Below are positions 1-64,000 of a DNA stretch of 64,000 nt, piece by piece. Made by a program: the position numbers and the translations under genes. This DNA comes from Pocillopora damicornis (Eukaryota). Each line of letters begins with the position of its first letter. Positions within the stretch are counted from its first letter, which is position 1. The stretch covers positions 248,001 to 312,000 of the forward strand of contig NW_020843402.1 in NCBI RefSeq assembly GCF_003704095.1, given 5' to 3'. The notes beneath the pieces are model-generated. The model ran no database searches. It was given only the letters and a program-made list of their open reading frames with translations, and was not told the origin of the DNA.

Positions 1-1437
1 GGATTATGCCTTGATTCTTAAGCGAGAGACAAGCGCGAGGTTTTTATTCTTAAGCTAAAACCCAAAGATTAAAATGTCGCGAGATCGTTATCATTTGAGG
101 CAATCATCTAGAGCTTTCAACACACGAAGAGAGCATTTGGCTCATTATTTCGTCCTCGGCGATTGTTATCTTCTTTGTTTTGATGTGAAAGAAATAGCCG
201 CCATACGGAAAACAGATGTAAATATGGAAAGTTACGGCTGTTTTCTTGTCAGCTCTTTTCTCAGCAATTACGTGTATTTAGCTGCGTGCAAGACATGTCT
301 AGAATTTTAATTTGATATAAAATGGCTTTATAAGTGTAATTACACGTGTTATCTGAAGAATGACTCGAGGCTTTTTATTACTGTGTTTTTCAAGGTGACA
401 ACTCAATGTTGTAGCTTCATAATAGCATAAATAGCAGTTTTTATCTTGCGCTGCCCATCGTAGGTGCACGGAAAGCTGCTTGTTCCTTTGTCTTCCTTCC
501 CTACTAAAATGATTCAGAACTAATTTACATGCAAATTTGTCTTGCTTATTGGCAAAGAGGAAAAAAAGCATGCTTTTCAGACAACCCGGGATTCAGGATA
601 TGTCTTATCTTCGTTATCCTGTTCAATAAATTTAAAGAATAAATTATTATGTACATGTTGTTATGTTAACTTCTAAAACTCGACCCGTCATGAAAATTTG
701 ATCTTTGGAATTCTTGATCATCTTTTTACGGACAAGAAATGCTCGTCTGTACTTTCCAACTAACATTTGCAGGCGATTGACTATTAATTATATTTTTTTT
801 TTATAATAGGCTAAAAGTCTTTGTATTCTGTCAAATTTAATTTTCTTTTAAGCGCAACTTTTTCTTAAGTCCCAATTTAAATTTGACTCAATGATGTGCG
901 GTATTTCTCAGGTGTCTTTGTTTATAGTGCGAAAGAGCGTGTGATTTAGATAAAAGAGTTTGCTCCATTTTTACGGAAGTGCAAATCATGCTCAGCTAAT
1001 TCTAAGTGACTTCTACAGCAAATATTGGATTATCCCCTCCTGAAGTTCTTTTTTCCTTAATAATGGGACTTAATTAAATCTTTTGTGAGTTCACGGTAAA
1101 TGTCATTTTCAACGAGCGGTAAACTTAATAAATGGTGCTTCTCGTGAAAATTACTCAGATCCATGCTGAAACAGACATACAGAAAAAATAAAATTGGACG
1201 CTTGTCAAGCAAAAGCGTCTTATTATCCATGGGTAACCCCATCTTTCATAAAAGTTGAATGAATAAAATTATCTCCTGCATTACAAATACAACCCTTACT
1301 TATAAATACAACTAGTCCCTTTCCTCTCGAACTGTTGTGTTACAAGGATCCGGCGTGCTGCGCTGTTTTATCGACAACTCTTCCGTTATGTACAACCAAA
1401 CGCCATCGCTTCTGTCGGACTTCAGTTCCCATAATAT

Positions 1438-2484
1438 TCAACAATTAGTGGTACACTGTTCATTGCTATAGATAGTTGTGAGTGTTTTATTCGCTCGGCT
1501 TTCGCATCTTGCTTTTCCATCCTTGCAAATCAAACGGGGTAATAGTTCTTTGAAGTCTCTTTTTCTAAAAATGTACATAAGGGGATTTAAAAACGAAGTA
1601 ACAAATCGAGAGTAGTAATAAAACACATACAGCACCCATGCTGGTGGATCAAACGTTTGCTGGGCGTTCAGCTCCTGAAAACTCAAAATAAAATATGGCA
1701 GCCAACAGACGGTAAATATGACGAGCATCGCCAGGAAAATGGTGACAGTTTTGCGCTGTGCATAGTTATGCGATTCTTCTTTTCCTTTGGCGGAAAAATG
1801 CTGATCAGAAGGGCTGTGAAATCGCCATATCCGTTTCTCGTGGTACCGAACCGTACTGAAAATGCGAATGTATATATAAGCCATCACCAACAGTGGTATC
1901 ACAAAAAATAGCACAAAAGTAGCGAGGTCATAAGTTTTCTGAAATTTTTCGGCGGTTTCGGCTGCTTCCTCGCTCCGACCTACCCGCCAAGATAGTTGTA
2001 TCAGAGAAACGAACGCAGCCATAAACCACGCCAAGCTTATGAGCGCGAAGAACGCGCGCCGTGTTACGATGTTATGATAGCGCATGGCGTGCGTTATGGC
2101 GATGTAGCGGTCCACAGACACCAGTAGAATATGCACTACGGTAGATACAGAAATGAATCGCCATGTTAGATTTGAGATAGCACAGGTTGTGAAGCTGTGA
2201 GTAGCTGAACAATAAAGTGTAGCAGGAATTCCACACAATCCTGCGAGTAGGTCACTAGCAGCTAGGCTCACAAGAAATGAGTTGGTGACAGACCGGAGTG
2301 TGCGATGGCGAATGAATAAAATTATGACAGTTAAGTTGACGGCGATGATAAATATGGCCAGAACGATTGGAAACGTGTCGAATTCCGCATCGAAAGCTCC
2401 GATTTCTTCGTCTCCATAATTTTCACCGCTACCTGATTCGGAATCATTGGGGGTGTTATTGTTTGATCTGGGTCCTTCTGTCAT
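1438..2484 (-). CDS. Intronless rhodopsin-family (class A) GPCR, amine/adenosine-receptor-like, 348 aa
   Basis: Seven hydrophobic segments with N in TM1, LAASD in TM2, VDRY after TM3, W in TM4, FVIP in TM5, CWLPYF in TM6 and NPLMY in TM7. Confidence 0.93.
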   Translation of the reverse strand: MTEGPRSNNNTPNDSESGSGENYGDEEIGAFDAEFDTFPIVLAIFIIAVNLTVIILFIRHRTLRSVTNSFLVSLAASDLLAGLCGIPATLYCSATHSFTTCAISNLTWRFISVSTVVHILLVSVDRYIAITHAMRYHNIVTRRAFFALISLAWFMAAFVSLIQLSWRVGRSEEAAETAEKFQKTYDLATFVLFFVIPLLVMAYIYIRIFSTVRYHEKRIWRFHSPSDQHFSAKGKEESHNYAQRKTVTIFLAMLVIFTVCWLPYFILSFQELNAQQTFDPPAWVLYVFYYYSRFVTSFLNPLMYIFRKRDFKELLPRLICKDGKARCESRANKTLTTIYSNEQCTTNC

Positions 2485-4398
2485 CTTTTCGTTCGTTATA
2501 GTGCCCGTCTTTTTCTCAAATCTAAAACACGGTTGTTTGGCAGTCGGCAGCTAGCAGTAACTTTTGGTGATATCGGCAAGCTAAGTGATTGTTCTGAAAT
2601 TTCAACCAGTTGTGTATTGTGATATTATTCCAGGTTTCGTTCTCACCTCTTTGCTTCCTTTGTTTGTGTATCATCCGCTTGATGAAAGTCCCGGAAAGAT
2701 TAAAACATTTTAAGAAATATTAGTGTTATTACCATGTAGATTTTGAGACCCAACAGAGTTTCCCTTCTCTTTTGTTTGATTTCTGTATCGAAAGCGAGCA
2801 ATGATCCCTGCCTAGACAAGTTTCACTGCTTCATACCGAGTTGCAAGGTTTGAATTGCTACCTGTCGTTGGCGTCAAGAGCATGTAACAGATACCTTCCA
2901 CTCGAGAGTCACTTGGGCTTTTTAACAGATCCCAGCAGCTGAGTTGTGTCTGACAGCACGAGTTATTATAACAAATTGACGACATTCTAATAAGAAAAAA
3001 ATTTACGATGTTTTCTCGCCTAACGTTTGGTCTAGAAATGGCCATATTTTTCCAATTATGTTTATTTTTAAGTCAGCCACTCAAAGCCGCGAGTAATTAA
3101 AACGGGCGAGGTTTTCCTGAGTGGAATTCAACTTCATTAATTCAATCATTTTGATAGTTTTTAGGATGCTGAAGTTTTAGTTTTTTTTTCTAGCCTCATA
3201 ATTGCTACATTACCAATATTCCTATTTGCAATTCAGCCATATTTTCAATCTGTTAAAATCCGGGATTCACAGTGATTTTTTTTCCTTTTTGACTTTTGAT
3301 AACTACGTCTTGTTGTAATCTGGGGTAACATCTGTTTTACGTATTCAGTCGTCCTCTAAACTCGAATCGATCAGTTCTGCATTTTCACTTATTTTATTAC
3401 GTTTGTCAAAATATTATTTCGTCATCGATAATGCAGTCCAATATCTATTTCCTTCTTGAGTCGATTAAAAGAATTCCTTGATCACGTTTTTAAACTTTGC
3501 TATTTTCATAAGGAATATGATATTCGCTTTGATTATTCTTAATAAAACTGCGTTAGCTTGCTGTGTTTTCCTACCTGTCTTTTTGACCGGTTTTCCCTCA
3601 GAAACGCGCGCAGCTGCTATGTCAATATTCTGGGCGAACACAAAACCTCTTCGGTTGTTAAATTGGTAGAAGGGTTACCCTGCAAATGGATCAGAGTATG
3701 GAAAGTAAATAACAACTTGAATGAAACTGCAGAAAGTCGCTCACGTAATCGTGTCAATCGTTAAGTGTAAATTCAGGAAGATATTATCAAATGAATGCTA
3801 ACCGCGCAGGATAACCGCTACTAGCAATGATTGAAGTTACTGGCCTTATAATGGTCTGTAAACATATCTTGTAAGGTTTGTCAGCTGAATTATCTGGTTA
3901 TTGTGGCCTAACAGCAGAGAATATTGAAATGAGCTGTGCATTTGTGAGAAGTTTACGTGGGAGGAGGATGCATTTTAATTTGGCAATGTGAAATGCTCTC
4001 TTGAGTAAAGTTCCTATTCAACAAAAGAGTAATTTTTGGAGTCCTCTGTTGAGATCCACGGCTCCCAAGGGCTGAAATTTATCAATATTTCAAAGGGGCT
4101 CGGAAATAACCGTGAAATGGAATTGTCATTAACAAAAGAGATAGGATTGTAGAGGTTCAAGGGGAGAAGAGTGTCATTACCTCGGTGTGCATTAGTTTAC
4201 GAGGGCGAACTAAAACATAATTATCACTCTAAGTAATAAAATGACAAAAGGCATTGAAAATGAAAATATTTTGAAACAAACGAGTCTTTTTCCTATCAAT
4301 CAAAAGTACTCATTATAAGAAATCTCCTTTCATCGGTGTTAACGTTTTTCAAAATACAAAAGAGAAACCTAAATAATTGAATTGAAGGAAACATTCTA

Positions 4399-4480
4399 NN
4401 NNNNNNNNNNNNNNNNNNNNNNNNNNNNNNNNNNNNNNNNNNNNNNNNNNNNNNNNNNNNNNNNNNNNNNNNNNNNNNNN
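4399..4480. other. Assembly gap (82 N)
   Basis: Run of N. Confidence 0.98.
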
Positions 4481-4673
4481 GATAGAGGCAAGAAACAAGA
4501 AATTGAAGTGAGGGAACTTTTTTGTTTCGGAATTAGAGAATATTTTTTTAACCGAACTTTTGATAGTATATCGTTCTGCTTGGCGCTTTTCGGAAATGTC
4601 TGATTCAGTAGTTCGATAGGCGTGGTTAAGATAAACAAATATAATCTTTAGCACAGACTAGAAGTGTTAAACC

Positions 4674-4745
4674 CTCGGCCAGCCTTCTCGGCCAGCCTTC
4701 TCGGCCCAGCCTTCTCGGCCAGCCTTCTCGGCCCAGCCTTCTCCC
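4674..4745 (+). repeat. GC-rich tandem repeat, 13-14 bp unit (CGGCC[C]AGCCTTCT), about 5 copies
   Basis: Seen directly: tcggccagccttctcggccagccttctcggcccagccttctcggccagccttctcggcccagccttctc. Confidence 0.85.
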
Positions 4746-7700
4746 CTCCCCTTTTGTTTAATGTTAATTCCCACTTTCAGAGGCCGAAAAATCGTTTTTT
4801 CTTTTATTTGATTAGAGTGAATTCAAACATTTTACCTAACGTCTCCATAAAAAAATTCTGAGATCTTTAAAAGCACCCGAGTTATTTAGAAAAACTTATT
4901 TTCAAACAAAAGTTACTATATCAGGAAGGTGTCATAGTCTCGTACAGAGGCGAATTCCTTGGCGGAATTTTCGCGGCAACCGCTCATTTTGGGCCTCGTT
5001 TTTCATGTTATTTGCATATTTTGTTTACATCGCGCTCTCGGTAAAATTCACTCGTGGAAGCTCTTTGCTTAGGGAAAAATCTTTGCTCATGGGAGAATCA
5101 AAAGCGGAGGAAAGTACTCGTTAAAAAAAAAAAACGGAGCTCCATGCTAGCGTTCAGATTTCGAACAAAGGAGTCGCCGTCAAACCAAAAATTGTTATAC
5201 ATAAAGTTAAAAAGGAGATTTCCTTTCATTTTTACAAGTACCAGCCATGATACAAAATCATCAACAATCGCCTCAAACCGTAATTTTGACTGTCGATTCG
5301 TTGTCTTGCTTCTCAGCATATTTTCCGTTTTTTCCATTTTGCCGGGGGGTTTTCCTTTGCCTTTGGCAACTTTGCCTATTATTGTGTCGTCCTTCTCAAC
5401 CCTCCACTGAACGATCGAGATTAAGGGAAAACGTGTCTGCAATTGGCTACATTGACGCCAGGAGGTCCCGTTTTCCCATTGGTTTGCGGTTTCAGGAGGC
5501 GTGATAATCTGTTGGCGTGACGCGAGACGAACCTTATGGGTCCTTATGAGCTTAACTCTCGCATTTGACTTTGGACGAATACATTCACCGTAAGCGAATT
5601 TAAAGGGTATATAGATGTGACCGATTTTCGTCAAATTTCGCTAAAACATTCCAGGAATAAAGAAAAACGAAATTTTTTTAGGGAAATTTTGATATTTGAA
5701 ATATTTGTCCGTGGCGTCCAAACACGCCTCGCATATTTTTATCTACTCCAGAATGTGAATGAGACTGTGCAGCCATTTTTCTTGTGCTGCGGCATCCGAT
5801 ACCCGATAAATTCAATGGAAGAATCCACGGCCGTTTCACGCCTTACGGGCTCCTGTTACTTCCTAAAAACACTCGCTTAAATTATATTTTTATCGTAAAC
5901 TGCAGTTATTAACCTTTCTTCTGATATATAGTTTGCTACGATTTAAGTGAAACTAGCGCGCGTACAAATTTTTCCCGAAGGGCACCCGCGAAGGTGGTAA
6001 GTAACATCAGACGCCTCACGGAAACAGACACCTGCCTATTTTGTCTAGAACGAATGATAATTTGGCTTTGTTACCGGCCCCCATTGACATACTAATGGCG
6101 ACTTAAATGTTTTTCACTTGTTCGATTGCCTTAAGCTCTTTCAGACTCCCAGAGCTTAGATCAATTTGTCGTATAGCATATCCAGAAATTGTTTATTTTT
6201 TTAGCTGCGATGCTTCTACGCGGGAAGGTTTGTTTTGTTAGTTTTCTCTTGTGGTTGTTCCAGACGGTCTCCCAAAAATTATAGTATTAGACTTAGGAAG
6301 TGATGTGTCCAAAGTTTTGTAATGCTGTCATTTACGATTATTGTACCCTTGAATCAGACACAATCGTAGAAACGCAACTGTTTACTTTTTCTCGTCAATA
6401 TTAAATTCACAAGTTTACGGGAAAGTGATATATACCGACTGAAGTTGCCTCAGGTTTGAATATCCAAGTCTATACAGTTTATTCATGAAGCCAATTTTGT
6501 CGGCTGTCATTCCTTCAGGTTAACCGTTTTACAGTCGCACATGTGAAACATGTTTTCAAATGATTTCAGAAAAGAGCTCCCAACAGTGATGAGCTTTATT
6601 TCACGGATAGGCATCACTTAAGAAAAAATCTCTGATATTTGAAAGGTCGGCAGCTGGAAACGTTCGTGACATCGAGAGAGTCGGAATATCGAAAGTGCTG
6701 GTTATTGTTGTCGTTTCAGTATTTTGTTTTATAGTGAGTTTCATGGGTCTCTTTATATGGAAGGTCAATTTTAATGTAATTTTACTTTTACTTTTTTCAT
6801 GATATCGCGAGTTTATAATCCAACTGCACAAAGTAGAGTAAAAATATCCTGTGATATTGTGCGATTATTTGGACAGTTGTTTCTTTTGTGCTGTGAAAAA
6901 GAACCTCTTTAACCAGGTGTCGCCAGAGGCTCTTTCTATTGTTGTGTTATTGATAAGAAAAGGCGCACGAGAAAATATGATGAGCCTTAGAAGTTGTAGA
7001 GAGCCGTACAAAGGATACACCCTTGAAAATCAAGCGGCGGTTTGAAGATGAAAATGTTTTCTTATTCTCTAGACAAGGCTGCAAGTGCAGAAAGAAAGTT
7101 TTGGAGAGGTTCTTTTGAGTGCAACACAAAATTGTTGCCTAAAACGTGTCTTCCTTTTTTGATGATTGAATTTTCATACAAATTGCAGTATGCAACTTCA
7201 GCCCCAAAAGCTTAAAATTCCAAACGTTTTGACAACTGTTACTTATATTGATAGTTCGCTTTTGTTACCCTCAAAGTTGCTAAAAAAGTTCGTCCCTACA
7301 TCGGAGTCCTCGATGCTACTGCAGCTTTTTTGTAGTTTGTAAGGAGAAAACCGTGAAAGGCATCTGGCTTACTTTTCCAGCTATGGTTTAGTTACCTACC
7401 TCATCAATTCTCAGGTGAAACGCTTTCTTCCATCTCCGGCGAGCGCTTTCTATTTGTATAGAAGGAACTTTTATTATTGTCACGATTTTTTACGTTTCAG
7501 ACCTTTGTTTTGAGCGATTTTTAAATCAACAGTTGCTTTAAATATTCCTTTAATTGCTTTTTCCTCATTCGTAATTGATATAGAAACTGTCTAATGCAGT
7601 TTACAAAAGGCTTCTTATTTGTCCATCATACTTTTGTTTGTACGAAAGTCCTTTGTTTCGTTATTGTCGGCATATAAAGACGTCAAATTATCATGAAAGG

Positions 7701-9419
7701 TTGGACCTTTTAACTGCGTCATACTTACAAAATAGATTGCGATGACACAGAGGCAATACAGCGAACGAAAAAACTGCAATTTTTATTGTCAGGGTAATAT
7801 GTCATGGAACGAACCTCTTTCATTAAAGAAGCAGAGAAAAATTCACGATGTTGACAGGCAATGAAAAGAAAAATGCAAGCCAATCTGGGGCTAAGAGCTG
7901 GAGTAAGCCGGCAACACTAGTCCAAGATTCGTTAAGTTCTGTGTAATTTTTTGTTGGAAATGATATATGCAAATCTTTGAGTTTACCATGCGAAGAGATT
8001 GTTTTGTGTTTGGGTGTCAGTTTCTTCTGAATTTAATGATTTATAGTAATGATAATTATCGCCGGCACTGTTTCGTGCTGGGTTGCATGGATTTCTCTTC
8101 TACATCACAATGCCCAAACTGATGATAACGTTCATTACGCTAGAGTCCTAACTATTTCAACATTCTGAAAAGAGTTTATTTACTCTTCGTTAACTAGACG
8201 TAAAGCATGTCAGTATTGTTGGTCGGCCCACTTTTTTCCCATAACATGTAGCATTTTGTAAGATCTTATCATGCTAGACGTTTTAGGTTTGCGACCGTAA
8301 TTTGTTAGCACATGAACTGCGTGCTATTAGGCTTTATTTGTGACGAATAAAAAGTTAACGAAATAGCTCTATTTTTTATTTAATATTGAGTAAGATTTTA
8401 TTGACAGGAGTCAACTTGTTTCTAAAGGTTTTTGTTCTGCTTTTCTTTTAAAGTTAGCACTGAATCGATCATACTTTTTATTAACGACAGTTGAAGTAAC
8501 TATATTTTAAACAAAAAGCATTAACTTTATTGTTGGTAGAGGAAAGACATGTTGCACTGATAATCTCGATTGTAACTACCTATTTGATAGTATTATAACT
8601 CTTTTTCTTAAAAGGAGGCGAGGTTGTGAGGAATTTGATGATTTTTTTTTTCATAAGAAAAACACACAATTTTGCTTTCTTTGTAGTTTTCATAGAATTT
8701 CTGCCCACGAAATGTTCGGTGGTTTGCTTTTCGATTTAACGACAAACCCCCGTCATCTGATCCATTGTTTACGTTTGATGTTTGATATGTCGGTGTCTGC
8801 AAACTTACTTTGCAGCGTTTTTATCTCGACTTATGCACCACTGCCAACTTTCTGTATTCAGCAGAATTTTATCATCGGCGTTTAAAGATTTTCATGTGTC
8901 AGAGAGGTCCCTTAATGACTTTTTTTTTTCATAAAACTGTGATTTGTCCTTTCGCCGAAATGAAATTTGAATCTATAATGTTCTTTGGTAGAAGCATTTC
9001 CGGTTCGTTTGACAAGAAGCTCTTGGGCCTTTTTCTCACTCGAATCATCCTGTGATCCACCTCATGAATATCTTCAGTGGTTGGGATTCTCATGCACTTG
9101 AAAAAAAAAAAAAGCTTGGCTTACCATTTGATTTCAAATTGGTAGCACGTCATGGTTACTTCGTTTGGCATGATTTGTTCCATAATTTGTCTGGTTTGAG
9201 AACTTTCCGTAGTATTCTTTTGACAAGTTTGCGCAGAAAAGTGTGTTGTGGCGAAATATCATATCACGTCGAAGTCCATTTTTTTCGTTGGCCGTATTAG
9301 ACAAATGCATTGCTGGTGGTAACTGATGGAAGTATGATATGAATCATGGCACCTGTTAGAATAAATCTACTACAATAAAACGAATTTAATGGGACAAGGA
9401 AGATCCCAAGTAATCCATG

Positions 9420-9490
9420 CTGTAGGATACGAACCTCACTGAGCTAGTCCTCACTACGCGCACCAGTGCTCTACCAACTAGCAACTAAGC
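9420..9490 (-). mobile_element. Degenerate tRNA-derived SINE head
   Basis: Reverse strand reads tagttggtagagcactgg...gaggttcgtatcc (A-box-like and B-box-like) without a complete cloverleaf. Confidence 0.45.
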
Positions 9491-9837
9491 TGCAGAAAAC
9501 CCCTTGCGAGTGCAACCGAAGCCAACCTCAAGTTTACTACGTTGAGTGAAGGCGTTAAATCTTGTCATAGAAAGAATAATTTTTACCTGAAATACAACGG
9601 CATAACTAAATTCCAATATCTTTTGCACAGTGATGTCAGGAATATGTACAAAAAAGACGCTCTTTCTTAAGGCTGTTGGTAACTTCAACTTTGCTAATTG
9701 CAGTCTACGGCCAGCACCGACAGACTTACTGCATAGTCTATGCGAGTGAATTATCAAAATTAAAAGTATTTGTTCTCGTTTATGGCGGCCTGCCAACATT
9801 AGAAAACAGACAGCAATGGAACCCATCTTGGACAGTT

Positions 9838-9870
<33 letters not shown>

Positions 9871-10735
9871 TTCATAGTCCATTTAGCGCGAATGCAGTGC
9901 GCTTCAAAAGGAAATGAAATCGAACTATGGAATAATTATGATATCAACTCAAACGAATCTGAACCAGGCTCAAGGAAGTCAACGTGGTTTTATCAATTGA
10001 ATTGATGATGTAAATTGGCCACCGTAGAGATTTCACAACTAAAGCTGGCGTTTCTAGCGTCAGCCCTTTGTCAGATCGAATTAGACGAATTCACCCTTGT
10101 TTTCTGACCCTTACCAACGCAGTACCACAGTTTCTTTGGAAACCTTCCCCCGTTAGGTCTAGTTACAGTTTTATGGTGTTGTCGTTGTCGTTGTCAAGTG
10201 AAAAGTGTCAAATAGTTTTCGCTTTTGTAAGCATGTTTGCTCTTGGACACCAATGTCACGAACTTTGTTCAAATTCTATCAAAATTTTGTTCTCGCTTGT
10301 CGGTCCTACGTGCCCCTCTGTTTAATATTGGACTGCTTTACCTGTGAATTTTAAGAAAATATTATCTTTACTGCAGTCTTTTAAATCTGCCCTAATGAAA
10401 AGACGATCGGATTATCAGGCTTTCAGTAATTGATTGTTTTTATTTATATATATATATATATGTGATAATTTGTTGTATTTTAGTTTCTTTCGATAAAAAG
10501 CTCTGCTTGTAAATAATTTTTTTTCTGTTAGAAGCGTGGGTTAATCCTCAAAAACCTCCAAGTGTTCGAGGTGGCTGATTAAACTTAGCCGCTGATATTA
10601 ATTATTTGTACCTAATGCAACCGGCATCGTTTCAGTCAGTCTTCTGAACGAAGATTTTACAAGCAGTTGTCTTTATCAACGTTATTCTTCAGGAGCCAGC
10701 GAGACCTAAATCACTTTTAAATTTTTTTCCCTCAG

Positions 10736-13700
10736 AAAACTTCGTCAAGAATTCAAGTACTGGTACCCAGTAGACTTACGTGTGTCTGGGAAAGATCTGG
10801 TGCCAAATCACTTGACATTCTTCCTGTACAATCACTGCGCTGTGTGGCCAAACGAGAAAGACAAGTGAGCATATTCAGAAAGATGAGATTTTCTGTGTTG
10901 TACTGTTTTAGTTAATAAACAATAAGCTCATCTGAAAAAGTTGGTGGACATTTTCTTCGATGAAACAGAATCGCATTCTTCAGTAAGAACTGACCAATTA
11001 TAATCACAGTTTAAGTGCAAATAAGGTCATTGCATAAAAGAAGTCTGAAAAATTCATCAATCAATGAGATCGCGTCTTGGAACTTTTTTTGCTTTTATCT
11101 ATTACTGATTCCCATCAGGACGACAGTACCAAGGCACAACCTTTAAAATTTTGGCAAATTTTGGCTTTAGTCTGAAGCCCATGATATGGTATGATATGAA
11201 AGGAAATGAGTTAAACAAGGCATCAAGCGACGCCAGGTAGGCAGGAATGTTCAAAACTACCCGCTTAGAATTTACTAAATGTTTCTTTTTTTATGTTTAA
11301 TTTTTCAAAGGTGGCCTCGAAGCGTGAGGGCCAATGGACACTTGTTACTCAACTCTGAGAAGGTATTGTGTAAAGGATTGTTTAATTTTCTCTAAATGTT
11401 TGGATTATTTTACAGCATCATGAATGTGTATCATTCAGCTGTGTAAGTTGTCGTCAGTTTTATGTTAAAATAGATGTCGACGGGTGATATCTCATATGTA
11501 TGATTTTGATTTCTAGATGTCGAAATCGACTGGAAACTTTCTTACTCTGAAACAAGCTGTTGAAAAGTTTTCCGCTGATGGTTAGTTTGACCCTCCCCTG
11601 TCTTCCCTCTTTTTATGTCATTTGTCGTCCAGTCTCTTGTCACCTTCTCTCGTCCATCCTTTAAGCCAACTTCCGTTCCCCCGACATTTTTCCCGTTTTA
11701 GGCATGCGCCTGGCCCTGGCTGATGCTGGAGACACAATGGAAGATGCAAACTTTGTAGAGTTGATGGCTGATGCAGGAATCTTACGTCTGTTCACTTTCC
11801 TCGAGTGGACAAAGGTCAGGACAAATAATTCCTCATCGTGGATTGAGTTAAAAAATGTATCAGAGTAGATTCTTTACCAGGCTCTTATGCTCTGTTACGT
11901 TGTTGTGTGTAAACATTGAGGAGGTTCTGAGTAAGCAGTCAGCCATATTTTATAATAAAGAATCAGATAGCAAATTCCATCCCCTCTAAAGACTTAATCC
12001 TTTCAGGACCTTTTAGTGAATTGGCACAACATTGGCTATTTTCAGAAGTAATCTGAAAATAGTCTGAAGTCCAGCACAAGACATCCAGTCGCTTAAATAT
12101 ATCTCCTCGCTATTTCGAGTGTTAAATCCCGACGTACTCTTTAAACACAGGAGATGCTTGCCAGCAAAGATTCTCTGCGCAAGGGGCCTGCAACATGTTA
12201 CGATGATCGAGTGTTTGAAAGGTAACTTTGGTGATAATTCGTGTAAATATCGTTTTTATTGATCCGGCTTGCGACTTTTGACGTGTTTAGAAGCTCTACT
12301 AATGAGAGGCAACTGATTACTTAAATTGTAGCTCCATCAACAAAGCTATAGAAGATTCTGATACAAACTATAAGAACATGATGTACAGAGAGGCACTCAA
12401 AACGGGCTTCTATGAACTGCAGGCAGCAAGGGACCGATACCGGGAGGGCTGTATGATGGGCATGCATAAAGACCTTGTGTTTCGGTTCATCGAGGTAGTG
12501 TGCTGTGCGAAGGTTGTTTTTTAACGTAGTTCCAAGTTGATTGGTGTTGAATGAAACTGTGAGACATAGTTTCTCGTTAGGTGTGTTCTTGTCGTTTTTT
12601 TTTTATCATTGCCGTTCTCTGAAGATCCCCTTGGGGAGATCTGGGTTCCAGTATTTTAAGCCCCAGCAGTTTCTTGAAGATCCTATTTCGGTTATATGCA
12701 TACTGTATCCGTTTCCCACCAAACATTCAACAAGAAATTTTCAAGGTATATGTGATTTTCCTTTTCCCAGGCAAGTTACTCTGAGTGTAGTGATAACATA
12801 AGCAAGGTTACCTCCTGAAAACTGCTTTCAATAGGGACTGCGTCAGAAAAGCTGCACTTTTCTAGGCTTCTCACGGCTGTAACCTGATTTCTTTATCTGT
12901 TTGTGTTGTTAGGTTCAAACCCTGTTGCTGTGTCCCATCTGCCCACATCTTGCCGAGCATCTCTGGGAACTCAACGGCAAGGTGCGCTATGGAAAAAAAT
13001 CAGAGAAAGTACTTCGCTCCATTTATATTTTTGATCCCTGGAAAGTCAAGCTATGATTTCTTCTCCGTGTGAGGGCAGAAGCATATAAGATTATATGCTA
13101 CTGTTGGAAAGTTATAATTCCCTTATAGAGGTTAAAATAGTTAGATCAATTGTAATAGTGCATTTTAGACCTGATTTTTTGTTAAACCAGACGAAAAAGC
13201 GATTCAGGGTCCTTGGGTATAGCCTGGCGTGTGGCCTCGTGTGTACCTTCGTGTTTGGCACTCTTACAAAACGACAGACCTATCAGGCTAAAACAACGCA
13301 CCGATAAACTTGTTTGTTTTCTTACGCGAGGAATTATTTAATAATGTTTGATATATAATATTCGGTGATGATGAACAATTGTGACAAATTTCAAAACTGA
13401 GCACGGTTTCTTATTCTTTTATTGGCAGACCGGTAGTATTATGGATGCATCATGGCCGGCAGTTGGAAAGGTGGATATGCCGTTGCTGAAGTCAGCGGAC
13501 TACTTAGCTGATCGCACTCACGAGTTCCGTTTGAGAATTAAAACCATGATGAACCCAAAGGGAAAAAAGGTGCTATCCTATAATACTTTCTTGTTTATGT
13601 GCATGAACAACACCCCTTTCCTTCGCCGCCTCTTTCCTCCCCCCCCTCCCCCGAGACAAACTGCACAGGGCAGTTTTCATTTGAATTTTAGAAGGAATTG

Positions 13701-16700
13701 GACTTTGCGCTCTCTTATTAGTCTCCAAAATATAAATGGAGGGTAAATAACGTGAAATTTTTCTTTAAGTCCACCTTTCACGTTTAGGTTAAATTATTGG
13801 GCCACTTAAATTTACACGTAGCATATTGTTACAGGCACAGAGTTAGTTCGTTAGTGGAAATAACAGGGTTACGAGAACAATTTTCATCCCATTTTCTTAA
13901 CAAGGAAAATCTATGCTGAAAACGTGCTCAAAGTCGACCCAGCGCAAAGCCGGAAAGGAGTGTCATCTATTAGTGCCTGTCAGGAACATGTNNNNNNNNN
14001 NNNNNNNNNNNNNNNNNNNNNNNNNNNNNNNNNNNNNNNNNNNNNNNNNNNNNNNNNNNNNNNNNNNNNNNNNNNNNNNNNNNNNNNNNNNAGAACTACA
14101 TGTGAAAAATAATCCAATTTATTTCGTCCAACTTGTACTCGCGTGGATCAGTGAATATGTATAAAAACCCAAATTTTTTCCATGTTAACTTGTGTTTCTG
14201 GTGAAGTATAATCCTAACATAGACTGCACAATGAGAGGTGCAAAGATGTTATGCTCGTTACACGTAGACCATATTAGAACTTCCGCATGGTTTTATTTTT
14301 AACAGAAAGATGCAGCTCCACCCAAGAAACCCACTCATGGTATAATCTACGTGGCCAGCTCTTATCCACCTTGGCAGCATGTCACCCTTACCACACTGAA
14401 GGAAATGTACGTCAAGCTGGGGGGGAACTTCCCGGATAACAGGGATATTATGACTCGGATGAAAGAACTACCGGAAGTCAAGAGCGCCATGAAGAAGCTG
14501 ATGCCATTTGTACAACATGTCAAGGTACTAGAAGTAAATCTTGACTTCTGCATTCTACATAGTTCATTACTAACCTCGTCTGCTATCTGAAGCAGTTCAG
14601 GAAAAAATGAAATAAAAATAAACAATTGTTAACTGTTTCATTATATTAAAAAGAACTAGAATCTTACACTGCACATTCTCCTTTTTTTTAATTTGGCACC
14701 TCTCTTTTCTATTAACCCCTATACTTACTCGCAGCTACTCAGAACGATCTCTTAACTTCGTTACTATTTCCATGTCGTTTATCTTCCTTTGAGTTTTCAT
14801 TACAAGATTAATCGCGTGACGTTATTGTGTGACAGGAATGTGTAGAACGTGACGGTCCGTCGGCCTTGGAGACAACTCTACCGTTTGATGAAAGACAAGT
14901 TCTTGAGGAGAACAACGCATTTCTTTCAAAAGCTCTCGAAGTAAGATTTAATTTGATGTGTAAAATATCGTTGCAAAACTTTCCTTGTAGTTAAGTTACA
15001 TTTTTCTTTTTTTGTGTGCTAAATTCAGTCGAATCATGATCATCAACAGTTTTCCCATGGGTACAGGAGGGGAGGGGAGGGGGTGTGTCCTTAACTTTAT
15101 ATTGGAATTTCAAGGCAATCCATGATATTTTATGATAAATCATCAACTTTCTCATCACGGAGAAAGTCCTATGTACCCCAGCGATTCCCCCCTCTCCAGC
15201 CACGCTCTTGATTACCCTTATTTAGTTGAAAGCTTGTAATTAACATGTGGTGAAGCTTTGGAGCTAAGTCTTGAGTTTGATTTTAGCTGGTTAGTGTGGA
15301 AATCAAGCCATCAAGTGAAGCTGACAAAAGAGTTCAGGAGGACTGTGCACCAGGAAAACCATTCTCGGTCTTCACAGCACAGGAGAGTCAGGTTTGTTTT
15401 TTGTGATTTCATGTGACATGCAATTTGGGTGACAAAGAAACAGACTTAGTCCGGACTACGGTAACGTCGTGATGTTAGTGAAAGATAGGAATAACCTCAA
15501 GTCACAAAGTCACTTTTAAAACCTCAACTGAATGAGCTATCAATGTAAAAAATGTGTGAAGGCGCTGTCTCATTGGAGAGAATCTTTCATTAGATACAGC
15601 AATTGCCCAAAATGTTACGAGCTGAGTATTATGTTTTAATTTGGATGATTTCGAAATCTTAAGTTCTTGGCTAATTGTATTTGTTATTTTTGTGATGAAG
15701 GAAAATGAAAGTATAGACTAAGTCAGTGTTCAGCTCCAGTTCATATAGGGAATGTCCGTTACTTCCTTTATCACTGTGAAAGTAGCAGAACTAAAACCGT
15801 TTTACAGATTGTTTCACACAGTTGTCGCTTGATGCAAGAAGAGGTTGGTCTGGCAAGGGTGAAATGAGCTCCAATACATTGATAGAGGTTTTTGGTCAGA
15901 TCGTATATCGCCTCACGCACAACGTAACAGAACACTACAACCCAGAAGAGCCTGAATTCACGACAGAGTCTTTTGGCTACGACCCACTGCTAAGCACAGG
16001 TAGAGAATGGAATTATGAACCTGTTGATGAACTGATATACCAAGAGTACAGCGACAGAGAAGCCACAAACTCGAACTTTTTCGCATATAACAACATTAAT
16101 GTCCAGGTTAGAAACGCTTTCTTACCAGAAGACAGTGAGGAGACAAGGGAACAGAACGGTAAAGATGAAGAAATGGCTCGGAAACGTCTTCGACCATCCT
16201 TTGTACAGACAGTTTGTAAATCGATGTATATTGGAGCTTTGATTTCTTTTCTTTCGGCTGTTTTCATCGCCTTATTTTACCTGTTGATCTCTTTTGTATG
16301 TTACAAAACTATTCTCCACTGTCAAAACTACCCAAAAGAATTGATTCCGATCCGTGTACAATGGATGAAAACTATTTCTGATGCGATTTCGTCTTTTTTC
16401 TATTACTTCTGGTTCTTTGGTATCGCGTTATTCCTTTTCCGTCCATTTCAGTTGAAAGGAGTGAGGAAAACATTGTTCTTGATTTTGTTTGTCTCGTACT
16501 GTTTGGACGCGAGTTATCGCCTTGTATTGGTTAAGGTGGGAGTGTGGTATTATTTGGCACCAAAAGTCTACCAAACTCCACTTTATTCGTTTTTCTTTCT
16601 AAGCGTTTGCTTACAGCTTTATGTTTTGGGAAAACAATTTCGTGCACGACCTATAAAAATGCTTCTTGTTCTGATGTGTAAAATGTTATTGCCATTTTGT

Positions 16701-19700
16701 TTACCTGTTGTTTTCGGTATTTTCCTTTCTGATGTTATTTATGGAATATACATAACAAAACCCATCGAAGGAAAGCTTCTAATTGCTCTCTTTGCCCCTG
16801 TTGTTGCGGTGGTTTTGAAAATTGTGTCACGACTTTGTGTTCAGCGATTAAGGAACATCACTCATCCGGGATACTCTTATGTGTTATTGGTGCCTCTGTA
16901 TTACGGCACAGCGGTTGTCTTGAGAGCTTTGCAAGCAGATCTGGACGATCTTCCATACATCGCCTTACTTGGAGTCATTCACGGTGTTGCTGAGGTTGTG
17001 GAACGTAGTGTTATGGTTGTTGTTGATCACACTTGTACCGTGCTTTGGAAAAGAAAATTGGCCCCCTGGGGAAGTTTCCGTACTCCTCGCCGCGAAAGAC
17101 TTATGGCTGATATCGCCATTATAAGCATGTTGTATGAATCTACTGCTGTAATATCTGTTAACGGATTGTTTTGCTTGTATCAATACGTCTACACAGAAAA
17201 TGACTCTATCATAAACTTGCTCAAGACATTCGCAGTTCACACTTCAGTTCAACTGGTAATTGAGTGGTTTTTTACCAGTGTGTCTCTGGCGATCGAGACT
17301 CGTTATCAGAATATGGCTGTCATGGCTGTTTGGCGAAGGAGATGGAAAAGACACATTTTGGCAGCGCTTGTAAATACAGTACCACTTGCTGTATGGAATA
17401 GTGTCTGTATGTTAATTATTTTGCGCGCGTCTTACTCAAACATAGGGTTTAAACAGCCTTGTAAAATGCCATTTTCTTAAGTGCCGACTAGAAAAAATTT
17501 ACAGAAATTGTTAATGATCGCCTTGTTACACATTTCTTTAGTGGGACCAAAAAGGACTGTCGCTAATTCTTCTCATATAACAAGAGCAACATTGAAGAGA
17601 AGGAAGATATTACACTCACACGAACGAAACTGAAATGAATCAGTAAAGTGAACTTTACTAATTAAGTTTTTTAGTCGCTCAGTCGATAGCTCATTAGGAT
17701 TAAATGATCAAAATGCATGTGTGAGTGTGTAAAGTAGCAGGACCAATAAAGGGAATTCTCTCATGGTTAAAATTCTGGTGGCCATTAACATCGAGAAGAT
17801 TTTTTATGTTATTAGTTGGTGTATTTTCAAAACCAATAAATCAGTAAATCGTCGATTTTTTAAATCTTTTTTAAAACAAAACATAATATACTTCTGAATA
17901 ACAGGGTGACTTTCTATAGAAACTGGTGCTGCGTCGGTGGGAGAGTATATCAGGGTAATTTAGTATTACCAACTGAGTTGATAGCGCAAATTGGTCACAG
18001 TAAAGCTGACGTTTCGAGCGTTAGCCCTTCGTGAGAGTTAATTACGTTATCAATTCAGATGATAATTCTAATTTATCCTATAATATACTTCTGATGGATA
18101 CAGAGATTCACAAAGACGATGGGCTTATCGAGGCGGTTGAGTGCTGAGCGCGCTGTACAGATGCTAATGTGCTGCTAAGAAGCACTCCAGGCAACGCAAT
18201 CTTTTCTTTACTTAGAAGTATCGAAATGACAACAGCTGAATCTTGGGAGCTTCAATTGAAAGGCAAATTCACGCAAGGGAATTTTCAAACTAATGAAACG
18301 GAACTAAACTCTGGACTGTGTGATGTAAAATTATACTTTCTTTTTTTTCTCCACTACACAACCTGTTATTTGAACTTCAAGTTCCTTTGATAGGATGAAA
18401 GAATCTTGGAGAAACCAAACCAAGGATAATTAAAAACGAATCAGCATATTCCTTTTCTGATACATAAATACCGAGGAATCCTTCTCTTTATCATTTTCTT
18501 CAGGTTTTTAATGTTTTTTTCATTGATGAACTTCTGATTTGAGCTAATGAGGTGTTAACGCTAGTCAAGGAAGTGTCTGAAGTATGAAATTTCTCATCCG
18601 CCATGAAATTTCTTATCCGCCATAAAATTTCTTATCCGCCAAGAAATTGACGATACGGAAACAAATTAAGAACGAAAGTTATTTGATGTGCCTTTAATGG
18701 AAACGAAATGGTTTTGATGTTAGTAAGATAGAAATCCTTACTTTCCCATGGTACAATGGTTGTTTGTATGCATTGGGTGCAGTTTCAAGATCTCGCTTGC
18801 AATGGGCTAGAGCATACAAGAAAGGTCTTTAAGTGTCTTTGAAGTACACTATCTGTCTCTCTCTCTGTCTGCCTGCCCAACCGTCTCCATTTCCCTGTTT
18901 GTCTCTTTATCTGTTTTTTCTGTATTGCTGTCTTTGTCTGTATATCTGTTTGTCACTTATGTTGGTTATTCTTCCTCGCAGACAAATGGTGTATGTGGTT
19001 CTAGTGGCGCCGTAGAGTTAACAGATAAATCTCCCATCCCATCTGAGAAACAACCGTCCCCAGTTTGCCGATTTGTTAATGTCAAACTATGTGGAGTTGA
19101 ACCGGCCCAAGGTGCCAAGGGAAATCAAGCCACAGTGCTGCTAGAGAACCCACAAGGACAGTACCTGTTGAACTTGGACCAACTCACACGCGAGGTTACT
19201 AAAAATTTAATACTCGTAAAGCGCCGGTGTTGTTACTTGAGTAGATACCAGTTTGCTTTCGTTGTGTATTTCGCTTTATTCGAGAAGAATAAGCGTGCAT
19301 ATGGTGCTGAGGCTTTGGATTTACGTTTCAGCTTTCTTTTAAGTTTCATGAACGTTGCTCAGTTTTCTTTGTGTGAGCAAATTAGCGGTTCGTTGGAGCA
19401 ACTGTTGATAATATGTTACTGTTGATTTTCTCTTTTTTAGAAACAAGTTTGTCATCGCAGTTATGCATATAAAGCATTTCAGCAGCAAGGTTCGTCTGAA
19501 CGTGAGATGATTGTGTTATTTGATGTTTTTGATTCTTGCGGTTTTAGGTTGCGGCGGTTTTCGGTCTTAGAGGAAGAAAACTTACACTGTCGGCATCGTC
19601 CAGCTGTGATTCACGTGAGTAACTCAAGTTTTTAAACTGAAACGTAAAAGTTTTATCGTAGAGAAGAATGAAAACTTTTAGAGAATTTGTTCTTATCCCT

Positions 19701-20090
19701 CGACAATAGATGAAGTGTGTAGCGCAGTGAAAAAAAATGAAATTTAACAACTCGAAACTCTTCTTACTATTATTTACAGTATTGAGGGTTTCAGAGAAGA
19801 ATTCGAATTGGGAAAGTCGCATGAAGCAGTGAAAATATTAAGTGTTGACTCATAGTGGTACTTGGGTGAAAAAGGTTTTCAGTAAATTGCGGGTTTCGTC
19901 TGATCTTGTCTTACTGGCGATCTGCCATCTTGACCTTACAGGTTCACACTGACACGATATGTCGAAAGTGGTTCATTCAGAGCTCTAATTTTCTCGTATT
20001 TTTCAATGATTTTTGTTGACAGCCCTGACCAGTCAAGACGTCATGAAATACAGTGGACAGTGTCTTTACGCTTTTATTGCGAAGAATTAA
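10736..20090 (+). CDS. LARS1: Cytosolic leucyl-tRNA synthetase, C-terminal half, 14 exons (10736-10864, 11311-11362, 11517-11580, 11702-11814, 12151-12221, 12332-12494, 12913-12981, 13429-13569, 14306-14524, 14836-14940, 15287-15391, 18982-19194, 19548-19614, 20023-20090); 5' exons not found in the window
   Basis: GT-AG exons join in frame: [26 protein letters not shown]...[11 protein letters not shown]|[11 protein letters not shown]...[18 protein letters not shown]...[12 protein letters not shown]...YPPWQH...[12 protein letters not shown]...[12 protein letters not shown]. These are LARS1 hallmark motifs, with KMSKS split by an intron. Confidence is high for exons 1-11; attachment of the last three exons is inferred from phase. 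Confidence 0.88.
13992..14091. other. Assembly gap (100 N) in a LARS intron
   Basis: Run of N. Confidence 0.98.
15864..17480 (+). CDS. Intronless uncharacterised multi-pass membrane protein (~538 aa from ATG 15864), nested in the LARS intron 15392-18981; family copy A
   Basis: Long ORF with an acidic N-terminal ~110 aa, then about 10 hydrophobic segments. Motifs [27 protein letters not shown] and [17 protein letters not shown] are shared with other copies in the window. Confidence 0.85.
   Translation: MSSNTLIEVFGQIVYRLTHNVTEHYNPEEPEFTTESFGYDPLLSTGREWNYEPVDELIYQEYSDREATNSNFFAYNNINVQVRNAFLPEDSEETREQNGKDEEMARKRLRPSFVQTVCKSMYIGALISFLSAVFIALFYLLISFVCYKTILHCQNYPKELIPIRVQWMKTISDAISSFFYYFWFFGIALFLFRPFQLKGVRKTLFLILFVSYCLDASYRLVLVKVGVWYYLAPKVYQTPLYSFFFLSVCLQLYVLGKQFRARPIKMLLVLMCKMLLPFCLPVVFGIFLSDVIYGIYITKPIEGKLLIALFAPVVAVVLKIVSRLCVQRLRNITHPGYSYVLLVPLYYGTAVVLRALQADLDDLPYIALLGVIHGVAEVVERSVMVVVDHTCTVLWKRKLAPWGSFRTPRRERLMADIAIISMLYESTAVISVNGLFCLYQYVYTENDSIINLLKTFAVHTSVQLVIEWFFTSVSLAIETRYQNMAVMAVWRRRWKRHILAALVNTVPLAVWNSVCMLIILRASYSNIGFKQPCKMPFS
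18584..18648 (+). repeat. Tandem 19-bp repeat (ATGAAATTTCTTATCCGCC), about 3.4 copies
   Basis: Seen directly. Confidence 0.75.
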
Positions 20091-21189
20091 CACGATGAAA
20101 ATGCGGCGGCGCATTATGGTGCCAAAATCAAGGTGCTTCTCAGCGAAGTAAAACGAATTTAAAATTCCATAGGAATGAACTTTTAATTTTAGATCACTTT
20201 GAGTATTGCGGCCAAACTCCCTGTAAGTAGTTTCTATGGAGAATATAGGAAAGGAGCTTTCTCTCTCTTACACTTTTTCTGTCGATGTCTTCACACTTCC
20301 CCTCCCCGCTTCAGACAAATTACAATTGAAGTGGGATGGGAGGGGATCTTGGTGAAATTTTGCTGTTTAAATTGGCCTTAATATATTGAAATTCAAACTG
20401 ATTCGAACTCTCTTTAACAATAATTACAAAATGGTTAACGGGGAAATTAATTTACATTTCTGGCACTAGCCCTTTGAGAGGTTTGGGTTGTGCGTGTGGA
20501 GAAATACTTCTGTTGTAATGAATTGTGTGTTGTCGAAAAATACTCCTGTTGTGATGAGTTACAGAACGTCACGTGAGGTGGATATTCAGCTTGCATTTTA
20601 AGGGTAATTAAAAGAAAAGACGAAAATATGGTTGCAGTGCTTGATCTTGTTTTCCCTTCCACCTGTGTTAGGCATTCGGTCAGTGGAGACGAACGAATAG
20701 CTGAGCGAGTGGAGTCGGCCGTCCGTCCCTCTTAGTTTCTCCCGGTTTTTTCAGTTTTTCTTCCGCTCGCCCGCTCTCCAACCCCCCCCCCCCCCCTTTT
20801 TTCATCATCATTCCCCAACACTGACTGTCTGGAACAGGCTTTGTTTTTTGTGGGCTCCCCCCTGTGCAGGCAATGAATACAATTCGACAGCTTCTGTTTT
20901 CGGGTAATAATCTACTTCACTGCGCAGGGGAAATCCCGTACAGTTTTGGTAAGACCATTATCTCTTGGTAATCTGTTCGAATTGTGATTACAACACCGTA
21001 TCGCTTTGGAAGATGTTCATACGAAGATGAAATAGTAAGCAGTACACTTATAGAGGTGTTTGGTCAAGTCTGTTTCATTACGCGTGCAGTGGATCAGGTT
21101 CCTATAACCTTGAAGAACTTCCTCCGATCCGAGTTTGGATGTAGCACCGCCGATATTGCTGTGGAAGATATTGTTCATACAAAGGTAGG

Positions 21190-21622
21190 ATGGCAACCAG
21201 TACCCTGATAGAGGTTTTTGGTCAGATCGTATATCGCCTCACACGCAGCGTAACAGAACACTACAACCCAGAAGAACCTGAATTCACGACAGAGTCTTTT
21301 GGCTACGATCCACTGCTAAGCACAGGTAGAGAATGGTATAAAGAGCCTGTTGATGAACTGATATACCAAGAGTACAGCGACAGAGAGGCCACAAACTCGA
21401 ACTTTTTCGCACATAACATTAATGTCCAGGTTATAAACGCGTTCTTACCAGAAGACAGTGGGGAGACAAGGGTAGATCAGAACGTTAAGGAGGAAGAAAT
21501 GACTTGGAAACGTCTTCGTCCATCCTTTTCACAGACAGTTTGTAAATCGATGTGCTGTGGAGCGTTGATTTCGTTTCTTGCAGCTGTGTTAATTGCCATG
21601 GTTTACCTGCAGATCTCCTATG
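21190..21622 (+). CDS. Membrane-protein family copy B, N-terminal part, cut by an assembly gap
   Basis: [18 protein letters not shown]...AMVYLQISY, nearly identical to copies C and E. Confidence 0.75.
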
Positions 21623-21722
21623 NNNNNNNNNNNNNNNNNNNNNNNNNNNNNNNNNNNNNNNNNNNNNNNNNNNNNNNNNNNNNNNNNNNNNNNNNNNNNN
21701 NNNNNNNNNNNNNNNNNNNNNN
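21623..21722. other. Assembly gap (100 N) between converging inverted gene copies
   Basis: Run of N. Confidence 0.98.
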
Positions 21723-22855
21723 TCAATGACTTCTGCAGCTCCGTGAATAACTCCAAGAATGGCGATAGTCTGGAGATGGTCAAGATCTGCTTGTAAAACT
21801 CGAAAGATAATCGCTGTGCCGAAGTAGAGAGGCGCCAACAACACATAAGAGTATCCTGGATGAGTAATGTTCCATAATCGCTGAACACAGATTCTTGATA
21901 TTACCTTTACAGCGACCCCCAAAAGAGGTGAAAATAATGCAATTATCAGCCTGCCTGTGTTTTCTTGTTTGAGATACGCTCTATAAAGAATATCTGAAAT
22001 AAACATTCCATAAATAAGGGGCAAGCAAAATGGTACTATCATTTTACACAATAAACCTGCCAGTCTTGGACGCGGGCAGAACTGTCTCCCGACAATATAT
22101 AATTGCAAACATATACTGGTGATGAGAAAAGTATATATTGGAATCTGCAATTCAGTGGCTGACGCATAATAAGGCTTTCCAATAACTTGAAGAGAAAAGC
22201 GATAACTTATGTCCAAACAATACGCTGCAAAGCTTACCAGAATCAGCTTTTTCTTTATTCCTTTGAGCTGATACGGACGAAAAAGAAACAGGAGTGTAAC
22301 AAAGATCCAGAAGTAATAGAAACTAACGGATATCGCATCAGAAATCGTTTTGATCCACTGCACACGAATTGGAATTGACGAGATGTTGTAATCCTGACAT
22401 TGAAGAATTGTTTTGTAACTGACATAGGAGATTTGCAGGTAAACCATGGCAATTAACACAGCTGCAAGAAACGAAATCAACGCTCCAAAGCACATCGATT
22501 TAAAAACTGTCTGTGAAAAGGATGGACGAAGACGTTTCCAAGCCATTTCTTCCTCCTTAACGTTCTGATCTACCCTTGTCTCCCCACTGTCTTCTGGTAA
22601 GAACGCGTTTATAACCTGGACATTAATGTTATATGCGAAAAAGTTTGAGTTTGTAGCCTCTCTGTCGCTGTACTCTTGGTATATCAGTTCATCAACAGGC
22701 TCTTTATACCATTCTCTACCTGTGCTTAACAGTGGATCGTAGCCAAAAGACTCTGTCGTGAATTCAGGTTCTTCTGGGTTGAAGTGTTCTGTTACGCTGC
22801 GCGTGAGGCGATATACGATCTGACCAACAACCTCTATCAGTGTACTGGTAGCCAT
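21723..22855 (-). CDS. Membrane-protein family copy C, N-terminal ~377 aa, cut by the gap
   Basis: Open frame MATSTLIEVVGQ...ILGVIHGAAEVI ending at the gap. Confidence 0.8.
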
Positions 22856-23114
22856 CCTTCCTTTGTGTGAAAAATGTCTTCCACACCAATATCGTCGATG
22901 CTACATCCACACTCGGACCGGGAGAGGTTTTTTCCGGGTTGTAGAAAGCTGATACGCTGCACGTGTAATGAAACAGACTTCACCAAACACCTCTATAAGT
23001 GTACTGCTTACTATTTCACCCTCGTATCAACGACATCTTCCAAAAAGATACGGTGTTGTATTCACAATTCGAACAGATTACCAAGAGATAATTGTCTTAC
23101 CAAAACTGTTCGGC

Positions 23115-23558
23115 CGCCGCTTCTTCATCGTGTTAATTCTTCGCAATGAAAGCGTAAAGGCACTGTCGGCTGTATTTCATGACGTCTTGATTGGTAAGAA
23201 CTGTCAACAAAAATCATCAAGAAATACGAGAAAATTGGAGATCTGAATGATCTTTCGACATATCGTGTCAGTGTGAAACTGAAAAGTCAAAATGGCTCAT
23301 CGCCAGTAAAACAAGATTAAACGAAAGCTGCAATTAACTGAAAACATTTTTCACTCAAGTACCACTATGAGTTAACACTCAATATTTTCACTGCTTCATG
23401 CGACTTTCCCAATTTGAATTCTTCTCTGAAACCCTCAATACTGTAAATAATAGTAAGAAGAGTTTCGAGTTGTTAAATTTTATTTTTGCCACCGCGCTAC
23501 ACATTTCATCTATTGTCGAGGGATGAGAACAAATTCTCTAAAAGTTTTCATTCTTCTC
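23115..23558 (-). pseudogene. Inverted duplicate of the LARS last intron and last exon (copy of ~19660-20110)
   Basis: Reverse complement of 19660-20110, including caagacgtcatgaaatacag...gaagaattaa, with indels. Confidence 0.75.
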
Positions 23559-25119
23559 TCTCTATCAGTGTACTGGTAACCATCCTTTCTTTGTATGAAC
23601 AAAGTTAGAGTCTCCCGCTTCCCGTACTACGTTCTCCCGCCTCCCGTACGTTTGTGCCCCTTTGCATCCCACCCTTCATTGTGTTGCTCCCGTCTTTAGG
23701 TCAATTAAGAGGGTCAGAAACCCGGGTTAACTTTCAAACTGTGCCAAAACTTAACATTCGTGTTCATTTTCTGGCCTTTAATAAGAGTAACGTTCAGAGT
23801 TTGCCTCTCCTATGCTCCGCACTCTCCGGCGCGCTCATTGAAGCGGCATTCCTTTGAAGCAAGTTTGCACCATGAGGTAAAATCTTTGGTAATTTGGGAT
23901 GTGCAGTCGTATGGAGCGAGCTCCCAAGAAGGTCTTCCATGAACGGAGTTTTCGTTGCCACACCGAAAAATACTAAGGCCGGTTAACATAGTCTTTGACG
24001 ACATTTGCCCTGAATGACCCTGAATCGCTTTCTTTGCTGGAGATTTTCGAAAGCTACAGCCGTACGTGTGTCATGTGTCATGCTATCTCACGACCTGTAA
24101 CGTAATCGAATTAAAGGGATTTCCAAATTCACCGGAAGTAATGCTGTTTGTCCAGCCCGAGTACAAATTTACGTTCTCTTGCTTCCAAAATTTTCTGTAA
24201 AGCATTGGTGGATGTTAAATGGAAATTTCAAACCTTTGCTAGATAAGTGTTTAAACTGAATAATACCCAGTAATAAACAACAAACTATCGCCTTCTTTAT
24301 TTCTTTTCCCGCCTCACGCCTTCATATAGATCCCACTTCCTGCCCCTGTTCTCCCGCTTCCAGCCCTCTCCCGCTCCCTGTTCTCCCGGGCTCCCGTCCC
24401 CCTGTCCCCCTCCACAAATGACACAATCATCTCTCGTTAAGACGAACCTTGCGGCTGAAATGCTTTATATGCATAATTACGATGACAGAAACTTGTTTCT
24501 AAAAAGAGAAAATCTACAGCAACATATCATCAACAGTTGCTCCATTGACGAGGAAGAAGTGAATCACATGACCACCGTCGAATCAGTTGTAACAGAAATT
24601 GGCTTACCGCATCCGATTGTCTATGATATTTATAACTTATGTGACTACGTCAAGAAAGAAAAATTAAACTATTTTACTGTTTCCATACTTAAGGAAATCT
24701 GTACTTTGTTCGAGCTCCCATTTAAATCCAGAAATTCCAAAGCTGTTCTAATGTCAAAAATAGAAGAAATGACCCATAAATGCTGGTGCGCAGTGGAAGG
24801 ATAATTACACCATCAAGCAGTGATGCAATGGATGCTGTCTATGATGGAGAGATTGTAAGTTGGTTATGAAAATTACTTTTTTTTCTGTTTTGCCTTGACT
24901 TTGTGACGTGGACAAACATGCATTATTCTTACGTAATGTTTTAACGGGAAACCAAACAGCATAATTTTGTTTCTAAGTGGGTATATATTCAGCCGTTCTT
25001 AGCCACCATTTTAGAACAAAGTATATGTAAATATTTAGTATGGTACACAAAAAACCAGTTTACTTAAAAAAAAAAAAAGAAAGAAAAACGTAATTTAACT
25101 ACAAGGAAAGTTTTGCAAC

Positions 25120-26525
25120 GATATTTTACACATCAAATTAAATCTTCGAGAACTTTTGAAAGAAATGCGTTGTTCTCCTCAAGAACTTGTCTTTCATCAC
25201 ACGGTAGAGTTATCTCCAAGGTTGACGGACCGTCACGTTCTACACATTCTTGTCACACAATAATGTCCGTGATTAATCTTGTAATGAAAACTCAAAGGAA
25301 GATAAACGACGTGGAAATAATTACGAAGTTAAGAGATCGTTCTGAATAGCTGCGAGTTAGTATAGGGGTTAATAGAAAAGAGAGGCGCTATATTAAAAAA
25401 AAAAAAGAAAGAAAAAGGAAAAGGCGCAGTGAAAGATTCGATTACTTTTTACCTTCAATATAATGAAACAGTTATAACAATTGTCTGTTTTTCTGAATGA
25501 AATGCGAAATTTAAATGCTGCAGATAGCAGACAAGGCTACTAATAAAGCAGACGAGTTGTACAAATGGCATCAGCCTCTTCATGGCGCTCTTGACTTCCG
25601 GTTGTTCTTTCATCCGAGTCATAATATCCCTGTTATCCAGGAAGTTCCTCCCCAAGCTTAACGTACATTTTCTTCAGTGTGGTAAGGATATCATGTGGCT
25701 AAGGTGGATAAGAGCTGGCCGCGAAGATTATACCATGAGTGGGTTTCTTGGGGTGAGCTGTATCTTTCTGTTAAAAATAAGACCATGCGCAAGTTCTAAT
25801 ATGGTCTACGTGTAACGAGCATAACATCTTCACACCTCTCATTGTGCAATCTATGTTAGGATTATACTTCACCAGAAACACAAGTCAACATGGAAAAATT
25901 GGGGGTTTTCATAAATCTTCACTGATCCACGCGAGTACAAGTTTGGACGAAATAAATAAGATTATTTTTCACACGGAGCTCTAAAAATACCTGATCAACA
26001 TTTTAGATTTACTATTTACAGTCTTCTCTGACGGAAAAGCTTACACGTTGTAAGAAGGGTTTTGTTTACGAAAATTGGGAATAAGTTCACCATCAGCTGT
26101 AGGTGGTACATTTCAGTTTTGCTTCAGCTTTTTTGTTTCAAAATCTTTGTCTAATATGCGATTCAAAGAGTATATGAGGAGATCGATTTGGCTGACTAGT
26201 TTTTTAAGCCCTAGCCGTTTTTAGATGTAAACTATGTTGGTCTATCGAGTTATTGGGATTGAAAGTTACCGTTCCACTCTATAAGAAGGTACATGTTCCT
26301 GACAGGCGCTGATAGATGACACTCCTTTCCGGCTTTGCGGTGGGTCGATGTTGAGCACGTTTTTAACATTAATTTTCCTTGTTAAGAAAATGGGATGAAA
26401 ATTGTTCTCGTAACCCCGTTACTTTCACTAACGAACTAACTCTGTGCCTGTAACAATATGCTACGTGTAAATTTCAGTGGCCCAATATTTAACCTAAACG
26501 TGAAAGGTGGACTTGAAGAAAAATT
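25120..26525 (-). pseudogene. Inverted pseudogenic duplicate of LARS 13755-14970 (exons 14306-14524 and 14836-14940)
   Basis: Reverse-complement match. The exon copy carries TGG>TAG (SYPP*) and indels, and its donor site is altered. Confidence 0.85.
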
Positions 26526-28070
26526 GATAACAATCTCGAGATAATATCAAAAACAGCGTGTAACAATAGTTTGAATTATAAGCTGAGAACTCTGAAGAGT
26601 CCCGCATTCATGTAGAAATTAGGTTGTTTATTGAGGTCTACCACACATTTTATGACGTCATAAAGGTAGTAGTTGCATTCCATTTACGTTGCTTGGTTGA
26701 AGTTATGTTTAAATCTCCCAAATGTAACGGGATTACTTTTCTCCTTAATTAAATTTTTAACCTCAAACCGAATTGGCACATTTTCTAATTTTCCTTGATT
26801 AAACAGCATACTTTCAACCTTTTTTTGACCGAATTTGAAAATTTTATCCAGAAATAATTCGGTTACCGCTGAAAGCATCGATTCTTCGGTGTCATCGAAG
26901 ATTTGACCTTGTATCACACGGTGCAATAGATGACAGTGGCACTGTTCAAATTTTGCTGCGGTAAAAGTACAACTTGAATCCCAACCATTCTGGCGGCTGT
27001 GCCCTTTTTTAACAATCGAGAATTACATTTTCTTTTTAGAAAAAACACCAGCTCAAATGAAATTTCATTTGTGGGACTGCAAATTAGAGGTTTATGTGCC
27101 GGTGTGAATTTCTGTGTTGTTTGATATTAATTGGTTTGGCTGTTCAGTCGCTGGATTTGATGACAAGCTTGCTTGCAGAGGTCTCTCTCTTTAGCCGGAA
27201 GAATTATCTTTCTTCAAGATTACAAATGATGGGTGGCCACTTATTGTGTAGGTCTGGATTGCCAAGTCTGAAACTTTCTGACACCTCTAACTCACAGACA
27301 TATAAATTTATTCTCATTGAAAAATCAAAACTTTGTTATACAGAAATATTTAGCAACCTTTAAGAAACCCTCTTAAAGAATAATGAAATATTCAAAAGTC
27401 TTTGAAAAAAGGACAGCCTCGTGTTTGGTTCGGCACCAAAGCTCCTCAACGCAGTGCATAGCTTTAAACGATTTTCACATCAATTTCGAAACGAAGTTTA
27501 CCAGAATGTCAACGCTGTTGAAGATAGTTATTGTCACAATAGTTGGGTGAGAAAGATATACTTTGATAGAAACAAAATCTTACTTTCACCTAGCTGTCTC
27601 TCCTTTCCGCAGAACCGAGTGGAGTTTCATTATTAAGTGTCAACGGCAAGATTGCAAAAACTAAGGATACAAATTACACATTTGATAAAACAAAAAAAAA
27701 GACGCAAATATCTTAAATTGATGAACACGAAGGAAGCGACTTAACTCCTCTCTGGGCACGTTAAGTACATCAACGTAACAAGTGATTTACTTAACTAATT
27801 CCTTCTAGCGAATCTTTTTAACTATGTTCTTTCTTTTCATGCTGAACCAATCACTCAAAAAAAATGTAAACTAAAACATACTAATATATACAATTTATAT
27901 AACACTCATTGCAGGCTACTAAGCGCTGTTCAATATGGCTAAGAAAAGTATATAACGTACTTTCTAAAATATTGCTCATTTCATAGTTCTGTGCAGTTAA
28001 AACCTAAAAACAACAACTCTAAGAAATTGCAAAAAAAGTTTGAAAACTTCTAAAGTTTGCATGTGTCTGG
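26525..28070 (+). repeat. Left arm of a long imperfect inverted duplication (pairs with 32797-34645)
   Basis: 26525-27410 is the reverse complement of ~33720-34643, and 27650-28070 is the reverse complement of ~32797-33220. Confidence 0.85.
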
Positions 28071-28309
28071 TAAAAATCCCAGGACTGACCTTTATAATAA
28101 ACCGAAGATTCGATGTAAGCATGCACATAAAGTAATTTTGAACCCTAAAAATCTAAGGTTTATAAAAATTCTGCGCAGACCGAAAATTCAGTGACACAAT
28201 TTAACATTTCAATTACGCTAAGATATTTAAGAATGACCAGATTGTGAGAAAAACTTGACATTAGCATTTCGTAACAAGATTTCGTAGCAAGATTTGTACG
28301 AGATAGTTT

Positions 28310-28778
28310 TCAAGTAAACGGCATCTTGCAGGGCTGGTTAAGGACTACCTCATAACGAGCGCGAAATAACTTTAAAAGACAAAAACTATTCCATACAGCG
28401 ATTGGAAATGTATTTACAAGCGCTAATAACATGTGTCTTTTCCATCTTCGTCGCCAAACAGCTATCACAGCCACATTCTGATAACGAGTCTCAATCGCAA
28501 GAGACACACTGGTGAAAAACCACTCGATTGCTAACTGAACTGACGTGTGACCTGCAAAGGTCTTGAGCAACCAAATGATAGAGTTGTTTTCCACGAATAC
28601 AAAATCATGCAAGTATCTTAGTCCGTTTACATACACCACAGCAACAGATTCAGACAACATACTCAGGATGATGATATCAGCCATGAGTCGTTCGCGACGA
28701 GGTGTGCGGAAACTCCCCCAAGGAGCCAATTTCCTTTTCCACAACACATGGAGAACATGATCAACCAACGCCATGATG
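28310..28778 (-). CDS. Membrane-protein family copy D, C-terminal ~155 aa (5' part lost in the gap)
   Basis: [31 protein letters not shown]...QPCKMPFT*. Confidence 0.8.
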
Positions 28779-28878
28779 NNNNNNNNNNNNNNNNNNNNNN
28801 NNNNNNNNNNNNNNNNNNNNNNNNNNNNNNNNNNNNNNNNNNNNNNNNNNNNNNNNNNNNNNNNNNNNNNNNNNNNNN
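28779..28878. other. Assembly gap (100 N)
   Basis: Run of N. Confidence 0.98.
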
Positions 28879-30450
28879 TTCCTTATAACGAGCACGAAAT
28901 AACACTAAGAGACAAAAGCTATTCCATACAGCGATTGGAAATGTATTTACAAGCGCTAACAACATGTGTCTTTTCCATCTTCTTCGCCAAACAGCCATCA
29001 CAGCCACATTCTGATAACGAGTCTCAATCGCCAGAGACACACTGGTGAAAAACCACTCAATTACCAGTTGAACTGAAGTGTGAACTGCGAAGGTCTTGAG
29101 CAACCAAATTATAGAGTTGTTTCCAACGAATACAAAATCATGCAAGTATCTTAGTCCGTTTACATACACCACAGCAACAGATTCAGACAACATACTCAAG
29201 ATGATGATATCAGCCATGAGTCGTTCGCGACGAGGTGTGCGAAAACTCCCCCAAGGAGCCAATTTCCTTTTCCACAACACATGGAGAACATGATCGACCA
29301 ACGCCATGATGCTTCGTTCAATGACTTCTGCAACTCCGTGAATAACTCCAAGAATGGCGATAGTCCGGAGATGGTCAAGATCTGCTTGTAAAGCTCGAAA
29401 GATAATAGCTGAGCAGTAGTAGAGAGGCGCCAATAACACATAAGAGTATCCTGGATGAGTAATGTTCCATAATCGTTGAACACAGATTCTTGATATTACC
29501 TTTATAGCGACCCCCAAGAGAGGTGAAAATAATGCAATTATCAGTCTGCCTGTGTCTTTTTGTTTGAGATACGTTCTATAAAGAATATCCGAAGTAAACA
29601 TTCCAGAAATAAGGGGCAAGCAAAATGGCACTATCATTTTACACAATAAACCTGTAAGCCTTGGACGCCGGCAAAACTGTCTCCCGACAATATATAATTG
29701 CAAACATATACTGGTGATGAGAAAAGTATATATTGGAATCTGCAATTCAGTGGCTGACGCATAATAAGGCTTTCCAATAACTTGAAGAGAAAAGCGATAA
29801 CTTATGTCCAAACAATACGCTACAAAGCTTACCAGAATCAGCTTTTTCTTTATTCCTTTTAGCTGATACGGACGAAAAAGAAACAGGAGTGTAACAAAGA
29901 TCCAGAAGTAATAGAAACTAACGGATATCGCATCAGAAATCGTTTTGATCCACTGCACACGAATTGGAATTGACGAGATGTTATAATCCTGACATTGAAG
30001 AATTGTTTTATAACTGACATAGGAGATTTGCAGGTAAACCATGGCAATTAACATAGCTGCAAGAAACGAAATCAACGCTCCAAAGCACATCGATTTACAA
30101 ACTGTCTGTGAAAAGGATGGACGAAGACGTTTCCAAGCCATTTCTTCCTCCTTAACGTTCTGATCTACCCTTGTCTCCACACTGTCTTCTGGTAAGAACG
30201 CGTCTTTAACCTGGACATTAATGTTATGTGCGAAAAAGTTCGAGTTTGTAGCCTCTCTGTCGCTGTACTCTTGGTATATCAGTTCATCAACAGGCTCTTT
30301 ATACCATTCTCTACCTGTGCTTAGCAGTGGATCGTAGCCAAAAGACTCTGTCGTGAATTCAGGTTCTTCTGGGTTGTAGTGTTCTGTAACGCTGCGCGTG
30401 AGGCGATACACGATCTGACCAAAAACCTCTATCAGTGTACTGGTAGCCAT
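28879..30450 (-). CDS. Membrane-protein family copy E, nearly complete (last ~12 codons in the gap)
   Basis: Open frame of 524 codons, [12 protein letters not shown]...LFRARYKE. Confidence 0.88.
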
Positions 30451-30938
30451 CCTTCCTTTGAGTGACTAATGTCTTCCACAGCAATATCACCGATCATACA
30501 TCCACACTCGGATCGGAGGAGGTCCTTCCGGGTCGTAGAAAGCTGATACGCTGCACGTGTAATGAAACAGTCTTGACCAAACACCTCTAAAAGTGTACTG
30601 CTTACTATTTCACCTTCATATGAACAACATCTTCCAAAGTGATACGGTGTTGTAATCACAATTCGAACAGATTACCGAGAGATAATTGTCTTACCAAAAC
30701 TGTACGGCCGCCGCATCTTCATCGTGTTAATTCTCCGCGATGAAAGCGTAAAGGTACTGTACGCTGTATTTCATGACGTCTTGACTGGTCATTAAAAATC
30801 ATTAAGAAATACGAGAAATTAGAGCTCTGAATTAACCACATTCCACATATCGTGTCTGTGTGAAACTGAAAAGTCAAGATGGCAGATCGCCAGTAAAACA
30901 AGATGAAACGGAAGCCGTAATTTACTGAAAACATTTTT

Positions 30939-32312
30939 GAGTTATTTTTTTTTAATAACAAAAAAACGTCTATGTTAGCGTATAGAGAGTGGTATGTTGC
31001 TCGCACCAATCAGATCGTTTAGGGTGTGTACCTCGCACCAATCAGATCGCCGTATTAGGGTATGTATCTCGCGCCAGAGAGAGGTATTCAAATTTCAACG
31101 AAGCAATAGGGGATTTGGAGAGAGCGGTTCGTAAAATGGAATTATCTTTCAGAATGAGAAATGTTAGCTTTTCTGTGTTTTTAACGTGTATTTTACCGCG
31201 CTTTATGAGAAATGCGACACTACTGGACAGATGAAAGATATCAGATTACCTACGGTAAACGTGTTACTCATGCCGTGAAAATGGTGGATAGTTGTTCGAG
31301 AAAAAATGGAGTTTTGTGCATTTTAGCACGATTATGGTTATTGTTCCTTCACGACGAGAGTGAGTGGAAAAATTTTGAATCAAATATTGCTTGAGGTGTG
31401 GATGAGTAGCACCAAACATTTTGATTTTAGCAGTTCTTTAACGGCAAGCCGGCTGTGTTATAAGATTCGTGATTTGTTGAGTGTGCCGATTTTCTTTTTC
31501 TGGATTGGCTTGCTCGGTGCTATCTCTAGATGAATTTCTGATTAAAATTAACTATGGACGTTTTTTGTATGATGTCGATGCTTGGAGAAAGTGATCTTGT
31601 GGAGTCATTTGTGTTTGGCTAAGGACGAATTCAGATACCATCGTTGGCATGTTTATTTGATTTTGTTATCTAGAATGAATGATTTACGGAGGTAAGTTAA
31701 TATGATGTGATCTATTAACGTCGAAAACATATCAAGTCGAAGGAACAGTTTTGGTCTCGGTTCGCAATTTTGTCAACAAAATAAACACATACCGCTTAAA
31801 AAGATGATAATACGGACCACGTGGAAAGCTGTCAATTGTTTCTCAAATGTTGCACGTGTTATGTATTTAATAGTGATACCTCGTTTACATCTACATTTTC
31901 ATCTACTTTTATTACGTTGGTGAAATCTGTAGACATCACACCAACCAACTCGCGCGCAAAGTGAGAAGACTTTATGAAAGCTTGAAATTATATTACGATC
32001 GATTTCATCACGAAATGGGCCCGGAATATTCTAAAATAGTGCAAATAATCGTGAAAGCTGATCGCGGAAAAGCGATTGCGTGACGCTCGGTGAGTTGGAA
32101 GATGACATGTTATCACATACCAGACGAAAAAACTCTTTAGATTCTCAGACTACATTTTGGACCCACTCTGCAGTGGGTTAATTCGACATTTTCGTTCTTT
32201 TCCGTGTTAATACTCTTCTTTCCTTTTATAAGAATGTAGAAATCACTTACAATGTTTCAAGTAAACCACCCACCCTCCAAAAAATAAATTTTGCATGCAT
32301 AGCATGCTTATG
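30939..32312. mobile_element. ~1.4 kb insertion, probably a non-autonomous element, into a duplicate of the LARS last intron
   Basis: Paralogous sites at ~19870 and ~23345 read tgaaaac[a/c]tttttca..caagtaccac contiguously. Here the two halves are separated by this segment, which has short internal repeats (ctcgcaccaatcagatcg twice). Confidence 0.6.
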
Positions 32313-32660
32313 TTTCAGCCAAGTACCACCATAAGTTAACACTTAATATTTTCACCGTTTCATGTGAATTTCCAATTCGAATTCTTCTCTGAAACCCTTA
32401 ATACTGTAAATAATAGTAAGAAGAGTTTCGAAATGTCAAATTTCATTTTTGCCACCGCGCAACACGTTTCATCCCCTGTCGAGGGATAAGAGCAAACTCT
32501 CCTGAAGTCTTCATTCTTCTCTACGATTGAGTTACTCACGTGAATCACAGCTGGACGATGCCGACAGTGTAAGTTTTCTTCCTCGAACCTTGCTGCTGAA
32601 ATGCCTTATATGAATAACTACGATGACAGAAACTTGTTTCTAAAAAAGAGAAAATCAACA
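32313..32660 (-). pseudogene. Inverted duplicate of LARS ~19420-19870, including part of exon 19548-19614, with an internal deletion
   Basis: ttactcacgtgaatcacagctggacgatgccgacagtgtaagttttcttcctc is the reverse complement of the exon, joined directly to gaaccttgctgctg. Confidence 0.75.
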
Positions 32661-32696
32661 GTGAAGAAATGTAAAATGGTTTCCGTGTTTACATAG

Positions 32697-32796
32697 NNNN
32701 NNNNNNNNNNNNNNNNNNNNNNNNNNNNNNNNNNNNNNNNNNNNNNNNNNNNNNNNNNNNNNNNNNNNNNNNNNNNNNNNNNNNNNNNNNNNNNNN
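32697..32796. other. Assembly gap (100 N)
   Basis: Run of N. Confidence 0.98.
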
Positions 32797-34645
32797 ACAC
32801 ATGCTAACTTTAGAAGTTTTCAAACTTTTTTTGCAATTTCTTAGAGTTGTTATTTTTAGGTTTTATCCACACAGAACTATGAAATGTGTAATATTGTAGA
32901 AAGTAGATTAGATATTTTTCTCTGCTATATTGAAATCCGCTCAGAGGCCTGCAATGAACGCAACATGAATTGTATATATAAGTATATTTTGGTTTGCATT
33001 TGTTTTGAGTGATCGGTTAAGCATGAAAAGAAAGGAACATCGATAAAAAGATTCGCCAGAGGGAATGAGCAAAGTAAATCACTTATTACGTTAATGTGCT
33101 TAACGCACCCAGAGAGCAGTTAAGTCGCACCCTTCATGCTCATCAATTTAAGATGTTTGCGTTCTTTTTGTTGTTTTATCAAGTGGGTACTTTGTATCCT
33201 TAGTTTTTGCAATCATACCGTTTAAATAAACATACGTTGCCTAGCACGTGACTTAAATCTACCCAGGCGGAGATCCAAAATGACGGTGGCAGGCTTGGCT
33301 TAGTTATATCACTCAAAACTCGTTCCCGTTTGTCTCATTTGATAAAGAGGGAATCGTTAATGTTTTCATTAAGACAGTATTGCCTTGATTTTCTAATATT
33401 TACAACGAAAGACAGTAAATTTCACTTTTCACCCACATTTACTTCCAACCTTTTCTTTTGAACCAGAAACAAAAATGATAGACGTTTAAAACACATGACA
33501 TCGTCCACCTTGTCAAATGTAATAGCATGATCATTTCAATTGTAATGCCTTCTTATCCCAACGTTACTTTGTTTCTTTGCTACATCAGCGAACACTGAAC
33601 TACTGCTCGTACTCTAGATATGACAATCAACCACAAAATTCCCTAAACCAGATAACATTAAACATAATCTAAAAAATCATGTGTCAATTCACGAGTTTGC
33701 TCAGAAAGCACTTTGATTAAGACTTTTGAATAGTTAATTATTATTTAAGAGGGTTTATTAAAGGTTGCTTAGTATTTCAGTTCAAGTTTTGCGCTAGTAA
33801 TTTGTATTTTTCTGTATAATAAATTTTTGATTTTTCAATGAGAATAAATCGATATATCTGTGAGTTAGAGGTGGAGAATTTCAGACTTGGCAATCCAGAC
33901 CTACACAATAAGTGGCCACCCACCATTTGTAATCTTGAAGAAAGATAATTCCTCCAGCTAGAGAGAGACCGTCGCAAACAAGCATGTCCTCCGATTCAGC
34001 GACTTAACAGTGAAACCAATTAATATCAAATATCACAGAAATTCATACCGGCACATAAACCTCTAATTTGCAATCCCATAAATTAAATTTCATTTGCACC
34101 GGCGTTTTTTCCTGAAAAGAAAATGTAATTCTCGATTGTTAAACTTGAAAAAGGGTACAGCCACCAGAATGGTTGGGGTTCAAGTTGTGATTTTACCACA
34201 GCAAAATTTGAACAGTGCCACTGTCATCTATTGCACCGTGTGATACAAAGTCAAATCTCCGATGACACTGAAGAATTGCTACTTTCAAGCGGTAACTGAA
34301 TTATTTTTGGTTAAAATTTTCAATTTCGGTCGCGTGTACAGTTGTACGTGAGAGTATGCTGTTAAATCACGGAAAATTAGAAAAATGTGCTAATTCGATT
34401 TGAGGTTAAAAATTTAATTAAGGAGAAAAGTAATCCCGTTGCATTTGGGAGAATCAAACATAACTTCAACCAAGCAACGTAAATGGAATGCAACTACTAC
34501 CGTTATGACGTCATAAAATGTGTGGTAGATCCTCAATGAACAACCTAGTTTCTTCATGAATGTGGGACCCTCCAGAGTTCTCAGCTTATAATTCAAACTA
34601 TTGTTACACGCTGTTTTTGATCATATTTCGAGATTGTTATCAACA
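32797..34645 (-). repeat. Right arm of the inverted duplication (pairs with 26525-28070)
   Basis: Reverse-complement similarity to the left arm, with a non-matching segment at ~33225-33715. Confidence 0.85.
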
Positions 34646-34768
34646 ATTTGTCCTCGCTAGTTAGGAGATTTAACATCTACCAGCACTTAACAACTAATTC
34701 AAACCCGTTTGTTCTGATCAGTCATCACCTTTCTACGCTTCAATTCTTGTCTAAGTCGCTTTATCGTT

Positions 34769-35761
34769 TTAAACGAGAAAATCGATTGTTCCACGAGCCC
34801 GTTTGTTTTTCTTTGAGGTAAGACAACACCTTAAACATTCGTAGAGGGCAGATCGGAAATCGCGCTTTCCCAGAACCAAAATGACTGGGTTGATCGCGGA
34901 GGCAGTGAATCTTGTGTAGTAAAACATGAAATACACTGCCCAAAAAGGTAATGACTCCAGAGTTTCACCGTCCTCCATAAGTTCCAGGATGAAGTATGGC
35001 GCCCAACAAATGAGGAACACGGCTAACATGCTTGCAAACACCACAGCGACTTTCCACTTCAATGCAACATTAGGGAACGTTTGGTTTTGGTTGTCGTCAA
35101 GAGAGCGGACCTTCCGTAGCTGTGCCTGTTTCTCCACTCTGTACAAGCGAACAAGAGCAAAAATACGTGTGTAGCAATAAACCATCGTAACCAACGGTAC
35201 AGCGAGGAAGAGGATCATCACAACGATGGAGTAAATTCGGTGAACTCGAAGCTTGTGCTCATAATAATTGTCGTCCGGATAGATGATCCAAGACAGCTGA
35301 ATAAGAGACACAAAGGCAGCACAGACCCAACAGGCGCATACCAGACAGACAGAAACTCTTTGCCTTGAGAGGGAATCATATCTTAAAGCGCGAACCACTG
35401 TGGCAAACAGATGCAACGTCAAAATAGTCAAATGCAGAACTGTAGAGACAGATACAAACCTCCAGAAGGCAGCGCTAGAGAGGCACCACGACGGAGTGTG
35501 AGTGACATTACAGGCCAGGTACAAAGGTATCCCTACCGCACCAGCCAAAAAATCACTCACTGCTAAGCTTGCTGATATACCATTGCTCACAGTTTGGAGT
35601 TTCTTTCTACGAAGAATCAGGATCAGAGCGGTGGCATTGGCGATGACTATCAATACTGCAACAATGACAGGATAGATATCAAAGTGGACAGAAAATCCGT
35701 TCATCAATTCTTCTTCCATCGTCTCGTTGCCATCATCTTTGAACTCCAAATCGCTCGCCAT
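34769..35761 (-). CDS. Intronless class A GPCR, 330 aa, paralogue of 1438-2484 with degenerate activation motifs
   Basis: Seven TM segments with LAVSD and CWAPYF. Shares FDxxP, GIP, WRFxSVSTV, FVSLIQLSW and YYxRF with the first GPCR. HLF replaces DRY and NPVIL replaces NPxxY. Confidence 0.9.
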   Translation of the reverse strand: MASDLEFKDDGNETMEEELMNGFSVHFDIYPVIVAVLIVIANATALILILRRKKLQTVSNGISASLAVSDFLAGAVGIPLYLACNVTHTPSWCLSSAAFWRFVSVSTVLHLTILTLHLFATVVRALRYDSLSRQRVSVCLVCACWVCAAFVSLIQLSWIIYPDDNYYEHKLRVHRIYSIVVMILFLAVPLVTMVYCYTRIFALVRLYRVEKQAQLRKVRSLDDNQNQTFPNVALKWKVAVVFASMLAVFLICWAPYFILELMEDGETLESLPFWAVYFMFYYTRFTASAINPVILVLGKRDFRSALYECLRCCLTSKKNKRARGTIDFLV

Positions 35762-36484
35762 CGAATTATTCTGTGCTTTGTTTCCACTGTTTCCAGGGCG
35801 CTATTTATCACGTCAAGTACAAGATATTTATGTTATGTTATCTCGTTGCTAAGCATTAATCTTACTTCACAGATTAGTTGACTTGTCCTAAGTAGATTAG
35901 GTGCGAGTGCTGTATCTCCTTGGCTGGTGTCAAAACCAAACAAGTTCTTTACTTTACATATCTAATCACGCTCTCTTCAGCACTTCAGACAATTTTCCTA
36001 GGGTCAATCAGTTAATATCGTAGGTGTTGATGTGCCCTCTCGGCTTGGTCTAACAACAAGTATGCATCAAACTTTGTTTCCCTTTTCGAAATCTTCATGT
36101 AAGACGTAAATCTCATGCAATTTGTTTAAGCAAACTCAAACATTTATTAAGTCAAGAAGTATCAGTGGCTAGTCTGGGATACAAACGTTGTCAATAAACC
36201 CTTCTGGTGGGTATGATGCGCGTCTGTGTTTATAAACAATAATTGGTAATGCTTTTAAGGGGTTTGTCTCAGGTATTTGAGTATATCAAAGATAACCTAG
36301 CCTGCTTGTATATTGTATAGGTAGATCTAAGCCCTTAGCAGCATATTATGATACCAATGTGATCTTCTCATCCTACTGTGGATCCGTTATCACTAGACAT
36401 TCAGTCTGTGTATTAATTGACAGACGTAATTTATTGCTGATTCTTCATAGTTCCTTGACAGTTTAATGGGATCAAAATCGAGTA

Positions 36485-39400
36485 TCAGCTGGCCTTATTA
36501 GGATCTGTTTGTCGAATGTTCTTCTTTTTCTCAGGGTTGAGTTTACGTTTCTTGAAGGCGACTTCGTTTCCGTCGCCAACTGAACGGAAAGTAATTTTTG
36601 GAGTTGATCGTTCTTTGAATTTTACTACGGTCGAGTTTGGTTCGATTGTTGTGGTTTGTTGAGTCTCGCTTTCGCTGACAGAAGCAATCTTCGCCCTGCA
36701 AAGAGAAGGAATTCTTCTGCTTCCATATATATCATTGAATACACATTGATAACTGTCACATTTAGGACTTAAACAGATCAGTATTTGAAAGAGCTTCATG
36801 GGGGACTAAAGGAAGATGAATATTAAGCGTCACTCGGTATTTCAGAAGGTAATTTGGAGCCTATTCTAGAGAGGCGAGTGAACAATTCCAATTAGTTTCA
36901 TTTCTGAATCTGTTTGGCTTTAGAGTTGGAGCCCAGACTCCCTCTTTTTACAACTCCTACAGCCTCAAAATTAGAGTCTAGCTATCCACTGTCACAAGCT
37001 ATCGCAAAGATGACACAATGAAGAATGGCTGACCGACATAACTGCACTTACGTTTGGGGAGGAGGTTCGAATGTCTGGACAGTTGTCCATTGTCCATATG
37101 GAGAGTTCTTTACTTGTTTCTTTTCCTCTCTCTGAACTTGATTCTCTTCTATTTTCTGTGTGGAAAAAGGCAAATTTCGAAAATAATCTCAGAACATGGT
37201 ATAATTAAGGGAAAGATATCAGTGAGTAAAGCAAAAGTCACCATAAGACTTGCCAACAATTAAAAGAAATGATTGATAGTTTGATTTTCATTTGATAACA
37301 AACAAGGCAATGATCCTTGCAATTGAAGTGCAATTAAAGAAATGGCATCATAAAAAAATACAGATTTTAATGTGATTTGAACACACACCTCCCAGACACT
37401 AATTGAGTGCCACCACCAACTAAGCCAAAATGATATCTTTTGGGAGTAAGGATAATTTTAGATGGCTCTTTGCTTGCGTAAAGGGACCTGCTCACAGTTA
37501 AATAAAATAAATCATATTTGGAACTGTGGATGATATTGAGGAACAATGTGCTATAAACCTGATCACATTAAATAATTATTTGCCAAGGACAAAGTGAGTA
37601 TTGTTGACTGATTCCAAAGAAGGTATAATGATTATGTTAGAAATTCACTGAGCCTGGAAAAGGAAATAATTTCAAGAACTATCACTCACTCACAGCTGAT
37701 CATCAAAGCAATTGCATTTCCTTCAGTCAAGTCAGCAACATTGGACATAATGTGCAGAGGCCATTTTGAAAATAAGTGCTTCAGTATTTATAATAATCAC
37801 CTCAGATGGGGAGGTTATGGTAAGATATTACACAATCCTTGACCAATGGGAAAGTGTCTTTTTTTTATAATCACCTCTGCCATTTAAATAAATCATGTAG
37901 TGATAGCATTGTCAAAACTGAAACACAATTAAGTTTAATTCTCAATTTATTTATTTCAATTGGTTAGTGGAAATTACAGTATGTAGTTTCTGAGCTGGAA
38001 AATGGATTTGTTTAAGGAGTCAATTATGGCTGAACAGACAAGCAGAGTGTTAATTTGCTTTCAACCAACTACATGCATATTATTCTGGACAGTATTTAGT
38101 ACAATACCTACATTTTGAGAGTTTGTCTGATCCTCTTTACTCAGTGCTTTATCTTCCTTGGCATTTCTTGGGCGGATATAGGAGATACATGTATGATAAT
38201 GACAATTAATAGCAAAAAATGATTAACACATTTCTAACTTCATACAGAAGTCAATCACCAAGTCAGATAGAAAAAAATGATCATTTATAAGTACAAAAGT
38301 TTATTAATAAGCTATTGTACCTCATGTCCTGATTTGATGGAGTCGATAAGCAACTGGGGGATTCCCACTGAGATGCTGAGGATCAAAATCAAGCAATACA
38401 TTCAGTCAATCAGTCACAATCAGGAAGTCATTCAGTTAATCAGTCACAATCAGGAAGTCAATCATTCAATCTGTCAATCAGTCAGTCCATCAATCAATCT
38501 GTCAATCAACCAGTCAATCAGTCATTCCATCAATCCATCAATCAAACAATCAGTCAACCAATCACTCCAAAACTTAAGGAATCATTCTTGTGGTCAATGA
38601 ATCATATGAATTGTAAAATTAAGAAATCAATCCTATCAATAATAAATCCATAAATTTAGTAGTCATTTTATCTCAACATTTACGGTTTGCATTATATATT
38701 TCTGAACCCATCAACCAGTTTTTGCCAACTTGAACTGATCATTGTTGGGCTTTGACACTACATAAAAGTATTGTTTGATACATCTAGCACCTTCTTAAAA
38801 AAAGACAATTCTAAATATGGATTGTTCACCTTGTGTAGCTGTGTTGTAATAATAGTAATAGCCTTCTGGTGCTTGAGCAATGTTCCAACCATGGTTGCAA
38901 TGCATAGTGGGTGTTTGTCCCTCATAAGAAATGACACATCCTATAAACAGACAATTGAGGCCTATAGTTATGTTACTACACCTTTCTCAACAATCTTATA
39001 AAAAAGTCGTTCATCAAGAAACAATCCCTCACTAAAAAAAACCTCAGCTTTTGTAAATCTATGGCCCATCCTGATGGGACATTACACTTGGGTTTCTGAG
39101 GAGAGTGTTGCACATGGGTTCTTACCAACAGAGCTTTCACCTTTGGAACAAGTTTCATTTGCTTGTGTTTTTTGTGACTCTGTGTTCGATTCAGGCTTTG
39201 ATTTTGATGGCTCAATGTTTAAGTCTTTCTCATACGCCTTCAGTGCTGCCTATTGGAGATAACATGACATAATTGAAATCTAAAACAACACTAGTTTTAA
39301 CAGCCTCAAAGATGGCAATCATGCAGTAGGAAATACATTTCCAAGTACTGTCTACAGATTGGATGGTAAGTGAAGATTGAAACAGGACACTTTTTATAAT

Positions 39401-40739
39401 CAATGGATTAATACCTCTATTTATGTTGTTTAAGCACATCCTTGTTTTTAGCATGAAAACCAGCCTTTACAGCTATTTAAGCTCTGTGGGAGCAATTTTT
39501 TAGTCAAGAAATCTTAACAATTAATATGTGCAGTGAGATCAAAGGAAATTGGAAATAAGAAGATGTGATTCAAGTATTCTGATTTTCAAGTAATTGTCTT
39601 AAGGTCTGGTACATATAAGCTACTTTGCAGGAATTCAGAGCATATCTATGTTACATACTGCTTCAATGGCTTCTAAATCCATCAGTAGTTGTTTCTGGGC
39701 CTGAGAAGTTTCTTTGCCTTTCTTCTGAACCTGGTGAGCAGAGCAAAGAAAAGTCCAACAGCAGCTCTGTGTTCTAATCAGCTCTTTCATATGAAATATT
39801 GGCAGGATTTAAGGCAAGGAAGTTTCAAAAACAAAGACAAGCAACAACAAACAGTATACCTGAAGAAGGAAGAGATTAACCCTTCCATTTCTTCCTGATA
39901 GTGGACTGCTTTTAGCAAGGAGGAATTTTAGTGAGTGCACAAGTTTTTATACCTCAGTGTTTGTCACTTTAGCATTTCTATATAAGTAAATAGGCTTTCA
40001 AAGAGTACAAGAACAAAGATTTATCCTCAGGAGATTCAGAGGGTAAAATCATGGAAACAAACACACAACATCTCCCTTACCTCTTGAATTCTTTTCTGTA
40101 CATTTTCTTTGTGTTTCTTACCCCTCTCATGAAACTCTATACTCTACAAATTTCCAAAGAGAAGAAACTTTCTTTCAGCTCTCAGCCTCACAGAGAAGAG
40201 GACAAGAAAACAGAACCTATTGTGTGGGCACCCCTCTATGACAATTTTTTAATACAAGACAAGTGTAAAAAAAACACTTTTTTTAAACCAGAAAGCATCC
40301 GTTTTCAGTCGTAATCTGACGAAACAAATTTAAACACTGGTTACGAAGGTAGAATAAAACTGTATATGCCTTTTTAGGGCATTGATGTTGATCCTGAAGT
40401 TGTGAAGTCAATTAATTGAGATATAGACGTTAACATCACTTTCACACAGGCTATACAGACTTTTTCATGGGTCTCATCAAACAATTCCATGTATAATCAG
40501 GACGACTGTAATGTTCCTTTTCTTTTATTCACCAAGACTACGATTTAAACAAATGATTCTTCAAGCTTTTAATTAGTCGTATACTAAATCTTACTGCTTT
40601 GTTGTCAGTGATCCAGCACTTGCAAAACTCGCACATTTTTTTGGGTTGCGACTTCCAGTACTCTGCCCTAAAGAGAAACAAAAATTTTGAAGATATTACC
40701 CCATTAGCTCTTAACTTAAATAACTTTACTAGCTTACAT
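36485..40739 (-). CDS. WBP4: WW domain-binding protein 4 (FBP21): U1/matrin-type zinc finger + WW; about 10 coding exons (40739-40738, 40667-40595, 40143-40081, 39730-39659, 39249-39126, 38940-38830, 38375-38321, 38166-38112, ~37155-37052, ~36694-36485)
   Basis: M|AEYWKSQPKKMCEFCKCWITDNKA|SIEFHERGKKHKENV, then WW GWNIAQAPEGYYYYYNTATQ|ASQWESP, then PYGQWTTV and a C-terminal VKFKERS...VAFKKRKL. Exon phases are consistent. Confidence 0.9.
38398..38565 (+). repeat. Degenerate (TCAA/TCAG)n microsatellite in a WBP4 intron
   Basis: cagtcaatcagtc...atcaatcaatctgtcaatcaaccagtcaatcagtc. Confidence 0.8.
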
Positions 40740-41842
40740 CTGGAATAAAATTCCCTCAAGTTATGGTCCACCAAACCACAGTTAAGATGGTGCCACTGAG
40801 CTGTCTTGGTATATACTTCATATAAAAACAGTGACTGAAAATATCGTTCGTGTATGCTGCAGTCAATTATGACCACTAATGACCAATCAACACAGTTTAG
40901 AGGAAGTCTCTAGCAGGTACAGCCATCCACACTGCAGATAGCTGAATGACTTGAATATACTACAGACAGCGTAGATACTATTATGTACTGTAAAATATCG
41001 TGAATACTCTTATCTGCTGTAGACATTTTAGATAGCTGAAACTTATCTAGGTGGTGTGGACAGCTTTATACACCGAGGTACACCTTACCCAGTGTCGATA
41101 GTTGTACGAATTGTTTACGATTTAGATTACTAAACCAAAGACGTCTCTACGAAACCGATTCGTGAGACTTATTGCTATGATTCCGATCGTCGTGAAAATA
41201 AGAACAGGCGTAATATCTTTGCTGCTTTTCAGACGAACGGAGGCAGAAGCGAGGAACATTCTGTGAATAAATAAACGGAGAAACGACTTGCCTATTTCCC
41301 CCTTTTTTTTTTACAACAGAAAGAAAAACAGTATTAAAGTTCACGTGGCAGAAAAATATTTTATTCACCTATCTTAAACTACTGTCATAAACTGAATTTA
41401 CATACACCCCGCGCAAGATTTTTGACATATATTCATGAATCTATTGATTCTTTGAAAGAAAGCGAATCTATAATTGTAAAGCAATATTCTAAGCTCAAAG
41501 GAGTAGTTTAACCAGCCCGGGGCTGAACTTAGCTAAGCTGATACAAACAGAAAAGAAATACACTTAAGATCAAGTTAGTATCACCCCCTTTCCAGTAGGA
41601 TTTAAATTTTTCAAAATGGAAGATCTCGATGTAGTTGTCACACAACTTCTGTTTTATAAACAATGACAAATGACCCCTACTGACAATTTGATTCTTCTGT
41701 TAAATACCTTAAGCAAACATTCAAGACACGAAAAATAACATGCAAACTTTAAGTTTTTGGGCTTAAATTATCTCAGAGGTCACAATAAGAGAGGCATATG
41801 AAGCGCAAACTTGAACTAAACACCAAATCCCACCGCCATCGA

Positions 41843-44800
41843 ATGGAGCCCAAACTAAGCATCATCGCTTCCTTGATCCTTTTATTGTTATTTTTAAACC
41901 AGTCACAATTGATAATCGCGAAGAGTCCGTCTCGTAAGACACAGCCAACCAAGCATGGAGAGGTGTACCGCGCAAAGAGTCAGATCGATTCTCTGATTTA
42001 CAAATTAACACTCGATTTAAACACCTCTAATGAAAAGAAAAATCTAGCCAACGTCATGCAAAAAGATGCCGAAAAATTATCTCGAATTGCCGAAGATGAA
42101 ATCGCCTTATTGAAACCAGTGCAGCGTCTTTTGGATCAACTAGTGAAGGGAAATGCTTCAGGTGGAAATCAAAGCTGTTTTTGCGGCATTCGTGGTGGTA
42201 AAACAGCAATAAACATTGCGACAAAAAGCTCTCCTCTGCCTAAACATTACACTATAACTGTACAAGGTAAGTAAAAAATTTAATTCCTCAAATCGTGCCA
42301 TATCATCAAATAAATCATCTGTATTATATCCGTTTAAAAGTTTTGGACTCGGTGATACAACAGTAAGTTGGTTGATCCAGAAACTTTCGACATCAGATAC
42401 CGAAACTTTAATTTATTATTTTTAGTTATTCTAGATACATTATCTCTATAAATTGTTAAATTGCAGCTCTTAAATGTTACCATTCCAAATTTCAGTATTT
42501 TGAATGAACTTCACTTCGAGTTTAGCACGATCTCAAATACGGTCTAGTAGCGATTTTCTAATCACAAAAAAATATTTATCTTTTTTCGATGAAGATTGCT
42601 TGAGTATTGAGAGGGTTGAGAATGCTGTTGAGTCCCAAATCATAAAATATTATCATGACTTTTCAGTTAATCCTTTAACTCCCATGAGTGACCAAGACAG
42701 AATTTCTCCTAACAATATCAATCAGATAAGGGGTGAGAGTAAAGAAAAATATAAATTTGGGGATAATTAGTTGATCCCATACTAAATTCTTAGAACTAAC
42801 ACTATAAGAATTGTATAGTTGACAGTAAGGAGAATTACAAATTGAATCTGGGAGTTAGAGGGTTAAAGTCAAAATTTCACCTGCACGTGTGGGTTGGTTA
42901 TGATTTCCGAAATACAAAGGGGTTACGATTTTTAAAAACAATGAAATCCAATAAATTTCTTAAGGGGGTCAGCAGTACGGCTTAAGGACTGATGAATCTT
43001 GAAATACCGTTCAAAACTGAAACCATTTTTCGACCTTTCGGTGACTGATTTCTTGTGCAGGTAAATAGGTCAATAGAAAGAAGACCTTATTTTTCATCGA
43101 AACCTTCTAAAAGAGAAATATTGTACAAATTGATTTTGTTGGCATTAAACTTTGGCTTTGTTTTGAATTGGTCTCCAGTTAACCATCGTGCACTGATTGA
43201 TCGAGGATTAACACGTGACAATGGAGATGACCTACAAGTCTACTACCATGCTAACGGACAGCAACCGGTTCAAATAGACCGTGTTCTTAGTGGTGTGGGG
43301 ACAAAGTCAGCCACAGTCCACTTTAGACTGCAGGCTCGTATGTCAGCCAACACCATTGATGATATCTCTTACTCTTTAATGCTTGGTGATGCAGTCAGCG
43401 GAAGTGTTATGGATAACCCTAGACGGGTGTATGCGTTTTATGATGATTTCACGAGCCCTGCCCTAAAGAAGGACTGGGTGAAGAACAATTACGGCAAATG
43501 GACTGTGCAAAATGGACGGTTGCTTGGCGATACCATGGCTATTAAGGGAAGAGATTATATAGAGGTCGCATTGTATCTCAAGTCGGGATTTTCTTGGAGA
43601 GATATTGAAGTGGAGCTTGACATGATGGAGACTGGGAGTAGAAAAAGTTGTCCTGGACCACTGTTGCGTGTGGCCAATGTTCAACACAGTAAGACCACAG
43701 CGTGGTGGTTTGAGTACTGTCCATATAACACTTTTACCTGTACGTTAAGGCCTCAACGCAATAACAAAGATGGTGGCTGGAAATACAACAGCAAACTGTC
43801 CAGAGCCTTTGCGCTTCATACTTGGTTTCATTTTAAGTACCAAGTGCTTGGCGACCGATTCTCACAATGGCAGGATGGTAAACTCGTACATAACAATGTA
43901 AAAGTCAGCAATGATTGGAACATACCGGGTGGAACGTTTGGCCTGGGTTGTCACACTTCTCCAAACAACTGTAAAACAATCTATGACAACATTAAAATCA
44001 GATTCCTGGTTGCTGGTCCTCCAAATATCACTCTCGGAAACTTTGAACCCATTCGTCTCAGTCAAACCAGTATCCTGGGTACAAAGAACCTTCCCGCTGA
44101 CTCCTGCAAACAAATTCATGATGCAAGTCTAGCAAATAACAAACCGCGCGTCAAGAATGGAGTTTACTGGATAAAGACTGATCTGCAAGGAAGCTCTTTA
44201 GTGCAGACTTACTGTGACATGGCCAATGGAGGCTGGACTCTTGTGGGAAAGATCAGTGGCAAAGTTGGCAACATCTACAAGACTTGGCTTGTGTCTAACC
44301 ACAACACTGCAGCACTGAAAACTCCAAAAATCACTAAACATAAAGATTTTGGCTGCATGGATGCTCGCAGTCTGGCTGTTGAAGCAGCTTCCACGATTCT
44401 GTTGTCCAGTGGCGAGAGGACGGATGGCTTGGGAAGCAAGTGGGTTATGTGGAGACTGCCGGGAAACAGAGAAAAAGAAAAGTTCTGGAATCATGCTATT
44501 GGTAAATCCGCTGTGCAGGAGGCCGTTGTGACACCTGTACTGGTGCATGCATGGAATGGAAACAAAAAGGTACCTAAGAACGCCTTTTATTTTAAACTGT
44601 TTTAAAGGAGTTTTATTCACAGCAGCTTTGGTCTTGAATTAGACGTGTGTCCTTAGAATACACAAAACACGCATCAGGTGAAGTTTTCTGCCGTAGAACT
44701 CTCCAAAAATTTCCACCGTAATCAATATTTCGAGAAAATGGAAGATACGGCAGCAGTTTGTCTCAGTCGTTTAATTCTGTTGAGTTATTAGTTATAAGAC

Positions 44801-45197
44801 TGACATAATCCGTTAAGCTCGTCTTTGAAATTGTCATAGGTTTTAACAAAAGGCGTTGGTAAAAGAAGCTTGGAGCCCTAAATTGTACCACAACCTATTC
44901 ATCACTCTGAGCTTTCAATTTTCTTTCTATTGTCCATAGATCTGTTATCAAAACGAGTTTGGGATAATGCCTTATTCTCTTCATGGAGGATCGTATCCCT
45001 ACACGTCTCTCAAACACGGAGGCGGAATTTTGGCTGTGAACGACTACTGTATGGCTGTGGGTGTCAACACTAAGGGTTCTCTGGCGCACGGCTGGAGAAA
45101 TAATGGCTATGCTAACGATTGTCCAAGCAGCGATTCTGATTGGCCCAACAAGTCGTACAAACACGGTTCCCCTTATCTGACGGTGTGGCTCAAGTGA
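41843..45197 (+). CDS. Secreted ~690 aa protein: signal peptide, coiled coil, DUF2341-like domain, ConA/DUF1080-like beta-sandwich, fibrinogen/intelectin-like YCDM..GGWT domain (exons 41843-42266, 43179-44569, 44940-45197)
   Basis: Signal peptide MEPKLSIIASLILLLLFL. Phase-matched GT-AG introns. Motifs TRDNGDDLQVYY...ATVHFRL...VYAFYDDF, GKWTVQNGRL...IYDNIKIR and SCKQI...NGVYWI...QTYCDMANGGWTLVGK. An upstream in-frame ATG lies at 41798. Confidence 0.82.
42667..42866. mobile_element. MITE with TTAA ends and imperfect TIRs (piggyBac-like non-autonomous), ~200 bp
   Basis: ttaatcctttaactccca ... tgggagttagagggttaa. A related degenerate copy lies at ~53503-53706. Confidence 0.7.
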
Positions 45198-46197
45198 CTA
45201 TGGCAACGACCTCTGTATAGAAGGTCGTGGTGATTTTTTTGCTTCACCGTGGAATCTATATGAGTCTAGTTTATATTAAAGTTCCTCGGGTCTTTATATG
45301 GATCAGATTCAATCAAGTTTCGTAGGGTAATGCACAAAGTATAGAATACAGGTAGGTCTAGCATAAGCACAAGTTACTCAAGACATTTTTAAGGACAAAT
45401 CCATCAATAGAAGTGGGTTTTATCACTTTTCCGCTTCCTAGTCATTTGACACTTTTGCCGTTGTTTCTCTCGCTGTTGTTGTTGTTTTCTTTTAAAGCTT
45501 TGCTTATAGTTTTAGAGTTTGTCACTTGTACCTGTGTTGTTTAAGTTTTTGAAAACAATCATAAAAAAATAATAAAATGGTGTTGGGTGTAAACTGTAAG
45601 TGCAGACCCTTCCTCTCTTTCTTACCACCAAAATATATTTCTCGGAAAAAAATTGGAAAATGATGCACTCCTCGACACACTGGACGAACTGGCGAACATA
45701 TTTTACACACAACCCTGTGTCTCAGTTAGGAACAGATTTATTTTATCTGATGGAATTCTAGAAGTAAACAATATGGCACCTACCTTGAAAATAAAAAGGG
45801 TGCCACTAGTAATAAGACATCTAAGTACTTCATTTGTTATTTTTCAGACAGTTAAAATTCAAAATATGGCAAAAAAAATTGAAATACGCACAATTTATCA
45901 GGCACAAACAGAGTTCAATGAGGCAAATATTCTGTGAGCTGATTTGACGGTTAAAAATTGCAGTTATATTCCAAAAATTACGATTGTTGAAATAACCAGG
46001 CCGACGCCGTGATAACACTGGAGACCTATCAAACGCGTTGCACATCCCTTCTGAGTGATCACAGGGAAACGCCCAGTGTGCAATCAGCTTTTGACAACGA
46101 CCACGTGATCGACTAACTGCACGTGCACTGCAGCACTGCCCGTGATGGACCCGCTCAACTAACGTCATGATGAATGGGACTATGCACGTCGTGCATG

Positions 46198-49100
46198 CTA
46201 TGAGTCTGTGAAATGATTCAATCTGAAAAAAAAATCCAAATTTAAAACACACTTAAATCTAACCGCTTATAACTTTAAGCCAATGAGAGGAGTGGTAACA
46301 GGTGTCTGCACTATATTAAGATTGCAAAGCAAAATACGTGCCAAAACTAAGATGCAAGCGTGACAGTAATGATACCTGTACAGTAACGCTTTGCCTCTGT
46401 CGTTACCGATGGAAAGATATCCACTGTTTGGAGAAAAGTCGAATGCATTTACGTATCTGAGTGAAGTACGGGACGTGGGCCAGTTGGAGAAAACGGAAAG
46501 TGAAGGAAGATGAACCTGAAAAACAACAAAGAAAAGCAAAAAAAGTAACTGATAAAAATTTTCCGCCAACAGACTATCTTTTGGTTTTCATGCCTCAAAA
46601 TGTTTCCAAGGATGCTGCACTGTGACGGAATCTGTGTTTTGAAATTTACGCTGAATTTTCAGTTAATCGATTAACTTTTTACGCCTTGTAAGATGAAGAT
46701 TTCTAGGAATCTTTCCACCTTTTTAAATCTTGATCTCTTCCATATGTTTTTTCTTGAATTCTATAACATACTTCTCTACGGCGTTATACGAAAAAGTAGT
46801 TACCATTTTAAACAAATCCTTTCTCGCTCTTGAAGACATCGCCAAGATCTCGCTGCGTATATAAAAGCAGGAAATGATTAATATAGTACATGAAGGAAAA
46901 TATGAGTAATTTTGGTGAAAAAAAAAGGTGGCATGGAGTGTTACATTTTGACGGGAAGTGTCTGAAGTTCGAATTTTTTTTTATGCCCTTTCCTGTCACA
47001 GGTGATTAATATGTTTCCTTAGAATTCAGATTGTCATTTTACTGCAAACTATTAAGTTGGAGTTTCTGCTCAGGACAAACAGATGCAATTCTTGATCAAA
47101 GTGGTTGAAATGCTGAAAACTTGCCTTGTAGAATTAAAAGCAACGTTGTTGATGCTTGTAGTCAAATTCATGATGGCCTTTAATGGCTTTGGTTGCGTCT
47201 GATCTAAACGTTGATTGTCATAGATGTTTACAACACCGCTATCAGATCTGCAATAGAAAAAAGTACAGGTTTGCCTTGCATCAATGCTGATCAGCAGCCA
47301 ATTTTTTTTAAGCACATGCATATGCAATGGGGAAGGCCTTGACAAGGCTTATACCCATGCCTCCCTGATAATCGTTGGGTGCTACTACCCACTAGACTAC
47401 AAAGCCTTATGTTTTGGAACCAGGCAAATTCCTTTGAGTTCTTGGTTCCCCAAAGTGGAACTTAGTCTCAAATAGAACACAAAACAAATCATATAATATT
47501 TGACCTGTGATTAATATGCACACCCACCCGCAAGCTAAGTACTGTCCATCTCTGGATGCTGCCAGTGAGGTGGAGTTGAGACACCCTTCGTCTCTGAACT
47601 TATGCACACAGCTACGAGTGTTCATGTCCCAAATATACACTTCTCCATCATCTGTGCAAATGAATGAGAAGAAATCATCAGTTTAGGGAAATATGCATTA
47701 TCACATACATGTAAATGTACATTGATGGAGACAATAACTACACGGGAACTACCTCCTGCTGTAAACATACGAGATCCATCAGCATTAAAAGCTACTGACT
47801 GCACTGAACCATTCATCTTTAAGTTTCCAATCCACTGTTTTGTCTAAATAAAAAATGAAGCAAAATTTACAATGTAAACAGCAAGAAAGTCACCAATAAA
47901 GGAGTAATCAGATATGGCCTGAAGTTCTTTTCCACAGATTTTCTTAAAATTCACATAGTGATGCTTATAGTCCTACATCCCTGAATTCCAACAGATTTTA
48001 GTAAATAAATATGTAACTTCTCACAAATTCAAAAGCAAACAAGATACAAGAAAAAACAGTCTCATCAAAAGAAAGTTTCATCCTGATACAACACAAAATG
48101 ATCTTCAACAAACCAAAAGCATATGTACTGGGGGTGTGGGAGGACATCCATCACATAATGGCAGTTTAAGCTTGGGGTTAAGTAATCACCACAATAATGA
48201 CAGGAACTCTTATGACAAATTTATTAATTTTTGGTAAAGTCTTTGTGATTGGTCGTGGTGCCTTAGCTGACCTCATACATGTAGATTGATTGTACGGAAG
48301 GAGACTTACCTTGCTTGAAAGAAGAATTATGTAGCCATTGGTACCAAGAAAAATAAGATGTTTCCCATCTGGTGAAACATGAAATTTATCAAAATATCTC
48401 TCCTCTCTACCTGCAAAGAACAAATCAAATATACACAATAAGACCTTCCATTTATTACACAACATTTTCATGAAAAAAATTTGTATACTTGCTGATAAAA
48501 ATCTCACCTGAATTTGACTTGATTTGTAGTTTCACAGTCTTAAAAACCTTTGTGAAATAAATACTAAGCCAATGGTTGTATATGACAAATCATCAATACC
48601 TCTTATTTCAGGAATTTTTATCACTTCTCCCTTGATCATGTCATAGACATAAAATGATCTTCTCTGTGAGGCCAAGATAACCTGTTCACCATCTGAACTG
48701 AAGTGAGCTGTGTGAATGGGAAACCTTTCAAGAAATACACTCTGAAGTTTTGGATTTGTCTGTCCATCTATCTGATGATGACATAAAAACATTGTATTAT
48801 ATGTGTGTGAGCAAAACTGTATACGTGTCTATACAAATGAAGTAAAACCTGATTAAACACTGTAAAAAAGAGTTTTTTTTAAAAATTTTTTTGCTTCATT
48901 TGGGAGAATGACTGGGAGAGGTGGATGTACAGAGGTCAACATTCCCAACTCCAGTTAAAGGGTCCAACTCCAATTCAAGAACTCTCTCAGTGCCTCTGGA
49001 AAATTGGACAATTAAATTGTTGTCTGTTAAAGATAAAGAATCACTCCTGAAACTTTAGCTTTGAGCTGAAACTTTGTAAGTGAGTGGTTTGAATACCCAG

Positions 49101-51409
49101 GCACAATACTTGTCTTTGAAAAATAAATTTAATAACCTGACAGACAAAAATGAAATACAAAATTGTTTACCTGGAAAAGATCTAGTGTTTTGTTGAAGCC
49201 TGCAGTGAGAAGAACCTTGGCACTTGGGTGGAATTCCACACACTGTAAAGTTGCCTGTTAAGAGACAAAAGGGGCCTGATATGTTATACAGAAAATGCCA
49301 CACTGTGTATGATGATCAGCATTTTAGGTTTGGTCCAGATTGCCTATCAGCATGTGGTGTTGGCTAGCTTAAGTAACAAGTTCTTGTCTTAAATCTGTAT
49401 TAATTTTTTATTAGCTATCTGGATTAGTAAGTTTTTTTAGCATTATAAAACCACAACAAACTCTGATTCTAAGGTGAAGGAAAGGGTAGCCAACAGTCTG
49501 TGTATCTAATACACATACAATGAAATAAATATTGTGACACCTGACAACAAACAAAAATTAAACATCACATTAATACATCAATTCAACATCAAAGGTGCAT
49601 TTGAATGTTTCATATTTCACTTACATTTGACGGTTTTTCAATATTTGCATCTTTGATTCTTTTGATGTCAAGAATACCACGGGGAAGATTATTTGCTTTT
49701 TTAGTCAGAAGATTTCCTGCTCGCTGTAGTATCAAGTCTTCCTCTTCATCTTCGCTAAGAGAATCTTTGATACAAAGTATAAAACCAAAAAATTAACCAT
49801 TATCTTGTGGATAATTTCAAAACTCTATCAAAATAATAACACATCTTAAGAGCTCTTTCATAATACCTTTCCTCTTCTTTTTGTCCAGGTCTGCCCAACT
49901 TGCATCACCATATATTTTCTGAAACCTACGTTTGGAGTAAAACAGATGGTTGTCAAGTATTGAAACCTTTCACCACTAACTTGTAGCTTCATTTAGTTAA
50001 AAAAAGAAAATTGTCACTCCTAACACTAGTAAGAGTATGGAGAATAAAAAATTGTGGATAGTTTAGACTATAAGTTAACTAGAAAACTCAGTTAACTAAA
50101 AAAAATCAACTTACTGTTGTTTCAGCTTTTGAGTATATTTTTTCCCTGTAATAACTGTCTCATCTTCGGTATCCCGTAGCTTTTTTAAACGTGACATTGA
50201 TGTGATCTCGATTCTACAAAACAATAACCAATGATAAAATAAGATACTGATGGTACACTCTATTGAACAACATTGAACTAATCTAAGGACCACATTTAGA
50301 TATCTTGTGTCACATCGCTGTACAAAGAATGCTTTTGAACATTATATGACCTTTTGTTTTCTTAAAATGTAGCCTTGTTTTGTTTTGATTGCCTGATTAT
50401 AAAATATCCTTTTGGCCAGCCACACAAAGAGTTATTTCAGTTTAGTTTCCTTTACATCATAGAAGTATATTAGGCCTTTTTTCATGCAAACATTTTAGTT
50501 TTAAGGAGTTGTCCCTGGAGCAAAGAGGAGTTTTATAAGAGTCTTTCAGAGTTTTTTTACAACTTGGAGTTCATTCCCGGAGCCAAGATCAGACGTAAGT
50601 CACGATCGTTAGTTGTGTTTTCTGTCATCAGATTTGTAGTTTAGCTCGTTTCCTTAGCTTAGACAGATTGTGCATTCCTTTTAGTTTTCACTGCAAGTGT
50701 TGTAACAAGTCGGCTAGCCTGATTACATGATTTAGTCCAATAAACGTGTGTAAGAGTCTGCTGTCCATCCTGTACTCCACTGTGGTTGACCTGGCGGACC
50801 CAATTACACTGCACCCTGTGTCTGCCGTGCTGGGAACACGACATCTTGTATGTATTTTAAGCCAAGATTTAAAAGTTGAGGGAAATATTTTTATGGAGCA
50901 AGTACATGGCAAACAGGCCCCTTTCTCACTCAGTATGACTAGAATGGCCCAATGGCCTGACAGTGAAAAGTATAGTTACATTACTCTGAATGCAATGTAC
51001 TAAAAAACATGAAATACATGAATCCTTCTACTAAGTGTGAAAGAGAAAAGAGGGACTTTGTTCTCAAAGAATGAGCAAGGTCTACATTTTGATGGCTCGG
51101 TGGCTCGTCAGCTTGTAAGTAAGACTTGATGCTTAAAGAAAATGAAAGATAAACATTTTGATGGCTTGATAGCTCATCAGCTGCCCAGTAGTTGCATCCA
51201 TTTGAATTTGATTAAATTCAGCCACCGAGCCATGCAATTCATTCAGTGAAGCACTTCCAAAAGTGGCCCTTTAATCAACAATTATTTCCATTATTATTTA
51301 ATATACTCCCACAGTACCTCTCTTCATCATCAGCTTCATCTTCCCACACTGGCTTTCGCTCCTTGGTGATTTCTTTATCATTCTTTTTAGTAATATAGTG
51401 GAGTTCATT

Positions 51410-51449
<40 letters not shown>

Positions 51450-52036
51450 CTGTCACTTTGATCTTCGTCATCGTCATCATCCTTGTTAATATAAGTGTTA
51501 TTTTCAATACATGTACATTTGGTAGGTTGACAAGCACGTTCGTAAGGCACCCCAGCTCGTTAAACAAAGAGCAAACGTAAGATGAAGATTCTTTTACCGA
51601 GTGCCGCAAAGCTATATCATTGCCTAAAAAAATGTCCACTCAGGGCAAGCCTTTACGTGTCGATTTTCACATTTCTATAACGATTATCAGCATTGACACT
51701 TCTAGAGTGGTAATTTCAAGGTTATATATAACCTTTAATTTAATGTGTATGATACTGAGTAGGCCACATGCAACAATTGACATTAATAGCACATATTCAC
51801 AATAAATAAGATGTAATTTTCACCTCGTCATTTGAACTAAAAGCAACTCGATCTTCGGCCAAGTCCTTCTCAATTTCTTTAATCACATCGCCTTCACCTC
51901 CAAACACTAGTCTTTCTAAAGTTCTCTCAGCTTCGTCATCTTCGGTCTCAGAAGCCAGGGTCTGTTTCTTTACTTTAATAGGTGTCTCTTCAGAGCATTT
52001 TTTCCCAAGGTGGCTTCGAACTTTTCTTTTTAGCAT
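46198..52036 (-). CDS. UTP18: U3 snoRNA-associated protein 18 homologue (WD40), multi-exon
   Basis: Exons encode ERTLERLVFG, RKPVWEDEAD, LDIKRIKDAN, VEFHPSAKVLLTAG, IDGQTNPKLQSVFLERFPI, TKQWIGNLKMNGSV, HKFRDEGCL, SDSGVVNIYD, PKPLKAIMNLTT, FNSTSEILAMSS, VHLPSLSVFSNWP and FSPNSGYLSIGNDRGKALLYRLNHFTDS*. Confidence 0.93.
51092..51233. mobile_element. Small element with 14-bp perfect inverted ends in a UTP18 intron
   Basis: atggctcggtggct ... agccaccgagccat. Confidence 0.5.
51405..51481 (-). repeat. (GAT)n coding microsatellite giving a poly-Asp tract in UTP18
   Basis: The (tca)n run translates as DDDDEDQSDSDDDDDDDDDDDDDNE in frame with RKPVWEDE. Confidence 0.85.
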
Positions 52037-52319
52037 CTCAAAGTATGTTGTTACTAAAGAAAAACAGCTGAAAAATCAGTTTCAAAAGCCAAATTTTACA
52101 CACGCGGAGTCAACGATCAGCGGTTTCTCTCAACTCGTTAATGGTGTGTTAAATACAAATAATACTGTGTTTTCTCTCTTTCTATTCTCTCTTCTATTTC
52201 TTTCTTAAATCAAAAAATATTCTGACAGGATACATAAAAAATAAAATTCAGAATTCAAAACTTCTTTGGATAGCAACATTCATTTTTACCCTTCCTTTGG
52301 TATATTTTCCTATTCGTGC
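52037..52319. promoter_or_regulatory. Probable bidirectional promoter between UTP18 and the F-box/LRR gene
   Basis: Divergent start codons lie 283 bp apart. No specific promoter motif was identified. Confidence 0.55.
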
Positions 52320-55090
52320 ATGTTACATGATACTGTTGACACCTCTTCTGCGCAAATCATGGATTCCGGAGTCGACTTGGAAGCTTTTGAAGAGCTGACG
52401 AGACTTACCGCAGACCTTGCGGAAGACAACTCAAAAGATGAGTTTGAGGATGAAGACATCGAAGAGACTCTTTTGTTGGAAGAACTTCCCACTAAAAAAT
52501 TTCTGGAGCAATCAGTGATAAAACAGCGCGAAGATAACATCTGTCCATTTGACATTCTTCCAGAGGAAATCATTCTCAGAATATTTTCATTCTTTACCCT
52601 TGGTGAATTGTGTAGACATGTGGCCCCAATTTGCAAAATGTGGCTACATTATTCCAGATGTCCACTTTTACGACAGAAACTTTCATTCTGGGAAAGTAGC
52701 CGAGAAAGATCTCTTGAAGAGATTAACGACATTATCCAATCGAATTTTACTCTTCTCAGAGACCTGTGCCTTCAGCCGAGGATGGAATTGACGTTACACG
52801 GCTGTAGATTGTTGGCACAATCATGCCCTCATCTGCAGACACTTTCTTTGTCTTTTTGTAGTCAAGTCAACAAACCGATTATCGATCAATTTGTCACGTT
52901 TTGCCCAAAGTTACGTGACCTTAACCTAGCAGGATGTGGCGTGACTGATCAGTGTTTGGATGGCCTGAACAAGGTACCCCTGAGGAAATTCAACGCCTCT
53001 CATTGCACTAAGCTTACAGACGATGGACTTAAGTTTCTTTCAACAAAGTGCCATCAACTTTGTCACCTAAATTTTGATGGAATTCAGTGGATCACTCATG
53101 ATGCAATTACAGTGCTGGTGGAAAATTGCTATAGACGTCTTGAGTATCTCTGGCTTGATGGTGAAAACATGACTGATTGTACTGTTCAACTAATTGGGAA
53201 ATGCTACCATTTGAAGTAAGAGGACATTTTGAATATGTGATTGGAACAAGTTGACTGTGCTCTTAATTTAGGTAATAAAGTCCTTGTCTCAGCATTCAAA
53301 CAGACTGGATATGAATGGAAGTCGTAATACTTGTCATCCTCACAAGCTTGGTGATCAACTGTTATTATAATTCAATTTGTTTCAACTATTTGGTTATCTC
53401 AGATATTTTCTTAGGTTAACTTAACAATGGCTTCACAATGACATTGAAGCATTGGTTACTTTCACTACTTTTACCCTATCGAGTGATTGATGCTAAACTC
53501 AATTTAACTCCTAGAAGTTATTGACCTGAAACTTCTCCCTGTAATATTCATACATTATTCAGCAAACAGGAAATGAGAATATTCAAACATATCAGGTAGA
53601 AGCTGCCATCCTTATTTAGCACCAAGCTTTCATAACTAATTCACAAGGAAATGTGTGGCAGTCAGAGAGGAAAATTAACAATAAGATCTTGGGGATTAAA
53701 GGGTTAAAAGAAGATTCATATGAAGTTTTGTGGGAGAATCAGGGGCCTGACACAGTGAATGCACGGGACTCTTGATATTAGACCTGACCAGGTCATGTTG
53801 TTGTTCCTGGTCATGGAACTTTCCACTCACTGTGACTCTCTTTACTCAGGAATACAAACAGGTAGCAGTAATCTCTCCTCTCTCCCAAGAACCTGACGAA
53901 ATGCTGGGGTCATCTTCAATGGTCTAGCCATTCATATGAAAGGAGGAGGGGGGAGGTTGGTGATATTCTTCATCACCTTATGCTATGGAGACCAAGTAAA
54001 GCTGCAACGTGTAGTGAGCTACCTGCCTTAAGTGCAGACTGGATACTAAGTTTTTAAGCTCAATGACACTGACTGTTTTTGATGAATTTTCAGATGTTTG
54101 GGTCTGTCGTTTTGTACCTCACTAACTGACCAATCACTGGAATGTGTGCAGAACATGAAAAATCTTGCATCACTAACGTTGAAAAAAGGTACAGAGTTTT
54201 CTGCCAAAGCTTTAAAAGAACTTTTTGAACATCTTCATCCACAAAATTCAGGTAGTGCTACTGGCTTATTCCATGTCAATGTCGCAGAGTGTACAAACCT
54301 TAATGATGAAGCTGTAAGCTCGCTTGCTGAAAGGTAATGTAGAGTAGATTGTCATGGTGATTATAATTAATAAATTTTGAAAAATTTTAGCTGTGACTTT
54401 AAATACATGTAAACTATATTTTACACTTAAGATTATTACTCTTTCAAAACATGAAGTACAACAAACTAATTTTTTTAATATAAGCCCTTGAAGCTTTAAA
54501 GTTTTTTTTTCAGTTATTAGCATTAATTTCTGTGGTACCTTGCTTTGAATAGTGATGTTGTTCAATCTCAATTCTGACACTTCCATCTGATTTTAACAAG
54601 TCTGTTTGAAACTGGACAGGTGCATCTGATTTTGGATGTTTTCATTTGATCTTTAAAAGGATAGCTTTGTTAAATTATTAAACTTATCAAAGGTCATAAT
54701 TTTCTTTTAATATTTGAGCAGCCTAATCATGTCCTTTTATATTTTTCAAACAGCTGCAGAAATCTGCGAAGCATTGATATCTCCTGGTGTTGGGAAGTTA
54801 CTGATGTTGGCCTTGGACATGTGATCAACAAATGTCACCAAATGATTGATATGAACATCTGTGGTGCTAAAGACTTTCGTGGAAATCCATTAAAGAAAAT
54901 ACCACAGCAAATGCCTAGATTAAGACGACTTGATGCATCACAATGCAATCTGGTGCCAGATGAATTATTGGATGAACTTGTGTCAATAATGCCACAAATG
55001 ACTGTTATTAATTATTATGGCGAGGAAGTTCTTCCACCGAAATATATTAGTGAGACCCATATAGTTAAGGTTGGGACATGGTTTAAATGA
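52320..55090 (+). CDS. F-box/LRR-repeat protein (FBXL-type; exons 52320-53215, 54094-54333, 54754-55090; alternative ATG at 52359)
   Basis: F-box FDILPEEIILRIFSFF...VAPICKMW, followed by cysteine-containing LRRs (LQTLSLSFC, LRDLNLAGCGVTD, SHCTKLTDDGL, AECTNLNDEAV, ISWCWEVTDVGL). Phase-2 introns are consistent. Confidence 0.9.
53740..54040 (+). mobile_element. Degenerate SINE (a second copy lies on the - strand at ~55310-55480)
   Basis: ggtcatgttgttgttcctggtc...tcactgtgactctc matches the reverse copy gagagaggcaatgtg...aacacaacacaatgacc. The core resembles common invertebrate SINEs. Confidence 0.5.
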
Positions 55091-57271
55091 CAGCAATATT
55101 ATGAGTAACCTCAGTTGATTATCAGGTTTCTAAGCTCTCAAAATACAACTTGGGAACAGGCTATCATACTGAAGGGTTCTTGTCTATTTGGTGTTGTTTG
55201 ACTGTTTCTTATGGCAATTGAACAAGATCAGGTGTTGATTTTATGAACAGGTACTTGAGTTTTTGTGAAATGCTTGTTCTGTTCAGCAATCTTTGCTTTC
55301 TCCTTTGAGATGGGAGCTTATCAGATCTATCTCATGGTTACCTTCCTCCTCCCCCACCCCTCAGTATTTCATTCAGTTTCCAAGTCAATTCACTGGTATT
55401 TGGAGAGAGGCAATGTGTCTATTGTAGCTTCTTACCCAATAACACAACACAATGACCTGGTTGGGTCTTGATCGTGGACCTTTCCATTAGAATGATGCAA
55501 AAAATGCAATATACATAAAAGGGTAAAGATTGAACCACAACAAACCTCTCCAAAAAAACTGAAAATGAAACTAACCCCTGAAGTTTGTGTGATACACTCA
55601 ATTTTTATTGTCACTAACAGTTAACCACTAGATGACAGTGAAGCATTTTAAAAACTTTCAGAAGTTTCACATGTATGCTGCCATCAGCTTAATCACTTCT
55701 ACCAGCATGGCTGTTTCTTTCCAGAAAGCCTGTGATCAGAGTTTTACACTCTGGGGGAGTATCCTGCCCAATGTAAAAAAAAAACAAAACAAAACAAGAC
55801 AAAGAAAATTAAGGATAACTTGAAGGTTACTGAACCCCTTTCAAACTTAGGTATGAAACTTAGTAATTTCTCCTCACAATATCAATACATTGTTAACCAG
55901 GGGGGCACAGCACAACAGTTTCTCTAGAAACTTACCCCCTTCATAATGGATGACACACAGTCTGGGCTTTGTCTATTGCACTCAAGACTGACCTCACAAG
56001 GCCATGCAGTCTCTCACTCATGATGAAATCTTTCATAAAATTTTAATAGCAACGCCGGAGAAGGAGGATTGTGATTTTGTTCTTGAGAATAGTTGGGTTT
56101 GAAGGCATAGAAACTTAACTGTAGGCCCCACTTACCTTCTTATATGCTTCAAACGGAAGCATCACATCTCCCTGAAAGATGAAAATGTTTCCACAGTGAT
56201 TCACCTTAGTAATAGTTTACTCAAACTATTGGCAGGTTTATTGTTAAGAAAATCAGTTATGCAAACCAGAGGCTTTTGTTGGCTGGTTACGATGAACAGC
56301 TTGCAATGAAGCTGAGAATATTTGGAGGACTTTCTTTGACAACTATTACGAATGGCTGAAACATCATCCGCTCGTTGTGTTCAAGTTTCATATTATATAC
56401 TTGGGGGAATGATGATCTATTGGCTGACAATGTGATCACGATTACAAACTAGGCTGCTGGTTATTTTTAAAGCACTGTAACTCACTTTGCTGCCATGTGG
56501 ATTTACTCTGTATATATAGCCTGTGGATTGGAGAAGAAAATATTCAGTGAGATGCCATCTATTACGGAACATTTACTTACATGTGATGATTTAGGCATTA
56601 TTAAAAAATAATCTAAAATAGCGTGAAAAACATTTATAGTATCCTTAACTAATTTGGTAAAGAAGACCCTCATTTGATGCCTATAAATCATCAATAAAAA
56701 TTTTAACTTAAAAGATCATTACAGTTGCACACATTGACAACGTAGCTACCCGCGAAGTCAAATATTAGGAATCATTAAGTACTAGTAGTGTCTATGATGG
56801 GTTATCCTTGAGAAACACAGAAAGACCCAAGATTAACACTGCTTCTTAAAAATGTTCGACAGTGTCGCACTAGGCAAGCTCTTTTTAATTTATTTTTCGT
56901 TAATGTGGCTTGGATATTCTCTCGGCATGATGTTTACGTGACGTTTTTTGAGGTGATAGATTAGCCTGTTCCGCCTTTCGTCATCGTTGGGTGTATGTTG
57001 TAAAAAGCATAAGGAAGCCTGCTTGATGTTACCGCGATAAGTCAGATTGGCTGCCATTTTCTCCGCCCTCTCCACTTTCTTTTCCTCTGGAGGGTCACCT
57101 GTGAATCAGTTAGCCGGATTCAGGCTATATCCGTGGACATTGACATTTTTACATCAAATGCTTGTAAAAAGATGGATGCGGCTGAGGTTGTTTTAAGGGA
57201 GCTACAAAAGAACCTTCTTGTGAAGTTTGTAATGGTTTCTTTGCAGCGATGGAAACTCAGTTCTTCATCGC

Positions 57272-60200
57272 TTAGTTTTTAAAGTATGCTGGTTTTAAAA
57301 AAACAAACACACTAGAGGGGCTTGACATATTTCTACTTATGGTGAATATTGATTTTTTAGTTAAGTATAAAAGCATTGTCAAACTAGTGAGGTTCACGAC
57401 GTTGTCAAAATCCCAATCTAACAGGATTCTTTATCGTTGCCAGTTTACGACTGCATAGCAAGTACGTTATAATTTTAACTGACATCCGGTACAATTAAAC
57501 TGACATAGAAACTTTTTAACCAACCTTTTGTATCTATTTCGCCATCAGCAAGCTCTTTTCCAGCCGTAACAATCTCATTGTTAAACTGGATATTTTCTCG
57601 TGCGTGTTTAGCGAACTTTTGTGCCGCAGGTGTTAAAAACCTCCTACAAACTGTGGTCCAAAAAAACTTACACAGTTAAAAGATTTAAACCTCCCCTAAT
57701 CTGAAAATTAAATAAAAGAATAATTTTGTGCTTAAAAAAATTAAAATAATTCGTGATGTGTTATTTTCCACCTTAAGTAAAAGGAATATATCTGGAATAT
57801 TTATTTCTGTCGCGATAAAAAGATAATGTTCAAATTATTCAGGTAGAGCACCGACCCGCAAAATTTGAATAAAAGATCAAGCAGTCCTCCCAGAGAAAAA
57901 TTGGAAGACCAAACTCGACCTGAAGTAAAGAGTTTTACACTGGCCCCTCGTATCTGTACACCCACCTCCCATCAGAAATATCAACTGCTTAATGGCGGAT
58001 AATCATAGTACCTTTTGCCTCTTGAACCAACTTCATCAATTCATTTTCACAAGCTGTAGAAAACAAACAAATAGAAAAACAAAGAAGCAAAACATAAAAC
58101 CTTACTTTACACTGGAGAAGAGGGAACAGTTGTGTGCTGTACCCAGTCCATCACGATGACGACATTTTGCCTTTAATCAGCACAAATTCCCAATTTAGTC
58201 CTCCAATTCTGGTTAAAAAAATAATACTCTTCATTCCTGAGAGATGTACCCGTGACCTCAAATTGATGTGAAATTACTATTTAAAAAGAGTCTTTATATT
58301 TTGTTTGTGTAAGCATCTGTATAACTTACACACTAACCCGTAGTGTGCAATGTAATGAATTAGGTAACAGAAAACCATCCTGTGTTTCACTTTATATAAA
58401 AAAAGCAAACATAATCGTGCATGCAGCTTGAGACGAAGCCTGAACAACAGACAGTCCTGATTTTGGTTTTACCGTTTACTTTCCTTTTTCTCGTTCTTTT
58501 TAGGTGCTGTAAAACAACAACTTCCTCGAAAACTACCAAACCAAAAAACTCAATCGCGAGAGCAAAGTAATCCGTGGACTTAATATGGCGTTGCGGCTTA
58601 AATGTGCTCAAACGTGTCTGAGCTTTTTGTAGCTTGGATTAGTTTCAAAATTGTGAAAGATATTGTATTTAATATTTCACCTGCCCAAGGAGCATAGGAA
58701 CGCAAAGCATGAGAAGCCGGCAAGTTTTTTCCTGGTTCCTCTTGTGGTAGTTCCTCTCTCTCGTTGATATATGTATCCAGATCTGCTGTCCAAAAAATGA
58801 CATAAAAAAACTTAAGGAAATTAAAGTACCTTAAATACGCAGTTGTAAACTGAAAATTTCGGTAGCATTTATAATAACTGCAATTGATGGCCTGGAAAAG
58901 GATCTCCTTAAGTTACAATATAACTTCCAACTGACTCTCCTTTGTTTTATGTCCCTGACCTAAACATGAAAAATAAATTTCCTTTAACTGCATGGCTGCC
59001 TGGTATTTTAAAGTCTTAGGTAATTTTGTGTCGCCCGCGCCCCAATACTTAAATTTTTCCTTTCGTATAATATCATAAACGCTTTCCTAATAAAGTTATT
59101 TGGCCACTTTTATCCATTTCGAGTCATCTTTGCTATGACTAGCAAATTGTGCACTCGACAAGTCTTTCTGAGATAAGCCCCTTGATTCCAAGACTGGAAT
59201 TTCAGCTTTTTGAGCGAGACTCATTGAAAATGTACTGGTATAGATGATGTCAAACGTGGTTTGAGTAGAGAAAATCTTCACTGACGTGACTGTCTATTGT
59301 CTAACTGCCTTTTGCCTTCATAGCTACAAGTATCATGGTAAGAATTTACACCTTCATACCCGCTGGAGCAGATTGGACTGTAAGAGAAACTGTCAACAGA
59401 ACTACGGCAAAGATGGCTGCCCCCATGATAATCTTTGGATAATTCCTAAGTTGACATGAAATATTTTAGTTCAAGTAAGCCCGGTTCGTACCTGGAAAAG
59501 TCTATGTCCAGTGTGGGTGAGTGGGTAGGTCAGTGAACCGACAGGCTGGAATACGTGTACGTTTTACACTTACAATAAATTCAAGAAGATAAATCAGGTA
59601 TTGCTGTTTTGTTTAAAGGAGGTGTCGCACTCTTCTGAAATTCTTCAACTGAAACTTTGAAGTAGTGACCATTTGTCCATTTTTTTTACCCGAAATTGTC
59701 ACCTACCCCGAATTTTATTAGTCGTAAATTTCTTTCCAATACTGACCTTTGTTGTAGTAAAAGAGAGAAGGTTTCCTTCTTCACTCGATCGATTTGTAAT
59801 GATATGACTCCTGCAAGAGGTTTAAAAATGTCTTATAGTATTGTCCTGCATAAAAATCTACTAGGGGAGGAAATTGGAGACGAAACAATAAAAATATGTA
59901 TTTATAATTCTTTGTGCCGATTAGCTATCCGGTGGTGGAGGTCTTTTTCACAAAAGAACTTGACGCTATAACAGGCTTATTAATTGTTGAATAGAGATCG
60001 ATGAGGGAGGTTTCAATCTTATCAGTTTTAGCGTGGGACCAGAATCTTTGAAAACTTTATGTAGCAGACAGTATTTGCACTACAAAGTTATTTTTTTATT
60101 AGACCTAAAACAGCATGTTACCCTCTATGAACAATTACTTAATTTGTGGCCAATAAAAATAGTGAATGAAATACGAAAAACCTTAGCAGGGTTCTTTGCG

Positions 60201-63200
60201 AATGTGAGATTAATTTTCTATGCCATAAGGATAAACCAGTTCTGATACATCTATTGCTGGCTGGCAGCTGGCAGTTGTAGAAAACAAAGATTAGGTAACA
60301 TTATGACATTAGATGAATGTTCTGTTCCCTCGAAGGATGATGAAAAACAGTGATGTTGATTTGCTCGAAAGAAAGGTAAGAAAGAAAGACTCTTGAATGT
60401 TTTAAAATGGTTTTAAATCCAAATTTACCATCGCCGAGGTAAAATTGACAATTTTTACACTGGGCTAACACAATAGCACCCTTGGGAAAAAGATGGTACA
60501 TCAGCCTCCTCCAGTTATGGGATTTTCTCAGCAACAGGAACAACAACAAAAAAAGCAACACGAGGTTGATGAATTGCACCGTATGTTACTTTCAATCTCT
60601 ACTGAATTGAATGATAGTCTACGGGAGAGAGAGCGAACGAAATGAAATGCTCATCGGACCTCAGTAAGGACACTTGAATACGGCTACATATCAGCGTGGG
60701 ATCTCGTTTCTTTTCTAATCACAAACTTTTCAAAGCTATCGATGGTCAAAATAAAGAGATCGCTCTTCGGCCGTTATTTTTGGAAAACGAAAGAAAAAAA
60801 ATGGCGACCGAAACTGTACCATAAGATGAGTTACCTCTCCTGCAGGGAGGAGTTTCAGTTTTGCCTCAATTGCATGGTTAACAATGAATAAACACTTTTA
60901 AGGTAAAAGTAGTTTTGCTTGTCATTCATTTGAGCAAAGGCTTAGAAAGTTTTCAGATAGACGAAAGTCCTTGACTCAGTTCGAGTGAATTGATTTTCCA
61001 GGCTTCAAATAAAGTACCCTCACGTTTGTGACAGACTTGAAACTTGTTTGCATGGCTGATCTGACTGACTACGAAGGATTGAAAAATTCTTATTTTCAAA
61101 AATGGAGGCAATTGACGAGAGGGGCTCTTCGTTAAACGTCACTGAAACCGAAATTAGGCATATGCTGCATCGTGACGATAAGACGAAAAGATAAAGTTCA
61201 CAAAGATCTCTGCTTTATTTTTGCTTTTGATAACATAATTCTATGCTACAAAAGATGTGCACTACATTAGTTCATCGTTAACAGCAATTCAGCCATTATC
61301 TATGTTCCATTATTTCCTTCCTTTATTTCAGCCTTTGAATCCTGTAAGATGAAGAAAAAGTCCAGGCAATCTTTATTTTCCACATGATGCTTAAGTGCAG
61401 CTTCCCTCAAAAACCACATCAGAATTTTTCTTTGTCGATCTAAAGGGAAGCTCTGAGTTATCGGGGGTTCTAGCCATCGGGGGAGTCGATTGTAGCGGAT
61501 AAGCCGGGGAATATTAATCCTGTTTTATATTGTTATAACTTCTCTGTATTTACATTTAGGAGCTGACCGTGTTGGATTATGAACTTACCTTGATAGGTCG
61601 GCATATTTGTTTTCTTTCTCCACATGCATGGAATTCCAGTCATTAATGGCTCCCCCTGAAACAACTCATCGATAATAACATTCAAACTCAGTTTACCGAC
61701 ACTTTGAAAATTTCTAAATTTCAACGACAACGACGATACAAAGTACAATCTCCTTGGAAGGGAAATACTTTAGGATGCCGTCTATTATTAATTCTGGGCA
61801 GTATAAATTTTTGAGCCTAAGAACAACATTAAAAGTGCCTCAGAGTCGGACGTTTGTTATGGTACATACAACTACAGATTGAAAAATAAGTGATTTTAAA
61901 TCGATCAATCAATTCACTCTACATTTTTGTTAATTTCTCGACTTGAGAGCTGTGCTTGTCATAACTAATGTACACAACTTACAAACCGGAAGTCCTCGAC
62001 ACAGAATGTTTTACCGTTGACTTAAAAGTACTGAGTGAGTAATAGGCAATGAATAAATAAAATCTCATTTACTTCCTGATCTCTTGTGGTTTGCAAGCAG
62101 TCCTCTGCCCAAATCGTGGTCACGAACTGAAGAATAACATAACGTCATGAGCATGAACTGTTGAGGTTCAGAATTTAATACAAGAGACGAATGATGATTT
62201 TGATAAAAGTTCCATTCACACCTTTCTTAAAAGTATCCTCGAAAGCTGCAACGAGATAAAAACAGATATTAATCACTTAAGTGATCACTGTTTTTCACAG
62301 AGCCTATAATTTATCATTCAACTACTGGTTCACATCTGATATCGCTTTAGTATAAGTGTGTGCCTCTCTTGAAACATTGTTTCACGATAAAAATTAACTT
62401 TTAGGTCTGTGCAAGACCTACATAGACCTAGCGAGGCACGATCAGCCAACTCACAATGGACTGAAATTGCATTAAGCCCAAAGCAGACGGACTTAGTATG
62501 ACTAAAGATGCCAGACAACTCCACAAGGACCATATTATAATTGATTTAACGCCAATCAGAAGAGAGTGGAGTAAGGACATTCAAGTCATGATTGAAATCG
62601 GTTCAGGGAGAAATGAACTGGTGTAACAAGATGGATAAACAAAGCACGTACGAACTGCAAAGGAGTGCATTTTAACCAGGAAACTAAGCTAACAAAGTAA
62701 AAGGAACTCACCATCGACGACTTCCTCGGTGTCGCCTGCGTCCTTCACCAAGTCTGAAAAAAACACATACACGATTTTCCATAGGATTTATAAGTAGCCA
62801 AGACCGAGAGTGTACCTGAATACTCTGTTGTGATTAATTGTATATTTGGACAAACTGATCTAAACTACTCTCAGACATTGACTCGTCAAACCTGCCAACA
62901 ACTGAACTAACAAAAAAACCCCTAAACTGGTTTATTTCATAACCAAAATCTTTTTTGTCGTATAATCATCGAGCTACGGAACGAAAGAAAAATCCTTACA
63001 AGTGAATCCTGAAAACTGGTAGAACGTTCTTAAAATGTGGTTTACTATTTCACGTTTGCCGCAAATGAATTTACTCTTCTTACCTTGTTTAATCAACTCT
63101 TCCACATCATCATCTGGTGAAATAATTCAGATAAAACAAAAGCTAGTTAAGTTACAGTCACCAAATCTATCCGTGAAGGATCATAGAAAGGTGGAACAAA

Positions 63201-64000: not shown

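Follow-up and report, generated by a model that had tools for sequence, protein, structure and literature searches.

An IleRS-type ubiquitin-like domain at the C-terminus of cytosolic LeuRS in corals and sea anemones

Introduction

In the animal multi-synthetase complex, the EPRS-IARS1-LARS1 arm is regarded as being assembled through contacts of the C-terminal UNE-I and UNE-L domains. To our knowledge, UNE-I has been considered exclusive to IleRS and UNE-L exclusive to LeuRS.

The UNE-I region of vertebrate IARS1 is an array composed of a KH-like domain and two UBX domains, UBX1 and UBX2, which provide an EARS1-binding groove. In chicken and human, UBX1 and UBX2 bind a hairpin of EARS1 (anticodon-binding domain; PMC9643514). 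LARS1 is anchored to IARS1 by UNE-L (PMC7229842, PMC13439101), and this contact has recently been linked to the release of LARS1 for mTORC1 signaling (PMC13439101). The known partner of UNE-L is the catalytic/CP3 surface of IARS1, which is reported to be poorly conserved in the invertebrate IARS1 proteins compared in that 2026 paper (PMC13439101). Lineage-specific transfer of interaction modules between members of the complex has precedents in the WHEP, GST-like and EMAPII domains appended to several synthetases, and nematode MetRS has a p43-like domain in cis (PMC4394549). The locus described here resembles these cases and differs from them in that UNE-I, whose name marks it as peculiar to a single synthetase, also occurs on another one. 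Our literature search found no paper describing a UBX-tailed LeuRS and none treating UNE-L together with cnidaria.

Structure and Splicing of the LARS 3' End

The window (the whole 64,000-nt stretch of DNA analyzed) contains the 3' portion of the cytosolic LeuRS gene of the stony coral Pocillopora damicornis. The gene starts ~11.3 kb upstream of the window, occupies G000:C37:236679-268087 in its entirety, and is single-copy in the 234-Mb assembly. The exons upstream of the tail, to which they are spliced, encode the class I catalytic core, the anticodon-binding domain and RBD_LARS1 (Pfam), which identifies the product as cytosolic LeuRS (LARS1). The features of the 3' end, all on the forward strand, are as follows.

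10731..13569, + strand: LARS core exons in the window, approximate blocks from protein matches (tblastn with P0241 and P0106, 92-100% identity); the first four are 10731-10865, 11306-11392, 11517-11582 and 11683-11814, and the last four 12145-12219, 12330-12497, 12913-12984 and 13426-13569
14304..14524, + strand: LARS exon, part of the RagD-binding/C-terminal domain region (tblastn)
14836..14940, + strand: LARS exon (RNA joints at both ends, tblastn)
15287..15391, + strand: last LARS core exon, with a phase-0 GT donor (sequence, RNA joints)
15392..18981, + strand: intron of 3,590 nt (RNA joint 15391>18982)
18982..19194, + strand: tail exon A, phase 0 at both ends, 71 codons (Pfam PF23567, UBX1/UBX2 of IARS1 in PDB, RNA joints)
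19548..19614, + strand: tail exon B, 67 nt (22 codons plus one base), with a phase-1 donor (translation, RNA joints)
20023..20090, + strand: tail exon C, which supplies the final domain strand (...CLYAFIAKN) and the TAA stop at 20088-20090 (translation, RNA joints, P0241)

Exon A encodes a linker of ~25 residues followed by the first half of the UBX/beta-grasp domain (the first two strands, then the beginning of the helix), and the beginning of exon C completes the codon split by the phase-1 donor of exon B, as read by hand. GT..AG joints at 14940>15287, 15391>18982, 19194>19548 and 19614>20023 were present in Logan RNA contigs from runs X1, X5, X6 and X11, which represent four studies with one contig per run; a further GT..AG joint, 14522>14834 (cut +2), was seen in four runs. 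The shorter contig side at joints 15391>18982 and 19194>19548 measures only 22-30 nt. Record 19 of X6 spans three LARS exons and 30 nt past the 15391 joint, linking the core exons to the tail. The exons of the window were searched singly, by reference, and the spliced product was represented by public proteins. Among these, the RefSeq LARS of P. damicornis (P0241, 1205 aa) maps exon by exon onto both the window and C37:236679-268087 (tblastn), and its C-terminus is identical to the tail as spliced in the earlier note on this DNA. That note had proposed the three-exon tail from the letters alone; its translation holds as written, and junction 15391>18982 occurs in the RNA of four studies. The single-copy cytosolic LeuRS gene of P. 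damicornis therefore genuinely terminates in these three exons. The gene model is already in RefSeq and its domain matches are precomputed in public resources; the new part is the comparative reading given here.

The intron at 15392-18981 contains a same-strand intronless ORF (15822-17480) for a multi-pass membrane protein of 552 aa, for which Pfam gives no match. It also holds a short repeat at ~17927-18034, and an Rfam scan of the high-depth repeat of the intron gave no match. Because some RNA contigs continue past the end of exon 15287-15391 without splicing (15362-17947), a tail-less LARS isoform may exist alongside the tailed one. Rearranged copies of LARS sequence lie nearby.

25145..25770, - strand: degenerate copy of the LARS exons at 14304-14940, in reverse orientation and with a disrupted frame (51-86% protein identity)
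23136..23204, - strand: tail exon C copied in reverse orientation, matching P0241 at 83% protein identity
30730-30792, - strand: another copy of tail exon C (tblastn)

The first of these is a block of pseudo-exons rather than a second LARS gene, and no copies of exons A and B were found beside the two copies of exon C.

Domain Family and Fold of the Tail

The tail consists of a disordered linker of ~30 residues and one ubiquitin-like (UBX/beta-grasp) domain of the UNE-I family. Exon A alone matched Pfam PF23567 (Ubiquitin_IARS1) with 53.5 bits (E 2.6e-14; the curated cut-off is 22 bits), and the full tails of P0106 and P0033 scored 74.7 bits (E 6.6e-21) and 69.6 bits, respectively. Exon A also matches both the UBX1 and the UBX2 repeat of chicken and human IARS1 UNE-I in PDB. 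When LARS of the sea anemone Exaiptasia (P0033) was compared by phmmer, its alignment with human LARS1 stopped at residue 1063, and residues 1169-1229 matched UBX2 of IARS1. A profile of LARS tails aligned with one of IARS UBX domains at a probability of 99.95% (hhalign, E 2.8e-38). UNE-L (ULD_3, PF22947) gave a different result: LARS P0106 had no match to it at E <= 0.1, and hhalign found no relation of ULD_3 to the LARS tails (0.85%) or to IARS UBX (0.5%), although human, mollusc, insect, nematode and rotifer LARS match ULD_3 at E 1e-25 to 1e-44. PF22947 had no match anywhere in the P. damicornis genome, a weak negative. The assignment to UNE-I and not UNE-L, made in the earlier note, is borne out by PF23567 and by the two hhalign comparisons. 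A protein atlas search with the tail gave no usable match.

The LARS tail is predicted to have a ubiquitin-like beta-grasp fold. AlphaFold gives coral LARS P0107 a disordered linker (349-379) followed by a beta-beta-alpha-beta-alpha-beta tail at 382-463 (pLDDT 71-86), with elements E382-388, E401-407, H417-427, E436-438, H449-453 and E459-463. The fold search covered a model of the coral IARS UBX, the best PDB match of which was 7wrs_B (VIA Z 11.6, rmsd 2.0, 87 residues aligned), and the fold of the LARS tail was read from the order of elements in the P0107 model, which is the same as in the IARS UBX model.

The two closest described modules can now be compared with this tail. It shares with the IARS1 UNE-I UBX domains (PF23567; PDB 7WRS; PMC9643514) its sequence family (E 1e-14 to 1e-21), the order of its beta-grasp elements and its placement at the C-terminus of a class Ia enzyme; it differs in residing on LeuRS, not IleRS, and in being one UBX rather than the KH-like, UBX1 and UBX2 array. 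Like LARS1 UNE-L (PF22947; PDB 9W01; PMC13439101, PMC7229842), which in vertebrates anchors LeuRS in the multi-synthetase complex, it is a ubiquitin-like region of ~90-115 residues appended to cytosolic LeuRS directly after the PGKP motif. It differs from UNE-L in that no sequence relation between them was detected (hhalign <1%, no Pfam match) and in that ULD_3 occurs in bilaterians only, among the LARS examined.

Distribution of LeuRS Tail Types Among Animals

LARS with PF23567 is present among the public proteins of six named species, the stony corals P. damicornis, Montipora and Oculina and the sea anemones Nematostella, Exaiptasia and Actinia, as well as in two further corals. The tail is therefore no peculiarity of one genome, being found in five named hexacoral species besides P. 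damicornis. One ORF of the ENA contig L005 spans both the PGKP exon and the first UBX exon. Because this architecture is common to both orders, it predates the split between stony corals and sea anemones. Medusozoan LARS proteins (Hydra, Hydractinia, Rhopilema) are tail-less and stop 5-7 residues past the PGKP motif, roughly the point at which core exon 15287-15391 ends. Bilaterian LARS carry ULD_3 (PF22947, equivalent to UNE-L), which was found in vertebrates, hemichordates, a priapulid, insects, nematodes, molluscs and a rotifer, and in none of the cnidarian LARS examined (hexacorals and Medusozoa).

Several proteins were set aside in this survey. The Sanderia LARS P0226, whose end is ubiquitin-like (PF13881) and whose terminus is CAAX-like, resembles a gene-model fusion with a neighboring UBL3-like gene and was left out of the tail types. 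P0006, P0077 and P0099, which gave multi-repeat matches in the representative search, were dropped as unrelated repetitive proteins.

Relation to the Coral IARS1

IARS1 of P. damicornis (C2202) has a single UBX, with a single PF23567 match, split over three exons. Its exon structure is that of the LARS tail: in each gene, a phase-0 junction follows ...DQL(T/K)R(E/Q), the middle exon measures 67 nt, and the junction after it is in phase 1. These shared exons and phases indicate duplication at the DNA level and, as judged from sequence, support derivation of the tail from IARS1 by exon shuffling, as the earlier note had suggested. The two copies share just ~50-58% protein identity, for which reason the duplication would be an old one. 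This identity, together with the grouping of the LARS tails of seven hexacoral proteins in one clade (support 85/75, 81% of bootstrap trees), speaks against a recent copy of the IARS1 tail. In the UBX tree, 15 of 27 inner branches were drawn open, and the IARS UBX sister of the LARS tails was not resolved.

Origin of the Tail

The explanation that we regard as probable is that an old duplication of IARS1 exons added a protein-docking tail to a LARS that had none. The three terminal exons of IARS1, carrying the UBX domain, the stop codon and the 3' end, would have been duplicated downstream of LARS. The recipient would at that time have ended just past PGKP, a state retained by LARS of jellyfish and hydroids, and a new phase-0 donor would have connected its former last exon to the duplicated cassette. 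The direction and mode of duplication, and gain rather than replacement, are what we infer. Gain onto a tail-less LARS is simpler, requiring fewer events than a swap, because the cnidarian LARS examined are without ULD_3 and medusozoan LARS is tail-less; the sample for judging gain versus replacement consisted of Medusozoa.

The earlier note had instead described an IleRS-type domain in place of UNE-L. Such a swap would have LARS of the cnidarian-bilaterian ancestor carrying ULD_3, which the IARS1 UBX cassette replaced in the hexacoral stem and which Medusozoa lost. The breadth of ULD_3 across Bilateria implies that it is old, and the hexacoral tail occupies exactly its place, directly after PGKP. 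We nevertheless consider a swap unlikely, since ULD_3 is on no cnidarian LARS examined, the coral genome is without a PF22947 match (again a weak negative), and it would require a gain, a loss and a replacement, as opposed to two gains. Slightly less likely still is descent of both tails from one IARS-type UBX acquired by LARS before cnidarians and bilaterians split, kept in its IARS-like form by hexacorals, changed into ULD_3 in bilaterians and lost in Medusozoa. Pfam calls both families ubiquitin-like and they share a position in LARS, but the hhalign probabilities below 1% and the 58% identity retained between coral LARS and IARS UBX domains argue against it, as does the further loss in Medusozoa. 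The suspicion that the exons are a near-identical stray IARS1 3' pseudo-copy, an assembly chimera or part of another gene, with LARS really stopping near 15391, draws on the rearranged locus, where LARS 3' exons and exon C recur as partial copies in reverse orientation, N gaps occur and a gene is nested in the intron, and on the contigs that run into the intron, but is contradicted by the spliced joints of four independent studies, by the six named species and the one-ORF fusion in L005, and by a tail only ~50% identical to that of this genome's IARS1, so that it may be dismissed as highly improbable.

Proposed Role in the Multi-Synthetase Complex

With the tail explained as an IARS1-derived addition, its function can be approached by analogy. 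The flexibly tethered LARS UBX domain may serve as a protein-docking module that holds LeuRS in the multi-synthetase complex through a UBX-type contact, a role that we infer from the vertebrate complex. A likely partner would be glutamyl-prolyl synthetase, which the IARS1 UBX domains bind in vertebrates, and the proposed contact would differ from that of vertebrate UNE-L with the catalytic body of IARS1. Vertebrate IARS1 grips EARS1 with two UBX domains together, and a lone UBX may bind differently. An altered assembly of the complex, as suggested in the earlier note, is likewise a conjecture.

A more speculative arrangement, which we hold to be doubtful, is that the single UBX domains of hexacoral IARS1 and LARS1 pair in trans and rebuild the groove for the EPRS hairpin, so that LeuRS joins the complex via EPRS/IARS1. 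A predicted complex of the P. damicornis LARS tail (P0241 1105-1205) with the Orbicella IARS UBX (P0088 15-106) scored 0.01, where the mark was 0.34, a result that counts neither for nor against pairing. If trans pairing is true, the topology by which LeuRS enters the complex would be unlike the vertebrate contact of UNE-L with IARS1, and the ubiquitin-like LeuRS tail would represent convergent recruitment in two animal lineages.

Significance

The occurrence of ULD_3 in insects, nematodes, molluscs, a rotifer, a priapulid and hemichordates qualifies the published claim that invertebrates are without UNE-L. Hexacorals add a third natural state of LeuRS, so that jellyfish and hydroids have a tail-less enzyme, bilaterians one with ULD_3, and corals and anemones one with an IARS-type UBX. 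This pattern suggests that a ubiquitin-like tail was recruited more than once to one site on LeuRS, and the three tail states constitute a natural experiment on LeuRS tethering and release.

The LARS gene and its spliced tail

The cytosolic leucyl-tRNA synthetase (LARS) gene is single-copy in the assembly (C37:236679-268087, on the contig that carries it). An earlier note had proposed that its last core exon is followed by three further coding exons, and translation bears these out:

15287-15391, + strand: LARS exon upstream of the tail, ending in coding sequence and then GT
18982-19194, + strand: tail exon A, 71 codons in phase 0
19548-19614, + strand: tail exon B, 22 codons plus one base
20023-20090, + strand: tail exon C, completing the split codon of exon B and ending in a TAA stop

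Logan RNA contigs from four runs of four studies, aligned to 14250-20200, revealed GT..AG joints at 14522>14834, 14940>15287, 15391>18982, 19194>19548 and 19614>20023 in all four runs, including the predicted joint of core to tail (placed by the alignment at 15388>18979, its position being ambiguous by 3 nt). The shorter side of some joints spans only 22-30 nt, a constraint of unitig data, and the joints were identical in every run; a single contig (X6 record 19) contains three LARS core exons and 30 nt past the 15391 joint. Exons of the window were searched singly and never joined, with public proteins standing in for the spliced product. One of these, the P. damicornis LARS protein P0241 (1205 aa), maps onto the window exon by exon, and its C-terminus is exactly the spliced tail that had been proposed. 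The gene model is already in RefSeq, and its Pfam matches are precomputed in the public protein collection; a literature search for UNE-L, the LARS1 tail, together with cnidaria found no paper, and no description of LARS with an IARS-type UBX architecture was found in the reviews consulted.

Domain family of the tail

Exon A alone matches PF23567 ("Isoleucine--tRNA ligase, cytoplasmic, ubiquitin-like"; 53.5 bits, E 2.6e-14), the UBX family of the isoleucyl-tRNA synthetase (IARS1) tail, UNE-I, and aligns with each of the two UBX repeats of IARS1 from chicken (7WRS) and from human (9W01). UNE-L has a Pfam family of its own, PF22947 (ULD_3, "Leucine--tRNA ligase, ubiquitin-like domain"), to which LARS proteins of human, slug, cockroach, whipworm and a rotifer align at E 1e-25 to 1e-44. 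The coral LARS P0106 matches PF23567 (E 6.6e-21) and gave no ULD_3 match in a Pfam profile search. In profile-profile comparison, LARS tails matched IARS UBX domains with a probability of 99.95% (E 2.8e-38), as against 0.85% (E 0.065) for LARS tails with ULD_3 and 0.5% (E 0.12) for IARS UBX domains with ULD_3. The view that the tail is of UNE-I rather than UNE-L type is thus upheld. Alignment of an Exaiptasia LARS fragment (P0033) to human LARS1 stops at residue 1063, shortly after the PGKP motif near the end of the core, and the fragment's tail beyond that point matches IARS1 UBX2.

Predicted structures fit this assignment. The AlphaFold model of the coral LARS P0107 contains a beta-grasp tail (residues 382-463, pLDDT 71-86) preceded by a disordered linker (349-379). 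The best solved match of a coral IARS UBX model (P0088) was chicken UNE-I (Foldseek E 4.7e-5; Z 11.6, rmsd 2.0, 87 aligned residues with VIA), and generic ubiquitin folds scored lower (Z 9.7 or less).

Probable origin from IARS1

PF23567 has only two matches in the genome, one in tail exon A and the other at C2202:241372-241503, at the 3' end of IARS1. The coral IARS1 tail contains a single UBX encoded by three exons:

L002 1429-1626: IARS1 tail exon 1, ending in phase 0 after ...DQLKRQ
L002 1985-2051: IARS1 tail exon 2, 67 nt, ending in phase 1
L002 2380-2444: IARS1 tail exon 3, ending in a stop codon

The LARS tail has the same arrangement, with a first junction in phase 0 after ...DQLTRE, a middle exon of 67 nt and a second junction in phase 1. 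Over the first exon, the two tails of this genome share 48-54% protein identity. For the Pocillopora LARS tail, identity is 58% with the Orbicella IARS UBX, 55% with anemone LARS tails and 36-48% with most of the remaining IARS UBX domains; two alignments, both short and partial, reach 50%. Seven LARS tails form one clade in a maximum-likelihood tree (85/75; 81% of bootstrap trees), which leaves the sister group of that clade without resolution. The LARS tail is most likely an old DNA-level duplication of the terminal three-exon cassette of IARS1 onto LARS, one that is older than the split between stony corals and sea anemones. Exon shuffling from IARS1, as suggested earlier, is supported by the matching exons and phases, and the identity of 48-54% speaks against a recent event. 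A recent stray IARS1 copy or chimera is ruled out.

Distribution of LARS tails: gain or swap

A representative search with exon A recovered three LARS fragments that carry this fusion (P0011, P0018, P0033). LARS with PF23567 is found in Pocillopora damicornis (P0241), Montipora foliosa (P0238), Oculina patagonica (P0235), Nematostella vectensis (P0239), Exaiptasia diaphana (P0033) and Actinia tenebrosa (P0105). On ENA contig ERZ25073755:ctg64179 (L005, 1130-1534), a single uninterrupted ORF covers both the PGKP exon of LARS and the first UBX exon, with nothing equivalent to the 3.6-kb intron of Pocillopora.

Among Bilateria, LARS with ULD_3 occurs in vertebrates, insects, molluscs, nematodes (one of them a Caenorhabditis species), two hemichordates, Priapulus and a rotifer. 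UNE-L has been said to be absent from invertebrates (PMC13439101), with which ULD_3 in mollusc, insect, nematode, rotifer, hemichordate and priapulid LARS (P0115, P0120, P0158, P0187, P0191, P0240, P0253, P0331) is at odds. Medusozoan LARS (Hydra, Hydractinia, Rhopilema) ends 5-7 residues past PGKP, and one amoebozoan LARS ends similarly. The LARS model of Sanderia malayensis (P0226, EukProt) has a PF13881 ubiquitin-like domain at its end, and its terminus is cysteine-rich and CAAX-like; it is probably a gene-model fusion with an adjoining UBL3-like gene.

The proposal that UBX stands instead of a former UNE-L, as a swap, is not borne out. No ULD_3 was seen among the cnidarian LARS compared; PF22947 also had no match in this genome, a weak negative because the search runs exon by exon and controls likewise found nothing. 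Since Medusozoa are tail-less and cnidarian ULD_3 was not seen, two independent gains (UBX on the hexacoral or anthozoan stem, ULD_3 on the bilaterian stem) would, on the hexacoral, medusozoan and bilaterian LARS compared, need fewer events than a swap.

Nested and neighboring genes

15822-17480, + strand: 552-aa ORF for a multi-pass membrane protein, itself without introns, inside the 3.6-kb intron between LARS core and tail and read in the same direction as LARS
21190-21729, + strand: membrane-ORF paralog, running into N
21485-22855, - strand: membrane-ORF paralog
28663-30450, - strand: membrane-ORF paralog
28310-28774, - strand: membrane-ORF paralog
25145-25770, 23136-23204 and 30730-30792, - strand: copies of LARS 3' exons and of tail exon C, inverted and decayed, with broken frames and 51-86% protein identity
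1441-2484, - strand: intronless rhodopsin-family GPCR ORF (Pfam 7tm_1, E 9e-43)
34772-35761, - strand: intronless rhodopsin-family GPCR ORF (Pfam 7tm_1, E 1.3e-25)

The 552-aa ORF has no Pfam match. In all four runs, RNA contigs begin at 15362, in the end of the LARS exon, and continue without a break into the intron and across this ORF to about 17947, so some transcripts read through the 15391 donor and the membrane ORF may be expressed from them. The inverted copies adjoin membrane-ORF paralogs; a joint duplication of the nested gene and the 3' end of LARS seems likely. Farther along the intron, at about 17927-18034, RNA word depth reaches about 10,000 with many differing loose ends on both sides, as expected of a short repeat common to many transcripts; the stretch has no Rfam match. 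The GPCR ORF at 1441-2484 sits within a LARS intron of roughly 11 kb, on the strand opposite to LARS.

Functional implications

Vertebrate IARS1 holds an EARS1 hairpin with its UBX1 and UBX2 domains (PMC9643514), and vertebrate LARS1 is anchored by UNE-L on the catalytic body of IARS1, a contact released by phosphorylation (PMC7229842, PMC13439101). The single, flexibly tethered UBX of coral LARS would most simply be a docking module for the multi-synthetase complex, with coral LARS probably docking through a UBX-type contact.

Follow-up and report, generated by a model that had tools for sequence, protein, structure and literature searches.

How does a reef coral, Pocillopora damicornis, come to encode a protein whose two heads look prokaryote-type, and what might such a protein do? 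We consider these questions for a gene in a window of 64,000 nucleotides, which is the whole stretch of DNA that was analysed and to which all positions refer. The reading that we favour, for which we judge the case to be evenly balanced, is that bacterial adhesin heads were acquired ahead of the divergence between calcareous sponges and anthozoans and now form part of a secreted protein that binds glycans, without enzyme activity, on microbes or on cell surfaces.

The gene and its host setting

The P. damicornis gene has three exons (41843-45197, plus strand) and encodes 690 aa when counted from 41843 (Table 1). The motifs quoted in a preliminary description of this DNA are all present in one spliced frame; that description had the gene itself right, while its start at 42180 has to be moved about 340 bp farther upstream to reach the coding start. 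Both exon joints are found in RNA contigs from four of four runs (four studies), and exons of WBP4 (E 1.5e-8) and UTP18 (E 6e-17), both on the minus strand, adjoin the gene on its two sides. Because the introns are spliced in RNA and host genes flank the locus, contamination is ruled out, and the gene is a genuine animal gene with spliceosomal introns, integrated in the host genome between WBP4 and UTP18, as had been proposed. The break at the intron 2 position is also seen in genomic ORFs of all the anthozoan-like branches displayed. Three queries found no extra copies in the P. damicornis genome, where the gene is single copy; Oculina and Montipora have several copies together on one contig.

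Table 1. Features of the P. damicornis gene (positions in the window)
Feature	Position	Strand	Remarks
Alternative in-frame start	41798		ATG, in exon 1
Exon 1, coding part	41843..42266	+	predicted signal peptide, coiled coil, first DUF2341 sandwich strands
Predicted signal peptide	41843..41917	+	residues ~1-25, hydrophobic core 5-19; hydropathy scan
Predicted coiled-coil stalk	41945..42172	+	residues ~35-110
Intron 1	42267..43178	+	912 bp, GT-AG
MITE-like repeat	42667-42866		200 bp, within intron 1
Exon 2	43179..44569	+	1391 bp; most of DUF2341, ConA domain, first two thirds of C-domain
DUF2341 (PF10102) match	43226..43507	+	under curated cut-off in the P. damicornis copy
ConA-type jelly roll	43451..44002	+	residues 233-416; PGP..R / WW.E / RP..N.D / GCH motifs, hypervariable loops
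C-domain part 1	44093..44569	+	YCDxxxxGGW head, NF040941 match ~44102-44245, then family-specific stretch
Intron 2	44570..44939	+	370 bp, GT-AG
Exon 3, coding part	44940..45197	+	C-domain part 2 (85 aa) and stop codon

The hydrophobic N-termini of the coral protein and its homologues align with each other. The stalk is predicted from one long helix (residues 37-101) in a low-confidence model of the Oculina homologue; its trimer prediction (score 0.22, mark 0.32) counts neither for nor against a trimer.

The DUF2341-ConA module

The preliminary description read the region behind the stalk as a prokaryote-type DUF2341 and ConA module, and this reading is borne out, with one qualification. On exon 2 the DUF2341 profile reaches 15.3 bits (E 0.028), below its gathering cut-off of 23.4, so that this copy falls short of it; across the family, 8 of the 19 members match at E<=0.05, the best of them with E 6.9e-6. 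In the ESM Atlas the top cluster for the module is 97% DUF2341 (score 0.94), and the coral family profile recovers DUF2341-annotated prokaryote proteins at E<1e-30; members, profile retrieval and Atlas together show the family to be homologous with DUF2341 proteins along the entire domain. For the ConA half the profile check succeeds outright, PF06439 (the DUF1080-type ConA fold) scoring 30.6 bits on exon 2 with a cut-off of 26.8. A profile of the module matches 1118 proteins at E<=0.001.

The ConA model, made for a 76%-identical Oculina homologue, superimposes on the galactocerebrosidase lectin domain (Z 16.8, rmsd 3.3, 177 aligned), on CBM66 (Z 16.5, rmsd 3.4, 160 aligned) and on BT3469 (Z 14.9); enzymes also match the fold at similar Z. 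The jelly roll is common to DUF1080/PF06439 lyases and to the CBM66 and galactocerebrosidase lectin domains, whereas in the coral it sits inside the DUF2341 module of a multi-domain protein and has other residues where the lyases have Asn and Gln. The order of DUF2341, a D/E-D-F motif and a ConA-type jelly roll is that of prokaryotic DUF2341 (PF10102) surface proteins, which PMC4858521 proposes as pilus-tip adhesins. The coral gene differs from these in having introns, a coiled-coil stalk, extra Cys and the C-domain, and in lacking a pilin context.

Hypervariable columns are found mostly in the ConA domain (24 of 185); DUF2341 has 3 such columns among 90, and the C-domain has 2 among 158. The regions have dN/dS values of 0.07-0.17 (0.07 in the coil), which indicates purifying selection; as regional means stay within this range, positive selection is not shown.

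The C-terminal domain

Is the third domain, of 245 aa, the fibrinogen/intelectin-like domain of the preliminary description? Its head (SCK...GxYWI...YCDM..GGWTLV) contains the N-terminal SCK...YCD..GGW subdomain and matches intelectin-1 with E 2.7e-7, and the NF040941 (YCDxxxxGGGW) model scores 38.6 bits, above its cut-off of 30. All 27 PDB matches, however, lie within profile positions 4-70 of 247, those to intelectin and FReDs within 8-70; for the remaining ~180 residues no solved chain was matched at E<=1, and Pfam Fibrinogen_C matched none of the 19 family members at E<=0.05. Homology to FReDs or intelectins over a whole domain of ~220 residues, the ligand-binding part included, was not found. 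Because the intelectin/FReD match is limited to the first ~55 residues, a fibrinogen/intelectin domain is not supported here and that name has to be withdrawn; as the whole domain has close bacterial relatives, both heads look prokaryote-type.

Ficolins, collectins and FReD lectins have a stalk-plus-head design, which the coral protein with its predicted stalk resembles. With intelectins, ficolins and other FReD lectins the coral protein has in common the sequence of the C-domain head and a predicted secretion; unlike in FReD lectins, the match stops near position 62-70 of 247. As for the bacterial NF040941 proteins, the cut-off is passed and the full-length 245-aa subtype is common to three bacterial sources (G149, L047, L048), yet the NF040941 model spans only 46 residues, and in the libraries searched neither a profile nor a solved structure matches the rest of the subtype. 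A model of a bacterial C-domain is poor (mean pLDDT 54, best Z 3.0), the top Foldseek rows for it being FReDs with E 0.08 or worse. Such a poor model without a meaningful structural match does not establish a new fold.

Distribution among animals

Among the best 120 of 148 matches all 17 with an organism name are anthozoans (stony corals and octocorals), and no other named animal group is seen there, most of these matches being without an organism name. The same domain order is found in stony corals, in octocorals and in the calcareous sponge Sycon ciliatum, where the full fusion is present (P0274), as it is in the Sycon-like P0130 and P0136; a search with P0130 scored the 7995 best candidates and returned three proteins. 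The gene family is therefore not coral-specific, and any transfer must be very old. The distribution expected earlier, patchy rather than broad across animals, agrees with the matches seen. Sponge-like and anthozoan copies have two Cys, one in the GLGC motif and another after it, that the nearest prokaryote rows lack. Two Sycon-like copies (P0130, P0270) are single ORFs of 779 aa on contigs of 0.6-1.7 Mb and so seem to be without both anthozoan introns.

Bacterial relatives and trees

The best non-animal matches over the whole module (P0131 and P0132, E 3e-52 in the 1.84-billion search) belong to Myxococcota-phylum genomes and have the motif set YPG..R / TT.WW.E / MRP..N.D / H in common with corals. 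The whole C-domain is found in another protein of this phylum (genome G149; E 6e-64, 39% identity to the P. damicornis protein), on a contig whose genes look like ordinary bacterial ones, as well as in two metagenome contigs of 68-70% GC. These bacterial relatives are 36-46% identical to the coral domain, the exon 3 part being 46% identical to that of G149. The G149 carrier and P0132 have an N-terminal domain in common (E 4e-11). Among 401 Myxococcota-phylum genomes the whole module occurs in three and the whole C-domain in one, and searches that included these genomes found no bacterial protein with both heads fused; the longer fused forms searched (1387-3960 aa) gave four DUF2341 giants, two of them from archaea. 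In IMG/VR, 80 pattern matches for the module and 34 for the C-domain yielded no confirmed relative, and the module is unmatched in GenBank phages. All seven organism-named rows are prokaryotes among 15 examined of the 103 remaining top matches.

In module trees of 48 and 32 rows the animals form one clade (99/99 and 99/97). A grouping of corals with Myxococcota that leaves out the sponges is rejected (p-AU 0.01), and one of all animals with Myxococcota is not (p-AU 0.375). The per-domain phylogeny that the preliminary description called for thus gives a firm animal clade without a supported sister group, on unrooted trees. The C-domain tree is also unrooted, so that transfer may have run from animal to bacterium. 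Each of its three groups (bacterial, sponge-like, anthozoan) is monophyletic, and the three bacterial domains, with 50-63% mutual identity, form a deep clade of their own (99/97).

The bacterial carriers recall the mosaic adhesive trimer (MAT) fibres of Bdellovibrio, which bear interchangeable C-terminal binding heads on a stalk and of which one binds prey glycans, according to PMC10769870. The coral protein has the same design of stalk and C-terminal head, and two bacterial carriers, P0132 and P0143, give weak matches to the MAT N-domain (NF053851; 26.1 and 23.1 bits, far below the cut-off of 60). The animal protein differs in having no MAT N-domain, and a trimer is only hypothetical for it.

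Origin of the two heads

With the fusion in both soft corals and a calcareous sponge, an early bacterial borrowing is likely. In the reading that we favour, both heads would derive from bacterial surface-fibre (adhesin) proteins, probably of a Myxococcota-like donor, and the transfer would precede the divergence of calcareous sponges and anthozoans; the anthozoan introns would have been gained later, and other animals may have lost the gene or may carry it undetected. We think it unlikely that the module alone is prokaryotic and the C-domain an offshoot of animal fibrinogen/COLFI domains, taken later by a few Myxococcota-type bacteria. The head does match angiopoietin and collagen C-propeptides, besides intelectin, over ~55 residues, at least 22 other P. 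damicornis loci carry this short head, the whole domain is rare in the bacterial phylum and a fused donor was not found; but the bacterial C-domains are a deep clade that falls within neither the corals nor the sponges, these bacteria have YCDxxxxGGGW heads in abundance (G001 with 15 short matches, G149 with three heads per protein), and in the animals seen the whole domain is confined to this fusion with DUF2341-ConA.

It seems quite unlikely to us that calcareous sponges and anthozoans acquired the gene separately, be it by two transfers, from one unsampled lineage with prefused heads, or by one transfer plus another from animal to animal. The single animal module clade, inside which the sampled bacteria cannot be placed, and the two Cys common to its sponge-like and anthozoan members speak against it, while the want of other named animal groups, the apparent lack of both introns in P0130 and P0270, and a homology between sponge and coral coiled coils that is no better than for shuffles are in its favour. 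The module could also be old in eukaryotes and have come down to animals from protist ancestors, with many losses and no transfer near the origin of animals, which we regard as very unlikely. Three proteins (P0150, P0206 and P0297) have the same module subtype and are presumably protist-like, given their resemblance to dinoflagellate proteins, and the best 32-row module tree, unrooted, weakly (51/55) pairs the animals with P0150/P0206; yet the grouping of animals with the three is unsupported, the C-domain is absent from P0150 and P0206, and the organism-named rows noted above are prokaryotes.

A bolder version of the borrowing, which we offer as a doubtful proposal, is that a predatory Myxococcota-type bacterium was the source from which an early animal took over a finished adhesin with two heads and set it on a coiled-coil stalk, that the protein still serves corals and calcareous sponges as a diversifying lectin for recognising microbes, and that the C-domain is a ligand-binding domain so far undescribed, drawn from the bacterial YCDxxxxGGGW pool, which may bear on the origin of animal fibrinogen-type lectins. 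If the favoured reading is true, this is a very old transfer of surface-binding modules from bacteria to animals, common to a sponge class and the anthozoans. Reef corals would then have candidate recognition proteins of a family not described before, which varies in copy number, has hypervariable loops and is directly testable for binding of symbionts, bacteria or mucus, and DUF2341, until now just a proposed adhesin domain, would gain a tractable animal system.

Binder, enzyme or skeletal protein

We turn to function. From its predicted signal peptide the protein would be secreted, and its coil may drive oligomerisation by analogy with ficolins and collectins. Glycans would bind on the concave face of the ConA domain, at a candidate site of P300, G301, R305, W317/W318, E320, R332, P333, D339 and H400, and the variable loops beside this site would tune specificity among paralogues. 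The coral protein is likely a binder of sugars on microbial or cell surfaces. The sponge-like copies are without much of the conserved motif set, the His included, and a ligand in common with corals is therefore doubtful.

An enzymatic role for the ConA domain, as an active 3-keto-glycoside lyase/hydratase of the DUF1080 type and not a binding module, is scarcely probable. PF06439 is above its cut-off, and H400 aligns with the His of the DUF1080 LQxH motif, a residue that 24 of 31 anthozoan-like rows and all eight of the nearest non-animal rows retain; it is lost, however, in all three sponge-like rows that cover the site. The conserved active-site set of the BT2157 type is Glu103, Asn134, Glu164, Gln166, Tyr190, Lys245, Gln273 and His275, and the enzyme requires a partner oxidoreductase (bioRxiv 10.1101/2024.03.25.586180). 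At the three positions compared, in a weak alignment with BT3469 (4jqt) and with the BT2 mapping inferred, the Asn of NSG is Pro and the Gln of QxH (Gln273) is Gly while the His is kept, so that the full lyase active-site set is not kept.

Stony corals, octocorals and calcareous sponges all calcify. All animal carriers with an organism name come from calcifying groups, and the family might have been kept as a skeletal organic-matrix protein in these depositors of calcium carbonate; we hold this to be highly improbable. Family peptides or domain names were not found in the supplements searched of four coral skeleton-proteome papers and a Sycon biomineralisation paper, a weak argument as these files may hold no sequences, and each of the two paralogue lines has branches deeper than the stony corals that may come from hexacorals which do not calcify.

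Earlier surveys

Searches of one literature collection found no paper on bacterial YCDxxxxGGGW or fibrinogen-like domains together with Myxococcota, none linking coral to 3-keto-disaccharide hydrolase, none naming the family's six gene ids and, by title and start of abstract, none on the coral family among those on Sycon and gene transfer. The list of 41 genes in Table 1 of PMC4878875, on anthozoan transfers, has no recognisable entry; three of its genes are named only "predicted" or "hypothetical protein" and may include the coral gene. DUF2341 is listed as restricted to robust corals in a published census (PMC6214176, Table 2 and S14), an entry that is corrected by the copies of the family in Acropora and Montipora.

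Gene structure and neighbours

We rate the coral protein as a variant of secreted lectin-like proteins and of transferred bacterial modules. The surprise is that both of its heads, the DUF2341-ConA module and the C-terminal YCDxxGGW-type head (C-domain), appear to go back to a single kind of bacterial surface protein, and that corals have them in common with a calcareous sponge. All the motifs quoted in the preliminary description lie in one three-exon plus-strand gene, and the flanking genes are those it named, WBP4 (E 1.5e-8) and UTP18 (E 6e-17). The spliced product has 690 aa from the ATG at 41843, or 705 aa if the upstream ATG at 41798 is used. Its introns (912 bp and 370 bp) are both GT-AG, and exactly these two are absent from the RNA contigs in 4/4 RNA runs from four studies; such contigs show splicing of the gene, and expression level cannot be read from them. 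The link to UTP18 sequence recurs in two more transcript contigs from corals and in one additional contig. Three different queries give a single copy in this genome, and the nearest named homologues, from Oculina (76% identity), mark the host as a stony coral.

Coding exons of the gene and the C-domain of its product
Feature	Position	Strand	Basis
Exon 1, coding part	41843-42266	+	spliced frame, RNA contigs
Exon 2	43179-44569	+	spliced frame, RNA contigs
Exon 3, coding part	44940-45197	+	spliced frame, RNA contigs
C-domain	residues 447-690		NF040941 YCDxxxxGGGW head at its start

Upstream (41200-41843), the gene and WBP4 lie head-to-head, and one RNA contig that reaches exon 1 starts at 41500 or further upstream; the 5' region of the gene may be long or shared. 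Intron 1 contains a MITE-like element of 200 bp (42667-42866) with 18-nt terminal inverted repeats starting TTAA, ends that we take to be piggyBac-type; its depth summed over the RNA contigs is very high.

Domains of the protein

Because residues 5-19 are hydrophobic, a signal peptide is predicted at the N-terminus. The model of the Oculina homologue has a long helix after the N-terminus (mean pLDDT 54.6, blocks of the module region 36 to 91). With exon 2 as the query, PF06439 is found above the profile cut-off and DUF2341 below it; DUF2341 is supported at the family level, with matches in 8/19 members, and the top Atlas cluster for the protein is 97% DUF2341. In predicted fold the ConA part is closest to the lectin domain of galactocerebrosidase (Z 16.8). 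CBM66 comes next at Z 16.5, and just behind rank glycoside hydrolases as well as legume-type lectins.

The C-domain had been described as fibrinogen/intelectin-like, and full-length homology is not borne out. Its matches to solved intelectin and FReD chains are confined to positions 4-70 of 247, so that by sequence it does not count as an ordinary fibrinogen domain; its predicted model is too poor for fold assignment. In design the coral protein is like the stalk-and-head lectins, but full-length homology puts it outside the FReD/intelectin family. A separate expanded family in this coral has at least 8 short YCDxxGGW-head matches clustered on one contig (G000:C4283, L042-L046).

Bacterial relatives of the two heads

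Among the best 150 of 1118 module matches, the best non-animal matches to the whole module are P0131 and P0132 (E 3e-52), named as Deltaproteobacteria and Myxococcota. Together with six other near rows, they have in common with corals the P/G at YPG, R, WW.E, R(P), D, W and H. One phylum sample contains the genomes of P0131 and P0132 as well as a third genome. The entire C-domain occurs in G149, a Myxococcota-phylum genome (E 6e-64, 301 genomes of that phylum searched), as the last of three YCDxxxxGGGW heads in a 1124-aa protein, whose gene is one of three similar ones in a row, and is 39% identical to that of the coral protein. P0132 and this G149 carrier have a common N-terminal domain (E 4e-11). 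Few genomes of the phylum sample have either head: the whole module occurs in 3/401 and the whole C-domain in 1/401. A bacterial protein with both heads was not found in the phylum sample (401 genomes), the metagenome scan or the best 150 module matches. That scan confirmed 53 C-domain loci: 51 are coral-like at 39-46% GC, and the other two (L047 and L048) have the same C-domain without the module at 68-70% GC.

P0132 weakly resembles the Bdellovibrio MAT fibres which, according to excerpts of PMC10769870, bear varied C-terminal binding heads, one of which binds prey glycans; excerpts of PMC4858521 and PMC11809585 propose DUF2341 as a pilus-tip adhesin domain. On contig C16 of G149 (L035:6919-16332), three tandem genes for 866-1124-aa proteins with a common N-terminal domain and YCDxxxxGGGW-type heads form a fibre-like adhesin cluster.

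In P0206, P0297 and P0150 the DUF2341-ConA module is of the same subtype as in the coral protein; followed by a LamG domain, it is part of a Cys-rich coiled-coil protein. We take these to be dinoflagellate-like, possibly a separate transfer of the module into a protist. In P0198 it stands at the protein's end; a PHROG search of P0198 gave no match, and its N-terminus looks like that of a marine myovirus structural protein, a hint that phages carry the module head.

Phylogenetic trees

A 72% identity filter reduced 187 module rows to 83, of which 71, 48 and 32 were used after near-duplicates and long branches were dropped. Anthozoan-like and Sycon-like modules form one clade in every tree (SH-aLRT 99; 99/99; 99/97), and the prokaryote side has no settled branching. 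In AU tests, for groups picked after the trees were seen, corals with Myxococcota without sponges (p 0.01) and animals with the DPANN pair (p 0.010) are rejected, and animals with Myxococcota are not (p 0.375). The best 32-row tree weakly pairs the animals with P0150/P0206, proteins that look protist-like. In the unrooted C-domain tree of 21 rows, the bacteria form a group at 99/97, the sponge-like rows a second at 98/97 and the anthozoans a third at 95/92.

Selection and proposed role

All regions of the protein are under purifying selection (dN/dS 0.07-0.17, 28 pairs of 8 sequences). dN peaks in the ConA domain, where 24 of 185 columns are hypervariable among 80 homologues, in clusters at residues 265-268, 295-297, 323-330, 341-345, 385-391 and 401-404. 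The near-invariant P300, G301, R305, W318, R332, P333 and D339 adjoin these clusters in sequence. The protein would be a secreted binder, probably oligomeric, with the conserved ConA residues as a candidate glycan site and the variable loops perhaps setting specificity.

Could the ConA domain instead be an enzyme of the DUF1080 type? The active-site residues listed in excerpts of bioRxiv 10.1101/2024.03.25.586180 include a His that the coral domain retains, but this role is less likely because other residues stand where Asn and Gln would be expected and the sponge-like copies are without the His. A skeletal role is suggested by one pointer, that all named carriers are calcifiers; a term search of the supplements of five papers did not find the family terms.

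Distribution among animals

Searched against 1.84 billion representatives, the module profile gives 1118 matches at E<=0.001. The best 150, when sorted by identity, comprise 44 anthozoan-like proteins, 3 Sycon-like and 103 others, and the C-domain is carried only by the anthozoan-like and Sycon-like ones. The whole architecture of the coral protein recurs in P0130 and P0136, relatives of the Sycon ciliatum protein P0274. Homologues number 148; among the 120 listed, 17 are organism-named (Oculina, Montipora, Acropora, Porites, Paramuricea, Dendronephthya). Further animal groups are not seen among the organism-named rows which, being a minority, do not make them absent.

Beyond a Pfam table entry, we found no description of the family in the literature searched. 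In the part of Ying et al. (PMC6214176) that bears on it, DUF2341 is given, without comment, as robust-coral-only (Fungia 3, Goniastrea 1, six other species 0, including two anemones). This restriction is likely a threshold effect, because Acropora and Montipora carry the family, and the tabulated zeros for the two anemones are weak for the same reason.

Genomic ORFs break at the intron-2 position in all 14 anthozoan-like proteins displayed, and those of the Sycon-like P0130/P0270, on contigs of 0.6-1.7 Mb, read through it, from which we infer intron gain in anthozoans. Other corals have several gene copies on one contig. Nine coral-like metagenome copies (L065, L068, L070, L072, L078, L086, L090, L091, L097) are split over frames or stops; as pseudogenes or assembly errors, they are consistent with paralogue turnover.
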